DNA of 62,889 nt, from the NCBI GenBank assembly GCA_048886685.1, contig JBHLKM010000021.1:1-62889 (forward strand), written 5' to 3'. The translations under genes and the position numbers were made by a program. This document shows, one piece after another, positions 1 through 62,889 of the stretch. Source of the stretch: Candidatus Hodarchaeota archaeon (GTDB lineage Archaea; Asgardarchaeota; Lokiarchaeia; Sigyniarchaeales; SOKP01). Below the pieces are notes generated by a model, which did not search any database, was not told the origin of the DNA, and saw only the letters and a program-made list of their open reading frames with translations. Within the stretch, counting starts at the first letter, position 1; every line of letters begins with the position of its first letter.

Positions 1-1
1 G

Positions 2-2104
2 TACATTGATACTCCCGGTGATACTTATGCCAGAGCAGGAGTTTCCATTAATCAATATGAAAAATATGATTATGCTCAATTTTACGTTGAAATTACTACA
101 TTAGATATTGATGAGTTAAATACTTACAGGATTGCGTTTAATCAAACACTCTGGTTAGGTAATGAAGGACTTTCATTATATGATATAGAAGGCTTGATTG
201 GTGCCTATGATGATCAGGCAATAATTGATGCGTTAACTAATGTTTTAGCAGTAGATCCAGGTCATAACAATTTTACGATTGTATTAGGAATATATTTGTA
301 CTGTGAAGACAATAATTCTGGCACGGATCTCGATGATTGGACTGATTTACGGTTTAAATTTCTGAACTTGACTTTTTCTTATGCAAAAAAAATAGACCAA
401 TTTACTTCCGTCTCATGGAATCAAGATGGAGATAAAATCAGCGATATCAGTAATGATACAGTGGTAGTTGATGAAGCAACCCTCAACTTCAAATATAAAA
501 TCAATGACACCTGGCCGATTGCATCACCAAATTCTGAAATTAGGGTTTTAATTAATGATAATCTACATCCTGAAACTGTAAAATTAAGTACCGCCAATAC
601 ATCATTCCAATTTGCGCAATTAGGAGGTTTTGATGTAACTTCTCTAATTATAGATGATGTTAACCTTTCGATACAAGTATATCTTGCTGATGAGTTTAGT
701 TTGGATAAGAATATTAGAATATCAATAGATGATGTTACACTCAACATATCTTATACAATAATCTTTCCTGATATAGGAACCGATTTATACTTATTTTTAG
801 ATAATGTAAATAAAACTGATGACCCTGATATTGATATATTTATGGGTAATTCTCTAAATATTACTGTAAAATATCTAAATTCTACAGGAGCGCATATACC
901 TAATGCTACAGTGCGATTATTAGGAACTTTTATGGGAGACATCGAAGAAGATAAAATATTGAAACAATATACTCTAATTATGAATACAAGTGTTTCTGAT
1001 GCTGGTACACATTTTTTAACAATTACAGCACAAGCAGAAGATCATGAAACAAGGGAAATAATATTTAGAGTAGATATTAATAAATTTGAAAGTAAAAATT
1101 TAGAAGTTCTATTAAATGATCTTAACGTTACTCAGGATCCTTACCTTCAATTAACTGTAAGTGAGACATTAAATATATCAATTAAATATACCAACCTTAT
1201 AGGAACTCATATTTCAGGGGCAAGTGTGCTACTATCATCTGAAACTTACACATCATACTTAAATGAAAGTATTAGTTTAGAGCACTATTCAATAATTATA
1301 AATACAACTGAAAGGTTAAAAAGAGGAACTAATTATTTTACAATTGAAGCTCAATCGTCAACATATCAAACCCAATCAGTAGAGATTACTATCTCTATTA
1401 GAAAGATTAATCTTGAGATTATAACTTTATCTGGTTCGAATACTATAGAGGCTAAGCCTGGGGATGATATTAATTTATACATATTATTAAATAATACTGA
1501 TTTTGGTGGATTTGTGAAAGGGGCCTTTTTAACATATTCGTGGCAAGGGGGAAATGGATTCTTTACTGATGAAAATAATGATGGCATCTACGAAACTACT
1601 ATATCAAATTTTCCTGAGGGTACTTATGCCATAGAATTATCTGGAATTGCGGGAGATGATTATAACATTGAAATTTTTCAAATATTTGTATCAATATCTA
1701 GTGAACATAAGGAAGAAAACATTCTTTTCCCAGTACTGTTTGTAATTTCTCTTATATTAATTTCAGGTTTAGCAATTTATATTTATGCTTATCAAACATA
1801 TTTAAAATTTCCTAAACAAGTGAGAAAAGTCCGAAAATATAAAAAGTCTCTGAAACGGAAATCGGCTCCTAGTATACCTATTATTGGGAGAGAAACGTCC
1901 TTCAAATCTCACTATAATGAAAGTTTAGGTAAATCTACTAGTGACCTAAAATTGAAACGTCATCCTGGAATGGTAATACCTTTGGAACAAAAAATGCCTT
2001 CTGAAAAGTCAATAGAACAAAAAATGGAACCAGATCAATTAACTGAGAAAGCAATTGAGAAAAAGGAAGAATTAGACGATTTAGTTAAGAATTCTTCAAA
2101 ATAA
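2..2104 (+). CDS. Large cell-surface protein (5'-truncated) with tandem Ig-like repeats, a C-terminal TM helix and a basic cytoplasmic tail
   Basis: The frame is open from nt 2, so the track start at 194 is not the true start. Repeated L.L.L..N.T.DP...L.I..KY.N..G.HI..A.V.L units; TM ILFPVLFVISLILISGLAIYIYAY; K-rich tail. Confidence 0.75.
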   Translation, partial: YIDTPGDTYARAGVSINQYEKYDYAQFYVEITTLDIDELNTYRIAFNQTLWLGNEGLSLYDIEGLIGAYDDQAIIDALTNVLAVDPGHNNFTIVLGIYLYCEDNNSGTDLDDWTDLRFKFLNLTFSYAKKIDQFTSVSWNQDGDKISDISNDTVVVDEATLNFKYKINDTWPIASPNSEIRVLINDNLHPETVKLSTANTSFQFAQLGGFDVTSLIIDDVNLSIQVYLADEFSLDKNIRISIDDVTLNISYTIIFPDIGTDLYLFLDNVNKTDDPDIDIFMGNSLNITVKYLNSTGAHIPNATVRLLGTFMGDIEEDKILKQYTLIMNTSVSDAGTHFLTITAQAEDHETREIIFRVDINKFESKNLEVLLNDLNVTQDPYLQLTVSETLNISIKYTNLIGTHISGASVLLSSETYTSYLNESISLEHYSIIINTTERLKRGTNYFTIEAQSSTYQTQSVEITISIRKINLEIITLSGSNTIEAKPGDDINLYILLNNTDFGGFVKGAFLTYSWQGGNGFFTDENNDGIYETTISNFPEGTYAIELSGIAGDDYNIEIFQIFVSISSEHKEENILFPVLFVISLILISGLAIYIYAYQTYLKFPKQVRKVRKYKKSLKRKSAPSIPIIGRETSFKSHYNESLGKSTSDLKLKRHPGMVIPLEQKMPSEKSIEQKMEPDQLTEKAIEKKEELDDLVKNSSK

Positions 2105-2118
2105 GCAAAGATTTAATA

Positions 2119-2142
2119 CTTTTTTTTTTTTACTTTTTATTT
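2119..2142. terminator. Oligo-T tract between convergent genes
   Basis: Long T run just downstream of the + strand stop at 2104, typical of archaeal termination. Confidence 0.5.
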
Positions 2143-2690
2143 CAATTTTTCAAGCAAGCTAAGACTATAGCATCATGATACATCCCATGAAAATTTAAGT
2201 ATCCTTCTAATATACCTTCCCGTTTAAATCCACATTTCTCAAAAAGATTAATGGATTTTTGATTATCAATTGCTATATGTGCTTCAAGACGGTTTAGTTT
2301 TAGATGATTAAATGCGATAATTTTTATTAGGTTTAAAGCTTTTTTACCATATCCCTTATTCCAGTTTAATCGATTTATCCAAATTCCAACTTCAGCTCTA
2401 TTATGCCTCCAATTTATATTCCAAAGACTAATAGAACCAATTCTTGACGTAGGGGGTTCTTTTAATTCTATTATATAATTATATTGAGCATATTGTTCCC
2501 AATATTTTATGTATCTTCTTACTAATCTTTTAGATTCTTCTAAAGTGTTTAAGGGTCCTAAAGATAAATAAGTTATTAGATCTTTTTTACTTAAGTTATC
2601 AAAGAAAAACTCTGCATCATCTTTCGTTATCTTTTTAAGATAGATTTTGCCATCATTAATTTCATCAATAACTTCAATTTCAGAAATCAT
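2142..2690 (-). CDS. GNAT N-acetyltransferase, RimJ/RimL family
   Basis: AEVGIWI..NWNKGYG, LNRLEA, N.KS..LFEKCGFKREG motifs. Confidence 0.9.
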   Translation of the reverse strand: MISEIEVIDEINDGKIYLKKITKDDAEFFFDNLSKKDLITYLSLGPLNTLEESKRLVRRYIKYWEQYAQYNYIIELKEPPTSRIGSISLWNINWRHNRAEVGIWINRLNWNKGYGKKALNLIKIIAFNHLKLNRLEAHIAIDNQKSINLFEKCGFKREGILEGYLNFHGMYHDAIVLACLKN

Positions 2691-2771
2691 TTTCCAAATC
2701 TATAATTGTTTATATCTGATCTTATGGAAGATCTATATTAATATATAAAAAAAAATATAGAAAAATAAAAA

Positions 2772-3611
2772 TTACATTCCACCAGTGAATTTTGGTTCTC
2801 GCTTTTGTAGAAATGACGAAATTCCTTCGTTAACATCTTTCGATGCAGAGTTTATCCCGAATCCAAGCATCTCAAGCGTATTTCCTACATTTAAAGCAGC
2901 TTGTGACCCAAATTTTACTGCTTTCTTGATACAGAACAAAGCCGTTGTAGGATAATGTCCCAAAAATGATGCTTTTTCATGTATAAGATTTTCAAACTCA
3001 TCTCCATCGTTACATAGGAAACTAACATAACCCCATTCATGCATAGTCTCAGCTGATTCACGATCACCGAAATAACACATTTTCAAAGCTCTTGCTAACC
3101 CTATATGCCTAACCATTCTCTGAGTACCACCATTTCCCGGAAAAATTCCTCGTGCTATTTCAGGAAAACCGAAAGAAGATCTTCTCGTAGCAATTATAAT
3201 ATCACAAACAAGGGATAATTCACATCCACCTCCAAAAGCATAACCATCTACCGCAGCAATTACAGGTTTTGGAAATTCTTCAATTAAAGTGTAATATCTA
3301 TGTTTTTGTTGCATAGCTAAAACCATATGAGCAGGGATATTTGACTTCAATCCTTTTCCCATACCAGCAGCTAAATCCGCACCCGAAGAAAAAGCAGCCT
3401 TTTTTGTAATATTTTTAGTACCTCTAAGAACTATACATCTGATGTTACTATCAGTTTCAAATTGTTCCATGGCTTCGTAGATCTCTCTCAGCGTGTCAGT
3501 CGTAAGAGCATTTAATTTGTCTGGTCTATTTATAGAAATAACAACATAATTCCCTTCTTCATTCTTTTCTACTAAAACATCTTTAAATTCTTTTTCTGAC
3601 ATTTTTTTCAA
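2772..3611 (-). CDS. Enoyl-CoA hydratase/isomerase
   Basis: NRPDKLNAL, FSSGADL, AFGGGCEL, FPEI (both catalytic Glu present). Confidence 0.92.
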   Translation of the reverse strand: MKKMSEKEFKDVLVEKNEEGNYVVISINRPDKLNALTTDTLREIYEAMEQFETDSNIRCIVLRGTKNITKKAAFSSGADLAAGMGKGLKSNIPAHMVLAMQQKHRYYTLIEEFPKPVIAAVDGYAFGGGCELSLVCDIIIATRRSSFGFPEIARGIFPGNGGTQRMVRHIGLARALKMCYFGDRESAETMHEWGYVSFLCNDGDEFENLIHEKASFLGHYPTTALFCIKKAVKFGSQAALNVGNTLEMLGFGINSASKDVNEGISSFLQKREPKFTGGM

Positions 3612-3787
3612 CTTTAATTATGTTAAACTTCTTTTTTTCTATTATTTAATGTTAAACTATGTTTTTTATAGATAATTAGTAATATTTTTTCTAAAATTAA
3701 AAATTTTCAAATCAGACCTAATAGATCGTATTGTCTGAAATTATTAAAAGAAAAAAAGGAATAAAAAAAAACTAGTAGATTATAAGT

Positions 3788-4960
3788 CTACTTCATATCT
3801 ACCCATTTTCCTGACTTTAGCATTTCACAAGGTTTGAAATATTCTTTACCAGTTAATTCAACAAGTTCTTCTAATACTTCTACTTGTTTTGACCATGTAT
3901 TCACATTTGCAGCCATAGGACCCGGCATATTCATTCCTGCCATTAAAGTGTCATCTATTACTTTCCAGCTGGTTGTAATTCCTTCTTCTAAAACGCGACA
4001 AGCTTCGTTTAACATGATTGCCAGTGGATACTTCAATTTATACAGTCTTGCTTTTCCAGCGGTTTTATCAGGTTCAGGTCTACCTTTAGTCCAATCTCGA
4101 AAACCCTGCCCAGTTTTAGCTCCTAGTTTTCCTTCGTTAAATAATCTAGTTACAACTTTACCGGGAGCAAAATCGGGAGAAAGAGTTTGAGAGTAATACA
4201 TCTGTCCATGGTATAATACATCAATTCCCACATAGTCAGCTAAAACTGTCACAGACATAGGACCTCCTCGAGAATCATTGTCAAGCTGATCCCAAGTAAA
4301 TCCTTCTGCCTCAGCTTTATCAAATACATAATTTTGATAAATTTGAGCTGGGGCGGTAACTCGATTGCATATAAATCCAGGTCTATCTTTTAATACTTTA
4401 GGAACATATCTTTTTCCTCTAAGACAAGGTATACTTTCAGCAAATTCAATTCCTTTATCCACACTCTCATCAGAAGAATGATCGCTATATATTACTTCTA
4501 TTAAACGCATGAGTGGTACTGGATTAAAAAAGTGCATTCCTATGCATTTATCTGGTCTTCCTGAATCTTCTCCAATTTCGGTAATACTCATGGTTGATGT
4601 ATTTGAGGCAAGAATGCAATGAGAGGGAGAATTCTCACCAGCAGTTTTGAAGACTTCTTTTTTAACATCCATTTTTTCCACTACTGCTTCAATCATAATA
4701 TCTGCATCCTTAACTGCACTTGCTAAATCTATTGATTTTTTACAATTTGCCATCAAATTTGCTGCTGTAGCACCTTCAGGTAAACTACCTTTTGTCTCTA
4801 ATTTTTTCATTCCCTCCTCAATTTTACTCCACCCTTTATTTACGAACTCATCGTTTATATCTACAAGTGTAACATTATAACCGGCAAGTAGAGACATTTG
4901 GGCAATTCCATGACCCATTTGGCCAGCACCAACAACTACTACATTTTTTATATCTACCAT
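3788..4960 (-). CDS. 3-hydroxyacyl-CoA dehydrogenase
   Basis: GAGQMGHGIA, EAVVE, ASNTST, GMHFFNPV; duplicated C-terminal domain. Confidence 0.93.
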   Translation of the reverse strand: MVDIKNVVVVGAGQMGHGIAQMSLLAGYNVTLVDINDEFVNKGWSKIEEGMKKLETKGSLPEGATAANLMANCKKSIDLASAVKDADIMIEAVVEKMDVKKEVFKTAGENSPSHCILASNTSTMSITEIGEDSGRPDKCIGMHFFNPVPLMRLIEVIYSDHSSDESVDKGIEFAESIPCLRGKRYVPKVLKDRPGFICNRVTAPAQIYQNYVFDKAEAEGFTWDQLDNDSRGGPMSVTVLADYVGIDVLYHGQMYYSQTLSPDFAPGKVVTRLFNEGKLGAKTGQGFRDWTKGRPEPDKTAGKARLYKLKYPLAIMLNEACRVLEEGITTSWKVIDDTLMAGMNMPGPMAANVNTWSKQVEVLEELVELTGKEYFKPCEMLKSGKWVDMK

Positions 4961-5351
4961 ATTTGTTTCTCAACTTTTTTTGAGTTTAAAATTAGATTTT
5001 TTAATGATAAAGGTAATTTTTATAATATTTTATTTTTTTTTAATTTTTGATATTCGATGTTTTAAAAAATAATCCTCTGTGATGCAAAAGTTTATTTAAT
5101 ATTATCAATTTCAAGATCTTCTGTTATATAATTCCATAAAATCCAAATTAAAATGTCTTAAATTACAATTTTTGAGGTTGAATTACCCCATATTCTTATT
5201 GTAAGGAAAAAAACAATAATAAGATTATTGGGTTCATAGGAGAAAAAGAGTTGATCTCTACTATGAGTTTAAGTATTCAAAATTCTTAATTAATTCTATT
5301 TTATAATTTATATAATTTGTAAGAGATGCATTATTAGAATTTATATTCTTT

Positions 5352-5879
5352 TTAAATGTAAAAATTAAGCTCTTCAACACATACATCTTTTTCAGAATCA
5401 TTTTCAAGAAAGTTTATTTCGATTTTTTTTACTTTACTCCCTATTAGTTTTTGGAATGCAGTTTCAAAATACCCCTTGTTAATTCGACAAAAAGCTTTAC
5501 CAAATTGTAATTTTTCTCTATGTTTAATTGGTTCACGTAAGAAACAATGATTTTCGATAATAATTCTATATCTATCACCGTATTGCTCAATATCTCTAAC
5601 TTGGATTGAATAATATTCTTTTAATTCATCCATTAAGATAACTAATGCCTCCATAATTTCAAATTCTTCCTTCTGATACTCCTTTTTTATTCGATCTGCA
5701 ATGATTGTTCCTGGAAACACCCCAGTTTGATATAAAATTGATAGTAAACTATTACGACCAAATACATCATATACCTTATAGACTAAAGATTCAGTTATGA
5801 TTTCAAAACCCTTCACAGAATTGATATTTTCTACTGGATTTTTAATTCTCTCATTTAATTCTTTTTTATATTCGTCCAA
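5352..5879 (-). CDS. V4R-fold (Bet3/methanogen output domain-like) protein
   Basis: G..IA helix, then CFL...FC.I.KGYFE...C spacing typical of V4R. Confidence 0.6.
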   Translation of the reverse strand: MDEYKKELNERIKNPVENINSVKGFEIITESLVYKVYDVFGRNSLLSILYQTGVFPGTIIADRIKKEYQKEEFEIMEALVILMDELKEYYSIQVRDIEQYGDRYRIIIENHCFLREPIKHREKLQFGKAFCRINKGYFETAFQKLIGSKVKKIEINFLENDSEKDVCVEELNFYI

Positions 5880-6095
5880 TATAAATTTCCCCTAAATTCA
5901 AAAAGTCATTCGAAAACTCATTATTTCTTAATAAATAATAATAGCTCTTGATCTATTTAAAACTTAATTTTAACACTAGTTTGTTAGTGAGATAAGAACA
6001 AAGTTATTAAAAAAGATTTTAGTAGATTTAGTAAATGTAATTTTTCCCTAAAATAAGATGAATTTTAGATAGTTTTAGATTTAAAAAAAAAAATA

Positions 6096-6854
6096 TTAAA
6101 AAATTGCGGTTTTTTTTTGAAATAAAAGAATACCAATTAGCATTAAAACTAATCCCCATATAACGACTAATATCAAATTTAATCCAACTACGTCAAATGC
6201 TATACTACCATCAAGCATTACAGCAATTAGTGCATCTCGTGCTAATGATGTAGGTATAAAATCTATAATTGGTTCACCAGTTAATCCACCTAAAAACTGA
6301 AGTGGTAATATAATGAACCATGCTAAACCAGCAGCAGATCCAGCAGTTTTTACCACAGAAGCAAGCAATAAACCAAATCCAAGTGATACAAATGCAACCA
6401 AAAATGGGATGAAGAATAATAAGAAAATATTTGCATTAGAATCAATATACGCTCCGAACAATATACTAAGAATGAGCATAATAATAATTTGAACTGCTGC
6501 TACAAATAATTGTGAAATCATACCTGAGAATAAGATTGTAGAACGTGAGATTGGTGTAGTTATCAGACGTTGTAATGTTCCCGATTGCTTTTCATCAGCG
6601 AAATGATTTGCTAATTGTGAGATCAAAACAATTGGAGCTAATATTATAATACCGGGTCCATACAGTTCAAATGGTGTAAATGATGTTCCTTCCACAGGAT
6701 CTTCTCCATATGCAAATCTTAATAAAAGCATGAAAACTAGAGGATATCCAAGAATCCAAATTAGCTGAAATTTATCGCGAACCATTGATTTGAAATTTTT
6801 AATTGTTAAATACCAAACCTGCTTAGTAATCTTGGGTTCTGTTCTTAGCTCCAT
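6096..6854 (-). CDS. ABC-2 type transporter permease
   Basis: Six TM segments, EKQSGTLQRLITTP motif; overlaps the ATPase stop codon. Confidence 0.9.
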   Translation of the reverse strand: MELRTEPKITKQVWYLTIKNFKSMVRDKFQLIWILGYPLVFMLLLRFAYGEDPVEGTSFTPFELYGPGIIILAPIVLISQLANHFADEKQSGTLQRLITTPISRSTILFSGMISQLFVAAVQIIIMLILSILFGAYIDSNANIFLLFFIPFLVAFVSLGFGLLLASVVKTAGSAAGLAWFIILPLQFLGGLTGEPIIDFIPTSLARDALIAVMLDGSIAFDVVGLNLILVVIWGLVLMLIGILLFQKKTAIF

Positions 6855-7804
6855 TAATCTCTCAACCTCCTTCCAGTTAAATCAATAAATACATCCTCTA
6901 AAGTATTTTTGCGAACAGAAATATCTTCCATTTTTACCTTGATTGTATCCATAATTTCAGAAACACGTCTTAATCCATCAAGGGCATTCAGCACTATTCT
7001 ATGTTTTCCAACTGATTTTCCCCATTGAACAAAATCTAAGTTAGTGGCTAGTTCAATAATCTCATCTCTTTGATCAATCTCTCTAACCTTAAATTCTAAA
7101 ATATCTCCCTCTCCTAATTTCCCTTTCAATTCATCAGGAGTACCTTGAGCAATAATTTTTCCATAATCAATTATAACTAATTCATCTGAAAGATCATCTG
7201 CTTCTTCCATATTGTGTGTAGTTAAAATAATAGTAGATTCTTTTTCTTGAAAATCCCGTATAAAATCCCATACGACTCTTCGCGACTGAGGATCAAGACC
7301 TGCTGTAGGTTCATCAAAAAATAATAATTCTGGTTCATGAATAACTGCCATTAATACATTAATTCTCCGTTTCATTCCTCCAGAAAAATTTTTGACTAAA
7401 TCATTAGAACGATCAATCAAATTCATTTTTCCCAACAAGTCATCTGTTTTTTCTTTATAATCTTGTTTTGCCATCCCATGCATTTGAGCAATTAGATGAA
7501 TATTTTCCTTCGCTGTTAAACGTGGGTAAAGCACAAGCTCCTGTGGACATACCCCAATACGTCTTTGTATCTCCCGAGCTTCTTTTGTTATATCAAATCC
7601 TAAAACTGAGGCATCTCCACTTGTGGGAGGTAATACAGTTGACAACATCCTTATTGTTGTTGTCTTACCTGCCCCATTAGGTCCAAGAACTCCAAATAAT
7701 GTACCCTTTGGTATTTGTAAGTCTATCCCATCAACAGCATGAATATCGCCAAAATATTTTTTTAAATTATTTGTTTTAATTGCTAAATCCATTAGAATTA
7801 CCAA
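6854..7804 (-). CDS. ABC transporter ATP-binding protein (DrrA/NodI-like)
   Basis: GPNGAGKTT, FSGGM, DEPTAGLDP, C-terminal TLEDVF. Confidence 0.95.
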   Translation of the reverse strand: MVILMDLAIKTNNLKKYFGDIHAVDGIDLQIPKGTLFGVLGPNGAGKTTTIRMLSTVLPPTSGDASVLGFDITKEAREIQRRIGVCPQELVLYPRLTAKENIHLIAQMHGMAKQDYKEKTDDLLGKMNLIDRSNDLVKNFSGGMKRRINVLMAVIHEPELLFFDEPTAGLDPQSRRVVWDFIRDFQEKESTIILTTHNMEEADDLSDELVIIDYGKIIAQGTPDELKGKLGEGDILEFKVREIDQRDEIIELATNLDFVQWGKSVGKHRIVLNALDGLRRVSEIMDTIKVKMEDISVRKNTLEDVFIDLTGRRLRD

Positions 7805-7887
7805 AATATTTTTAAATTGGATAATGCATGATTTGATTTGTTTTTATATAAATGTTTTTGATATATTTTATCTGATTGCTATTATAG

Positions 7888-8370
7888 TTAAATGCAATCA
7901 TTATACGCTTGAATTTTTTTTATTGCTTTTTTAACATTTTCATCAATGATCTTAAGGACTTTTCTATAAGTTTCAGGTGAAGTATAATATGGATCAAGGA
8001 TATCAAAATTTTGAGTTTCTCCATTAAATTCTCTTAAAGTATAGATCTTATTTTCGATATCTGCAATATATCTATAAGTGCTTATAATCTCGAGTGAATG
8101 AGATTTTTCCATGGTCAATATTAAATCTTGGCTTTGTAATAAAGAACGAGTAATTAGTTGAGGTTGAAAATCTGAATGGTTAATGTTTTTTGAATTTAAA
8201 TATTCTTGAGACTCTTTTTGCATGTATGAAAATGCGTTTATGAATCCTGCACTACGAAAAATTAGATCTGCATTATTCTTTTCTGCGTAATATCGAGCCA
8301 GGTATTCTGCTGCGGGAGATCTTGCGGTATTTCCTAAACATATAAAAAGAACTCGCTTAACTTTATGCAC
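7888..8370 (-). CDS. Low molecular weight protein-tyrosine phosphatase family protein
   Basis: CLGNTARS P-loop, SAG, DPYY. Confidence 0.9.
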   Translation of the reverse strand: MHKVKRVLFICLGNTARSPAAEYLARYYAEKNNADLIFRSAGFINAFSYMQKESQEYLNSKNINHSDFQPQLITRSLLQSQDLILTMEKSHSLEIISTYRYIADIENKIYTLREFNGETQNFDILDPYYTSPETYRKVLKIIDENVKKAIKKIQAYNDCI

Positions 8371-8493
8371 GGTACATCAATTTTACTATAAATTTAGAAT
8401 TTAAATAAAATTTATGGATAAATGATGACAAAAATATTAAATAAAAGGTATTTCTAAAAAGTATTAGCGCGAAAATAATAATGGAATCTAATT

Positions 8494-8610
8494 ATGAAAA
8501 GAGAATCTATGCAACAGTGGTTTAGTAGGGTATTTATTCGAAAATCTTTTCAAGGAAATGTTAACCGTTTTGTCCCAACAAAATATCTTGTTAAAAAATG
8601 TTTTAGTTAA
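8494..8610 (+). CDS. Possible 38-aa basic small protein
   Basis: ATG..TAA reading MKRESMQQWFSRVFIRKSFQGNVNRFVPTKYLVKKCFS in the gap between the two PTP genes. Confidence 0.3.
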   Translation: MKRESMQQWFSRVFIRKSFQGNVNRFVPTKYLVKKCFS

Positions 8611-8639
8611 AAATCAATACAACTCGCTGATTAATAGGA

Positions 8640-9134
8640 TTAGGAATTATTAATTTCAATAATTCTTTTAATAGCTTTTTTTACACCCTCTTCAATTCGT
8701 TCAAGAATTTTATTGTATTCTTCTCCTTCAAGGTGAAAAGGATCAAAAATTTCTACGTTCTCTCTTTCACCAGCAAATTCTAATAACAAAAAAAGTCGTT
8801 CATTTAGATTTTTAACGGGTTTAAATTTTCTTTTTAATTTATTAATATGATGTTTTTGTTCAAATCCTAAAATAAGATCTTGACGTTCTAATAATCCTTC
8901 ATCTATTTTTTTTGTTTTAAAATTACTTATATCAACGCCTTTAGATTTTAAATAATTTACAGTTCCTGGTTGAGCAGTTTTATAATAATGATAGATTCCT
9001 GCTGAATCAAATTTCACATCTTTTAATTCTACTTTAAATTGGGTATCTTTTAGAAAATTGGAGAAAGCTTCAGCAAATGGGCTTCTACAAGTATTACCAG
9101 CACAATAATAGAGAACTCGTCTTATTTTTGGCAT
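8640..9134 (-). CDS. Low molecular weight protein-tyrosine phosphatase family protein
   Basis: CAGNTCRS P-loop, DSAG, DPF. Confidence 0.9.
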   Translation of the reverse strand: MPKIRRVLYYCAGNTCRSPFAEAFSNFLKDTQFKVELKDVKFDSAGIYHYYKTAQPGTVNYLKSKGVDISNFKTKKIDEGLLERQDLILGFEQKHHINKLKRKFKPVKNLNERLFLLLEFAGERENVEIFDPFHLEGEEYNKILERIEEGVKKAIKRIIEINNS

Positions 9135-9426
9135 TTTTTTTTCTGATTAACTTTTTTATATTGGTAAAAATTAACATAACTTTATTATGAATATGTATTG
9201 AGGAATAAAACAAAAATCTTCAGTTAAATGAAATTTAATATACAAATATAATTCAACAGAAAATTGATGAGTTATATAGAAAAGTTGAAAAATAGATCTA
9301 TTCCTATTTCTTGGTTTTTGTAGGAAAAGATGATTTTCTTAGTTCTAATAGCAATAAAATTTTAATTTAATTAATGGTAATAAAAAATAACTTTCAATTA
9401 TATTATCGAAAAAACATAATTTTCTA

Positions 9427-10998
9427 TTGAAGCTTAAAACTGATTTCTTAATTATCGGAAGTGGGATTTCTGGACTTTCTCTAACATGGTATCTCTCTAA
9501 ATTAGTTCCAGATGAAAGAATCCTATTAATCACTAAAGAGAGTCTACATGAAAGTAGTACATATCATGCTCAAGGTGGTATTGCTTGCGTTTGGAATAAT
9601 AATGATAATTTTGAGAAACATATTCAAGATACATTAGTAGCTGGAGATGGTTTATGTGATGAAAAAGTTGTTAGAAAAATTATCACACAGGCCCCAGATA
9701 GGATAAATGATCTAATAGAATTAGGTGTAAATTTTACTCGTAATGCTAGTGGAGAATATGACCTGGGTAAGGAGGGGGGTCACTCAGTAAGAAGAGTTCT
9801 ACATGTGAATGATCAAACAGGACAATCTATTGAACAAACACTTATTAACAATGTGAAAAAATTGCCCAATGTCGATATAAAAGAGAATTGGTGTGCTGTA
9901 AATTTATATGCAAAAAATTTCAAATGTTATGGGGTTTATGCTTTAAACCAAGAAAGTCAGGAAATCCATAATATAGCAGCAAAAGCAACTATTTTGGCGA
10001 CAGGCGGTGCGGGTAAAATTTATCTTTATACAACAAATCCGGATATTGCTTCTGGAGATGGCATTGCGATGGCATACCGTGCTGGGGCGACAATAGCAAA
10101 TATGGAATTTTATCAATTTCATCCAACTTGTTTATACCATCCTTACGCCAAATCATTTCTAATTACCGAAGCTATGAGGGGAGAAGGTGCCGTTTTAAAA
10201 GATATTCGGGGAAATGAATTTATGGCAAATTATCATCCACAAAAGGAACTTGCTCCTCGTGATGTTGTCTCAAGGGCTATTGATGCTGAATTAAAAAGGT
10301 CTGGTGATGATTACGTTTATTTAGATATAGCCACCTATAAAAATCCCGATTTTATCAAAGGTCATTTTCCTGGAATTTATAATACCTGCTTAGATTTTAA
10401 TATTAACATTACAAAACAACCAATTCCCGTTGTTCCTGCTGCTCATTATTGTTGTGGTGGAGTTAAAACGGATATAAATGGTTCTACAGAAGTTGAAAAT
10501 TTGTACGTTATCGGAGAATCGGCTTGTACTGGTTTACATGGAGCCAATAGATTGGCAAGTAATTCATTACTAGAGGGATTAGTTACAGCTTATGAATGTG
10601 CTAATTCTTTAGCAATGGAAATTCGGGATTTAAAAATCAAAGAATTTCCAGTTTGGGAACCAGGAAATGCTGTACCATCTACAGAAGCAGTTGTGCTTAG
10701 TCAGAATTGGGATGAAATAAGAAGGTTTATGTGGAACTATGTTGGTATTGTCAGAACCGATAAACGGTTACAGAGAGCTAAAAAAAGGATAAACTTGCTA
10801 CTTGATGAAATTGATCAATATTATTGGGATTTTAAAATCGAAAAAAATCTCGTAGAATTAAGAAATTTAGCTACTGTTGCGAAAATTATAATTGTAAGCG
10901 CAATTTCAAGGAAAGAAAGCCGTGGAATTCATTATAATTTGGATTATCCTGATAAATCTGAAATGAGTAGACCTACTACTCTAAGAAGACCTTGGTAA
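9427..10998 (+). CDS. nadB: L-aspartate oxidase
   Basis: GSGISG, AQGGIA, EGGHS.RR, QFHPT, EAMRGEG, HGANRLASNSLLEGLV, RKESRG.HY. Confidence 0.93.
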   Translation: MKLKTDFLIIGSGISGLSLTWYLSKLVPDERILLITKESLHESSTYHAQGGIACVWNNNDNFEKHIQDTLVAGDGLCDEKVVRKIITQAPDRINDLIELGVNFTRNASGEYDLGKEGGHSVRRVLHVNDQTGQSIEQTLINNVKKLPNVDIKENWCAVNLYAKNFKCYGVYALNQESQEIHNIAAKATILATGGAGKIYLYTTNPDIASGDGIAMAYRAGATIANMEFYQFHPTCLYHPYAKSFLITEAMRGEGAVLKDIRGNEFMANYHPQKELAPRDVVSRAIDAELKRSGDDYVYLDIATYKNPDFIKGHFPGIYNTCLDFNINITKQPIPVVPAAHYCCGGVKTDINGSTEVENLYVIGESACTGLHGANRLASNSLLEGLVTAYECANSLAMEIRDLKIKEFPVWEPGNAVPSTEAVVLSQNWDEIRRFMWNYVGIVRTDKRLQRAKKRINLLLDEIDQYYWDFKIEKNLVELRNLATVAKIIIVSAISRKESRGIHYNLDYPDKSEMSRPTTLRRPW

Positions 10999-11018
10999 TA
11001 AAGTTATAGAGTTAAGAT

Positions 11019-11903
11019 CTATTTTTCATTTGCCATAGGATTTTTGTCCATGCAAGGGACACCATATTGACAGAAGGCACATCCTACAGGGGGTTTTTGC
11101 TTCATTAATTCCCCTTCAATTCTTCTCCAATGGGGTTTTAGAATTGGACCAAGGCGATCATTCATTTCTGCTTCCACTTTTCTGCCATAAGACCAACATT
11201 TTAATTTATCGTGTCCGTTTTCATTTATAGCCTCAGCAGGGCATTTTTTTTCACATTCCCTGCAAGTACCTTTAGCATAATATAAACAATTACCATAAGG
11301 ATCATTACTTTTGCGAGGGGTTAACTCAAGAGGTGCGTTAGTAATTACGGAACACAGTCGAATATTACATCCTACTTCTGATATAAATCCCTCATGGAGA
11401 CTAAAGGTGCCTAATCCAGCTGCAAAAGCAATATGTCGTTCTGACCAAGATGAAAAAAATCCACGATATATATTAAAAGCTTCACTTAACATACCCGCTG
11501 TGGCTTGAAAACCTTCATTTTGAAAAAAATTGATAGTTTGTCTCATAACCTCTATCTTAAATTCATTTGCATAATTTCTTCCTATACTATATATTTCAGC
11601 AGGCATAACTTTTGCTTTTATACTTGCTTTGCGAATTGCTTTAGTGAATGGACAGATTATTGAAATGATTTGCAGGTTAGAACTATTTTCATCTTGTAAA
11701 TCACTTTCTTTCCATACCTCCGTTGGAGTTAAATGTTTGGGGGAGATTATTTCTTTATATTTTTCAAAAATAGAATCATCTCCCCTCGATACTCCCATTA
11801 TTGGATTTGAAAAGATTCTACCACCTCCATAGCTTTCTGGTAATCGATTCAATTCGCTTCTAGAAAAAAATTCTTCTAAGAATTTTAATAATGATTCGTT
11901 CAT
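11019..11903 (-). CDS. Epoxyqueuosine reductase/reductive dehalogenase-like cobalamin 2x[4Fe-4S] protein
   Basis: WSERHIAFAAGLGTFSL, RLCSVIT, C...CRECEKKCP, CAFCQYGVPC. Confidence 0.8.
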   Translation of the reverse strand: MNESLLKFLEEFFSRSELNRLPESYGGGRIFSNPIMGVSRGDDSIFEKYKEIISPKHLTPTEVWKESDLQDENSSNLQIISIICPFTKAIRKASIKAKVMPAEIYSIGRNYANEFKIEVMRQTINFFQNEGFQATAGMLSEAFNIYRGFFSSWSERHIAFAAGLGTFSLHEGFISEVGCNIRLCSVITNAPLELTPRKSNDPYGNCLYYAKGTCRECEKKCPAEAINENGHDKLKCWSYGRKVEAEMNDRLGPILKPHWRRIEGELMKQKPPVGCAFCQYGVPCMDKNPMANEK

Positions 11904-12010
11904 GATCTAATTCCCATTTACCAATTCACGTGATTTGAATAAGAATAATTAAAAATAGAATAAATTTTTTATTTAATAATGAACAGTCTAAATTTAAATT
12001 ATTTACTAGT

Positions 12011-12826
12011 TTGATTTTTACCTTGAGTATTGGAAAAAGTATTAGAATAGAAAGATTTATTGATCGGAAAACCAAAAGAACAATCATAATACCAATGGAC
12101 CATGGATTGACTTTAGGGACAATTAAGGGATTAGAAGATATTGCCCAAATGGTTGATAAGGTTGCATTAGGTGGAGCGAATGCTGTACTAATGCATTCTG
12201 GCATGGTAGGTGCTGGACATAGGCAATATGGAAAAGATATAGGATTAATAATCCATTTATCTGCAGCAACTGATTTAGCTCCTGATCCAAATAGAAAAGT
12301 ATTAGTATGCTCTGTTGAAAGAGCTTTAAAATTAGGGGCCGATGGAGTTTCAATCCATATAAATATAGGTGCCGATGAAGAACCCGAGATGCTTCAAGAC
12401 GCCAGTAAAGTTGTAGAGGCATCACGGATATGGGGCGTTCCTTTAATTGCAATGATGTACCCTAGAGGGAAAAAAATCAAAGATGAAAATGATCCTGAAG
12501 TAGTAAATATTGCTGTCAGAGCGGGAGTAGAATTAGGTGCAGATATCGTAAAAACAAATTATACTGGTGATATAGAATCTTTTGAGTATATTGTTAAGAG
12601 TGTAAAACATATTCCAGTCATTATTGCAGGAGGTCCCAAAATGGATACTATTCCCGATTTATTACAAATGGTTTATGATTCTTTGCAAGCAGGAGGATCT
12701 GGTGTAGCCTTCGGAAGAAATGTGTTTCAATCAGAAGATCCTACAAAAATTGTAAGTGCTATATCAAAAATTGTTCATAAGAATTATACTGTAGAAGAAG
12801 TGTTAAAAGAATACAAGTTTGACTAA
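12011..12826 (+). CDS. aroA': 2-amino-3,7-dideoxy-D-threo-hept-6-ulosonate synthase (DhnA-type class I aldolase)
   Basis: [32 protein letters not shown] Schiff-base Lys, AGGPK. Confidence 0.75.
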
Positions 12827-14117
12827 AATTTACTTAATCCTAAATACAATGAAATCTGAAAAAATTTATAGCCTTTTTCTAAAAGAAATTGAAAATCAAG
12901 AAAGAAAAACTTCAAGTAAAAGGAAAGGATTTAGAGTGATTATCTCCTTCGAAAATATTTCAAAACGAGATAAATATATTTCAAAGTATAAAAAAATAGA
13001 GATCTTAAATAAATTCGATTTAATCCCTTCTCTAATTACCTATTTGGATAGAGAACAAATTCTAAAATATGAAAAAGAGGATTTAATAACAAAAATCGAA
13101 GAGGACCAAAGATTATTCCTTTCTATTCTAGATATAAACAAAATTTTAAATTTGAATAGATGCAAAAACTCCCAAATTCCACGTACAGGTAGAAATGTAA
13201 GTATTGGTATTATTGATGATGGAATTAATAATAATTTTATGTCAATAGCTCCTGTTTCGAAAAAAAATGTCAATAGCAGAGAGTTTAAAAAAAGTGCTGG
13301 GAGTGAAATTACTCATGGAACGATAATGGCAAGTATAATTGGAAACCAAATTAAAGAATCCAGCAATATCCCGATTGGTATTGCTCCAGATGTTAAATTA
13401 TTTGATTTTGATATTTCTAATTCAAAAAGCGAATATTTTTTTTCGAATATATTACAAATTTTCGATAATATTACTAAGGAAAATATTGAAATTGACATTC
13501 TATTAATTTCTTTAACGTCTAAACATCCTTCTGATGGTATGGATATTTTATCACAAGCTTGTGATATCTTAGTTGATAGGGGAATTTTAATTGTGTGCCC
13601 TGCTGGAAATTATGGTCCCAAAGAAACATCCATTGGGAGTCCCAGTGCCGCAAAGAAAGTAATTTCTTTCGGATCTCTAACAAAAGAGCTCACAATAACT
13701 AGACATAGTGGAAGAGGTCCTACTATTGACAATAGGATAAAACCAGATTTCTGTTTACCAGGCTCAAAAATAAAAATACCTTTATCAAATGAATTACAAG
13801 TAAAGGTAACAGGTACAAGTGTTGCGGCAGCAATCGGGGCTGGTCTAGTTGCTTTATTAAAGGAATTTAAACCAGATGCGTCTCATAGTGAAATTTTTAA
13901 TCTATTAAAAAATTCTTCTCGTAACTTAGAATTGGATAAGTTTTCTCAAGGATATGGAATGCCAAATATCATAACTATATTCGAAGATCTAAATTTAATT
14001 CCTGAAAGAATAATCCCATATAATTATTTAATTAGACATTCAATCAAAATTGCAATTGAAATTATTTTTGTTCTAATCATAATCTTCTACTTATTCTATT
14101 TCTTTAGGATTACATAA
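12819..14117 (+). CDS. S8 subtilisin-like serine protease with C-terminal TM anchor
   Basis: IIDDG / HGT / GTSVAA triad, PAGN oxyanion hole, SGRGP..D.RIKPD; likely start ATG 12849. Confidence 0.85.
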
Positions 14118-14245
14118 TGAATTTCTAAAATGAACAAAAACCAATCAAACTCATTTTTTTTTTGTTTTTATAATTCAAAATTATTCCTTTAATAATTCAA
14201 ATGTTAAATATTTAATATCTAACTAGTTTAATTTTAAATAGCACC

Positions 14246-14986
14246 ATGAACCAAATTGAACAAGTTCATATAATTGTAGATCATAGAGAAAATAAATTAA
14301 AAGCTCTTTTGGATAAAAAAAAGGATAAAATCGTTTATGAATCAAAACAATTAGATATTGCTGATATTGTTATTTCTAGTGAAGTAGCAATAGAAAGAAA
14401 GGAAGGTTTCGATTTTGTTTCTTCAATAATGGATAATAGGTTATTTGAACAATTATTACGTCTTAGAGAAACGTATCGATACCCCATTTTAATTTTAGAA
14501 GGTTTGAATGATGAGGTTTTTGAAAATACTGGTATGAATATCTCTTCAATATATGGTGCTCTTTCATACATTTCTTACAAGTTAGGGATTTCTGTAATTC
14601 CCACTAGAAATTTAGAAGATACAGTAATCGTTGTTGAGAGAATTGCATACCGTGAACAAGTTAAAGACAATATGCCATTATTATCACGAAAAGCACCTAA
14701 AGAGATGGCCAAAAAAGAAAGAAGATCTTTTATTATTGAAGGTTTGGTTGATATCGGTCCAAAAAAAGCTAAGACATTGATAGATAAGTATAAAACGCCT
14801 TATCAAGTATTTAAAGCTATAAAACATACTGAAATCTTATATACGAAAACGGGAAATCCGAAAGGTATTCAAGGTCCACTTGAGGAATTAACGGGTTTTG
14901 GTTGGAAATTTATAGAAAAAAACCAAAAAATTCTTTTTGGAAAAAAGAAAAAAGATCCTCAAAAAAGAATTAATGAAATATATTGA
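14246..14986 (+). CDS. xpf: ERCC4-domain (XPF/Mus81-type) structure-specific endonuclease, short form
   Basis: VDHRE, DIVIS..VAIERKEGFD, HhH IGPKKA, C-terminal PIP-like QKRINEIY. Confidence 0.85.
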   Translation: MNQIEQVHIIVDHRENKLKALLDKKKDKIVYESKQLDIADIVISSEVAIERKEGFDFVSSIMDNRLFEQLLRLRETYRYPILILEGLNDEVFENTGMNISSIYGALSYISYKLGISVIPTRNLEDTVIVVERIAYREQVKDNMPLLSRKAPKEMAKKERRSFIIEGLVDIGPKKAKTLIDKYKTPYQVFKAIKHTEILYTKTGNPKGIQGPLEELTGFGWKFIEKNQKILFGKKKKDPQKRINEIY

Positions 14987-15071
14987 TCATTGTTAAAGTA
15001 TAAGCCTTTTTATTTTTCTGACTAATTTGTAAAGAAAAACTCAATCTAAAAGGTTTTACATAAAGAAAATA

Positions 15072-15887
15072 TTGAAAAATTATAATATGATCATTTATCT
15101 CTCATTAATCGCAATTTTTTTCTCGAGTATGGTTTATGGTATTATTGGTTTTGGGGATGCATTAGTACTAATTCCTATTATAACACCAATCATTGGAATA
15201 AGAAATGCAGTTATATTAATCAATCTGTGGGGTACTCTTCCAGCTTTACTTAATTTTATTAAATATCGGGAATATTTAGATAAAGCATATTTTTATCGAT
15301 TCTTATCATTAGGAATTCCTGCTACAATTTTAGCAACGTATTTAGTAATAAATATTAAACTAGAATGGATTGAATTAACCTTTGGGATATTTGTTTTAAT
15401 TTATTCATCTCTAAAACTTTCACAATATATTAAAAACCGCTCGAATGCAAAATTCAATAACTCTAGTGATATCTTAGACGTCAAGATAGATGATAAGATA
15501 AGTTCATCTTCACCATTCATTATTTTTGGAGGTTTTTCTTATGGTTTGTTAACAGGTTTAATTAGTGCAGCAGGACCACTTAATGTGGCATTGTTGGAAA
15601 AAACTGGTCATTATCGGGAACAGTTTATCGAAAATTTCGCAGCTATTGGAACTATGCTTTCCATTTCAAGAATCCCTATTTATTTTATTGAAGATGAAAT
15701 ATTTCCATATGATTTATTACTTTTATTTTTTTTAGCATTCCCTATAATATTTCTTGGAACTAAAGTTGGTCAACAGATAACCCCAAAAATACCGGTGAAG
15801 AAATTTCAGATTATTATATTTTATTTTCTTTTAGGAGTTGGCTTAAAATCAATTATTACATCAATTATTAGTCTTACTTTAGGTTAA
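15072..15887 (+). CDS. TauE/SafE family membrane protein
   Basis: G..GFG.ALV.IP and G...GL...AGP repeated motifs, about 8 TM. Confidence 0.85.
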   Translation: MKNYNMIIYLSLIAIFFSSMVYGIIGFGDALVLIPIITPIIGIRNAVILINLWGTLPALLNFIKYREYLDKAYFYRFLSLGIPATILATYLVINIKLEWIELTFGIFVLIYSSLKLSQYIKNRSNAKFNNSSDILDVKIDDKISSSSPFIIFGGFSYGLLTGLISAAGPLNVALLEKTGHYREQFIENFAAIGTMLSISRIPIYFIEDEIFPYDLLLLFFLAFPIIFLGTKVGQQITPKIPVKKFQIIIFYFLLGVGLKSIITSIISLTLG

Positions 15888-15961
15888 ATAAAATAGGAAT
15901 ACAAAAAAATTGAGAGAAATTTTTTTATATTAAATTAATAGAATAAAATTAGAAAAAGTAA

Positions 15962-16423
15962 ATGCAAGTGAAAAAAATGCGAAGGTCAAAATTGGAACTT
16001 GGGTCATTTTTCATGTTATTTATGGGATTCTTTATCTTAATAATGTCTGTGTTATGGATATTTCTAACTGAGATAATGTTTGTGAGTGATTTTAAATGGT
16101 ATACAGGTCAAAACTATGCAGATTATTTAGATATTAGTCGGAAATTTGCTGAAATTTATATTATTACGAAAAAATTGATTGGATTTATATTGTTAGCGAA
16201 TGGTGTTTTAGTTATTTTTATTACTCAGAGAAGTTATCGAAAAGCTGAAAAATGGTCATGGTTTGCACTTCTAATAAGTGGTTCTATGACTTGGGGAACT
16301 TTTATAATGTATAAAATCTTTATTGGATATCTAGGTGGAACTATGATTACATTCGTAGTTGGAGCTACACTTCTTGCTTTAGGTTTAGTTTTTCCAGCAA
16401 AAGAAATATTAAGTGGGAAATAA
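15962..16423 (+). CDS. Hypothetical 4-TM membrane protein
   Basis: Hydrophobic segments; YRK.EKWSW motif. Confidence 0.65.
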   Translation: MQVKKMRRSKLELGSFFMLFMGFFILIMSVLWIFLTEIMFVSDFKWYTGQNYADYLDISRKFAEIYIITKKLIGFILLANGVLVIFITQRSYRKAEKWSWFALLISGSMTWGTFIMYKIFIGYLGGTMITFVVGATLLALGLVFPAKEILSGK

Positions 16424-16473
16424 GCAAAAAATTGAGATCACTGAATGAATAATAAGAAAATAAAAAAAAAAGA

Positions 16474-17733
16474 TTATAGCAATCCAATATACCGTTGTAT
16501 TTGTCCTTGTATTAAAAGAAGCTGTATATTTCTTGCTCCTCCGATAACTTCTTCGATTTTACTTACATCACATAACTCATCAACTGGAGTATTATCAGTT
16601 ACACTAACACCTCCCATGTGCTGCTGAATCTCATAGCAGATTTCATGAGTTAATTTTGCAACATAATATTTACCTTGTGATGAAATAGCAGCCACCCATT
16701 TTCCTGCTTCTTTCGAAGGTTCCTCAGCAAATAAGATTTTATCATCGTACACAGTTGCCGCTTGGAGAGCTAATGCAGTTGCGGCATTAGATTTTGTTAA
16801 TAAATCTGCTAAACCATACCCTACACCCTGATATCTGACTACAGGTTTACCGAATTGTTTTCTTAAATTGGTATAAATAATACCATAAATTACACCAGCC
16901 CAACAAATACCAACTCCGCTTCCCATTATTGAAAGTCTCTCAGGTACTAATCCTTCAAAAAGTCTTTTATATCCTAATCCATCATCCGCGAGGATATAAT
17001 CTTTAGGAACTTTAACATCATCTAATATAGTGTGTGCAATATGAACTCGTGGTACAGAATTGATTTTCAAACGCTCAGTTTTCACACCAAATTCCCGAGC
17101 AATAATAGCTTGTACCATTGTGTCTCTTGGATTTTGTTCATCATAAACTCCATAACAACAGAAATAATCTGCTTTAGGTCCATTGGTTGTATAGACTTTT
17201 TCACCATTATAAATTACGCCATCATCTGTTTTTGTGCATGTAGTTGTCATATTTACTGCATCTGAACCTCTCTCAGGTTCAGTAATACCAATACAACCAA
17301 TTTTTTGCCCCGATAATAATTCATCCTGGACTTTAAGTGGTAAGTCAGATCCCCCTCCATGTTCATAATAATGAAACGTAGGATTCCCGCATAAAATTCC
17401 ACTTGCTACCCGTGCTAATTCTAATTGTGGATCTAGCATTGAAATATGGGCGCCTAATAATATTTCCTTTTTCATTCCAAAAGGTTTAAAGTCTTTCCAA
17501 GGATTAATACGCTGTATATAACCATATTTTCCAAGTTCCGGTAATAAACCGTATACATCTTTAGAACGATCGATTCTAGGATTTAATTCAATACAAAACT
17601 CTTGAAGCCCATCGCAATACTCTCGTTCTTCTTTATTTAACATAGGATAAACATTGTCATTGAAAATTTTGAAGACATTTTCCAATGACATTTTCTCAAG
17701 AATTTCATCATTAATAATTTTTTCTTGAAACAT
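16474..17733 (-). CDS. Acyl-CoA dehydrogenase
   Basis: ITEPERGSD, NGEKVYTTNG, RKQFGKP, QHMGG. Confidence 0.93.
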   Translation of the reverse strand: MFQEKIINDEILEKMSLENVFKIFNDNVYPMLNKEEREYCDGLQEFCIELNPRIDRSKDVYGLLPELGKYGYIQRINPWKDFKPFGMKKEILLGAHISMLDPQLELARVASGILCGNPTFHYYEHGGGSDLPLKVQDELLSGQKIGCIGITEPERGSDAVNMTTTCTKTDDGVIYNGEKVYTTNGPKADYFCCYGVYDEQNPRDTMVQAIIAREFGVKTERLKINSVPRVHIAHTILDDVKVPKDYILADDGLGYKRLFEGLVPERLSIMGSGVGICWAGVIYGIIYTNLRKQFGKPVVRYQGVGYGLADLLTKSNAATALALQAATVYDDKILFAEEPSKEAGKWVAAISSQGKYYVAKLTHEICYEIQQHMGGVSVTDNTPVDELCDVSKIEEVIGGARNIQLLLIQGQIQRYIGLL

Positions 17734-17916
17734 ATTTTCGCCAAATATTCTTATCTAATTATTGAATTTGAAAGATATAACATTAATTAGGTTATATTTT
17801 TTATCTAAAATAAAGTTTTAATATGAATTTAGAATTAGTGGGAACAATTTCCTATATACGAACTAAATATTCCTTAGAGTTTAATTTTTAAAAAATAAAA
17901 AGATAAAAAAATGAAT

Positions 17917-18681
17917 TTAATTATTAGTAATTACTGTTTCAATAATTTTGCCATCTCGCATTTTTAGCATTCTTTCGGCAAGAGCACCAACCATAGGGTC
18001 GTGTGTTACCATTAAAATCGTTTGATTAAGTTCTAAATTAAGTTCTCGCAGCAATTTAACTATCTCCAATCCCATTTTTGTATCGAGTTCGCCCGTTGGT
18101 TCATCAGCAATTAAGATGGAAGGTTCATTACTCAACGCACGAGCGATAGCAACTCTTTGTTGTTCTCCACCTGAAAGTTCAGAAGGTAGATGATCTTTCT
18201 TTTTGCTTAAACCAACCAGATCAAGAAATTTGTTGACATTTTTGTTTATTTCTTGCTTGGTTCTAGCTGCAAATATCATTGGAAGCTCCACATTTTCAAA
18301 TGCTGAAAGAACCGGTACTAGATTATAAAATTGAAAAATGAAGCCAATTTCTTTTAATCTTAAATTTGTACGTAGTTCCTCATTCATATGAGCTATATTT
18401 GTTCTATTGATGTAAACGGCACCACTACTAGGATTATCGAGAGCTCCAATCATATTTAGAAGTGTGGTTTTTCCAGAACCTGATGGACCCATAACAGACA
18501 CGAATTCCCCCTTCTTAATGTTTATGCTGACACCATTTAGAGCTCTGATTTCAATACCCTCAGTTATATTATAGATTTTTGTCAGATCAAATGTTTGGAT
18601 CATTGCTTCAGGATCTAATTCATAACCTTTTAGATCTTGAAGTATTGAGTCCTGTTTTTTACTCTTTTTTATTTTTCTCAT
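17917..18681 (-). CDS. ABC ATP-binding protein (LolD/MacB family)
   Basis: GPSGSGKTT, LSGGEQQRV, ADEPTGELD. Confidence 0.95.
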   Translation of the reverse strand: MRKIKKSKKQDSILQDLKGYELDPEAMIQTFDLTKIYNITEGIEIRALNGVSINIKKGEFVSVMGPSGSGKTTLLNMIGALDNPSSGAVYINRTNIAHMNEELRTNLRLKEIGFIFQFYNLVPVLSAFENVELPMIFAARTKQEINKNVNKFLDLVGLSKKKDHLPSELSGGEQQRVAIARALSNEPSILIADEPTGELDTKMGLEIVKLLRELNLELNQTILMVTHDPMVGALAERMLKMRDGKIIETVITNN

Positions 18682-18700
18682 CTCCTATGCCTCAAATTTG

Positions 18701-19501
18701 TTATTTATATATATCTTCAATTGATTTTCCACCTTTTTTTTCTCCTGTAAATTCTCCATCAGTAAGAGTAATAATCCTATCTGCTACTTCTGCTATTCGT
18801 ACATTATGGGTAACCATTAAAATTGACTCTCCAGTGTTCTTTAAATCAAGAAAAATCTTCATTATGTTGGTGGTTGTTTCCGTGTCGAGCTCACCTGTTG
18901 GTTCATCGGCAAGAATGATAAGTGGATCATTGACTAAAGCTCTAGCTACCGTAACTCTTTGTTGTTCTCCACCCGACATCTGTGTTGGTAGATGTTCCAT
19001 TCTATCCACTAAACCAATTCTTTTTAAAAGACTTTTAACTTTTTCTTCTCTCAACTTAGGATTCTTTTTATCAATTACCATTGGTAACTCTACATTCTCG
19101 AAAGCTGTAAGAATAGGAAAAAGATTATAGAATTGGAAAATTAAACCAATTTTTCTCAACCTCATTTTTTTATGCTGTTTATTAGTCATATGCATTATAT
19201 CAAGCCCCATTCCTTTAGCATCAACATTATAAATAATTTCACCTGAATCTGGGAAATCAAGAGCACCCAAGCAATTGATTAAAGTTGTTTTTCCTGAACC
19301 AGATGGTCCTACAATCGCAATGAATTCACCTTTTCTAACTGTCAGATTAACTTTATTTAGAGCTGTAATTGTTGAATTACCTACGGTGTAGGTTTTGACA
19401 AGATCTTTTACAGTAAGAACAATATTAGGATCGACTTCAACTGCTTTTGCCGTTGCTCTTCGTTGTTTATTCATCCTTATTTTTTTCTTTTCAATTGACA
19501 T
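18701..19501 (-). CDS. ABC ATP-binding protein (LolD/MacB family)
   Basis: GPSGSGKTT, MSGGEQQRV, ADEPTGELD. Confidence 0.95.
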   Translation of the reverse strand: MSIEKKKIRMNKQRRATAKAVEVDPNIVLTVKDLVKTYTVGNSTITALNKVNLTVRKGEFIAIVGPSGSGKTTLINCLGALDFPDSGEIIYNVDAKGMGLDIMHMTNKQHKKMRLRKIGLIFQFYNLFPILTAFENVELPMVIDKKNPKLREEKVKSLLKRIGLVDRMEHLPTQMSGGEQQRVTVARALVNDPLIILADEPTGELDTETTTNIMKIFLDLKNTGESILMVTHNVRIAEVADRIITLTDGEFTGEKKGGKSIEDIYK

Positions 19502-19535
19502 TTTTACACCATTTTTTATTTAATAAATTAAAAAT

Positions 19536-22500
19536 TTATCTTGTTCTTACTGCATCTATTATATTTAGATTAGCTGCCCATTTTGCAGGATATCGTGAGC
19601 TCAGAATTACAGTGATTAAAACAGTTGATATTAAAATACCAATAGTTAACCATGGAACAGTCCAAGTAACTGTGAGGAACCCACCCGCAGGCATTGTTTC
19701 CACCATTAAAGTACCTTGGATTAAACCAGCGAATATGCCAATAATGGCACCTAAAAGCGCTAAGATTAATGTTTCTCCAGATATTGAGCGGATAATCCCT
19801 TTTCTATTTAATCCTATCGACCTAAGCATCCCTATTTCTCTTCTGCGTGCCATAGTTGTAAGAAGGCTATGAAGTGTTAACCCAATCATTGCTATTACTA
19901 TAGATAAGACAAGTAATCCATTTGTAATGAAGGTAATTAAATTAATCATAGTTCTGAATATAGTACTCGCAAAAGATCTTGTAAAAGCAAAAATTATAAG
20001 ATAACCTCTATCTTCTATATAGGCAATTATTTCCTCTAAGGCAACTTCGTCATGTACTCCTGCTTTCGCCCAAGCAAACCAGTCATAAACATTAGTTCTA
20101 ATTTCAAGAGTGAAAGTTTTGAGATCTATTATTGACCAGTATCCACCTCCCATAATAAATAGATTTTGTGATAATAAGTTTTTATAAGTCGAAATATTTT
20201 CTGGGTAATCGCTGTGAACTAACACTGAAGTTACCAAGTCATTAGAATAATTGGATCCCCTATAATCAGCGTATATAATATTTCTCGCATTCTCATAACT
20301 TATATATATTGAATTTCCATTAATATCATAACCTGTTTCAAAACCTGCAAACCAACTGTATCTTTCTGTATTATATAATGTTGGTGCTTCTATGATTCCA
20401 ATTATTTCAAATTTTGGCCATTCTGAGGAACTGATTGGCGAATGTACAGATTTAGCTACTCCAAATCTAAGACTATCTATAGTTAAATTATAATTATTAA
20501 CATATGTAGAATTATAACCAACTATTCTTAATTTAAGCATATTCATCGAATCAAAATAATGGTGATTTAAATCAAAAGAAAAAGTATTATTAGTCTCTAC
20601 GATGTTATTAATGGAGCCTAGTGTATCAAATGTGTTAGTGAAAATATTAAGCGCTTCTAATTCAAGGCAATCTACAGATGAATTTACAGATGTTTCTATT
20701 GTAACGTTAATAGCTCTATATAAATAAGGAATCATTATACTTGTTGTGAAATTAATCCCAAGCCATTCCCGGTCACTCACATATGATAAATAAACATCAT
20801 CTGAAATAGTTAAATCCGCTGTACTGCCTGATTGTGATGTAAAATTAAAAGGATTCGCTGTTGTTGAAATACCATTAGCATAAATAGTATCTAATGTGAA
20901 TTGTTGTGGAAAAATTGATATATTATCACCAATTCCTATTGAGGGATTAAGCATTATAAACATTTCATCAACAACACATACGTTTTTTGGTATATTTAAA
21001 AGTTCTTCCATTGTGTCTCCAATATATCCAACCTTTTGGCTTATAAGACTATTATTCCCGAAAAATGAATCAGATTTTAATATTCCACTTGAATTGGTAT
21101 GAATACCAGTAACTGAACTTACGAAGTCTATTATTGACCCGTTAACAGCTGTAGGTGTATAATAGTCCATTCTTGTTGTATAATATTCAATTCCGCTAAT
21201 ACCATTAAGAATTGTCTCAACAGTAGAAAAATTAAACCAATTTGGTTGAGCCATATCAATTAAAGGATCACCCGTTTGACTGAGTTGCCTGAAGACCATA
21301 TCAGTTCCCCCACCAGGTAAGTTTTTAACTGCGATTTGGACATAAGTTTCCCAAGAAATAAACATATTATATGTTTTTCCTTCACTTAGAAATCCCATAA
21401 TGTCTATTGTCGAAAATCCTTCAATACTTCTGACTATTGCTATAACACTCATATTTACTATAATAGTATCTTCATGTGCATTATAATCATCTCCATTAAG
21501 TAATGCTGTAAGATTTGCATATGTTGTACCAAGAGAATATTTGACAGAAATGTTTTCACCTACTTTGACATTGTGATCATCAGCAAATTCTTCATCGATT
21601 ATGATATTGTTTCCAATTTCAATTTCGTCCATCATTTCGCTAAGGGACATTCCTGAAGGGGATATTATTACGGTTTTAGTCATATGTTCTTTAACTTTTT
21701 CGGTATTTAATACATTAATGATAATAGTTTCGTTATAGACATTATCAAGTAAACTATGCCCAACCCAATCGCTCCCTATTTGAATTTGTGCATTTTGATG
21801 ACTTACACCCATCACATCCTCTACTCCGGATTGGTTTATAAGTCCATCTTCAAAAGATCTAGGTGTATTAAAAGTGAGCACTCGAATATCTGCTCCCATA
21901 AAGTTATTAACCGTAGTATTTACACCTGATCTCATAGAATCCATCATGACACTCATCCCAATAAGAAAACTTGTTGTTACTGCTATCATAGTGAAGGTAA
22001 GGGTAGTCCTCCTTCGATGTCTTAATATGTTCTTTTCAGTTAATAATCTCGTTTTTCGAAGATAGGGTATAAACAATACCACAAAGGCTTTATTAAGTGG
22101 TTTAATACTAAGTGCTAATAACCAAATGATCCCAAACAAGACCAATAACGGGGCAAACATAGATATAACCATTCCTTCGGGAGGCCCTGGAGTCGGCTGA
22201 AAATCAGTTGTAGCTTCAGAACCGGAAAATGTAAGCCATAATCCATAGAGAAGGAGTAATCCTCCAAAAATGAAGAAGATTAACCTTCTCCAATAATGTC
22301 TTTTCTCCCTTTTAGACTTTTCTTCAAGGGGATTTAAACATTCAATAATTGGTTTGCGACTTGCTTTCCAGCTAGGATAAATCGAAGCGATGATACAAGA
22401 AATTAGCCCTATTACAAATGTAATTGTCAGAGTTGTTGGATATACAACAATTGTAAAATCTGAAATTGAAAATCCTCCTATTTGAGAAGCAATAGTTTGA

Positions 22501-23690
22501 AGAGCCTGCAAAGTTACAGAGAAGATAATATACGAGATTAAGTAGGAAAAAATTGTCCCTATTGATGTTCCAATTACACCCATTACGACACCTTGGGTTA
22601 AGAACAACTTAAAGGTCTCAGATTTAGATGCTCCTATTGCTTGGAACATTCCAGTTTCATATTCTTGTTCCTTTTTAATAATATTAAAGATGTTCATCAT
22701 TAAGATAATTGAAAGTACTAGAGCGATGATTCCAAACATCAAAAACATAGTACGCAGCGTGCTCATTGTAGTTTCTATCATATCTAAACTGTCAGATTTT
22801 AAATCATTAACCCTCCAATCTCTTTCATCATTAAGAGCTTCCAAACTGGTCTCAATGTTTGCAACCACAGAAGAAACGCGGTATATATCATCAACACCTA
22901 CGACACATAGATTAAATTCACCAGTATGGTTTTCTGTGCCATCTACAAGTTTATGTGTATTATCAATATTTGCAAAGATTCCTGGTCCTTCCGCAAACAT
23001 TGAAGACTCTGATGGGTTTTCTGGATCAAAATCACGAGCTTCACCAACATCCCTTACAATTGCAACGACGGTATATTCGAGCCATGTTCCTGTATCCAAA
23101 GGATTATATCCAAGTTCCGATCCATTTACAGGTAAAATCCAAACACTATCACCTGCTTCGAAATCTTTTCCTAATTTAATTTTTAAAGACTCTGAAATAA
23201 CCAAAACACTACCATTATTAACAGGATCAACATATTCAAGAAGTTCTTCAATAGTTTTTCCACTACTAATTGAATCTAATATATATGGATCTGCCCCTAA
23301 TTTCCTTTCATCTGGATCTAAATGATTAATACCATTTATCCCAGTTCTAGTACTATTATCTACTTCGTTTCCACTATCAGTTGCGCTAACGTGAACATTA
23401 AAAGCAGTAATTCTATATGCTATTGATTCAACATGTTTTATTTCTTCAATTTCGCTGTTAATTTCATCAGGATCAAACCAACCATCAGTATTATTGGCAG
23501 ATCTAACGAGAATATCCGCTGTACCCATTTGTTCATCAATAGTGTCTAGCATCATTTTATGAAATGAGTCAGAAACAATCATAACTCCTCCAAACAAAGC
23601 AACACTGATGATAAGGGTAACTGTTGTCAAAATATAACGAACTTTACGTCTTTTCATATTACGAAACGCGAGTTTTAGTATTACACCCAT
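19536..23690 (-). CDS. Large FtsX/MacB-like ABC permease with two permease units and an expanded extracellular region
   Basis: LAFRNM.RRK.R, E.GMFQAIGA, RRREIGMLRSIG, YPA.WAA..I.DAVR. Confidence 0.9.
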   Translation of the reverse strand: MGVILKLAFRNMKRRKVRYILTTVTLIISVALFGGVMIVSDSFHKMMLDTIDEQMGTADILVRSANNTDGWFDPDEINSEIEEIKHVESIAYRITAFNVHVSATDSGNEVDNSTRTGINGINHLDPDERKLGADPYILDSISSGKTIEELLEYVDPVNNGSVLVISESLKIKLGKDFEAGDSVWILPVNGSELGYNPLDTGTWLEYTVVAIVRDVGEARDFDPENPSESSMFAEGPGIFANIDNTHKLVDGTENHTGEFNLCVVGVDDIYRVSSVVANIETSLEALNDERDWRVNDLKSDSLDMIETTMSTLRTMFLMFGIIALVLSIILMMNIFNIIKKEQEYETGMFQAIGASKSETFKLFLTQGVVMGVIGTSIGTIFSYLISYIIFSVTLQALQTIASQIGGFSISDFTIVVYPTTLTITFVIGLISCIIASIYPSWKASRKPIIECLNPLEEKSKREKRHYWRRLIFFIFGGLLLLYGLWLTFSGSEATTDFQPTPGPPEGMVISMFAPLLVLFGIIWLLALSIKPLNKAFVVLFIPYLRKTRLLTEKNILRHRRRTTLTFTMIAVTTSFLIGMSVMMDSMRSGVNTTVNNFMGADIRVLTFNTPRSFEDGLINQSGVEDVMGVSHQNAQIQIGSDWVGHSLLDNVYNETIIINVLNTEKVKEHMTKTVIISPSGMSLSEMMDEIEIGNNIIIDEEFADDHNVKVGENISVKYSLGTTYANLTALLNGDDYNAHEDTIIVNMSVIAIVRSIEGFSTIDIMGFLSEGKTYNMFISWETYVQIAVKNLPGGGTDMVFRQLSQTGDPLIDMAQPNWFNFSTVETILNGISGIEYYTTRMDYYTPTAVNGSIIDFVSSVTGIHTNSSGILKSDSFFGNNSLISQKVGYIGDTMEELLNIPKNVCVVDEMFIMLNPSIGIGDNISIFPQQFTLDTIYANGISTTANPFNFTSQSGSTADLTISDDVYLSYVSDREWLGINFTTSIMIPYLYRAINVTIETSVNSSVDCLELEALNIFTNTFDTLGSINNIVETNNTFSFDLNHHYFDSMNMLKLRIVGYNSTYVNNYNLTIDSLRFGVAKSVHSPISSSEWPKFEIIGIIEAPTLYNTERYSWFAGFETGYDINGNSIYISYENARNIIYADYRGSNYSNDLVTSVLVHSDYPENISTYKNLLSQNLFIMGGGYWSIIDLKTFTLEIRTNVYDWFAWAKAGVHDEVALEEIIAYIEDRGYLIIFAFTRSFASTIFRTMINLITFITNGLLVLSIVIAMIGLTLHSLLTTMARRREIGMLRSIGLNRKGIIRSISGETLILALLGAIIGIFAGLIQGTLMVETMPAGGFLTVTWTVPWLTIGILISTVLITVILSSRYPAKWAANLNIIDAVRTR

Positions 23691-23873
23691 GTTCTCATTT
23701 ACTCTTTTTTGTTTTTCATTAAATTTCCATTTAAGACTATGAGGAGTTAATCCTCATCTCCTATTTTTTTAAAATTTTTATCAAATATGTTCATTTAAAT
23801 ATTTTTTAAAATATATTTCTATACCTTAAATCAAATTATCTGATAATATAATATCATTTATTATAATATTTAA

Positions 23874-23894
23874 ATATGTCGAATTTCGACATAT
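23874..23894. promoter_or_regulatory. Palindromic operator ATATGTC-N7-GACATAT (probable PadR site)
   Basis: Perfect inverted repeat ATATGTCGAA-T-TTCGACATAT upstream of the permease operon. Confidence 0.75.
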
Positions 23895-23957
23895 CAGAAT
23901 ATTATATAAAATTGAACATATATTAAAATCTTGAGTTTAGTTAAGACTACTTCTGAC

Positions 23958-24521
23958 CTAATTATTTTTGAGTTTATCTAACTCTTTTTCCATTTCTACT
24001 TTATTCTTTCTGATAATATGTAAAACTAAGTTAAATATTTCAATCCGTCTATTGAGAATTTCAATCTTTTCTTCAATAGTTTTACCCATTAATATCTGCT
24101 CAGGATAGGTTTGACTAAAAAATTCAATTAGATAATTAGGAAGACTATCAATATCTAAAACAGTTGAAGCCAAACTTAACAATGACAAACTTATGTCCTG
24201 TTGTTTTTTGACTAACTTTTTTAAGATTCTAGCACCTCTAATTGTTAGAGAATATTCTTTGCTTTCTCTTTTACCTCGTTTCTTAGTTTTGTATTGAATT
24301 AATCCTCTTTTTGTAAGATTAGAAAGGTATGGATATATCGTTGAATTTGTTGGTCGCCATTCACCAAAGGTATCTTCAGAAATCATTTTCATTAGTTTAT
24401 AACCATTAGCAGGTTCTTTTTCAAGAGCTAATAAAATTAGCATACTAACATAACCACTTTTCATTGATTGCTCAATAGTTTCAACAAATTTTGTTTCTTC
24501 TTGTTTTTTCTCAATACTCAT
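23958..24521 (-). CDS. PadR family transcriptional regulator
   Basis: IL..L...P..GY.L, STIYP.L..L.K.GLI, K.YSLT..G. Confidence 0.9.
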   Translation of the reverse strand: MSIEKKQEETKFVETIEQSMKSGYVSMLILLALEKEPANGYKLMKMISEDTFGEWRPTNSTIYPYLSNLTKRGLIQYKTKKRGKRESKEYSLTIRGARILKKLVKKQQDISLSLLSLASTVLDIDSLPNYLIEFFSQTYPEQILMGKTIEEKIEILNRRIEIFNLVLHIIRKNKVEMEKELDKLKNN

Positions 24522-24546
24522 TTTTAATGGACTTTATATTCTTAAA

Positions 24547-24582
24547 ATATGTCAAATAGTTACATGTCCAATTAAGATATAT
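24547..24582. promoter_or_regulatory. Two overlapping degenerate copies of the PadR-type operator
   Basis: ATATGTC-N7-TACATGT (24547-24567) and ACATGTC-N7-GATATAT (24562-24582), just upstream of the padR start. Confidence 0.65.
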
Positions 24583-24718
24583 TCTATATGTTATTTAAAC
24601 TTATTGTACACTTCAAAATCTTAGATTTTTATTGGATAAAATATTATAGAATAAATTTTTCTGGTGAAAGTATAACAATCTATAAGAAATGGAAAGTTAT
24701 GTATAGCACCAACAGAAT

Positions 24719-26464
24719 CTATATGAAATTAGTTTTAATATAATCCATCACTTTATGTATTTCTTCTAGATGTGTTTCTCTTTTACCAAAAATATAAAAT
24801 CTAACATCTGGGCCAGTACCACTAGGTCTAAAATAGAGTGTAGAGTCTTTACTCTTTAACTGGTAAATGTCGATCATATTGTTATTATCAGATAACGCAT
24901 GAATTTGATAATTTTTTTCTCCAATTACAATTGTCTTTCCATCATATTCCTTAAAATTCTTCATAATTTTAACTTTTTCCTCATCAATTGCAGGAATAGT
25001 TAGGTTTATCCCTTTAATTGCCCAATCAATTGATTCTGAAATGATAAATCCACGACTGACAAGTTCTGTAATTAAGACCAATGCAGGAACAGGATATTTA
25101 TCAGCTATTATTGGTAGATCTGTTGAGAATTCAAAATCCCCTGTTTCTGGATTTTTGGAAACATTCAAAATGTTTAATGTATGACCCCCAGATTCTTCCC
25201 AATACACCACTAAAAATGAATCAGTAGGAGTGTTTTTTAAATCCATTCTTTCTAAAATATGCTGCTTTAAAGGAGTTGGATTATTTATTTTGATTAAGTT
25301 TTTATTCTGATCTTCAAAATAAAGAATAGCTGTATCTACTTTTGATTGCTCAACGTCTACTCCAAATAGAAAATACATAATTACTCCTAAGTGTTTATAA
25401 CCAACTCCAGTTAAAATGTTTAAAAAACTTGTATGATCTCCCCGTAAATCACTTGGAATCGTTCTAACATTTATAATTTTTTTACCGAATTCTTTAGCTA
25501 GAATATTGTGCATTGCTGAATATATTTCATTTGGGATATAAGTAAAGTATTCTCCTTTTTGATTCACATACAAAGCAATCCTATCTCTGTCAGCATCAAG
25601 TAATAAGGCAATATTAGAATCATTTTGTTCCATTACACTCTTCAACTTTTCTTCATGAATTACTTTTATAGGATTAGGGGGATTAATTTCTTCCTCGATT
25701 AATATAACATTGGCTCCATAATTCTTAAATAATTCAACAATCCCACGAGCTTTGCCTAAATATGGCCAAATTACGATATTTTTTTCCTTAATACTCCTTA
25801 TTTCTAATACCTTGGATAATAATTCTTTCACATAATCATTGTTTTTTTTGATTGCATCAATCTGGTTAATTTTATAATTTGTTTTTAGAAATATTTCATG
25901 GTAATTTAACGCTTTGTTAGAGATATCTTTAAATATTTTCCCTGACATAGGCATAGGATATTCAATATAGAATTTAATCCCATTCCAGGATAAATCATTA
26001 TGACTAGCGGTAAGAACGATTATTAATTTAATATCCTCATATAATACTACTGAAGCAGCACCATATGGAGAAGAAACTTTGGATTCATTTGGAGTATCCT
26101 GTTGATGATAAATTTGATATCCATCATATGCAAAAATTTGTGAACAATATGTCAATAGTAAGCTCTTGGTCGGACGATTATCAGTTACGATTAATATTTT
26201 TAGATTTTGATTGCCTTTTAATTCTATATAATGTTGACTAATTGCTTTAAACACTCTTAAGAAAAGAAAAAGTCTACGATTAGGGAGAAAGTATTTTTTA
26301 TTTTCTTCAATAATATCACATATTTGGATCCTTAATCCTGATGTGGGCGCTACAATAGGATCTATGATGTTTTTTTCTCGTTCTGTTAACTCAGGTAATT
26401 TGAGAATTTTAACTCCTTGTTCTGAATCCTCTAATTTGATATCTTCTATATTAAGTTCAATCAG
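24719..26464 (-). CDS. Phosphoglucomutase/phosphomannomutase family protein (probable CTG start)
   Basis: TSGLR lies upstream of the track start; D.RP, TASHN, DADRDR, EESGG, RPSGT. Confidence 0.85.
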   Translation of the reverse strand: MIELNIEDIKLEDSEQGVKILKLPELTEREKNIIDPIVAPTSGLRIQICDIIEENKKYFLPNRRLFLFLRVFKAISQHYIELKGNQNLKILIVTDNRPTKSLLLTYCSQIFAYDGYQIYHQQDTPNESKVSSPYGAASVVLYEDIKLIIVLTASHNDLSWNGIKFYIEYPMPMSGKIFKDISNKALNYHEIFLKTNYKINQIDAIKKNNDYVKELLSKVLEIRSIKEKNIVIWPYLGKARGIVELFKNYGANVILIEEEINPPNPIKVIHEEKLKSVMEQNDSNIALLLDADRDRIALYVNQKGEYFTYIPNEIYSAMHNILAKEFGKKIINVRTIPSDLRGDHTSFLNILTGVGYKHLGVIMYFLFGVDVEQSKVDTAILYFEDQNKNLIKINNPTPLKQHILERMDLKNTPTDSFLVVYWEESGGHTLNILNVSKNPETGDFEFSTDLPIIADKYPVPALVLITELVSRGFIISESIDWAIKGINLTIPAIDEEKVKIMKNFKEYDGKTIVIGEKNYQIHALSDNNNMIDIYQLKSKDSTLYFRPSGTGPDVRFYIFGKRETHLEEIHKVMDYIKTNFI

Positions 26465-26553
26465 TTAGATCACCAATATTAACTAAGATGATTGTAAATA
26501 GGATTGAAAGTCTTAAAACTATTATTATTTCAAAACAGAATATTAAAACATAA

Positions 26554-27435
26554 TTAATCAGTAATGGTTGATATTTCATTTATGGCTTCTTTTAATATTG
26601 CCAATATCTTTTCCCGATACATTGGTTCAATAGCAATCATTCCATGGGTCTTAATAATACGGTTTTCACTAGATAAGATCCTTTCACAAAATTCAGGTGT
26701 AAGTCTATTAGGTAGGTCTTGCTTATTAGCAATACCTATTACCAATTTATCTGGATAGAATTTATCAAGTAGATCATGAATAATATCTTTTGTTGGATTT
26801 ATATTCTCAAAAGTGGAATCAGTTACAAGTAAAACCATATCTGTACCCGCAAGTAAACTCTTCCATAAAGAACGAAATTGACCTTGCCCAGCAAAATCCC
26901 ATAGAGTAATAGATCTTTCGAATTCATCTCCTTCATAAGATGCTATATCAGCTGTTATTGTAGGCACATATTCAAGGTCGACATCTTGCCCACATATTAA
27001 TCTTGTTAATGTGGTTTTTCCTACACCCCCAAAACCTAGAATAGAAATTTTAATTGCCCCTAAAATAAGATTATCTAACTCTTTTTCAAATTCGTAAAAA
27101 ATTGTTCGATTTCCTGCCCAACTCCCATTCTCAAGCATTTTCCCATATTTATCTATGAACCTAGTTCTAACACTTAAAATTTTTGAATTAACAGTCGCAT
27201 CTTCATCCTCGAGATCTGTACAAACTACAATAATAATTGTGTCTATGATGGTATAAAAATATTTGAAATCTTCTGTTTGTGTGCTTTTAATATCACTTTG
27301 GCTAATTTCCTTCATAAATCCTGAAAATGCACTTAAGAATCCTGCTAATAAATCTCGATCTACTTCTGAAGTTCCGTAATTCCTGAATAACAATGATTTC
27401 CCGTCTTTAGTAAGAATATTTACGTACTGAATCAA
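26554..27435 (-). CDS. Longin-like domain fused to an Arf-like small GTPase (Asgard ESP)
   Basis: N-terminal I...G..L..R.Y longin pattern; GFGGVGKT, WDFAGQ..FRSLW, ANKQD. Confidence 0.85.
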   Translation of the reverse strand: MIQYVNILTKDGKSLLFRNYGTSEVDRDLLAGFLSAFSGFMKEISQSDIKSTQTEDFKYFYTIIDTIIIVVCTDLEDEDATVNSKILSVRTRFIDKYGKMLENGSWAGNRTIFYEFEKELDNLILGAIKISILGFGGVGKTTLTRLICGQDVDLEYVPTITADIASYEGDEFERSITLWDFAGQGQFRSLWKSLLAGTDMVLLVTDSTFENINPTKDIIHDLLDKFYPDKLVIGIANKQDLPNRLTPEFCERILSSENRIIKTHGMIAIEPMYREKILAILKEAINEISTITD

Positions 27436-27574
27436 CTTTTCTACTTAAGAAGTTTTTTATAAAAGCATTATAATTATTAATTAAATAATAAATTTCAATA
27501 AAAAATAAATTTTGTAATCGTTCTCATTTTTAATTTATAGATAACTTTCAATAATTCAGATTTAAAGTGGAAAT

Positions 27575-28183
27575 TTGATGGACCCCGCTGAAAGCAAAGA
27601 TAATATTCTACACTTCATTAAAGAAGCGGATGAAAAAATTGAAAAATTCGCATCAATCCTCGAGAAATTTGGGCTTGATATCATAACAAAAATGGGACAA
27701 ACTAATTTAAAGATTAATACACTCACAGATAAAGTTGATGAATTAAGCAAAGCGACAATCGATGTAAAAGCGTTACTTCCTCAACTAACTAATGTTATTG
27801 AAAATCAAAAAATTCTGGAAGCTGAGCTTGATCTAATTAGAACCCTAATCCAACGTTCAGATATTTCATTTCATACAAAAGAAGTTGAAACTGAGACTAT
27901 CGAGCGAGATACCTCTGCAACAGACAGAAAACAATCAATAATAGATGAATTCAAAAACTTAGTGAATTATTTGGAAGAAAAAAATGATGCACATAAAGTA
28001 ATGAATATTCTAAAGGATATAAAAGAAGAAATATTCGTTTTTACTGGAGGTCATAGAATTCTTTATGAAATAGGGCAGTTTAATAATAAAATAAATGGCT
28101 TAGAGTCTCTTTCTGAAGAAATAAAAGAAGATCTAAAGGAAAAGATTACTTTTTGGATAAATAAATTAACTGTTAAGGGATAA
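27575..28183 (+). CDS. Hypothetical helical/coiled-coil protein
   Basis: 202-aa ORF filling the gap between two GTPase genes; heptad-rich. Confidence 0.7.
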   Translation: MMDPAESKDNILHFIKEADEKIEKFASILEKFGLDIITKMGQTNLKINTLTDKVDELSKATIDVKALLPQLTNVIENQKILEAELDLIRTLIQRSDISFHTKEVETETIERDTSATDRKQSIIDEFKNLVNYLEEKNDAHKVMNILKDIKEEIFVFTGGHRILYEIGQFNNKINGLESLSEEIKEDLKEKITFWINKLTVKG

Positions 28184-28206
28184 ACTTAGATTTAAAAAAA
28201 AATTAT

Positions 28207-28788
28207 CTATTCTTGAAGTTTTGAAAGAAGTGTAAGTTCACCTATTTTGTGGAAAATTTCAGAAACATTCTCACCTGTTAATGCTGAAGTTTCGAAAAAA
28301 GGAGCATTTAGTTTCTGTGATAAATGTTCTGCCATAGGCAATATAATTTTTTTTTCCTCTTTCAAATCTATTTTATTACCTATTAGGATTCGGGGAATCC
28401 CTGAAAGTCCATATTTCACAGCCGTTGAATACCAATTATTTATGTTCGAAAATGAACTCGACCGAGTGACATCGTATACCAGTATCATCCCATCAGCGCC
28501 ATTAAAGTATGGTCGATGAAGCATATAAAATTGTGGTTGCCCAGCCACATCCCAAACCATTAAGCTCACATCTGTATCCTTTCCCATGTCGTTCTTTACA
28601 GTGAGTTTTTCTTTCGTGATATTCACTCCAACGGTCGGAACGTACTCATACTGAAATTTATCTCCACAAAAATTAGTTAGAAGGCTAGTTTTGCCAACTG
28701 CAGGGTCCCCAATTACAATTATTTTGTAAATCATCTCAGAGCGTTCATGAAACACTAAATCCTCGTGAGAATTATTCTTATCGTTCAT
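28207..28788 (-). CDS. Rab-like small GTPase
   Basis: GDPAVGKT, PTVGV, WDVAGQ, YFNGA, LVYDVT, GNKID, ETSA. Confidence 0.92.
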   Translation of the reverse strand: MNDKNNSHEDLVFHERSEMIYKIIVIGDPAVGKTSLLTNFCGDKFQYEYVPTVGVNITKEKLTVKNDMGKDTDVSLMVWDVAGQPQFYMLHRPYFNGADGMILVYDVTRSSSFSNINNWYSTAVKYGLSGIPRILIGNKIDLKEEKKIILPMAEHLSQKLNAPFFETSALTGENVSEIFHKIGELTLLSKLQE

Positions 28789-28863
28789 AATGCAAAATTT
28801 TCCAATTGATTTTTTTCGGTTTTTAATTAATTAATTAATGAAATTCGGATATAAAAATGTTAA

Positions 28864-29409
28864 TTATTCCTTTTTAAATTGAATTTGTTTAGAGATTTCA
28901 AATTTTGAAGTTTTAATATTTTCTCGAGAGATAAAGTAAATTTTGTCGATAATAAATTTGATAGTTTTCCAATTCTTCTGTAAATTGTTAATTATCTCCC
29001 GCAATTTATACTTCCCTTTAATTTGACCAACGCTTAAATGGGGTTGAAATCCGTTCTTATATTTATTTACATCATCACAATCAGGCACAATTTTTAGAAT
29101 TTCTGCTTGTAAATTAACTATTGAATCGTTTGGTTCGGGATCTAACCATAGAGTATTATTTTGATGTCCATGACTGAAATATTTAAAATTTCTTAAAAAT
29201 AATTCAAATGGTTCGAAATTTTTACAGATTTTAGAAAATGACTTTTCAAGAGCTGGATATTCTGTTATAGGGCGAAATGGGTAAAGTAAAGTTATATGAG
29301 GCATCCATCTATGAAGATTCCGGTCATAATTTTTACGGATTTTTTGTATAGGTGCCCAGTTTTCTTCTGGGGGTATTATCACAACTGCAGAATTATAAAC
29401 TTTACTCAT
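28864..29409 (-). CDS. 2H phosphoesterase (2'-5' RNA ligase family, LENG9-like)
   Basis: RWMPHITLLYPF and PHLSVGQ HxT/S motifs. Confidence 0.88.
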   Translation of the reverse strand: MSKVYNSAVVIIPPEENWAPIQKIRKNYDRNLHRWMPHITLLYPFRPITEYPALEKSFSKICKNFEPFELFLRNFKYFSHGHQNNTLWLDPEPNDSIVNLQAEILKIVPDCDDVNKYKNGFQPHLSVGQIKGKYKLREIINNLQKNWKTIKFIIDKIYFISRENIKTSKFEISKQIQFKKE

Positions 29410-29503
29410 AAAAGTTAATCCAATAATTTTTTAATTAATCTTATAACTTAATGAAAATTAATTAAAAGATTTTTATTTAAGAAAAGCCTAAGTAATTTGA
29501 AAA

Positions 29504-30010
29504 ATGAAAATAAAACAAAGGCATTTTATTCGAAAATCCGAGCTAAATATTCTTAAAAATGAAATCTTAACCCAATACGACCATGAATTCATTAATCAAA
29601 TTTTCCCTAAAAAAAGTGATGTAGAGCTTATACAAACTGAATCTGGAGATGTCTTATATGCAGTTAACAATGAGCTAAAACTTTGGAAATCTAAGGATGG
29701 ATATATCCCAGTATTAACCCTTCTTTTAAACAATAGAGTAGAGTTAAAAACTATTGTAGTAGATTTTGGAGCTGTCCGTTATGTAGCTAATGGTGCTGAT
29801 GTAATGAGACCAGGGATTACAAAGATTGATCCGTCCATTAAAAAAGATGATATTGTAAAAATCGAGGAAGAAACAAAACATAGAGCATTAGCAGTAGGTA
29901 AAGCTATGTTTGATGCTGCTGAAATAAAATCAAAAAATTCTGGAAAAGTAATAAAGAATCTTCATACAATTCAAGATTCTATTTGGCAATTTGAAAAACA
30001 ATTCAAGTAA
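29504..30010 (+). CDS. Pre-PUA/PUA RNA-binding protein (MCT-1/Tma20 homolog)
   Basis: VVD.GAVRYVANGADVMRPGI, LAVG.A, GKVIKNLH...D.IW. Confidence 0.9.
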   Translation: MKIKQRHFIRKSELNILKNEILTQYDHEFINQIFPKKSDVELIQTESGDVLYAVNNELKLWKSKDGYIPVLTLLLNNRVELKTIVVDFGAVRYVANGADVMRPGITKIDPSIKKDDIVKIEEETKHRALAVGKAMFDAAEIKSKNSGKVIKNLHTIQDSIWQFEKQFK

Positions 30011-30302
30011 ATTCCGCTTTCAAAATTGATCTAAGTAGATTTTTTTCTGTTTCTGCTATCTCATTAATAGGGTGGCTTTCTAATTCATATGAATCAAATA
30101 ATTCTCCACATTCTTTAAATCTGCATAAATTGAGAATAATTTTAAGGCCCTCTGCTAGCATTGTTTGATCCTCAAATTTATCTGATATGAGCATTAACTT
30201 AATTATTGAATTTGACATCCATATTTCATTTTTATAACGCTGATTATCTAAACACAGAAACTCTTCAAGAATTCCATGAAAAAATTCTACTTCCGATATC
30301 AA
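30003..30302 (-). CDS. Hypothetical protein (99 aa)
   Basis: GAGGTG RBS followed by TTG at 30302; 8-bp convergent overlap with the PUA gene. Confidence 0.6.
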   Translation of the reverse strand: MISEVEFFHGILEEFLCLDNQRYKNEIWMSNSIIKLMLISDKFEDQTMLAEGLKIILNLCRFKECGELFDSYELESHPINEIAETEKNLLRSILKAEFT

Positions 30303-30760
30303 TTTTAGCCTATACCACCTCAACCCTTACGTGCTGAAAAATACAAATTTCTCCCCTGCAACTGCATTATATATTTACGCATTAATATATTTCAATCCAA
30401 TTGTTACAAGGATTTTCCGTTATGATAATACAAACATCCAAAGATGGTGTTTTATAATGAATGAAATGACAAATTTTCTAACTTAAAATACATCTAAATA
30501 TTAAATATTACATATTTTTTTATCAATTTTGTTAATATTCTTAGACTTTTTTGTACTTTAGTTATCATTTGAATCTGATAACAATAAGAGTAATTTGATG
30601 TACAAATAATTAAAACTCTCATGATATCTACGTATCTATTATTATTTAGTTTGAAATTGTCCAATTGAAATTTTTTCCACCCAACCCCAAGTAAAAAATT
30701 TTTAGTAAATGGTTCTGAGCTTTTTACTTTATGATTTATAAGTCATTTCTGAAACTTAAT

Positions 30761-30920
30761 TTCTTGTGGAATATAAGGTTAGAGTCTTGTAATATCTGTG
30801 TGATACTGTGTTCCATGCATATTACACGGTGTTATAATCGGACTTTATTTTATATTACATGGAGCTATCTATTGATGCTATTATTGAGTATAATATAACG
30901 TATATCTCGATAACTCATCA
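30761..30920 (+). ncRNA. Candidate structured leader or ncRNA (long rod hairpin plus second hairpin)
   Basis: Extended pairing 30761-30864 with many G-U pairs on the + strand; second stem 30873-30920; TATA-like TTTATAAG at 30735. Confidence 0.55.
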
Positions 30921-30954
30921 TATTAACAATAAAAAAGAGGTTGTGTGTGAAAAA

Positions 30955-31254
30955 ATGTCAATGTACAGATCATATCTATTAAAAAATAACTTCTGGGCAA
31001 AAAAAGGAAATGAAAAGCATCCTAATTCAGAGAAAGTTTTTATTAAACATGATTCGGAAGTTGGTGGAATTTATGCTATCATTTTAAACGAAAAAAAAGG
31101 AGTTAAAATGATGGTGGAAGGAAAAGAATACTTTTTCAATAACTTTGATAAATTAGATTCTTTTTTAACTCTTCTTCAGCAGAGAAAAGATGATTTTATG
31201 AAAATTCTTAGAAGAAAAAACATATCCCAGAAGTTACGAATGTTGGAAATTTAA
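30955..31254 (+). CDS. Hypothetical basic protein (99 aa)
   Basis: GAGG RBS-like sequence at 30937, ATG at 30955 in frame with track ORF 30859. Confidence 0.6.
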   Translation: MSMYRSYLLKNNFWAKKGNEKHPNSEKVFIKHDSEVGGIYAIILNEKKGVKMMVEGKEYFFNNFDKLDSFLTLLQQRKDDFMKILRRKNISQKLRMLEI

Positions 31255-31338
31255 AGTTTTTTTATTATAATTTTTTCTTTAAATTAGGAGTTATTTATGG
31301 AAAAATATATTTAGAGATATGTTGAAAATTCAATCTAT

Positions 31339-32676
31339 CTACTTTATAACAGCCTGTCTTTTATATTCCTCAATCTCATCATTACTGTAGCCAAATTGTT
31401 CCAAGATAGAAACAGAATCTTCCCCTAAAGATGGAGCACCTTTTCCGGGTTTTACCGGATTTTTCGTGAATTTGATTGGGTGACCTATCATTTGATAAGG
31501 ACCTAGTTTACTATTTTCAAGATCCCAGATCATGTTTAATGCTTTGACCTGGGGATCATAGAAAAGATTTGCAGTGTAATTTACTGGTCCACAGGGCACT
31601 CCAACTTTTTCCAGCGCTTCGATCCATTCCTCGGTTGTTCTTTCTCGAAAACGTTTTTCAAACTGATCTTTCATTGCCAATTGATTATTATATATAACAT
31701 CATCGTTAATCTGGCTGAATGGAACCCCAGCTCCCTTTTCGTATATGCCTATAACTTCACACATATCCTCTCTCTGCCGAGTGGTGAGTGCGGCAATACT
31801 CATAAAACCGTTTGCAGTTTCATAAATCCGATAATATGGGAGCGAATATCTATCTGCGGGTCTGTGATTACAATCAGGAACTTCAAGTATCCGGGTTGAT
31901 TTAGGCATTTCATACCGGAGTGTCAAATAGGCTAATTCGTCAATAATCTCAGTATGAGACTTTCCATGCCGAAAAGCATTACTTAAAAGTTCCAATTCCT
32001 CTTTATGTTTTTCTTTATCCAGACTTTCGATCTTTGCGAAACCTGCAGCTCTCAGAGCCATTCCAGTACAAAAGAGTGATGTTTCTATTTTTTGACCTTC
32101 TCCAGTCTTCATTCTGACAAATAGAGCTGATACTGCACTTAAAGCATTGAGCATACCTGTACCGATATCTATAAATGGGCTTCCTCCAGGTCCACGCGGT
32201 CTACCGTCTTCATCAGAATAGCTAGCCATCATACCAGAAGCGGCATGTGCGATAATATCAAAACCTTTACGTGTCTTGTAAGGTCCAATTTCACCAAATG
32301 CGGTGCTTGAGATGAAAATTAATCCCTTATTGATTGCTGATAGGGTGTCATAATCGATGCCAAGCCTTTTAGCGACTCCAGGGGTGTAATTTTGAATTAC
32401 AATATCGGCCTTTTCAACCATACGGTAGATGATCTTCTTTGCTTCTTCCTTTCTAACATCGAGACAAAGACTTTTCTTGCCTCTGTTTACTGTCAGGGCC
32501 ATTCTTGTATTGCCTTTATATCGTTGCCATCTACCCCATCGTCTTTCTTCAGATCCGTCAGGAGGTTCGATTTTTATAACTTCTGCGCCTAGATCTGCTA
32601 ACAGAAACCCGCAATAGGGACCGGCTATATATTCTGAAAAATCTAATACTAAAATTCCATCTAAAATCCCAGACAT
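31339..32676 (-). CDS. Family III CoA-transferase (CaiB/BaiF)
   Basis: LDFS..IAGPY, LADLGAEVIKIEPP, NRGKKS, FGE.GPY, D.GTG. Confidence 0.92.
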   Translation of the reverse strand: MSGILDGILVLDFSEYIAGPYCGFLLADLGAEVIKIEPPDGSEERRWGRWQRYKGNTRMALTVNRGKKSLCLDVRKEEAKKIIYRMVEKADIVIQNYTPGVAKRLGIDYDTLSAINKGLIFISSTAFGEIGPYKTRKGFDIIAHAASGMMASYSDEDGRPRGPGGSPFIDIGTGMLNALSAVSALFVRMKTGEGQKIETSLFCTGMALRAAGFAKIESLDKEKHKEELELLSNAFRHGKSHTEIIDELAYLTLRYEMPKSTRILEVPDCNHRPADRYSLPYYRIYETANGFMSIAALTTRQREDMCEVIGIYEKGAGVPFSQINDDVIYNNQLAMKDQFEKRFRERTTEEWIEALEKVGVPCGPVNYTANLFYDPQVKALNMIWDLENSKLGPYQMIGHPIKFTKNPVKPGKGAPSLGEDSVSILEQFGYSNDEIEEYKRQAVIK

Positions 32677-32809
32677 CTTTATTATTTTCCTTTAAATATT
32701 ATATATTAATTTATAGATTTTATTAAATTAAATTTTATATATTAACTTTTATGAATAAAAACTCAGATTATATTAGTTTATCAGATCGGATTAAATTTAT
32801 ATACATCTA

Positions 32810-34420
32810 TTATCTATAGATAGGCTGCAATCCTGTTTGAAAATGTCGTAATCGCAATGTAGCTCCACGTGATATTTTTACTTTCGGGATCTTATCTCTA
32901 TTATTATATAGCTCAGTTATCGCTGCAACAGCATAATCAATATGGGAGGGACCATAGGCATTTCTCGGTACAGCAAATCGTACCAAGTTTAAAACTCCTT
33001 TTCTTTGTTCAGGAGATTTTTTATCCCACTCAAAAGCGAAGGGTCCCAATTCAGCAGCTCTAATACCGTAATGTCTGATTAATTCGATAGTAAACCCTAC
33101 GCCCCTAAAATCATTTAGTTTTATGTCTGAGCTTTCAAAAAATTGATCCATATTAATATAAATTGCATGCCCTCCAGCGGGGAGTATAACAGGAACGTTT
33201 TTTTGAGCAAGTTTTCGGGCAAAAGCTCTCACTTGAACTTTTCGCTCGTTTAAATAAGGTTCTTGTATAACCTCATATAAACCTGCAGCAAGCGCCATAA
33301 TATCTCTACCACTCATCCCTCCATAGCTGTCATTTCCAAAAGTTAAAATTTGTTTTTCTTTCAATTTAATACCGATATCTTCTTTAATTGAGAATTTTTT
33401 ATGGAAAACGCCTTTATCTCTAAAAAAGAAACCACCTCCAATGTTAGCCAGACCATCTTTTTTAAAACTTATAGTGAATCCGTCGACGTATGAAAACATT
33501 TCTTTTACGATAGTCAGTATAGACTGATCTTTATATCCTTTTTCAAATTCTTTTATGAAATTAGCATTTTCAGCAAATCTGCATGCGTCAAAAAAGAGCG
33601 GGATGTTATATTTTTCGGCTATTTTGTGAACCTTTATTATATTACTCATCGCAACAGGCTGTCCTGCGGCAGTATTGTTAGTAATAGTTATATAAATTAA
33701 TGGAACAGAATCTACCCCTTTTTCTTGAATTAATCGCTCTAAGCCTTCAATATCCATGTTACCTTTAAAGGGGTTTCTATTATCCATCTGATCATAAGGA
33801 AACTCCTCAAATAAATTAGCTGAAAAGAGATTTATCGGAGTTATCCCATTAGCCATGATATTAGCTTCTGTTGTATCGAAATGTCCATTGCTAGGAATAC
33901 AATATTCTCGATTGGGATCATTATCTCTCAGAATAGGAGCAATAGTAGAAAAAAGTAAATGCTCAGCACATCGACCCTGTGGAACTATGAATGCATTTGG
34001 GCGTATAAGCTGATGAACCCCTCCATTAACGAACCCTCCTTCAAATGTAGTGAGATAAAGCTCATCCATTAATTTATTCACATTCGTTTCTCCAGAAAGT
34101 ATCAGATTTATTGCCTTTTTTGGATTGTCCCCACGTTCGAAAGTATCTCTAATAGCATCTAACAGAACATAATATCCTTTATTTCGACCATATGATTCGT
34201 CTCCATGAAAAAGGGCAGCCCACTGTAGATCAGTCATAGTTCCAGACCCAGAATCTGATAAAAAATCAACAAAAAGCAAATCTGCTGGAAAAGAAAACAT
34301 ATTATATTCTGTCTTTTTCAATGCATATTCGCGTTGTTCTTTTGTAACCTCCTTAATAGTTCTAACAACCAATGGTTTATTTGCAGGAATTGGCACACCT
34401 AATTTATTTTGCAATTTCAA
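32810..34420 (-). CDS. tnaA: Tryptophanase (beta-eliminating PLP lyase)
   Basis: D.LSDSG, GDESY, QGR.AE, SFKKD (PLP Lys). Residues FDTT, GIRAAEL and LRHF match tryptophanase rather than tyrosine phenol-lyase. Confidence 0.8.
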   Translation of the reverse strand: MKLQNKLGVPIPANKPLVVRTIKEVTKEQREYALKKTEYNMFSFPADLLFVDFLSDSGSGTMTDLQWAALFHGDESYGRNKGYYVLLDAIRDTFERGDNPKKAINLILSGETNVNKLMDELYLTTFEGGFVNGGVHQLIRPNAFIVPQGRCAEHLLFSTIAPILRDNDPNREYCIPSNGHFDTTEANIMANGITPINLFSANLFEEFPYDQMDNRNPFKGNMDIEGLERLIQEKGVDSVPLIYITITNNTAAGQPVAMSNIIKVHKIAEKYNIPLFFDACRFAENANFIKEFEKGYKDQSILTIVKEMFSYVDGFTISFKKDGLANIGGGFFFRDKGVFHKKFSIKEDIGIKLKEKQILTFGNDSYGGMSGRDIMALAAGLYEVIQEPYLNERKVQVRAFARKLAQKNVPVILPAGGHAIYINMDQFFESSDIKLNDFRGVGFTIELIRHYGIRAAELGPFAFEWDKKSPEQRKGVLNLVRFAVPRNAYGPSHIDYAVAAITELYNNRDKIPKVKISRGATLRLRHFQTGLQPIYR

Positions 34421-34539
34421 TTAGTTTACACCAAAAATGAGTTTTTCTAAATAACTAGTGTTTAAAATTAGTTATACAATGTTTAATAATTTATAGCAAT
34501 CTCATACCGGATAAATTTTTACTCCTGCAATCCAAAACC

Positions 34540-35409
34540 TTACTTTTTCATCGGTATGCCATTCGAACATGACACATTAACTTGACAGAGTCCGCACGCA
34601 TAGATCCGTATTTTATAATGTTTCTTTATATAGGGAATTGTATCCACTAATCTTTCTGAGCATTTCTGTTTATCATGACGATTCTTGAAAGTAATTGCCC
34701 CAACAGGACATCTCTTTATGCAATCACCACATTCAGTACAGTATTCATATGGATTAGATGGGCGCTTATTTGCATCTGAAGGCAATTTGTAGTCTATAAT
34801 GATGCTACCACACCGCATTGCTTTTCCTTTCTGGTTAATAAATCCATCCGATAAACCAAACGAACCTAAGCCAGCAGCGAAACACATATGTCGGTGGGAC
34901 CAAGTTGATGCCCATACTCCTTGATATGCCCCTGGATGCTTTCTATGGACTTTAAACAACTCAGTTTCTGTCATTGGTGCTATTCCTTCTACACCAAACT
35001 CAATTTTTATTTCATTCAATAATAATTTTTGTAGTTTTTGATTTGTCTTTACTCCATAGAGTCTAGTATGAGCCCAGCGTTCAGAAGGCCATTCTTCGGA
35101 ATACTCAAAATTTTGTTTTTTAGTTATCTCATTTATAGGTAATATAAAAGCGACGACTGAAAGATTTTCTACAGTATCAAATTTAATTTTATTTAGGCTA
35201 CAATATTTAGTATAGGCATCTATTGGGGTCATATGGAAGGGCCCAACTACTCTTTTGTATTGTTTAAAAATAGAATCATTCCCAGAACAAAAACCTACCA
35301 ATGCTTCGGGTTTGAACATGTAAATTCCATCAACACCTAACATCTTATTGCTTTCGTCTTCTCTTAAAAATGAATTTATTTTGTTGTGAAACCATTCCTT
35401 ATTTAACAT
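34540..35409 (-). CDS. Epoxyqueuosine reductase/reductive dehalogenase-like Fe-S protein
   Basis: WSHRHMCFAAGLGSFGL, CTECGDCIKRCP, CGLCQVNVSC. Confidence 0.8.
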   Translation of the reverse strand: MLNKEWFHNKINSFLREDESNKMLGVDGIYMFKPEALVGFCSGNDSIFKQYKRVVGPFHMTPIDAYTKYCSLNKIKFDTVENLSVVAFILPINEITKKQNFEYSEEWPSERWAHTRLYGVKTNQKLQKLLLNEIKIEFGVEGIAPMTETELFKVHRKHPGAYQGVWASTWSHRHMCFAAGLGSFGLSDGFINQKGKAMRCGSIIIDYKLPSDANKRPSNPYEYCTECGDCIKRCPVGAITFKNRHDKQKCSERLVDTIPYIKKHYKIRIYACGLCQVNVSCSNGIPMKK

Positions 35410-35671
35410 GCTCTTTTCTTCTTAATTCTGTTTTCTTTATAAAGTATTCAATTTGAAAACGTAGAAACACTCTGAGTATTATAACATTAAATTAAGGCTT
35501 TATTTATAAAAGATTTTAATTCGCGAAAAAAATGAAAGTATAGAAAGAAACAATGAGAAGAGATAAGGAAAAGAATAAAATAATTTATAGCAAATTCTCT
35601 CTTAATACAAGGTTAGAATATTCTATTTGGATATCAAAAAAACTATTATTAGTAAATAATTTAGAATATAT

Positions 35672-36790
35672 ATGGCAAAAGAAGAAGTCGGAGACCCATA
35701 TGAAAAAATATTACAAAACATGCGTGAATATCCCAGTGATATTCCAATAAAGAATGGTAAAATATCTAAAGCATTCAGAGAATTTATTTCATTATTATTC
35801 ACTCCTGAAGAAGCTGAAATTGCACAATATTTAACAGTAAGACCTCAATCAGTTGGAGTAATTTCAAAAAAAATGGGTAAGGGTCGGGAAGACATTAAGA
35901 AAATCCTAGAAAAGATGACTAAAGATGGAATAATTCAAGATATAGGAGGATTTTCTTACTTTATAGCCATGCCCCATCTATTAAATATGGGATTCAAATA
36001 TTCAAAAGCATTTGAAAGAATGGGGAAAAAAGGTGCTGAGTTATATCAGCAATTTTTTATCGAAGAAAAATTTTATAAAAGGTATGAATCTTCGGATGAA
36101 GGTACCCCTCTTACTAGAGTTGTTCCTATAAATAAATCAATAGATCACCAATCTCTTATCTCAAATGTTGAAGAAATACATGGGATCATTGAAAACTGTA
36201 GGGGACCAATTGTAATAACAGATTGCCCTTGTAGGAATCGAACGGAAATTTTAGAAATTAGGGAATGTAAAGACAGATATCCTGTTAATGAATCATGTTT
36301 TCAAGTTGGTCTGTTTGGAAAATATTTTTTAAGAAGAGGAGAGGGAAGAGAATTATCTCGTGAGGAAGCCCATAAGACAATTGACAAATTGGCGAAATTA
36401 GGTTTAGTTTTTACGACCGAAAACATAGAAAGTACAATGCACCAAGTAATTTGTTGTTGTTGTGATTGCTGTTGTGCGATATTGAGAGGTATGACTCGTT
36501 TTGAAGATAAGAATGAAAATTGCACTGCTAAATCTAATTATATCTCAAAAGTAAATCAAGATTTATGTGAAGGATGTGGCTTATGCTCAAAAAGATGTCC
36601 GTTTCAAGCAATTACGATTGAAAATAAGAAATCCTCTGTCAAAAGAGATAAATGTTATGGATGTGGAGTCTGTGCAGTAACTTGTCCAACTAAGGCAATA
36701 AAACTCCATCGTATTGAACGTAGTCACATTTATAAAGATCCTATAGAATTAATGCAAAAGATATATCAAGAAAACCGAAAAAGTAAATAA
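35672..36790 (+). CDS. 4Fe-4S dicluster protein with N-terminal wHTH-like region
   Basis: FTPEEAEI, CPCR..C..C, ICCCCDCCC, CEGCGLCSKRCP, CYGCGVCAVTCP. Confidence 0.85.
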   Translation: MAKEEVGDPYEKILQNMREYPSDIPIKNGKISKAFREFISLLFTPEEAEIAQYLTVRPQSVGVISKKMGKGREDIKKILEKMTKDGIIQDIGGFSYFIAMPHLLNMGFKYSKAFERMGKKGAELYQQFFIEEKFYKRYESSDEGTPLTRVVPINKSIDHQSLISNVEEIHGIIENCRGPIVITDCPCRNRTEILEIRECKDRYPVNESCFQVGLFGKYFLRRGEGRELSREEAHKTIDKLAKLGLVFTTENIESTMHQVICCCCDCCCAILRGMTRFEDKNENCTAKSNYISKVNQDLCEGCGLCSKRCPFQAITIENKKSSVKRDKCYGCGVCAVTCPTKAIKLHRIERSHIYKDPIELMQKIYQENRKSK

Positions 36791-36813
36791 AGATAGAGAT
36801 TTTGTTTTCCTAT

Positions 36814-38328
36814 TTAATTATAAGCGCTTCTTTTAGGTAGGCGAGGTCGTAGGCTTACAATTTCTCTCAAAAGTTTCTCTGTTAGTTGATTTCTTAACTC
36901 TTTATCAGAATCCCATAAATTAATAACCTCGTTTGGATCATTTTTATAATCAAATAAATCTCCAATCTCATCATATCCATCATAGATAGTTAAGCGATAT
37001 TCTTCAGTGACAAGGGTTCGAAGGCGGAAGACTTTATCTTGAGCAATTTCTTCATCATGCTCAATTAGAACTTGGTTTCTTACTTTATTAGTTGGTTCTT
37101 TCAATATTGGTGTAATATCATATCCTTGCATTCCTTCTGGGTGTAGTCTATCAATTACACCTAATAGGTTCAAAATTGTTTTTGGTAAATCCACAGTACA
37201 TACTAAAGAATCTGTTGCAGTAGTATTAGTTAATCCTGGAATCTTCCAGATTAATGGCATATTTATGACACTTCGAAAGTGTGCAGGTCCTTTCAATATA
37301 AGCCCATGATCTCCACAATAATCTCCATGATCACTGGTAAAAATTACCATTGTATTCTCGGAGAGACCTGTTTCCTCTAAAGTTGTAAGAATTCTTCCCA
37401 CGCAGTCATCAATCATGGAAATTGAGCCATAAGTAAGGGCTGTAAAAATTTTAGCAGTTTCTTCATTTACTTTTTGAGGAAGAAGATGAACAAAACGCTT
37501 ATCTTTTAGTTGTTCACCAAGAAAAGGGTGATTAAGTAACTTTTCACCATCAGTAAAGTTTAGTGGAAGTTTAATATCTTCTGGGTTGTACATTTCTTTA
37601 TATTTTCCTGGAGGACTAACAGGATGATGTGGATCGGGGAAAGAACAATGAAGGAAGAAGTTGTTTTTTTCGTATTTTCCCTCAGAGAATCGTTCAAGAA
37701 ATTTTATAGATTTATTCGCTATATAGGTTGTAGGATAGAGGTTTTCGGGAATTATTGTATCATAATATAATTTGAAGATATTAGTAATATTTTTTCTTAG
37801 ATATTCAGCTTTGTTATTATCCTTATCTTTTAACCATTCATAATAATGACCAGAAATAACGTCAGCATGTCCATTTGTCAGATAAATTTCATCAAAACCA
37901 TAATAAGGAGTGGGAATTGCGGAAGGTGGCAATTTTCCACTCATTCCTTTAGGTATTTCTTCATAAGATGAAATTTTCCTGTCGTTTGGGTTGGCATAAA
38001 AATTGAAATGTAATTTTCCAACGTTACAAGTATAATATCCAGATTCTCTTAACACTCCCGATAGTAATGGTAAATTAGGGTTTAAGTTTATACCGTTAGA
38101 ACGTGTACCATGAACGCTTGGATATACTCCAGTGAAAAAACTGGCTCTATTAGGCATACAAATAGGTGTTGAACAGTAATAATTTGTAAATTTTACACCC
38201 TCATTTGCGATACTATCAATATTTGGTGTTTTTAAGAGAGGATTTCCCATACAACTTAAGTGATCAGCACGTTGTTGGTCAGTTATGATGAATAAAACAT
38301 TCATCTTTTCACTCAAATTTTCCACCAT
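36814..38328 (-). CDS. Cys-type sulfatase (choline sulfatase-like)
   Basis: NVLFIITDQQR, CMPNRAS (CxPxR), GKLH, DPHHP, TSDHGD. Confidence 0.92.
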   Translation of the reverse strand: MVENLSEKMNVLFIITDQQRADHLSCMGNPLLKTPNIDSIANEGVKFTNYYCSTPICMPNRASFFTGVYPSVHGTRSNGINLNPNLPLLSGVLRESGYYTCNVGKLHFNFYANPNDRKISSYEEIPKGMSGKLPPSAIPTPYYGFDEIYLTNGHADVISGHYYEWLKDKDNNKAEYLRKNITNIFKLYYDTIIPENLYPTTYIANKSIKFLERFSEGKYEKNNFFLHCSFPDPHHPVSPPGKYKEMYNPEDIKLPLNFTDGEKLLNHPFLGEQLKDKRFVHLLPQKVNEETAKIFTALTYGSISMIDDCVGRILTTLEETGLSENTMVIFTSDHGDYCGDHGLILKGPAHFRSVINMPLIWKIPGLTNTTATDSLVCTVDLPKTILNLLGVIDRLHPEGMQGYDITPILKEPTNKVRNQVLIEHDEEIAQDKVFRLRTLVTEEYRLTIYDGYDEIGDLFDYKNDPNEVINLWDSDKELRNQLTEKLLREIVSLRPRLPKRSAYN

Positions 38329-38329
38329 C

Positions 38330-39190
38330 TTATTTTTTCAAGGGTATACCATCTGAACAAGACACCCCAACTTGACAGAGTCCACAGGAATAGATCGGAA
38401 TTTTGTAATGTTTTTGGATATAAGAAACTGTACCTGTAACTTTTACCGAACATTTCTGCTTATCATGCCCGTTCTCTAAAGTTATAGCTCCAACGGGACA
38501 TCTGTCAATACATTGGCCACATTTAATACAATATTCATAGGGATCGGATGGTCTAGCATTCCCCTCTGAGGGTAACTTATAGTTAATAATAATGCTCCCA
38601 CAACGCATTGCTTTTCCTCTTGCATTTATAAATCCATCGGATAGACCAAAAGACCCTAATCCCGCAGCGAAACACATATGTCGATGAGACCAAGTTGATG
38701 CCCATACTCCTTGATATGCATCTGGATGTTCTCTATGAATCTTGAATAACTCTTTTTCGGTCATTGGTGCTACCCCATCTATTCCAAATTCTTTTTTGAT
38801 TTCGATCAGTAAATATTTCTGTAGTTTTTGATTTGATTGTTCTCCATAAAGCCTTGTATGGCTCCATCTTTCTCCTGGCCATTCAGGGCTATTATCATAA
38901 TTTTCCTTTTTAGTGATGTTATTTGTGGGGAGTATATAAGCTACTACTGAAAGATTCTCAGGCGAATCTATTTCTACTGAGAAATGTTTAGAGTAGGCTT
39001 CTGCGGGTGTTAAATGGAAAGGACCAACCACTTTTTTATAATATTCAAAAATGGGATCATCCCCTGAACAAATTCCAACAATGACATCGGGTTCCCAAAA
39101 AAGTATTCCATCAACCCCAGTCATTTTATTGCTTTTGTCTTCTCTTAAAAAAGAATTTATCTTATTAACAAGCCATTCTTTATTTAGCAT
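38330..39190 (-). CDS. Epoxyqueuosine reductase/reductive dehalogenase-like Fe-S protein (close paralog of 34540..35409)
   Basis: Shared stretch AYQGVWASTWSHRHMCFAAGLGSFGLSDGFIN; CIKCGQCIDRCP. Confidence 0.8.
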   Translation of the reverse strand: MLNKEWLVNKINSFLREDKSNKMTGVDGILFWEPDVIVGICSGDDPIFEYYKKVVGPFHLTPAEAYSKHFSVEIDSPENLSVVAYILPTNNITKKENYDNSPEWPGERWSHTRLYGEQSNQKLQKYLLIEIKKEFGIDGVAPMTEKELFKIHREHPDAYQGVWASTWSHRHMCFAAGLGSFGLSDGFINARGKAMRCGSIIINYKLPSEGNARPSDPYEYCIKCGQCIDRCPVGAITLENGHDKQKCSVKVTGTVSYIQKHYKIPIYSCGLCQVGVSCSDGIPLKK

Positions 39191-39246
39191 ATTATCTCAT
39201 TTTTCTTTTTGTTTTTTTAGTATTTGCTCCAGTTAAAACTTATTTT

Positions 39247-39954
39247 TTATGTAATATAATCGGATAAAGATGATTTGATATAGAGAAAGATGTCAACAAT
39301 TGATTTTGCATTTACAAAGAAAATGCATAAAATCGTTTCTGTCGTTAATCCTAAAATTAAAACAATCAAAGCTCTAATCTGAATTTTCCTAACTTCTTTT
39401 CTTCTATAGAGCAATTCGCCATAAATCATGTTTAAAGTGCCAAAAACGAGAATATATACAATCATTAGGGGATTTACATCATTAATCAAACCAACCCATG
39501 CTAACACATTGAAGAGTAATCCAACACCTAATCCTTTTATCACGGCAATAGAGAAAAAGCTGAGTTTTTCAGTGCCATCCATTTTATCAAGTTCCGTTTT
39601 TTTAATAAAAAAGGTTAGAAAACAGATTAGACTGATGATAACAATAAGAATCAGAAAAATATATACAATAATTCTGTTTTCTGGAGTTCTTGTGATTATA
39701 TTAGTCGAGATTGTTACAGAATTTAATAAAGTAATGGTTGTATTCCATATAACAATCCTTCTAGTTGCATCAAGCTGGTTTTTCCTTATTCTAATAACCA
39801 TAATTAAACTTGATAAAAGGAACAAAATTGCAAATATTAGTGTTGTAGCAGCAATTTCTATTAATCCTCTGGATAAAATAGTAACAACCAAATGAAGGAT
39901 TCCAGATAAAAACACCAAATATGCAGATATTAATACAAACTTATTACTGACCAT
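39247..39954 (-). CDS. Multi-TM membrane protein, possible 3' frameshift
   Basis: About 8 hydrophobic segments in two similar halves. Confidence 0.65.
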   Translation of the reverse strand: MVSNKFVLISAYLVFLSGILHLVVTILSRGLIEIAATTLIFAILFLLSSLIMVIRIRKNQLDATRRIVIWNTTITLLNSVTISTNIITRTPENRIIVYIFLILIVIISLICFLTFFIKKTELDKMDGTEKLSFFSIAVIKGLGVGLLFNVLAWVGLINDVNPLMIVYILVFGTLNMIYGELLYRRKEVRKIQIRALIVLILGLTTETILCIFFVNAKSIVDIFLYIKSSLSDYIT

Positions 39955-40053
39955 AATTTATACCTTTAAATCAGTTGTTTAACAAATTCAGGCCATGACT
40001 TCATTTTTTCACTAATTTTATAACACCATTTTGAAATTTAAATGGTTTATATG

Positions 40054-41169
40054 CTATGTATTCGTGGTTTGAACCTTTTCAAGTTGCGTTTTTCGAATTT
40101 TGCTCTTGTAATCATTAGTATATAATTTTTGATGCCGGATAGGCATCGACTCAAACACTTCTTTTGCTTTCTCCGGAGGATACACTTCAAGAGAGCCGTC
40201 TTCTCTTTGAATAACGCATCCTGAATTGACTAGAGTCTTATATCTTAGGGCAGTTTCCTTTGCATTTCCAGCACAAATGTAATTGCAGTTTCCGCAGGTC
40301 AACTGCGTGTTGTATTTTCCATTAAAAGAAGCAGCTTGATATCCCATCGAACTATCTTTGTAAGGTTGTCGTTTCCTCTGACTTGTCATGGCAATCTGAC
40401 ACAGACGACCAAGTTCTATTTGGTTTTTGGGGTATTCATATCGTCCTGGTGACCAAGTAGAGAATTTACCTGATTTATGCAATCCATTAGCTCCTCCACA
40501 AGTAACAGCGCATCGCATGATAGGTCTCCTTTTAGAGTAAGTAAATGTTTCACCCCCGATTGTCACGGATGTTTCCTCATCTTCGCTGAACATTCCAAAA
40601 GCACACACTTTAGTGCATATTTTACAATTATCGCAAAAACCTTCTGATTCGGGTATCCTGTCCGTTGGTTTAAGTTTTGCATCCGTAATTAAACCTCCAA
40701 GAATAATGGCTGTTCCATATTCTTTCGTGCCGACATTTCCGGACCATCCAAATGATGCAATTCCAGATCGAACAGCCAGATACCTCAGTGAAAGTTCGGG
40801 TGGTAAAGACACTTGCCATCCTGGAACGTCAGTTCGATAATGGTTATTGGGAATCACAGATATAGCTTTGTAGCCTTGTTCAATCAACCAATGCTTAACG
40901 CGTTGAGATGCTTTCCAAATTATTCGATGAATCTCAAAATTTTCTTGTTCATGAATTCCACGAATACTTGGTTCTTCTTTTCCTAAATATTTCATGATCA
41001 TATCTTTATCAAAAGGTATGAAAAATCCTACTGCAGATTGCGCCTCGGGAAGTAGATAGGTAATGTCAGTTCCTGGTATATCTGACTTCATGGTATCAAG
41101 TGTTGCAAAACCAACTTTTTTTGCTCCACCATCAAGCAACATCTCTTCTATATCTTTTTCTAACGTAAT
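40054..41169 (-). CDS. Reductive dehalogenase/QueG-like cobalamin Fe-S protein (probable ATT start)
   Basis: GAKKVGFA, AVRSGIASFGWSG, CDNCKICTKVC, CGNCNYIC; GGTGA RBS 6 nt before ATT at 41169. Confidence 0.8.
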   Translation of the reverse strand: MTLEKDIEEMLLDGGAKKVGFATLDTMKSDIPGTDITYLLPEAQSAVGFFIPFDKDMIMKYLGKEEPSIRGIHEQENFEIHRIIWKASQRVKHWLIEQGYKAISVIPNNHYRTDVPGWQVSLPPELSLRYLAVRSGIASFGWSGNVGTKEYGTAIILGGLITDAKLKPTDRIPESEGFCDNCKICTKVCAFGMFSEDEETSVTIGGETFTYSKRRPIMRCAVTCGGANGLHKSGKFSTWSPGRYEYPKNQIELGRLCQIAMTSQRKRQPYKDSSMGYQAASFNGKYNTQLTCGNCNYICAGNAKETALRYKTLVNSGCVIQREDGSLEVYPPEKAKEVFESMPIRHQKLYTNDYKSKIRKTQLEKVQTTNT

Positions 41170-41265
41170 AATTCTTCACCAATTTTGAAAATATACTAAA
41201 GCTTTGTATTATTATTAGATTAAATTATTGCTTAATATAAAAAAGATTATACTCATTAAACGACA

Positions 41266-43050
41266 TTGAAGTCAGAAAAAGTAGGAAATAAAGCTTATAG
41301 AAAGTGGCTTCTGAAACACCTCTATAGGCAAAAATACTTAGTAATACTTGTTATTATTGGAATTTTTATTGTAAGTCTAGCACTCACTTTAGTAGCCATT
41401 ATAATCGGAAGTATCATTGACAATGCGCTAATAACTCGAGATTTGGGGAATTTATTGATATTACTTGTTATTGGGCTTTCTGTATCACTGTTATACGCCG
41501 TTTCTGACTATGGAGTTATGATGCTTGGACATTATCTTGGTTTAAAAATCGAACAAAATATGAGACAGGAATTTTTTGATACAATTCAATTAAAGACTCT
41601 AAGTTTTCATGATAACGTTCGAACTGGTGATTTACTTGCTTTCGCAACGAATGATGTCCGTGTAATTAATACGATGATTGCCCACGGAAGTTTTTTCATA
41701 TATCCATTCATCCAAATATTCATAACTTTATATTTATTAATTGAAGTTTTGGACTATCGCTTAGCTTTATTTAGTTTACCTTTCATAGTTTTATATTTTT
41801 ATTTTATTTTAAATTATCGAAAAAGACTTTCTCCTTATGTTACTAATCGAATGAAAAAGTATTCAAATTTAGCCATAGTGTTGCAAGACTCTATAAGTGG
41901 TGCAAATGTTGTCAGAGCTTTTAATGCTGAAAGGTTAGAAAGAACAAAATTCGGTCGATCTGTAATTGATTACAAGAATAATATGATTGGGCAAAATATC
42001 GTACAAGCTAGGTATTATGCTCTACTTATCATTTATCTTTTGATAGGAAGCACGTTATTTGTAAGTTGTATTTTTGTTCTTCAAGACACATTGTCTGAGG
42101 GAAAACTAGCCGCTATTATTATCCTTCTTCTAGCACTAATTGAGCCTACAAGAATGATTCATTGGTCTACCAATGATATGATGAATGGATTTGCTGCCGC
42201 TTCGCGATTGTACACTTCACTTTCTAAAGGAGAAAGCGAGTCTGATATAGATACAACTTTAGAATGGCCAGAGAATTTTAAAGGGAAAATTGAATTCAAG
42301 AATGTTACATTTACTCATGAGAATGAAATTGAAAATCCTCGACCGACCTTAAGTAATATAACCTTTAGTATTGAACCATTTCAAAGGGTTGCTCTGGTTG
42401 GTCCAACTGGATGCGGGAAATCAACTTTAGCAAAGTTAATTTTATCTCTTTATGAACCACAAGAAGGTTCTATTTTTTTAGATGAGGTAGATATAAAAAA
42501 TTATCCTCTCAAATCCTTAAGAAAGCATATAGGTTATATTGAACAAGAAGTCTATCTTTATCCAAGAACTATAAAAGAAAACATCAAATTCGGTAAACCT
42601 GATGCCACGGAAGAAGAAATGTTTAAAGCCGCAGAGTTAGCTCAGGTAGATGAATTTGTTAAAGAACGCCCTAAGGGATATGAATCTATTGTTGGTGAAA
42701 GAGGAATAAGGCTCTCTGGAGGAGAAAAACAACGTATTGCAATAGCTCGAGCATTCTTGACAGACCCTAAAATTCTTATTTTTGATGATTCTGTTTCCGC
42801 AGTTGATAGTGAAACAGAAGAGAAAATAGGGCGTGCTATGGAAAATATTCTAAGAAACAGGACCACGATAATCATTACTCACCGTCTACACACAATAAGA
42901 ACTTCAGATAAGATAATTCTACTCAAGCACGGAAAAATTGTGGCAGAAGGTAAGCATAATGAATTGTTACAGAGTTCAGAGGACTATAGACGAATCTTTG
43001 GTAAGAATATCACTCAATCAAATATGATAGTTAAAAAAGGAGGGAGATGA
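41266..43050 (+). CDS. ABC exporter, fused permease/ATPase (heterodimer subunit 1)
   Basis: TM domain plus GPTGCGKS, LSGGEKQR, degenerate Walker B DDSVSAVD. Confidence 0.93.
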   Translation: MKSEKVGNKAYRKWLLKHLYRQKYLVILVIIGIFIVSLALTLVAIIIGSIIDNALITRDLGNLLILLVIGLSVSLLYAVSDYGVMMLGHYLGLKIEQNMRQEFFDTIQLKTLSFHDNVRTGDLLAFATNDVRVINTMIAHGSFFIYPFIQIFITLYLLIEVLDYRLALFSLPFIVLYFYFILNYRKRLSPYVTNRMKKYSNLAIVLQDSISGANVVRAFNAERLERTKFGRSVIDYKNNMIGQNIVQARYYALLIIYLLIGSTLFVSCIFVLQDTLSEGKLAAIIILLLALIEPTRMIHWSTNDMMNGFAAASRLYTSLSKGESESDIDTTLEWPENFKGKIEFKNVTFTHENEIENPRPTLSNITFSIEPFQRVALVGPTGCGKSTLAKLILSLYEPQEGSIFLDEVDIKNYPLKSLRKHIGYIEQEVYLYPRTIKENIKFGKPDATEEEMFKAAELAQVDEFVKERPKGYESIVGERGIRLSGGEKQRIAIARAFLTDPKILIFDDSVSAVDSETEEKIGRAMENILRNRTTIIITHRLHTIRTSDKIILLKHGKIVAEGKHNELLQSSEDYRRIFGKNITQSNMIVKKGGR

Positions 43051-43056
43051 GTAAAA

Positions 43057-44886
43057 ATGGGCCTCTATGCGGGATTGATGAAAGAAGATCAAAAGCGAAA
43101 TTATTCTGATAGGGAGTTATTTTCTCGATATATCAAAAGAATTACTCCTTTTAAAAATAGTGTTATTCGTATAGCACTTTTCATTGTAATTTCAGCAGGA
43201 GCAGATATTCTTAATCCGCTCTTACTTTCATATATTTTAGACGAGTTTATTAAGATAGAATCAAATTATTTTCTAATTTTTGGTGCTTCAATCCTTTATA
43301 TTATATTATATGGAGTAATATGGTTGATGTTTTACTTGCAATATAAAGAGATAGCTAGGTTTGTTCCCTTTTTTGCGGAAAGACTCCGAATGGACATTTT
43401 TGATAAGTTGCAAGAACAGGATATGAGTTTTTTTGATACTCATCAAACAGGTGGATTAAATACAAGAGTTACAAACGATGTCGTTGATTTTGGAGATATA
43501 ACATTTTTAATAGTAGAAACAATTGGAAATCTTTTTCTAAGTGGTTTGACTCTCGGTATCCTTATCTGGTTAAACACTTTTTTGGCTGTTATTGCCCTCT
43601 CAACAGTTCCCCTCATCTTGTTGATGATGTTTTCTCTAAGGAAACTAGCTAGAACTGTAAGTAGAAAATATAGGAGGGCTCTAGATAATGTTAATATATC
43701 AATGGTCGAATTAGTTGAAGGTATCCATGTTTGTAAAAGTTATGGACAAGAATCAATGGTTTCTGAGCAATTTGATGTAACTAACAAAAATTATTTTAAA
43801 TCGGGATTTAGATTAACAGCTGTGACACATCTTTGGAGAAGGCTCCTTGGATTTGTCTCCACTCTTACATTTATTATCATTATGTATATAGGAAGTCAGT
43901 TTGTTTTTAGAGAATTGTTAAGTCTTGGAAGGCTTTTTATATTTTATCTTTATCTTCCAACATTTTTCCGTCCTATTATGGTGCTCGCTACCTTTTTCCC
44001 TCAATTCAGTACAGGTATGGCTGCATATGAACGTATTCTTGAAATTCTTGATGCAAAGCCAAATGTAAACCAAAATCCTGATGCTATCAATGTGGGAGAA
44101 ATAAAAGGAGAAATTGAATTTGAAAATGTTGATTTTAGTTATAACAGTAATGAATGGGTTTTCAAAGGTTTGAATCTCAAAATAGAAAAAGGAGAGAAAC
44201 TTGCTATAGTTGGACATACCGGTTCAGGTAAAACATCATTGGTTTCTCTACTTGCTCGATATTATGAATTTCAAGGAGGTTCAATTAAGATTGATGGAAT
44301 AGATATTAGAGATATAACTTTAGAATCATATAGAAAGAATCTAGGCATGGTTCCCCAGGAGGTTTTTCTGTTTTCAGGGACAATAGAGGAAAACATTCGA
44401 TATGGAAGGCAAGATGCTTCTGAAGAGGATTTGTGGAAAGCTGCTACTGCGGTCCACGCTGAAGAATTAATTGAATATTTACCAGAAGGATTTCAGACAC
44501 AAGTAGGTGAGAGAGGAAAGGGAGTTTCAGCAGGTCAAAGACAACTAATTAGTTTTGCTCGAGCACTCTTAACAGATCCCAAAATTCTGATTCTTGATGA
44601 GGCGACTTCAAGTGTAGATGCATACACAGAAGCTGTAATTCAAGAGGCTCTTGACGTTTTATTATCCAATCGTACCTCTATCATAATCGCCCATAGGTTA
44701 TCTACTGTTATTAATGCTGATAGAACATTAGTGATGGATCACGGACAAATAATTGAAGAAGGGGATCACTTTTCCTTGCTTGCTAAAGGTGGAAAATATG
44801 CTCAATTATATAAGCAATATTTTGAACATCAAAGTCTGGATTGGCATCCTACTTATTCAACTTCAGAAGTTCAGGGTTCTAAATAA
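43057..44886 (+). CDS. ABC exporter, fused permease/ATPase (heterodimer subunit 2)
   Basis: GHTGSGKT, degenerate signature VSAGQRQ, DEATSSVD; TM287/288-like asymmetric pair. Confidence 0.93.
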   Translation: MGLYAGLMKEDQKRNYSDRELFSRYIKRITPFKNSVIRIALFIVISAGADILNPLLLSYILDEFIKIESNYFLIFGASILYIILYGVIWLMFYLQYKEIARFVPFFAERLRMDIFDKLQEQDMSFFDTHQTGGLNTRVTNDVVDFGDITFLIVETIGNLFLSGLTLGILIWLNTFLAVIALSTVPLILLMMFSLRKLARTVSRKYRRALDNVNISMVELVEGIHVCKSYGQESMVSEQFDVTNKNYFKSGFRLTAVTHLWRRLLGFVSTLTFIIIMYIGSQFVFRELLSLGRLFIFYLYLPTFFRPIMVLATFFPQFSTGMAAYERILEILDAKPNVNQNPDAINVGEIKGEIEFENVDFSYNSNEWVFKGLNLKIEKGEKLAIVGHTGSGKTSLVSLLARYYEFQGGSIKIDGIDIRDITLESYRKNLGMVPQEVFLFSGTIEENIRYGRQDASEEDLWKAATAVHAEELIEYLPEGFQTQVGERGKGVSAGQRQLISFARALLTDPKILILDEATSSVDAYTEAVIQEALDVLLSNRTSIIIAHRLSTVINADRTLVMDHGQIIEEGDHFSLLAKGGKYAQLYKQYFEHQSLDWHPTYSTSEVQGSK

Positions 44887-44995
44887 TTATACTTATCTTA
44901 TATTATAAAAACAAATTTATTGAAAAACATATTATTACTAGCTTAGTTGTAGAAATATAGAAAAATAAGTCTTGTTATATCGACCTCGGGAAAAA

Positions 44996-47356
44996 ATGAA
45001 TGAACGAATAAAAAAACTACATACTCAAAGTCGTGAAGCAATCCCTTATCTTTCTTTAGAACGAGCCTTATTAATAACGGAGTTCTTTAAAACTAGTGCT
45101 GCACATAAATATTCTCCTCCTGTTGCGAGAGCAGAAGCATTTAAATATATCCTTGAGAACAAAATAATCTGTATTAATGAAGGTGAGTTAATTGTCGGAG
45201 AACGTGGTCCAGAACCAAAAGCAACATCAACTTACCCAGAGGTCTGCTGCCACAGTCTACAAGACTTAGATATATTAAACACTCGAGAGAAAATATCATT
45301 TAAAGTATCAGAGGAGACAAGAAAAAAATCTAAAGAAATTATTATACCATATTGGAAAGGTAAGTCAATTAGACATAAAATCTTTTCTCAAATGGATCAA
45401 AATTGGCTAAATGCTTATAATGCGGGTATTTTTACTGAATTTATGGAACAGAGGGCACCTGGACATACAGCAGGAGGAGGAAATATATGGAGAAAGGGAT
45501 TTTTAGATTTTAAACAAGAAATAAAAGAAAGTGTTGAACATTTAGATTTCTATAATGACCCCGAAGCATTTAACAAACGAGAGCAGCTCAAAGCAATGAA
45601 TATCGCCGCAGATGGAATAATATCATTTGCTGAACGACATTCCCAAGAGGCTCTTCGATTAGCAGAAATTGAGTTTGATCCCATAAGAAAAGCAGAACTA
45701 AAAAAAATAGCAGAAATATGTTCTAATGTTCCCGCAAAAGCACCAACAACTTTTTGGGAAGCACTACAACACTACTGGTTCATTCACTTAGGTGTTATAA
45801 CTGAATTCAATACTTGGGATGCCTTTAATCCAGGTCGTTTAGATCAACATCTTTTTACTTTTTATCACAATGATCTATCTGAAGGTGTATTATCTAAAGA
45901 AGAAGCAATAGAGCTCCTACAAGGTTTTTGGGTAAAATTTAACAATCAACCTGCACCTCCAAAAGTAGGTGTTACAGCTGAAGAAAGTAATACTTATACT
46001 GATTTTTGCAATATTAACCTTGGTGGTTTAAAAGAAGATGGTTCTGATGGTGTAAATGAACTTTCCTACATCCTTTTGGATGTAATTGAAGAAATGCGGA
46101 TATTACAACCAAGTAGCAATGTCCAGATCAGTAGAAAAACTCCTGATGAATTTTTAAAACGCGCGATTAATATCATTAAGACTGGTTTTGGTCAACCCTC
46201 AGTTTTTAATACTGATGCGATTGTTCAAGAATTAATACGTCAAAATAAATCAAAAATTGATGCTTATAATAGTGGTGCAAGTGGTTGCGTTGAATCAGGT
46301 GCTTTTGGAAAAGAAGCTTACATTCTTACAGGATATTTTAATTTAGTAAAGATTCTTGAAATAACACTTCATAATGGGTTTGATCCATTAACCAGAATAA
46401 CTATTGGGTTAAAAACAGGAGATCCCACTAATTTTGAAACTTTTGATGATTTATTTGAAGCTTATAAAGAGCAAGTTACCCATTTTGTGAATATTAAAAT
46501 AAAAGGAAATCAAATAATAGAGCGAATTTGGGCTCAAAATCCAGCACCATTCTTATCGCTTCTAATAGAAGATTGTATTCAAAAAGGGAAAGATTATAAT
46601 GATGGAGGTGCAAAATATAATACATCTTATATTCAAATTGTAGGAATGGGAAGTATTACAGATTGTTTAGCATCTCTAAAGTATAATGTATTTGATAAAA
46701 AAATAGTACCTATGAAAGAATTATTAGGAATTTTAGATAATAATTTTCAAGAGCATGAGATACTACGACAGAAATTTATATACAAAACACCTAAATATGG
46801 AAATGATGATGATTATGCAGATTCCATAACACAAAAAGTATTTCAAATTGTATTCGATGCTATAGATAATCGTCCAAATACTCGAGGTGGTGTACATCGT
46901 ATCAATCTGCTTCCTACGACTGTTCATGTGTATTTTGGGAAAGTCACTGGTGCTATGCCAGATGGACGTAAGGCATTCATCCCATTATCAGAGGGAATTT
47001 CACCTGTTCAGGGAATGGATATCAATGGACCGACCTCAGTTATTAAATCTGCCAGTAAAATAGATCATCTACGAACTGGGGGGACATTACTTAATCAAAA
47101 ATTCACTCCTCAATTATTAGCAAATGAGTCAGGAATTACCAAATTAGCTCATTTAATAAGATCTTATTTTAAAATGGATGGACATCATATACAATTCAAC
47201 GTAGTTTCAGCAAACACACTAAAAGCTGCTCAAGAAAATCCAGAGGAGTATAGAAACCTGATTGTACGAGTAGCAGGATATAGTGACTATTTTAATAACT
47301 TAGGATCTGATTTGCAGGATGAGATTATTAGTAGAACTGAACATTCATTAATTTAA
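44996..47356 (+). CDS. hypD: Glycyl radical enzyme, trans-4-hydroxy-L-proline dehydratase
   Basis: FTEFMEQRAPGHT, WDAF.PGRLD, NNQPAPPKVG..ES.TYTDF, SGCVE, LPTT, RVAGY; ATG at 44996. Confidence 0.85.
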   Translation: MNERIKKLHTQSREAIPYLSLERALLITEFFKTSAAHKYSPPVARAEAFKYILENKIICINEGELIVGERGPEPKATSTYPEVCCHSLQDLDILNTREKISFKVSEETRKKSKEIIIPYWKGKSIRHKIFSQMDQNWLNAYNAGIFTEFMEQRAPGHTAGGGNIWRKGFLDFKQEIKESVEHLDFYNDPEAFNKREQLKAMNIAADGIISFAERHSQEALRLAEIEFDPIRKAELKKIAEICSNVPAKAPTTFWEALQHYWFIHLGVITEFNTWDAFNPGRLDQHLFTFYHNDLSEGVLSKEEAIELLQGFWVKFNNQPAPPKVGVTAEESNTYTDFCNINLGGLKEDGSDGVNELSYILLDVIEEMRILQPSSNVQISRKTPDEFLKRAINIIKTGFGQPSVFNTDAIVQELIRQNKSKIDAYNSGASGCVESGAFGKEAYILTGYFNLVKILEITLHNGFDPLTRITIGLKTGDPTNFETFDDLFEAYKEQVTHFVNIKIKGNQIIERIWAQNPAPFLSLLIEDCIQKGKDYNDGGAKYNTSYIQIVGMGSITDCLASLKYNVFDKKIVPMKELLGILDNNFQEHEILRQKFIYKTPKYGNDDDYADSITQKVFQIVFDAIDNRPNTRGGVHRINLLPTTVHVYFGKVTGAMPDGRKAFIPLSEGISPVQGMDINGPTSVIKSASKIDHLRTGGTLLNQKFTPQLLANESGITKLAHLIRSYFKMDGHHIQFNVVSANTLKAAQENPEEYRNLIVRVAGYSDYFNNLGSDLQDEIISRTEHSLI

Positions 47357-47454
47357 TTCTAATTTTTAATTTTTTTACTAAAATAAAATTAGAAGGGATT
47401 TTAAAAAAAACCTTTAAAAAGTAGTAGAGTGTGTTTTCCTCAAATTTTTTCAAT

Positions 47455-47510
47455 ATGTACATATTCGGTACATTTAAATATGATTATTTATATGTACATA
47501 ATCAGTACAT
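47455..47510. promoter_or_regulatory. Two ATGTAC-N7-GTACAT operators flanking a TATA box
   Basis: ATGTACATATTCGGTACAT (47455-47473) and ATGTACATAATCAGTACAT (47492-47510), with TTTAAATA between them. Confidence 0.75.
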
Positions 47511-47633
47511 AAAAAAATTAAAGGTTGAAAACAATTACTCAGAGTGTATTAAAAAAGTCAGACCGAGGAGAAATTAAAAACTCTCGATTTGATAGGTTTT
47601 TTAATTTTAGATGCGGAGGAAGGTGTAAAATTA

Positions 47634-48092
47634 GTGAATGAAAAAAAAGATTCAAAATCAGAAGAATCTCCCTCACCTGTTACTCTTAGATCTGCTGTAA
47701 TGAGCGAAATAAAAGAAACTCTTCCATCAGTTAGAAATGGTAGCTATTTGAAAAAACCTGATGAAGAAGAAATAAAAGCAAGAGAAATTGAGAAAGAAAA
47801 GAGAAAAGAAGAATTAAAAGAAGTAGAAAAAGCATTTAGAAAAACTAAACAAGTCAAATTTTTAGTGAGTGTTGCTGAATTAAATAACATTAAATATTAT
47901 GCGCAGATTTTTAATCAAACAAAATCAGAATTTATTCGTAGTGCGATAAGGGATAAAATAAAACTTATGGAAGCTCAATTGAGTGAAAAAGGTTTAAGCG
48001 AGTTTGATGTTAAACAAGAAGATAAGTTAAGTCTAGAAGAGTTAAAAAAGATTCGAAAAGCATTAGAAAAATTAGAAAAGAATGAGAAATAG
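47634..48092 (+). CDS. Ribbon-helix-helix (CopG-like) domain protein with charged helical extensions
   Basis: KTKQVKFLVS.AEL..IK.YA....TKSEFIRSAIRDKI; GGAGG/GGTG RBS then GTG at 47634. Confidence 0.75.
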   Translation: MNEKKDSKSEESPSPVTLRSAVMSEIKETLPSVRNGSYLKKPDEEEIKAREIEKEKRKEELKEVEKAFRKTKQVKFLVSVAELNNIKYYAQIFNQTKSEFIRSAIRDKIKLMEAQLSEKGLSEFDVKQEDKLSLEELKKIRKALEKLEKNEK

Positions 48093-48291
48093 GGAGTAAA
48101 TAATACTTATTCTATTTTTTATTTCAAAAATTTACATCTTAAACAATTGGCGAAAATTTGGGATGATCGATGTAAATTTTTACATTTAACAAATTATAAA
48201 TTATGAAAGTTTTATAATGGAAATGTGAATTTGATACTAAGAATCTTTTATATTATAAAACTTAATTAAAACCAGGGTTCTAAATAAAAAG

Positions 48292-49329
48292 GTGAAACTC
48301 ATCGAAAGCATTCACATCGATAATATCTCTTACCGTAGGTTAATTAAATTATTGAGAGTTAAAACAGGGTTAAACTTTGAATATTATAACAAGCCTTTTA
48401 TCGAAAAACGTATAAAATCAAGAATGATTCGGGTATATTGTGATGATCCTGAAGATTATTTAAAACATATTTCCTCCAAGGAAGAAGAAGTAAAAAAATT
48501 TGTAGATGGTTTCACAATAAATTATACGTTCTTTTTTAGGGATTATGATGTTTTTGAAACTTTCCAAGACATTCTGTTGCACGGATTAGGTGTTTCTAAA
48601 GAAGATGTTGAGAGTAATATTAGGCCAGATCCTTCAAAATTAGCCAATTTTCGCACTAAAGCTAATGCTGTTAAGAATTTGTTAAAAAGTAGACGATTAA
48701 CAGATAGGCCAGAGAAATATTATATTGATATTTTTATCTTTCTTAATCAACTAGCATTTTATAAAAAGTTAAAACTTGTTCCGAGTGAGAAAAATTCTAT
48801 TAACATATGGTCATGTCCATGTGCGACAGGTGAAGAACCATATTCAATTGCCATGATTATGGATAACCTTAAAGCTCAAGTCCCACGTTTTCCAAAATAC
48901 AAAATTGTAGCGTCAGATATAGCACATGAAGCCATAGAAAAAGCGAAAATCGGGATATATACAAATGATGCTATGAAAGAAATTTCAGATTATTATGAGA
49001 ACAAGTATTTCACCAAAAAAAAGACTCATTTTGGGTATAATAATTTAATAAGTGAAAGCATTAAAGGCAAGGTTGAATTTGTAGAAGAAGATGTGACAAG
49101 GGGTCATAATAGACCATATAAATATGACATTATTTTTTGCAGATATCTCTTAATTTATTTTAATCGTGAGAACCGTGCAAAATTTTTAAAAATCATAGAA
49201 AATCGATTAGTAGAAAATGGTATTTTAATATTAGGTAAAACTGAGACGCTTTTCGATTCATGGGGGAGTTTAAAGTTAATTGACGCAAGGAATAGGATCT
49301 ATATTAAATCTCATTCTAATTTATATTAA
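48292..49329 (+). CDS. cheR: CheR-type protein-glutamate O-methyltransferase (orphan)
   Basis: TINYTFFFRD, IWSCPCATGEEPYSIAM, ASDI, DIIFCRYLLIYF. Confidence 0.88.
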   Translation: MKLIESIHIDNISYRRLIKLLRVKTGLNFEYYNKPFIEKRIKSRMIRVYCDDPEDYLKHISSKEEEVKKFVDGFTINYTFFFRDYDVFETFQDILLHGLGVSKEDVESNIRPDPSKLANFRTKANAVKNLLKSRRLTDRPEKYYIDIFIFLNQLAFYKKLKLVPSEKNSINIWSCPCATGEEPYSIAMIMDNLKAQVPRFPKYKIVASDIAHEAIEKAKIGIYTNDAMKEISDYYENKYFTKKKTHFGYNNLISESIKGKVEFVEEDVTRGHNRPYKYDIIFCRYLLIYFNRENRAKFLKIIENRLVENGILILGKTETLFDSWGSLKLIDARNRIYIKSHSNLY

Positions 49330-49346
49330 CATTTTTCTCCCCTGAA

Positions 49347-50105
49347 TTAAAATATAAAAGGAATAAGAGCTTTACGGTTTTTTGGATAATCTGCAAAAGT
49401 ATTAATATACCATGAATGATTAGATCGTGCTCTTGGTGCAAGATTCGCAAATGTCCACACCGCAAATACAAGTCCGGGGAATGCCCATGTCATAAGTGCC
49501 CATCCAGTCCATTCTGTAATTTCTCCTAGATAACTTGGACAACTGACATATCTAAATATTCCACCATAAGGGATTTTATATTCAGTTTCTCCTGGTTTCC
49601 TTAATTTACGGATAATATAATCTGAATGTATATTGATTATGAATCCACATATAAAGATTAGAATACCAAAAATAAACATGGGAGTTAAAATCCAATTTAC
49701 AGCATAAGGTTTAGAAAATGTATAAATCCATCTTGCCTGCAAATAAGTATTAATACCATTAAACGTCATTCCCATTAAAATAATAGTAATAGGCATAGGT
49801 TGCTTACCACGTATTAAAAAGGGAAAAAGAAATGTTCGTTGACAATAATGTATCATCCAAATACTCATAAAAACTAATGGAATTAAATCTGTTCTATGAT
49901 TACCTATAAGATAATATATAATATAGATAATAACTGTTGGTACTTCCATTATAAACCATCCTAACTTGTTGTTAATAGTAGAACCCCATTTCTTATCTAC
50001 ATGTTGACCATAACCAGCTGGAATAAAAAATAATGCTATAAAAACCAAAACTGAAGTTAATCCAAAGCACAGTATTAGAATATTGTAAATTACAAACTCA
50101 TCCAT
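49347..50105 (-). CDS. Steroid 5-alpha-reductase (SRD5A/DET2) family membrane reductase
   Basis: A.YG, WFIMEVP, HY..R, HSD..LRKPGE..Y.IP.GG.F.YVS, GEI.EW.G, NLAPRA..H.WY. Confidence 0.88.
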   Translation of the reverse strand: MDEFVIYNILILCFGLTSVLVFIALFFIPAGYGQHVDKKWGSTINNKLGWFIMEVPTVIIYIIYYLIGNHRTDLIPLVFMSIWMIHYCQRTFLFPFLIRGKQPMPITIILMGMTFNGINTYLQARWIYTFSKPYAVNWILTPMFIFGILIFICGFIINIHSDYIIRKLRKPGETEYKIPYGGIFRYVSCPSYLGEITEWTGWALMTWAFPGLVFAVWTFANLAPRARSNHSWYINTFADYPKNRKALIPFIF

Positions 50106-50106
50106 T

Positions 50107-51528
50107 TTAATCAGTTCTACCATTTTGGTTTGATTTTAGTAATTCTGCTCTCTCTTCTAAGATCAGCGAAATTTCTTTCTTGTCCTTTTTATACCATTTA
50201 ATGCTTAATATCCATAAAATAATCCCTGGTATGGCAAAGATGCCAATTAATAAAGCAACAAGCTGATAATTTTCTCTAGACAATTCAATAAAAATACCTA
50301 TTATAAGTGGTCCTAAACCCCACCCAATGTTCTCTAATAATCGATTTAAAGAAACAATTTGTCCTTGGGCTTCGGGTAAATTTATTTCTTGCAATAATGG
50401 GGGTTGATTAACTTGATATAACGAAGAAATTGATGAGGAAATTGTCTCAATTATACCAATAATCCAAATCATAGGAAATGAAAAAAATAATAGAATATTC
50501 TTCCCTTCTTCTACTGTTAAATGTGGTAAAGGAAGATAAAATAGCAGAACGAAAGTACTTGCCCCTACTGTTAGTGCTAAGATAATTAGATATATTCTTC
50601 TTACATCCTTTTTTTTAGAATATTTATCAGATAATTTTGCAAATATTAATTTTAGGGTTAATCCACCAGTTAATCCAAACAAGGCAAAGAATAAACCAGT
50701 AACGAATGGGGAAAAATTGTGAGGACTTGTTTGGATATATGGAAGAAATAAAATAGTTAGGGAACCCATAAAGAGACTTGTAAAAATACCTTCGATTAAA
50801 GCCGCTAAATTGGTTTTACTAAATATCGTTTTTTTCATCATTCTTAAATTCAACCGAAAATCATAGCTTACTGATTCTTCTTCAAGAACTTTGTAGAGTT
50901 CTTTACGCTGTTCTCCTCTCTTTGGTTCAGGGATAGTAAGATACATTAATGAACCAATTAATATTAAACTAAGACCGGAGAGAAGAAAAAATAAGCGCCA
51001 TAAGCCTAATTCTATTAAATATCCAGTTATCACGAATCCTATTAATTGAAAGGATGATCTTATTATATTACGAATTCCAAAAAAGCGTGAGCGGTAATTT
51101 AAGGGGATCATATCATCTGAAAGAGAAGCAATAGTGGGATAATTACCTCCAGCAGATAGTCCTATAATAGACGTGAATATGTAAAAATATATCCAGGAAG
51201 AAATTCCTCTCCTAATAATAGTTAAACTTAACATTATCATGCAAAAACCTCTGACCAATGCTATCAAAAATAAGATTTTAGTTCTGCTATATTTATCAAT
51301 TAGACGCCCAAATAATAATCCCGCGAGGGAATTTGACAAAAACATAGAACTTATTAAAATTCCCATTTCAAGAGCATGATAAGACTCATCAGGCCAAAAT
51401 AGATTAGATAATGGCACAATTGAAATATAAATCCCACTAAACGCGATTGAAAAACACCCTGTTAAGAAATATATAGCCCAATAAGGTCTGAAAATGTGAA
51501 CCTTAGATTCGGAATCTGTACTAACCAT
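50107..51528 (-). CDS. MFS transporter
   Basis: GRLIDKYSR motif A, about 12 TM. Confidence 0.88.
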   Translation of the reverse strand: MVSTDSESKVHIFRPYWAIYFLTGCFSIAFSGIYISIVPLSNLFWPDESYHALEMGILISSMFLSNSLAGLLFGRLIDKYSRTKILFLIALVRGFCMIMLSLTIIRRGISSWIYFYIFTSIIGLSAGGNYPTIASLSDDMIPLNYRSRFFGIRNIIRSSFQLIGFVITGYLIELGLWRLFFLLSGLSLILIGSLMYLTIPEPKRGEQRKELYKVLEEESVSYDFRLNLRMMKKTIFSKTNLAALIEGIFTSLFMGSLTILFLPYIQTSPHNFSPFVTGLFFALFGLTGGLTLKLIFAKLSDKYSKKKDVRRIYLIILALTVGASTFVLLFYLPLPHLTVEEGKNILLFFSFPMIWIIGIIETISSSISSLYQVNQPPLLQEINLPEAQGQIVSLNRLLENIGWGLGPLIIGIFIELSRENYQLVALLIGIFAIPGIILWILSIKWYKKDKKEISLILEERAELLKSNQNGRTD

Positions 51529-51717
51529 AAAATTCTACTTTTCCCCTAATTACATAATAGAATATATTATGGGATTTTAACTTATTCATCCTAATTATCT
51601 ATGAGATTAAAAGATGATCATAATTTTCCTATTCCCACTTTATTAATTCATGTTTAATAAATAGTGTTCATTTTTAGGTTTATCATACGAAAAAAGAGTG
51701 ATTAAAGGAAAAAAATT

Positions 51718-52932
51718 GTGTTGGATGAAATTAATAGCCAAAAATGGCGTTTCTGGCCTGTGCAATTATTAGTCTTTATATTTGCTTTTAGTAGTCCACT
51801 TCTTATGTTAGCAATACCAATTTATTTTTTTCAACAAGGTATTGAAATTAAAATCATTAGTTTGCTCTCTATTGCTCTTACAATAACTTACAGTTTTTCA
51901 CCAATTCTGCTAAACAGGTTTTCTGATAGACTAGGTCGAAGAAAAAGTGTAATTATTTCTATGGTTGGAGCCCTATGCGCTCAATTAATCTTCTATATTA
52001 CATTGAATCCTATTGTTTTTTTAATCGAAAGATTATTTGAAGGATTTATTTTAGGATTTTTTTTCCCGAATCTTACAGCGAGTATTTCAGATGCTCCTAA
52101 TATTGACCATCAAAAATATTTGGCAAAATTTAACCTGTCATGGAGCATTGCAGTAGTTTTTGGATTATTATTTGGAGCATTAGTTTTACAGTTCACAGAT
52201 GACTTAAAATTCATTTTTTACATCAATCCGATTTTCCTAGTAGTAAATTCTCTTCTATCAATTTCATTTTTTAGAGAATCAATTTCTCCTAATCTAAAAA
52301 CTCGAAATACCGATCCCAATTTTAATATAATTGTTCCTGAAGATAATAAATATTCTGTAAAAATTAGTAATTATTATATTCCTGTAATCATCCCACTATT
52401 ATTTATTCTCTATATAAGTTTTGCAGCAGGAAATGGTTCATTGCTTTATCCAATCAGATCTGAGTTATTGGGATTTCATCCTTCTAGTACTTATTTTGTC
52501 AATATTTTTGGATCAGCTTCACAATCTATTGCGACATATTTAGTGATTTTATTACCTTTATTTAAACTAAGAATAGTATCTGCAATTACATTAATAGTTT
52601 ATCCATTTATATTCATTTTTTTCATTGCTAACGAAAACTATTTTCTCTTTATAATTTTATTTCTGTTTTCAGGATTTTTTTATGGAATTCTATATGGTGC
52701 CGCATCAAAATTATTTATAACCCTTAATGTTCTGAAAAAAACATCTAAATATAGTGGAATATCAGAGAGCTCTGTTGCTCTAGCTTACTTTATATCTCAA
52801 TTGTTTCTTGGGTTTATAGCAGATATTGATATAGGATTAGCATATATTTCTCTCTCTCTAAGTTTAATAGTAATTTTCTTTTTAAACCTTGTATTTATGA
52901 GAAATTTCAAAGAAATTAAGGAGAGTCTCTAA
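51718..52932 (+). CDS. MFS transporter
   Basis: RFSDRLGRRK motif A, about 12 TM. Confidence 0.85.
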   Translation: MLDEINSQKWRFWPVQLLVFIFAFSSPLLMLAIPIYFFQQGIEIKIISLLSIALTITYSFSPILLNRFSDRLGRRKSVIISMVGALCAQLIFYITLNPIVFLIERLFEGFILGFFFPNLTASISDAPNIDHQKYLAKFNLSWSIAVVFGLLFGALVLQFTDDLKFIFYINPIFLVVNSLLSISFFRESISPNLKTRNTDPNFNIIVPEDNKYSVKISNYYIPVIIPLLFILYISFAAGNGSLLYPIRSELLGFHPSSTYFVNIFGSASQSIATYLVILLPLFKLRIVSAITLIVYPFIFIFFIANENYFLFIILFLFSGFFYGILYGAASKLFITLNVLKKTSKYSGISESSVALAYFISQLFLGFIADIDIGLAYISLSLSLIVIFFLNLVFMRNFKEIKESL

Positions 52933-53619
52933 TTGATCTTAAAAGCTAATATAAAGAAGTGGGGAATTATTTTAAACATAATTGGTTGTATCCAATTTAT
53001 TATTATAACTGCAATTGCTATGGTGTTTTATAAAGGGGGAACTTATATTGATCCTTCTACTACTCGTTATATCTTTTGGTATAATTATTTTAGTGATTTA
53101 GGTCGAACCGTAGCTCATTCTGGAAGTTCTAATACCATTTCATTTATACTCTTTACAGTGACTCTAAGTATATGGGGAGCATTTCAAATTCCATTTTATG
53201 TTATATTCCCTTGCGTATTTAAAGGTTCTAAGGGATTAAAAAAGTTTTATCTTTCTGGATCTGTCTTAGGTATTCTTACTGGGGTATTCTATATCGGTAT
53301 AGCGCTCACACCTTCAGATATCACCGATTTACTGCATGATATCTTTGTATTCCTTGGATTTGGCTCCATATATTTGAGTATTATCCTTTACGCTTTTGTA
53401 ATATTTAAAGATCAGAATTATGCAAATTTTTATGCTATTGTTCTTACTATTTCAGCAATAATTCTAAGTGTATATTTTATAATCCTCTCTTTTACCTCAA
53501 ATAGTCAGACACCCGTTGGTTTATATATTTATGTGGTAGGTCAAAAGTTTATGATCTACACCCTTCTAATATGTGGTATTATTCAAAGTTTTGGCGCTTT
53601 AAAACATTTCCCTGCTTAA
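52933..53619 (+). CDS. Membrane protein (DUF998-like)
   Basis: Y.GG...Y.FW.NYFSDLG, G.ALTP.D...H motifs. Confidence 0.65.
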   Translation: MILKANIKKWGIILNIIGCIQFIIITAIAMVFYKGGTYIDPSTTRYIFWYNYFSDLGRTVAHSGSSNTISFILFTVTLSIWGAFQIPFYVIFPCVFKGSKGLKKFYLSGSVLGILTGVFYIGIALTPSDITDLLHDIFVFLGFGSIYLSIILYAFVIFKDQNYANFYAIVLTISAIILSVYFIILSFTSNSQTPVGLYIYVVGQKFMIYTLLICGIIQSFGALKHFPA

Positions 53620-53694
53620 ACCTATTCTACAATAGTTTTTAAGGCTTTTATTCTTTTTTTTATTACCATACAATCTAAAACTATTTAAATTATT

Positions 53695-54429
53695 ATGAAC
53701 AGGGAACAAGAATTAAAAAAGAAGCTCCAATCTGGATTTTTGAAAGCCATAATCTTTGATTTTGATGGTACTTTACTGGATATACGAGAAATACTTGAAA
53801 AATCAATTGAAGAAATTCTTGGTGAAAAAAAAATTGATGTTGATATGGAAACAACAATTCAAGAAATCGGGGCTTTGTTAGAAACAATTCAAGGATACCC
53901 TTTACCAAAAGTATTACTTGAATCCTACGAAATTTTCAAACATATCACAAGTTTACAAGATTTGAGTTATTTTAAACAACTAAGAATTGCTGTGGAAATT
54001 TTCTCAAAATATCTCGAGTACTCTAAAAACGCTCCTTTACTCTCTGGAGTAAAACCTTTATTAAAAAAACTTGGTAAATCCCATGACCTATTTATTGTTT
54101 CCCATAATAAAACAGAAACTATTATGGAACACTTAGAAAAAGATGGTATAGACAATTACTTTAAAGGAGTTTATGGTAGTGATAGAATTCCTGTTCAGAA
54201 ACCAGATCCTATGGCACTTCAACCCCCTTTAGAGACATATAAAACCCGAAAAAGAGATGAATTCTTAATGATAGGTGATATGCCATCAGACATTACTGCT
54301 GGTCGTGAAGCTGGATTTTGGACAATAGGAGTAGCGAGTGGAGTAAGTAAAAAAGAGGTATTATTAGAATATAAACCAGATTTACTAATCGATTCTTTAG
54401 ATGATTTATTAGAAATATTAAGGAATTAA
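53695..54429 (+). CDS. HAD family hydrolase (phosphoglycolate phosphatase-like)
   Basis: DFDGTL, VSHN, KPDP, IGD..SD..AG. Confidence 0.9.
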   Translation: MNREQELKKKLQSGFLKAIIFDFDGTLLDIREILEKSIEEILGEKKIDVDMETTIQEIGALLETIQGYPLPKVLLESYEIFKHITSLQDLSYFKQLRIAVEIFSKYLEYSKNAPLLSGVKPLLKKLGKSHDLFIVSHNKTETIMEHLEKDGIDNYFKGVYGSDRIPVQKPDPMALQPPLETYKTRKRDEFLMIGDMPSDITAGREAGFWTIGVASGVSKKEVLLEYKPDLLIDSLDDLLEILRN

Positions 54430-54585
54430 GTTTGAATTAAATTATTATCTTAGGAAATAAATCTTTAGAATTTAACATTTTTGTGTAAATAAATATAAAA
54501 ACAAATTCTACTATTGTTTTTTTAATTCATTTTATTTAAAAATAAGAATATAGAATTTATACTAAAAAAAACTAAAGGATTAATT

Positions 54586-57015
54586 ATGAAAATTTCAAGA
54601 AGAAATAGACCACTTGTTTTAATTTCACTTATTCTATTTCCTATGGCGATCATGCTTTGTTCCTTTAGCTTAAATGCGCAAGCTGGACCACCTATACCCG
54701 AACCAGATCCTAAAAATGGTTGGTATTGGGATGTCGATGTTGGAAATATAACGAGTTTTGAATGCGAATTCATTATAACAAATGCTACTACTGGAGAAGT
54801 ATCTGGGATGTGGAGGGATATTTGGATATATAACATAACTTCAATTGAAGATGTTACTATCGATTGGTTAGGAACACAAGAGTTTTCTCAGGTAAATGCG
54901 ACTATGTGCTATTATAATGTCACTGATGGTGTGAATGAATTGGAAGCATATGGTGAATCTTCTGAATTTGCGCTTTTTGGCTATAATAATATCACAGGAC
55001 AGCATAAAATCAGAGCAGGCAGTATGGGAATGCCTTTATTGTTGCCAAAAAATGGTTCGAGTTTAGAGGTTGATATATTAGCACCAATCATAAATGAAAC
55101 GTTTTATTATCCCATGGGTCAAATGGCATTTAATAAATTTGATCAATTTGCTTGGGATAATACTCCAAATGTAAATAGGATCCATTTCTGGAATTCTACC
55201 CCTGGACTGGGATATTACTCTGATGGATATTACTTTGATAATGGTACTTTAAATTACGGAGAAGCATATTTATGGGTCAACATGGATGGTAATCCTATGT
55301 ATATAAATGCTACAATGAAACAAGTATTTAATTATGATATAACAGATGAACTCGTATGGGGTGTTAGTGAAGGAGAAGTAATCTACTATGATTCGTATGA
55401 AGGTCCTGGTGGAATGGGGGCAGCAGTAGAAATGATGGTAAATATTACCAATATTTCTGATGTGTTGCTTAATAAAACGAAAAATAGCTTCAGTGATGAG
55501 GATTCTACTTATATGGTATTTCAAGCTGTTTTTGCGGATAGGTACTATTGGAATGGAACAGAATATAAATTCATAGATAACAACATAATCGGTGCGGCTA
55601 ATAATTTTTATCCTCAATATTACGATGAAGGGGGAGGAGGACCTCCAATAATGCCTTTCATTTGGCCTATAAGTGCTCCTTTGGAAGATTATGAATTCAT
55701 GTGGAACCTTGATACACTTCGCATCTGGGAGCAAATGTTCTATGATGAGATATACATTACCGAAAATGGATTTCTTGATTTTCTATTGAAAAACTCCACA
55801 GGTGTCGATTCTGTAGAAATTGTAATAGATAAGGCAACGGGCGTTACTCAAAAATTCCTAATGATAAGTCCTAATGGTATTATGTTATTTGAAAAGAAAT
55901 TTCAAACTTTAATTGAATGGTCTGTAAAACTTGGTGATGTTCTTTATTATAAAAATAATGAAAAAGAATTTCAGGATGTGAAATTAATAACAAATCAAAC
56001 AGGTATTTATTATGCAAATATCAGCGATTTATGTGCTTCAATAGGGTTAACCTTACCTCCTGGTCAGCCAGAACACCAATTTTTCTCATGTATAAACGCA
56101 TCCTTTGAAATATGGAATTATATGACAGATTCTTGGGTACCTGAAGGAGTTAAACCATTTGCTATGGCAAATATTTATTGGCCAATATCACCCTTACTGT
56201 TTGGAATGGGAGGACCTCCGCTATTCTTACCAAAAGGAACAACAAGCTCCGAACTTTCTGATCTCTTTGATGTGTATAGCAGTGTTTATGATGATATTAC
56301 ATATAATCCTGGTCAAGTAATACTTAGAAACACAGCATTGAATAGAGAACTAAATTTCAATTTTGATGAGATATCTGGGAATGTAACAATGATGTATGGA
56401 TGGAGGGCTGATCCAGTTGGACCACCTAATTGGAAATACATATCATATTACCCTAAATTCTATGAAGAACTCACTCCAGCAGTTCTAAATCACATTGTAT
56501 TTAACACTGATTTTCCTATTTCAGGATTAACTGTTAGCATGGATATTACCGCAGGACCTACAGGAGCAGGAGCAGCTTTAATATATACTTATTTCCCTAT
56601 GAATCCTGTTAATGTATCTTTACCTGAAGGTACTCCTATAGCTTACTTTGACCAACTACTTACTCATTGGACTTTAATTACAGGGAATATAACTATGACG
56701 CTTACACTTCCATTATCCATTGATATTAATAACATTATACCCTACTTCTACGCCTTCAACATGAGCGGGACACTCGATTGGGATCAAGCACCTCCTGAAT
56801 TTTATGCAAATAATCTTAGCTTCGATAACGCCACAAATTCAATAATAATTGAAATGGAACCATCTATGTTCTTTAAGGGCATAATATCAGCAATTTCTTA
56901 TAAGACTATTGAAGAAGCATTAGAAGAAATCCCTGGATATGACTTATTCTTACTCTCAATGATGATTATAATTTTCTCTGGTTTGGTTATTAGGAAAGTA
57001 CGTAAGGAGAAATAA
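54586..57015 (+). CDS. Secreted surface glycoprotein with three W.V..G...Y repeats and a C-terminal IPGY-TM-basic (Loki-CTERM-type) sorting signal
   Basis: Signal peptide ending AQA; EIPGYDLFLLSMMIIIFSGLVIRKVRKEK; many NxS/T sites. Confidence 0.8.
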   Translation: MKISRRNRPLVLISLILFPMAIMLCSFSLNAQAGPPIPEPDPKNGWYWDVDVGNITSFECEFIITNATTGEVSGMWRDIWIYNITSIEDVTIDWLGTQEFSQVNATMCYYNVTDGVNELEAYGESSEFALFGYNNITGQHKIRAGSMGMPLLLPKNGSSLEVDILAPIINETFYYPMGQMAFNKFDQFAWDNTPNVNRIHFWNSTPGLGYYSDGYYFDNGTLNYGEAYLWVNMDGNPMYINATMKQVFNYDITDELVWGVSEGEVIYYDSYEGPGGMGAAVEMMVNITNISDVLLNKTKNSFSDEDSTYMVFQAVFADRYYWNGTEYKFIDNNIIGAANNFYPQYYDEGGGGPPIMPFIWPISAPLEDYEFMWNLDTLRIWEQMFYDEIYITENGFLDFLLKNSTGVDSVEIVIDKATGVTQKFLMISPNGIMLFEKKFQTLIEWSVKLGDVLYYKNNEKEFQDVKLITNQTGIYYANISDLCASIGLTLPPGQPEHQFFSCINASFEIWNYMTDSWVPEGVKPFAMANIYWPISPLLFGMGGPPLFLPKGTTSSELSDLFDVYSSVYDDITYNPGQVILRNTALNRELNFNFDEISGNVTMMYGWRADPVGPPNWKYISYYPKFYEELTPAVLNHIVFNTDFPISGLTVSMDITAGPTGAGAALIYTYFPMNPVNVSLPEGTPIAYFDQLLTHWTLITGNITMTLTLPLSIDINNIIPYFYAFNMSGTLDWDQAPPEFYANNLSFDNATNSIIIEMEPSMFFKGIISAISYKTIEEALEEIPGYDLFLLSMMIIIFSGLVIRKVRKEK

Positions 57016-57106
57016 ATAATATCTAAATTTTATCCTTTTTTTTCTTTTTATTATTTAACTCTGATGTAAAAGTTTATAAATATACAAGTTAAATTATCTT
57101 ATAACA

Positions 57107-57193
57107 ATGATCTCATATCATACTGCTAAAAAAATAATGGTAAGGGTATCATTATCCTTAATTAGTATTATCTTAGTAGTAATGATTCTATAA
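57107..57193 (+). CDS. Leaderless 28-aa uORF / leader peptide
   Basis: MISYHTAKKIMVRVSLSLISIILVVMIL; TTTATAAATA at 57073-57082, about 25 nt upstream of the ATG. Confidence 0.45.
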   Translation: MISYHTAKKIMVRVSLSLISIILVVMIL

Positions 57194-57348
57194 GCGAAAC
57201 AATTCCGCTTGATCTTATTCTATAAATTGTACATGGATTTGTTCGCTTGAAACATGATATTTATTCGAAAAGGTCATTGGTGGGTTTGCTTCGCTTTTAT
57301 AATATGAGGGATAAGATAAATCAGAGAAAATAGAGGAATTGATTTAAA

Positions 57349-58797
57349 ATGGGAAATAAAAAAATGGAAACGAAAAGCCAAGTGATAGATTATTTACAAT
57401 CTAATTTTCTTGGTGTTGGGTTTCAAGAATTAAATGACTTAGTAATAAACAATCAAAATTGCGTTTTTTGTGGTGCCTGTATCTCATTATGTCCTCGTAT
57501 TGGGATGAATGAAAAAGAACCAGAGTTAATAGATAATGACCCGGAATGTTCTACCTGTTTTAGGTACTGTTCAAGAACTTATTTTCCTGAGGAAGTAATT
57601 AAAAAAGAACTATTTAATGATGGTATAAAGAAAAGTTACCCCTTAGGATTTCATCAGAAAATCGTAGCCGCAAAAAGTACTAATAATGACATATTGAGGG
57701 TAGCTCAAAATGGTGGAGTTGTATCTTCATTGCTTATTCATGGACTAGAATCGGGATTAATAGATGGAGTCATTCTTACTGATAAAAATGAGGAATGGGT
57801 TCCTAAACCTGTAATAGCGACAACTTCAGAGGAAATATTATCATACGCGGGTTCAAAATATACCATTACCCCCACTTTAAGTATTTATAAGGATGTGATT
57901 AATGAATACAATCTCAAAAAATTAGCCTTTGTAGGATTACCTTGTCAAATCCAAACAGTAAGAAAATTGCAGTTGTTTTCTCCTCTATCAAATGAGTATG
58001 GAAAGTTTACACTAATTATAGGGCTTTATTGTTATTCTAACTATTCATATGATTTAATGACTAAATTTGTTCAAGGAGAACTCGGGATTCCACTCAAAAA
58101 TGTTGAAAAAATCGATATTTCAAAGGCTAAATTCTATGTCTATATGAAAGATGGCTCGTACAGAGTAGCTCCAATACAGAAAACTAAAAAATTCACTTGG
58201 CAAAGCTGTCAATACTGTAAAGATTATAGTGCAGAAATTGCTGATATATCTGTTGGCAGTGTAGGAGTAGCAAAAAGCGACTGGAATAGTGTAATATTAC
58301 GTACTGACATTGGAACAAAGTTATTTAATGAGGCAGTTAAAGCTAAAGAAATAATTATCTCTGACGAAATTGAGCCTATCAAAATTGAAAAAGAATCACT
58401 ACGGAAGAAAACGCAGCTTACAAAAATTAATAAAGAAATAGTATTCCCATTACAGTTTTTAAATATTTCTGAATTCGAAATAAACATCTATTTAACTCTG
58501 ATGTCATTGGGAAGTGCTGATGAGTCTATTTTAAGTGAAGTTATGAAAGTAGATAAAAGTACTGTTAGAACAGCTCTCAAACAGTTAAAGCAACGAAATT
58601 GGATAATTGGAACAAATGGTTCATACTACACTGTTAATCCTACTTCAGTTCTTAATAATGAAATATATAAGTTAAGAAAAGAATTCTTAGAAAAAATTGA
58701 AAAATTAAAAAGCGAAGTTCTCCCTAATTTAGAGACTATATACGCTCAAAATAATTTTAAACACTTGCGATATGACGATGAATTGAATCTAATCTAA
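57349..58797 (+). CDS. Coenzyme F420 hydrogenase/dehydrogenase beta subunit (FrhB/FdhB) fused to a C-terminal TrmB-like wHTH
   Basis: CVFCGACISLCP, AQNGGVVS, GSKY, VGLPCQ, IGLYC, CQYCKD, ADISVG; then L.ISEFE..IYL.L...G......LS......KSTV..AL..L. Confidence 0.85.
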   Translation: MGNKKMETKSQVIDYLQSNFLGVGFQELNDLVINNQNCVFCGACISLCPRIGMNEKEPELIDNDPECSTCFRYCSRTYFPEEVIKKELFNDGIKKSYPLGFHQKIVAAKSTNNDILRVAQNGGVVSSLLIHGLESGLIDGVILTDKNEEWVPKPVIATTSEEILSYAGSKYTITPTLSIYKDVINEYNLKKLAFVGLPCQIQTVRKLQLFSPLSNEYGKFTLIIGLYCYSNYSYDLMTKFVQGELGIPLKNVEKIDISKAKFYVYMKDGSYRVAPIQKTKKFTWQSCQYCKDYSAEIADISVGSVGVAKSDWNSVILRTDIGTKLFNEAVKAKEIIISDEIEPIKIEKESLRKKTQLTKINKEIVFPLQFLNISEFEINIYLTLMSLGSADESILSEVMKVDKSTVRTALKQLKQRNWIIGTNGSYYTVNPTSVLNNEIYKLRKEFLEKIEKLKSEVLPNLETIYAQNNFKHLRYDDELNLI

Positions 58798-58818
58798 AAC
58801 ATTAAACTAAATTTTTTA

Positions 58819-59748
58819 CTATTTAAAAGAAGGAATTATTAACTCTGCGAATTTGTTCAAACTGGTTAAGCTTGGAAAATCTAAAAATCCTGTTATAATA
58901 TGATTTACGCCAACTTTTTTGTATTGTTGAATTATTTCTTTAATGAATGATGAATTTCCAATCATATGATTCAGTTCCTCAACTGGAGTGTTCCGATATT
59001 TAGAGATTGCTTCCAATTCTCTTTTTGCTAAAGTATTATCATCAGTTATAAGTGTGTATGCTGCTCCACCATAGGCGATATCAAGATTATTTATATTTCT
59101 TCCAATTTTTCCCATTGTTCTTTTTAGTTCTTGAAGATCCCTTGAAAAATCATCTGGTGATGGCAAAACAGGAATCCAACCATCCGCTTCTTCTGCTACT
59201 AATTGCTTAATTGCTTGAGATTTACCACCTATCCATATTGGAGGATGAGGTTTTTGAACTGGTTTTGGTTCTAGATTTGCGTTTAAAGTTTTATAATATT
59301 CCCCATTAAAACTAACATTATCTTCAGTCCATAACTTCTTCATAAGTAAAATAGATTCCTTAAGACGATTTATTCTATTAGAAAGATTATCCCAAATGAA
59401 ACCATAAGAAATATGTTCAGCTTTATACCAACCAGCGCCAATACCTAAATTTATACGACCTTTAGAAATGTGATCTATTGTAGAAACCATTTTTGCTAAT
59501 AGCGAAGGATGTCGAAATTGGTTACAAAGTACGTATGTGCCTAAATGAATTTTTTTTGTAGCGCTTGCCAATGCAGAAAGGATTGTCCACGCTTCTAAAC
59601 CAAATGAACGATCTTTTGGAGAAATTAAATGATCACTTATCCAAATTGAATCATATCCTAATCGTTCAGATTCTTGAGCAATCCTTAAGAACTTTTCCCA
59701 ATCAGCATAAGACGCCGTTGAATGAATAATTACTCCAAATTGAATAAT
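58819..59748 (-). CDS. LLM-class (probably F420-dependent) oxidoreductase, probable ATT start
   Basis: Upstream extension IQFGVII...AQESERLGYDSIWISDH...EAW; RHPSLLAKM, GIGAGW, PKPVQKPHPPIWIGG. Confidence 0.85.
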   Translation of the reverse strand: MIQFGVIIHSTASYADWEKFLRIAQESERLGYDSIWISDHLISPKDRSFGLEAWTILSALASATKKIHLGTYVLCNQFRHPSLLAKMVSTIDHISKGRINLGIGAGWYKAEHISYGFIWDNLSNRINRLKESILLMKKLWTEDNVSFNGEYYKTLNANLEPKPVQKPHPPIWIGGKSQAIKQLVAEEADGWIPVLPSPDDFSRDLQELKRTMGKIGRNINNLDIAYGGAAYTLITDDNTLAKRELEAISKYRNTPVEELNHMIGNSSFIKEIIQQYKKVGVNHIITGFLDFPSLTSLNKFAELIIPSFK

Positions 59749-59843
59749 TAACCAACTATATATTTTGATTAATGAATCTATTGTAAATTATTTTTAAGAT
59801 TAATAAAAATTGTGCCATAGATAAGTTTTGAAGAAGGTGAAAC

Positions 59844-60065
59844 TCATCTTTTCTCATTCTCTCTATCCTTTTTGATCTTAAGACGAATACACAGGGAACC
59901 GGTACAAATAGAGACAAATGCAAAAAATAGTACAGAGTAAAAACATCCTGCAGTCTCACTTAAGGTTCCAGGAAAAGCACATATAAATCTGCTTGAAAGA
60001 AATAGTATGAATCCTATCATAATAAGGAATACTCCAATAAAAAAATACAATGATTTGTATTCCAT
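59844..60065 (-). CDS. Small 2-TM membrane protein
   Basis: ATG after a GTGA RBS, two hydrophobic segments, basic tail. Confidence 0.5.
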   Translation of the reverse strand: MEYKSLYFFIGVFLIMIGFILFLSSRFICAFPGTLSETAGCFYSVLFFAFVSICTGSLCIRLKIKKDRENEKR

Positions 60066-60329
60066 CTTTTTTCACTTAATAATTTGGATTCTCAATTATT
60101 GATAAATGCTAATTCTATATAAGAATAGTCTTATATGTTTAATTATTTAAATTTCTATAATTTCTATTAGAATAAGGAAAATCTTTCTGTAGAAGGGTTG
60201 AAGATATCATACTTTTTTGAGTATTATTTCAACCAATAATTTTTTATATAAAAGGTGTTTTTAATAAAGATAATTCAGCTGAAAAAATGAGTTTTTATTA
60301 AAATTTAGTGCTTTTTTTAATAAGAGAAG

Positions 60330-62006
60330 TTGAGTATTATGGAACTTGAAAAAGTAGAGAAAAAAGGATTTGAGATCGCAGAAGAGATGGAAAGCAAGAG
60401 AGCTATGGAAGAAAAAATGCAAGAAGAGCTTAAATATGAAAAACGCCATCAAGACTGGACCTATAAGATATTAAAATTCAATCCAATTGACCCCTTGAAT
60501 GACCTTTACAGATATATTATCAAACGATTGGATTTGAAGAAAATAGAAGGGCGGCTTCAGTGGTGGGCGGCCTATATCTACATCAAATGGGCGGTTCGAA
60601 CGTTCTGGAACTTTAAAGCGGAATATCCAAGGGGAAACATGTTCCCAGAGTGGGGACCGGGCATTCTCGTCGGAAATCACGAGTCACACATAGATCCTTT
60701 CTTTTTTGGCGCTGCCTGTCATCGTCGAATTCGCTACATGAGCAAACTCGATAATTTTAAAACACCTATTGTTAAAACTCTCTTTAATAATCTTGGAGCA
60801 TTTAGAGTTGACCGTGAGAATCCCCAAAGAGCATGGGAAAAAGCGAAAGAGATTATTCGAGGGGGAGAATGGGTTGGAATTTTTCCTGAGGGTACCCGCA
60901 GTTACGACGGGGAATTAGGTGATTTTAAAACTGGAGCCGTAAGACTTGCGATTGAGATGCAAGTACCAATAGTACCAATGGCCGTCATAGGTTCAAGAAA
61001 TGCACTCCCAAAAGGGAAGCTAGTTATGAAACCTACCCAAGTTAAAGTACGAGTCGGGGATCCAATCTACTATCAGGATTATAATATCAATTCAGTCTCC
61101 TATGATGATATCCGAAGATTAACAGACGAATTAAGAAATGTAGTTTGGGAATTACGAGAAGGAATCTATGGAAAAGAAGATGATGATGAGCTTTCAATTG
61201 GATCACCTGAAGAAGTCGAAAAGGAACGTAAATTCAATATAATGAGTTATTTAAAAGATCAAGCAAAAGGCGTGGTCCAACTCATTGATGATGCTTGGTA
61301 TGCTTTTCTAAGGAGTTTGGAAGAATTTGGTGTACGGGAGCAATTTCAGAGACCAGTACAGTGCTTCTCAGGAGATCTCGTCTGTGGATGGTCTGACCTA
61401 ATGATGCCATATAAAGCCATCGATTTTGATAAATATATACCTGCTGAAGGTGGTGTACTTATATGTCCAAGTCATAATTCTGAATGGGACGTGCTTATTT
61501 TAGCTGCAAGTATTATCTATCACCCACCAAGACGTGTTGCATATCAAATGGCAAAACAATCACTTTTTAAGATTCCTCTCGTAAATGCATGGGTTAGAGA
61601 CCATCATGCCTTTCCATTAAAACGAGGAATGCACGATGTAGATTCATTTGAATATGCTCGAAAATTACTCGAAGAAGGAAAAGTAGTGATAACATATCCA
61701 GAAGGTACCACTAATACAGGAAATGGTCAACTATTAGAGGGACATACTGGCCCAATGCGATTGGCAATTCAAACTAAGGTGCCAATAATTCCAATTGGAA
61801 TAACTGGTACGGAGAACACGTATCCAAAACGTGCAAAGATGCTAAACTTTTACAAGGGACAAGTATTGAAAGCAGGAAAACCATTTTTGGAGCATAAACA
61901 ATATTGGGATAAGCCAATGCCCGATTACGATGAACTTAAAAGACTGACTGCTAATATGATGGATCGAATCAGAGAATTACTTGTATATGATTCTCCAGAT
62001 GCGTAA
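60330..62006 (+). CDS. Tandem two-domain lysophospholipid/glycerol-phosphate acyltransferase (PlsC family)
   Basis: Domain 1 NHESHID and FPEGTRS; domain 2 SHNSEWD and YPEGTT. Confidence 0.9.
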   Translation: MSIMELEKVEKKGFEIAEEMESKRAMEEKMQEELKYEKRHQDWTYKILKFNPIDPLNDLYRYIIKRLDLKKIEGRLQWWAAYIYIKWAVRTFWNFKAEYPRGNMFPEWGPGILVGNHESHIDPFFFGAACHRRIRYMSKLDNFKTPIVKTLFNNLGAFRVDRENPQRAWEKAKEIIRGGEWVGIFPEGTRSYDGELGDFKTGAVRLAIEMQVPIVPMAVIGSRNALPKGKLVMKPTQVKVRVGDPIYYQDYNINSVSYDDIRRLTDELRNVVWELREGIYGKEDDDELSIGSPEEVEKERKFNIMSYLKDQAKGVVQLIDDAWYAFLRSLEEFGVREQFQRPVQCFSGDLVCGWSDLMMPYKAIDFDKYIPAEGGVLICPSHNSEWDVLILAASIIYHPPRRVAYQMAKQSLFKIPLVNAWVRDHHAFPLKRGMHDVDSFEYARKLLEEGKVVITYPEGTTNTGNGQLLEGHTGPMRLAIQTKVPIIPIGITGTENTYPKRAKMLNFYKGQVLKAGKPFLEHKQYWDKPMPDYDELKRLTANMMDRIRELLVYDSPDA

Positions 62007-62027
62007 AAGTTCTGAGGATTTAACCAA

Positions 62028-62273
62028 ATGGAATCAAGTGAGCAACAAAGCAAAAAAAAGATAAAAGTTGGTATTCCTAGAGCACATCATTTTTATAGGT
62101 ATTATCCTTTTTGGAAAAAATTACTTGAAGAGTTAAATGTAGAACTTGTCTTAAGCCCTCCTACTAATAAAAAAATTGTTGAAGAGGGAGTTACACATCG
62201 ATTTGGGGAATTATGCATCCCAGTAAAGATATATTACGGACAAGGTTTGGAATTGGTTAGGGACTGTGTTTGA
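62028..62273 (+). pseudogene. Truncated DUF2229 / 2-hydroxyacyl-CoA dehydratase activase-associated domain protein
   Basis: KVGIPRA...Y.PFW..L..L...V.S..T.K.I...G......E.C.P.KI..G pattern; stops at 81 aa. Confidence 0.7.
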
Positions 62274-62274
62274 C

Positions 62275-62889
62275 ATGAGCGAAGAAAAACTAGCAATACA
62301 TAAAAGAAAAGTAGAAGCGATCTCTGAAATGGTTAGAAATGCGTACGATAACGCGAAGCCGGGGGAATATTTCTCTCTAAAAAAGGCGAGCGTTTCCCAC
62401 ATGGCTCCACAGCCGGATAACCCGATCTATAGTGACAAGCCAATAGACGTGAGGTCACTTACAGACATTATTGAGATAAACACGGATACAAGGACGTGTA
62501 TTGCAGAAGCAGGGGTTACTTTTGTTAGGCTTGCAAGAGAAACCTTAAAGTATGGGCTCGTACCGCAATGTGTTTCCGAGCTCAAGGGAATCACGATAGG
62601 CGGGGCAGTAGCAGGATGTTCAGTTGAATCCATGTCTTTCAAGTATGGGGGATTTTTCGATTCCTGTGAAGAAATAGAGATTGTGACAGGAACAGGTGAC
62701 ATAATGTTATGCACGAAAAGTGATAACCATGAAATATTCGAGATGCTGCACGGGAGTTTCGGCACGATTGCAATCATCACGCTCCTGAAGTTCAGGCTCG
62801 TTCCAGCAAAAGAGTGCGTCCGCATCGATTACATCCGTTACGATACTTTTAGTGAATACATGGAAGCTATCAAGCAACACTACGAAAAG
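62275..62889 (+). CDS. FAD-binding (VAO-fold) oxidoreductase, DHCR24/TmsA-like; 3'-truncated by window edge and missed by the ORF track
   Basis: 205 open codons: MSEEKLAIHKRKVEAI...AEAGVTF..L...L.YGLVP..V.EL.GITIGGAVAGCSVESMSFKYG.F.DSC..IEIVTG.G...HGSFGT. Confidence 0.82.
   Translation, partial: MSEEKLAIHKRKVEAISEMVRNAYDNAKPGEYFSLKKASVSHMAPQPDNPIYSDKPIDVRSLTDIIEINTDTRTCIAEAGVTFVRLARETLKYGLVPQCVSELKGITIGGAVAGCSVESMSFKYGGFFDSCEEIEIVTGTGDIMLCTKSDNHEIFEMLHGSFGTIAIITLLKFRLVPAKECVRIDYIRYDTFSEYMEAIKQHYEK

Follow-up and report, generated by a model that had tools for sequence, protein, structure and literature searches.

Asgard archaeal ferredoxin-FrhB proteins with a C-terminal TrmB-derived winged helix as candidate F420 oxidoreductases

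FrhB-type modules are the standard means by which archaeal enzymes are wired to coenzyme F420. In FpoF/FqoF, the input subunit of F420H2 dehydrogenase, such a module follows a ferredoxin domain, and soluble FpoF serves as a ferredoxin:F420 oxidoreductase in Methanosarcina. Proteins that couple metabolism to transcription by joining a cofactor-binding or enzyme domain to a DNA-binding domain are also well known, among them PutA, BirA, NadR and the NADH sensor Rex. The closest structurally described relatives of the protein studied here are the zeta subunit of CODH/ACDS (PDB 8RIU, chain B) and FwdI (8RJA, chain E) from Ca. Ethanoperedens thermophilum, which have the same two-cluster ferredoxin domain and an FrhB domain that binds FAD and a [4Fe-4S] cluster. 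In the zeta subunit it is the ferredoxin domain that anchors the protein to its partner, and the homodimer interface is formed by the C-terminal extension (PMC11493965).

The window, that is, the whole stretch of DNA analysed, comprises 62,889 nucleotides of a contig from a Candidatus Hodarchaeota archaeon. A fusion of a ferredoxin and an FrhB module with a TrmB-like winged helix and a coiled helix had been predicted in it at 57349-59748. All of these elements do lie in frame within a single plus-strand open reading frame of 482 amino acids (ORF list and translation), as Pfam matches and an AF2 model confirm. The predicted start was correct and the predicted 3' end was not: the reading frame ends at 58797, and the remainder belongs to a separate, convergent gene. 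The parts of the locus are as follows.

57349-58797, plus strand: whole ORF of the clade-A FrhB-TrmB fusion, 482 aa (over 118 relatives of equal length, 56-86% identical)
57349-57438, plus strand: conserved N-terminal helical extension, aa 1-30 (alignment A1; AF2 helices 9-17 and 25-33)
57439-57588, plus strand: ferredoxin domain, aa 31-80 (weak Fer4 Pfam matches at aa 31-75; FpoF profile; invariant Cys)
57640-58365, plus strand: FrhB F420-reductase module, aa 98-339, with FAD, F420 and [4Fe-4S] site (PF04422 and PF04432; Foldseek)
58366-58431, plus strand: linker and FrhB C-terminal helix, aa 340-361, with R352, K353 and K354 conserved (alignment of the FrhB tail 'EKLSLTKKE'; invariant columns of A1)
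58432-58638, plus strand: TrmB-derived winged helix, aa 362-430 (PF01978, 38.7 bits; pLDDT 85-95; TrmBL2 fold matches)
Within the winged helix, plus strand: recognition helix, about aa 401-416, and shortened wing, aa 419-428 (alignment with canonical TrmBs)
58639-58794, plus strand: long amphipathic helix, aa 431-470, and short tail, equivalent of the TrmB dimerisation helix (AF2; heptad pattern)
58819-59748, minus strand: LLM-class (F420-type) oxidoreductase gene, convergent and outside the fusion (Pfam Bac_luciferase, 7e-42; NCBIfam F420 LLM subfamilies)

The AF2 model, a single chain without inter-domain error estimates, places the winged helix at 362-428 and a helix after it at 431-468. 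In the convergent LLM gene the Bac_luciferase match begins at profile position 61, and a reading-frame check found the first canonical start codon, a TTG, at 59571, with none earlier.

The fusion is not an assembly artefact, nor is it unique to one assembly. Its same-length relatives come from Asgard (Promethearchaeota) MAGs, and the TrmB tail is kept in all members found, in three clades and several families; plain dimerisation would not obviously need the whole winged-helix fold to be kept so widely. In this genome the tail occurs in exactly two genes, the clade-A copy of the window and a clade-B copy. Other FrhB paralogues had come up as carriers of a similar tail and were rejected: those some 500 aa long are extended at the N-terminus, and one of 911 aa has a GltD-like C-terminus. 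A search for stand-alone or split tails with the C-terminal 128 aa against 1.84 billion representatives returned only the fusions, their fragments and weak matches to canonical TrmBs. The original prediction knew of no characterised protein with this architecture; our literature search likewise did not find the combination of FrhB and TrmB, and a survey of fusion and fission in Archaea (PMC11237513) does not mention it. A family-wide fusion of FrhB to a regulator-derived domain is undescribed in the literature searched.

The ferredoxin-FrhB half

Both FrhB/FdhB Pfam domains score above their gathering cut-offs (FrhB_FdhB_N at aa 106-179, 3e-26, 91.7 bits against 22; FrhB_FdhB_C at aa 190-339, 2e-39, 135.1 bits against 23.3), which places the protein in the FrhB/FdhB family on domain score, and an NCBIfam FrhB subfamily matches at 2e-80. 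The N-terminal ferredoxin domain is of the 2x[4Fe-4S] type and precedes FrhB as in FpoF, the CODH zeta subunit, FwdI and the N-terminal half of Fsr. Its motifs are C38-x2-C41-x2-C44-x3-C48-P and D64-x2-C67-x2-C70-x3-C74. The ferredoxin had been called complete, and this is borne out with a nuance, as it has seven invariant Cys and an invariant Asp64 where the zeta subunit of 8RIU has a Cys. Together with the FrhB cluster ligands Cys199, Cys228, Cys287 and Cys290, this makes 11 Cys and D64 invariant across 118 relatives. Among 11 clade-A orthologues from one family, the ferredoxin has the highest column conservation of any domain (0.80; enzyme domains 0.78-0.80). AF2 confidence is low at residues 38-67, where the cofactors are missing from the model. 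In the N-terminal extension, G24, F25 and L28 are invariant (alignment A1).

The zeta subunit of 8RIU reaches 200 bits to the fusion by sequence and is the top Foldseek match (8riu_B, E 7e-25, 354 columns), followed by FrhB chains of Frh, 8rja_E and Fsr. It lacks the N-terminal extension, its alignment to the fusion beginning at aa 28, and its own C-terminal extension is a 20-aa peptide, whereas that of the fusion is a TrmB-type winged helix and long helix of 120 aa. Unlike zeta and FwdI, the fusion has no adjacent CODH or Fwd partner genes, and its host is an Asgard archaeon rather than an alkanotroph. The NCBIfam FpoF profile matches at 2e-50 over aa 32-338, although far below the equivalog cut-offs (171 against 444 bits), and in comparison with FpoF the fusion has no nearby Fpo genes and an extra TrmB tail. 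FrhB of the F420-reducing [NiFe] hydrogenase (9R51, 4OMF, 6QGR) is 39-50% identical over aa 98-359, with the cluster Cys and the flavin and F420 motifs aligned; crystallised 9r51_B scores 212 bits, aligns at all four Cys and shares the QNGG, GSKYT, PCQ and DISxGS motifs. The hydrogenase protein, however, has neither ferredoxin domain nor winged-helix tail, and the fusion has no FrhA or FrhG nearby.

With all Fe-S ligands and FrhB motifs kept, the enzyme part looks fully competent. The organism encodes F420 biosynthesis, judging by profile matches in this genome to CofD (323 bits), CofG (380 bits) and CofE (271 bits), each above its cut-off, and its genome holds a dozen or more FrhB-type modules with various fusion partners.

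Constraint in the TrmB-derived tail

That the C-terminus is a TrmB-type winged helix with a coiled helix stands. PF01978 matches at aa 368-432 (9e-10, 38.7 bits against a cut-off of 25.6), the tail matches the TrmBL1 profile at positions 3-98, and a fold search recovers the TrmBL2 chains 5bpd, 5bpi and 5box (about 110 columns, rmsd 2.5-3.2). A winged helix above the gathering score and the dimerisation helix after it are common to the fusion and to TrmB, TrmBL1 and TrmBL2. The long helix can be aligned with that of canonical TrmBs, 'LP.LE' segment included. The fusion has kept the TrmB hydrophobic core as well as the heptad helix, with conserved hydrophobics at heptad spacing from V434 to L461 and conserved polar residues at both ends (N437, E438, E462, Q467, N468). 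The differences from the family are equally clear. The domain is C-terminal (aa 362-470 of 482) instead of N-terminal (residues 4-120 of 230-280-aa proteins in canonical relatives), the sugar-binding effector domain is absent, and the wing is 4 residues shorter and has no basic residues, next to a recognition helix that is variable and often acidic.

We dropped the net charge of the winged helix as an argument by itself, as canonical TrmB winged helices, judged by eye, are also not strongly basic, and compared constraint instead. Within the one-family set of 11 clade-A orthologues, the protein as a whole has a column conservation of 0.74, but the recognition helix reaches just 0.55 and the wing 0.56, lower than any other part of the fusion. 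The control, a canonical TrmB regulator that the same family of genomes encodes, has 1.00 and 0.95 at these two places and 0.84 overall. Among 118 relatives, net charge at the start of the recognition helix ranges from -3 to +2 and is negative in 58, the wing is always about 4 residues below canonical length and neutral in 85, the winged helix has a mean net charge of about -0.3, and no Lys or Arg position in the tail reaches 97% conservation. In the alignment and conservation comparison, the R/K-x-(V/I)-Y signature of TrmB regulators was also not found in the fusion tail. The constrained recognition helix and basic wing that mark sequence-specific DNA binding in the TrmB family are thus missing. 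In alignment A1, R416, K400 and K412 are fairly conserved (98%, 82% and 70%), and the window protein's own recognition helix (D-K-S-T-V-R-T) resembles those of some canonical TrmBs.

The step from having a winged helix to being a transcription regulator, as taken in the original prediction, is not supported by this comparison: recognition helix and wing are variable, the wing is short and neutral, conserved basic residues are missing at the 97% level, and the C-terminal extension of 8RIU dimerises. Since the DNA-reading parts are unconstrained, the tail most likely serves to pair two copies of the enzyme, not to switch genes in response to redox state. We therefore favour, with a probability of roughly 0.55 on sequence evidence, a soluble ferredoxin/F420 oxidoreductase module, akin to FpoF, FwdI and the CODH zeta subunit, that dimerises through its TrmB-derived tail. 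Hydride would be exchanged between F420(H2) and FAD in the FrhB domain; the FrhB [4Fe-4S] cluster and both ferredoxin-domain clusters would then carry electrons to, or accept them from, ferredoxin or a partner enzyme docked to the protein. The activity so proposed is that of FpoF. The winged helix and long helix would have been repurposed for homodimerisation or scaffolding and would no longer read DNA sequence. One conceivable role is the re-oxidation of ferredoxin reduced by 2-oxoacid oxidoreductases.

Leader, gene neighbourhoods and alternative readings

The window copy is monocistronic, with its own promoter and a conserved 5' leader composed of the following elements.

57073-57348, plus strand: conserved 5' leader (83% column identity)
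57073-57082, plus strand: TATA-like box (aligned upstream regions)
57107-57193, plus strand: 28-codon Ile/Leu/Val-rich uORF, matched in length and position at 6 orthologous loci
57192-57206, plus strand: segment A, complementary to B and to C
57235-57248, plus strand: segment B, pairs with A
57282-57298, plus strand: segment C, pairs with A and is followed by a T-run

The A:B pairing shows a compensatory change in the orthologous locus L034, and RNAalifold predicts the A:C hairpin. The A..B pattern occurs once in this genome, which thus has no second leader copy that would have been a sign of a regulon. The uORF and competing RNA helices suggest enzyme-style control, in which the Ile/Leu/Val-rich mini-ORF and the alternative helices would tune clade-A expression; a leader rich in these amino acids would therefore point to a role in the redox balance of amino-acid or acyl-CoA fermentation. 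To our knowledge, leader-peptide attenuation has not been demonstrated in archaea.

A less likely alternative, the one originally proposed, is a one-component redox regulator, or trigger enzyme, in which FrhB and the ferredoxin would sense the F420/F420H2 or ferredoxin state and thereby alter DNA binding of the dimeric tail at redox or fermentation genes. The genuine TrmB Pfam match is consistent with it, as are the TrmBL2-like fold with the very helix that positions two winged helices, purifying selection on a tail kept in all members, the fairly conserved R416, K400 and K412, the capacity for F420 synthesis that the genome encodes, and the place of clade B next to F420/Hdr genes, divergent from them in this genome; moreover, the literature search returned no paper on an FrhB-TrmB fusion or on an F420-sensing regulator. 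However, constraint on the protein is lowest at the recognition helix and the wing, whereas the canonical TrmB of the same genomes is nearly invariant there, and charge points the same way, with a helix start that is net negative in about half of the relatives, a truncated and uncharged wing and a slightly acidic winged helix. The aligned upstream regions of both clades contain a promoter-like box, joined by the RNA leader in clade A, and no convincing conserved palindrome; promoter and leader would seem to explain the conserved upstream sequence better than an operator does. A pure sensor would also not need a fully conserved two-cluster electron relay, and an attenuator-like leader on its own gene would be unusual for a regulator. 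PutA, BirA, NadR and Rex, which have no homology to the fusion, differ from it in that their DNA-binding surfaces are conserved and basic.

We consider it rather unlikely that the protein combines both functions, as an active ferredoxin/F420 oxidoreductase whose divergent, wing-less tail also binds DNA in a manner dependent on the redox state of flavin and Fe-S centres, with synthesis of the protein itself gated by an Ile/Leu/Val leader-peptide attenuator.

Gene neighbourhoods differ between the clades. The statement that no hydrogenase or Fdh subunits are nearby is right for the window and fails for the paralogous clade B, which in one genome (G275) lies directly downstream of HdrA2-MvhD and of genes for the small and large subunits of a [NiFe]-hydrogenase. 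The clade-B paralogue is surrounded by HdrA2-like, HdrD-like and MvhD-FrhB genes, and in this genome it is divergent from an MvhD-FrhB gene across a 200-bp intergenic region, a classic regulator-target layout. For clade A, a comparison of 11 loci, each with flanks of up to 8 kb on either side, found no neighbours common across genera, and hence none that would name a partner for the oxidoreductase. The LLM gene does converge on the fusion in the window, as had been noted, but the adjacency is not conserved in orthologous loci; the same comparison ruled out both this gene and an upstream 809-aa orphan as conserved partners.

It is improbable, on this evidence, that the fusion is the F420-input subunit of a larger complex (an Hdr-like bifurcating enzyme, a group 3 [NiFe] hydrogenase or an acyl-CoA mutase system) with the winged helix as a protein-docking element instead of a homodimeriser. 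FrhB-type modules do plug into varied partners (CODH in 8RIU, Fwd in 8RJA, Fsr), clade-B genes lie inside HdrA2, HdrD, MvhD-FrhB and hydrogenase clusters, one clade-A gene lies within a mutase-MeaB cluster (in G206, between methylmalonyl-CoA mutase subunits and MeaB), and the conserved polar residues at both ends of the long helix would suit a docking surface. Clade-A neighbours nevertheless differ between genera and vary in orientation relative to the gene, the window copy stands alone under its own promoter and leader, and the docking that is known uses the ferredoxin domain and not the C-terminus. The beta subunit of a genuine F420-reducing hydrogenase with alpha and gamma genes elsewhere is largely refuted and very improbable: FrhB profiles score best for the FrhB domain (PRK09325, 269.9 bits against a cut-off of 269) and the identity to crystallised FrhB is substantial, but the equivalog TIGR03289 stays below its cut-off (259.8 against 331.5 bits), canonical FrhB has no N-terminal ferredoxin domain, and a profile search found no FrhA above cut-off in the genome (best 152 against 392.5 bits).

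Significance for the family

Automatic annotation would class proteins of this kind either as TrmB regulators or as 'F420 hydrogenase beta subunits', although both labels are probably wrong; the family is a warning in this respect. If the tail only dimerises, as in the oxidoreductase reading that we favour, the family would be a clear case of a DNA-binding domain recycled as a structural part. If the tail binds DNA, F420 redox state and transcription would be directly linked for the first time, and this in the lineage closest to eukaryotes; an oxidoreductase with redox-dependent DNA binding would be the first F420-responsive one-component transcription factor, specific to Asgard archaea. The leader with its Ile/Leu/Val mini-ORF may outrank the fusion itself in interest.

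Architecture, closest structures, and distribution

The fusion gene occupies a single ORF in the window, whose product carries the following domains.

57349-58797 (+): FrhB-TrmB fusion gene, 482 aa
aa 31-75: weak 4Fe-4S ferredoxin signatures (Pfam, weak)
aa 106-179: FrhB_FdhB_N (Pfam, 3e-26)
aa 190-339: FrhB_FdhB_C (Pfam, 2e-39)
aa 368-432: TrmB winged helix (Pfam, 9e-10; 38.7 bits versus a cut-off of 25.6)

NCBIfam profiles matched the FrhB subfamily (2e-80), FpoF (aa 32-338), and, with aa 361-457, positions 3-98 of TrmBL1. An AlphaFold2 model built with 44 relatives as input (mean pLDDT 79.7) has a confident winged helix (wHTH) at aa 362-428 and a long helix at aa 431-468. Because the Pfam and NCBIfam domains and the modelled wHTH and helix agree with it, the architecture of the original prediction (ferredoxin, FrhB, TrmB wHTH, and helix) is real, and its 3' coordinate alone was in error: the gene had been extended to 59748, whereas it ends at 58797 and the rest is a separate minus-strand gene. 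This is the LLM oxidoreductase gene (luciferase-like, F420-type), correctly described as convergent on the fusion. Its frame (58819-59787, minus strand) is open for ~320 codons, but its first canonical start codon (ATG, GTG, or TTG) is the TTG at 59571, and the Pfam match from there starts at profile position 61; either the gene uses a noncanonical start (ATT or ATA) or its 5' end is damaged.

The top Foldseek match was 8riu_B, the zeta (F420-reductase) subunit of CODH from Ca. Ethanoperedens, ahead of Frh FrhB chains, FwdI (8rja_E), and Fsr. Below these came TrmBL2 chains (rmsd 2.5-3.2 Å) and then MarR-like regulators, matched over the C-terminal ~110 residues only. The zeta subunit in 8RIU has a ferredoxin domain with two [4Fe-4S] clusters (residues 1-83) and an F420-reductase domain (84-349); it docks onto its partner through the ferredoxin domain and homodimerises through a C-terminal extension (PMC11493965). 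The TrmB-like tail of the fusion starts at exactly the point equivalent to the C-terminal extension of the zeta subunit.

In a protein search, the three Pfam domains were shared by more than 120 clusters (473-486 aa, 56-86% identity), labelled as Promethearchaeota, Lokiarchaeota, and Heimdall-, Hod- and Thorarchaeota MAGs; the same architecture is found in one 81-member Atlas cluster. Among 300 genomes of the phylum, ~30 carry full-length fusions, with a range comprising the window's family (four genera) and two others, one of which is represented solely by a gene cut off by the end of its contig. The fusions split into at least three clades: A (window type), B, and a third at 41% identity. 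The window's own genome, G000 (4.4 Mb, 47 contigs), has a second full-length fusion of clade B at C2:307014-308432 (51% identity to the window copy; TrmB Pfam 8e-7), along with at least 10 more FrhB paralogues carrying other fusions (MvhD-FrhB, FrhB-GltD-like, and N-terminally extended forms). The clusters, the ~30 genomes, and the second copy exclude an assembly-unique fusion, named beforehand as grounds for refutation; the fusion is not an artefact.

Constraint on the enzyme half and on the tail

Alignment of aa 98-359 with the crystallised FrhB of Methanothermococcus thermolithotrophicus scores 212 bits, with the QNGG, GSKYT, G-x-PCQ, and DIS-x-GS motifs identical or near-identical and the cluster cysteines C199, C228, C287, and C290 all matching Cys. 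Across 118 relatives, these four are kept at ≥97%, as are C38, C41, C44, C48, C67, C70, C74, and D64 of the ferredoxin domain (D64 aligns to a Cys in the zeta subunit). Conservation within the protein is highest in the ferredoxin and FrhB domains, and judged by sequence the enzyme half appears fully functional. CofD, CofG, and CofE each score over curated cut-offs in G000; therefore, F420 is available. A Frh hydrogenase beta subunit was rejected as an identity: the FrhB equivalog score falls under its cut-off, and no FrhA exceeds the cut-off in G000. Separately, at G000:C4:100776-102236, a [NiFe]-hydrogenase large-subunit-like frame precedes a short one that matches the C-terminal end of FrhA; the in-frame TGA here may be a selenocysteine codon or mark a split large subunit.

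The C-terminus is, as had been proposed, a TrmB-like wHTH plus helix, given the Pfam score over cut-off, the confident model, and the TrmBL2 fold matches. It keeps all structural hallmarks of a TrmB DNA-binding domain: the first helix E-x-x-x-Y...L...G, the hydrophobic core, the R-x-W closing helix 3, and the P-containing long helix. We aligned it with canonical TrmBs, three of them from G000. The wing is four residues shorter in every fusion family member than in the canonical proteins and lacks their Arg/Lys, and whereas the canonical recognition helix starts (R/Y)-(S/T)-x-(V/I)-Y, this start is variable in fusions, with frequent acidic residues. Net charge at aa 401-408 ranges from -3 to +2 (negative in 58 of 118 relatives), the wing is neutral in 85 of 118, and no tail Lys or Arg is conserved to 97% in this set. 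As a control we used the best canonical TrmB regulator of G000 (contig C13), with orthologues from the same taxonomic family as the clade-A fusions.

Column conservation in the control TrmB (24 orthologues) and the clade-A fusion (11 orthologues)
Region; canonical TrmB; clade-A fusion
Whole protein; 0.84; 0.74
wHTH; 0.95 (its most conserved part); 0.67
Recognition helix; 1.00 (invariant); 0.55
Wing; 0.95; 0.56
Enzyme domains; not applicable; 0.78-0.80

Past residue ~110, its non-DNA-binding part, the control scores 0.78. The constraint pattern of the fusion is therefore inverted with respect to a real regulator of the same organisms. A search of 1.84 billion representative proteins gave 29 matches and no close stand-alone relative of the tail: strong matches are fusions or fusion fragments, and weak ones (~30% identity) are ordinary TrmB regulators of 230-280 aa.

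Gene neighbourhoods and the clade-A leader

The window copy is monocistronic, with an upstream gap of 333 bp. Around it lie genes for an 809-aa orphan, a HAD hydrolase, MFS transporters, the LLM oxidoreductase (convergent), and an acyltransferase, none of them conserved beside clade-A fusions of other genera. The orphan, directly upstream (54586-57015, +), has no Pfam or NCBIfam match and is not a conserved neighbour elsewhere. Further away, three closely spaced genes (45392-50123) encode a PFL-like glycyl-radical enzyme, a methyltransferase of the CheR type, and a membrane protein resembling steroid 5-alpha-reductase. In the congeneric genome G206, the clade-A gene and its leader are flanked on one side by the methylmalonyl-CoA mutase genes (large subunit and B12-binding small subunit) and on the other by the MeaB GTPase gene (L036:3027-7932).

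Clade B sits in redox islands. In G000, the island spans C2:299014-316432 (locus L052) and runs on to ~326 kb. The fusion in it is divergent from an MvhD-FrhB gene (623 aa) and near genes for an Mpt_N/Rossmann protein (561 aa, MtdA/B-like in one half, N-half unknown), a protein like HdrD/TfrB, and one of 1036 aa that is HdrA2-like and duplicated. Also present are a 209-aa orphan, additional FrhB paralogues, and, at 324985-326274, the large subunit of a group-3-like [NiFe] hydrogenase. In G275, another Asgard genome, the fusion comes after HdrA2-MvhD and the genes for both [NiFe]-hydrogenase subunits (small and large). In the clade-B setting of a second family, the genes that come next encode a further FrhB-like protein, a FAD oxidase of the GlcD type, and an HdrD-like protein. 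The motif GATCATTTATATG, conserved ~100 nt upstream of clade-B genes (L044, L048-L052; two copies in L048), is probably a BRE/TATA element but could instead be a cis-regulatory site.

The clade-A gene has a leader of 83% nucleotide identity.

57073-57348 (+): conserved leader
57107-57193 (+): uORF, 28 codons
57192-57206: segment A, overlapping the uORF stop
57235-57248: segment B, complementary to A
57282-57298: segment C, complementary to A, with a T-run after it

A promoter-like (TATA-like) box is conserved in all six closest orthologues, and the near-leaderless uORF, constant among them in length and position, begins ~25-30 nt past it; its C-terminal half is almost all Ile, Leu, and Val. 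By their complementarity, the segments can form mutually exclusive helices; RNAalifold chose the A:C hairpin, and one orthologue has a compensatory A:B change (G-to-A/C-to-T). The A..B pattern occurs once in G000. The leader looks like a leader-peptide attenuator, resembling bacterial ilv-type attenuators, and would link the gene to branched-chain amino-acid status. To our knowledge, ilv-type attenuators are not established in archaea.

Role of the fusion protein

The clade-A and clade-B settings fit an electron-transfer component, and the leader bears on the same question because attenuator-type control is typical of metabolic enzymes. We suggest, with a probability of roughly 0.55, that the fusion is a ferredoxin-FrhB F420 oxidoreductase module of the FpoF/zeta/FwdI kind, in which the TrmB-derived C-terminal domain would have been reused as a dimerisation or scaffolding device. 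The gene settings are also compatible with a local regulator, but the F420- or redox-sensing one-component regulator originally proposed is unlikely, since the recognition helix is relaxed and often acidic, the wing truncated, and the electron relay fully conserved. That the protein is a docking subunit of a larger complex seems quite improbable. The fusion is of moderate interest as such, and a demonstration of DNA binding would raise that interest.
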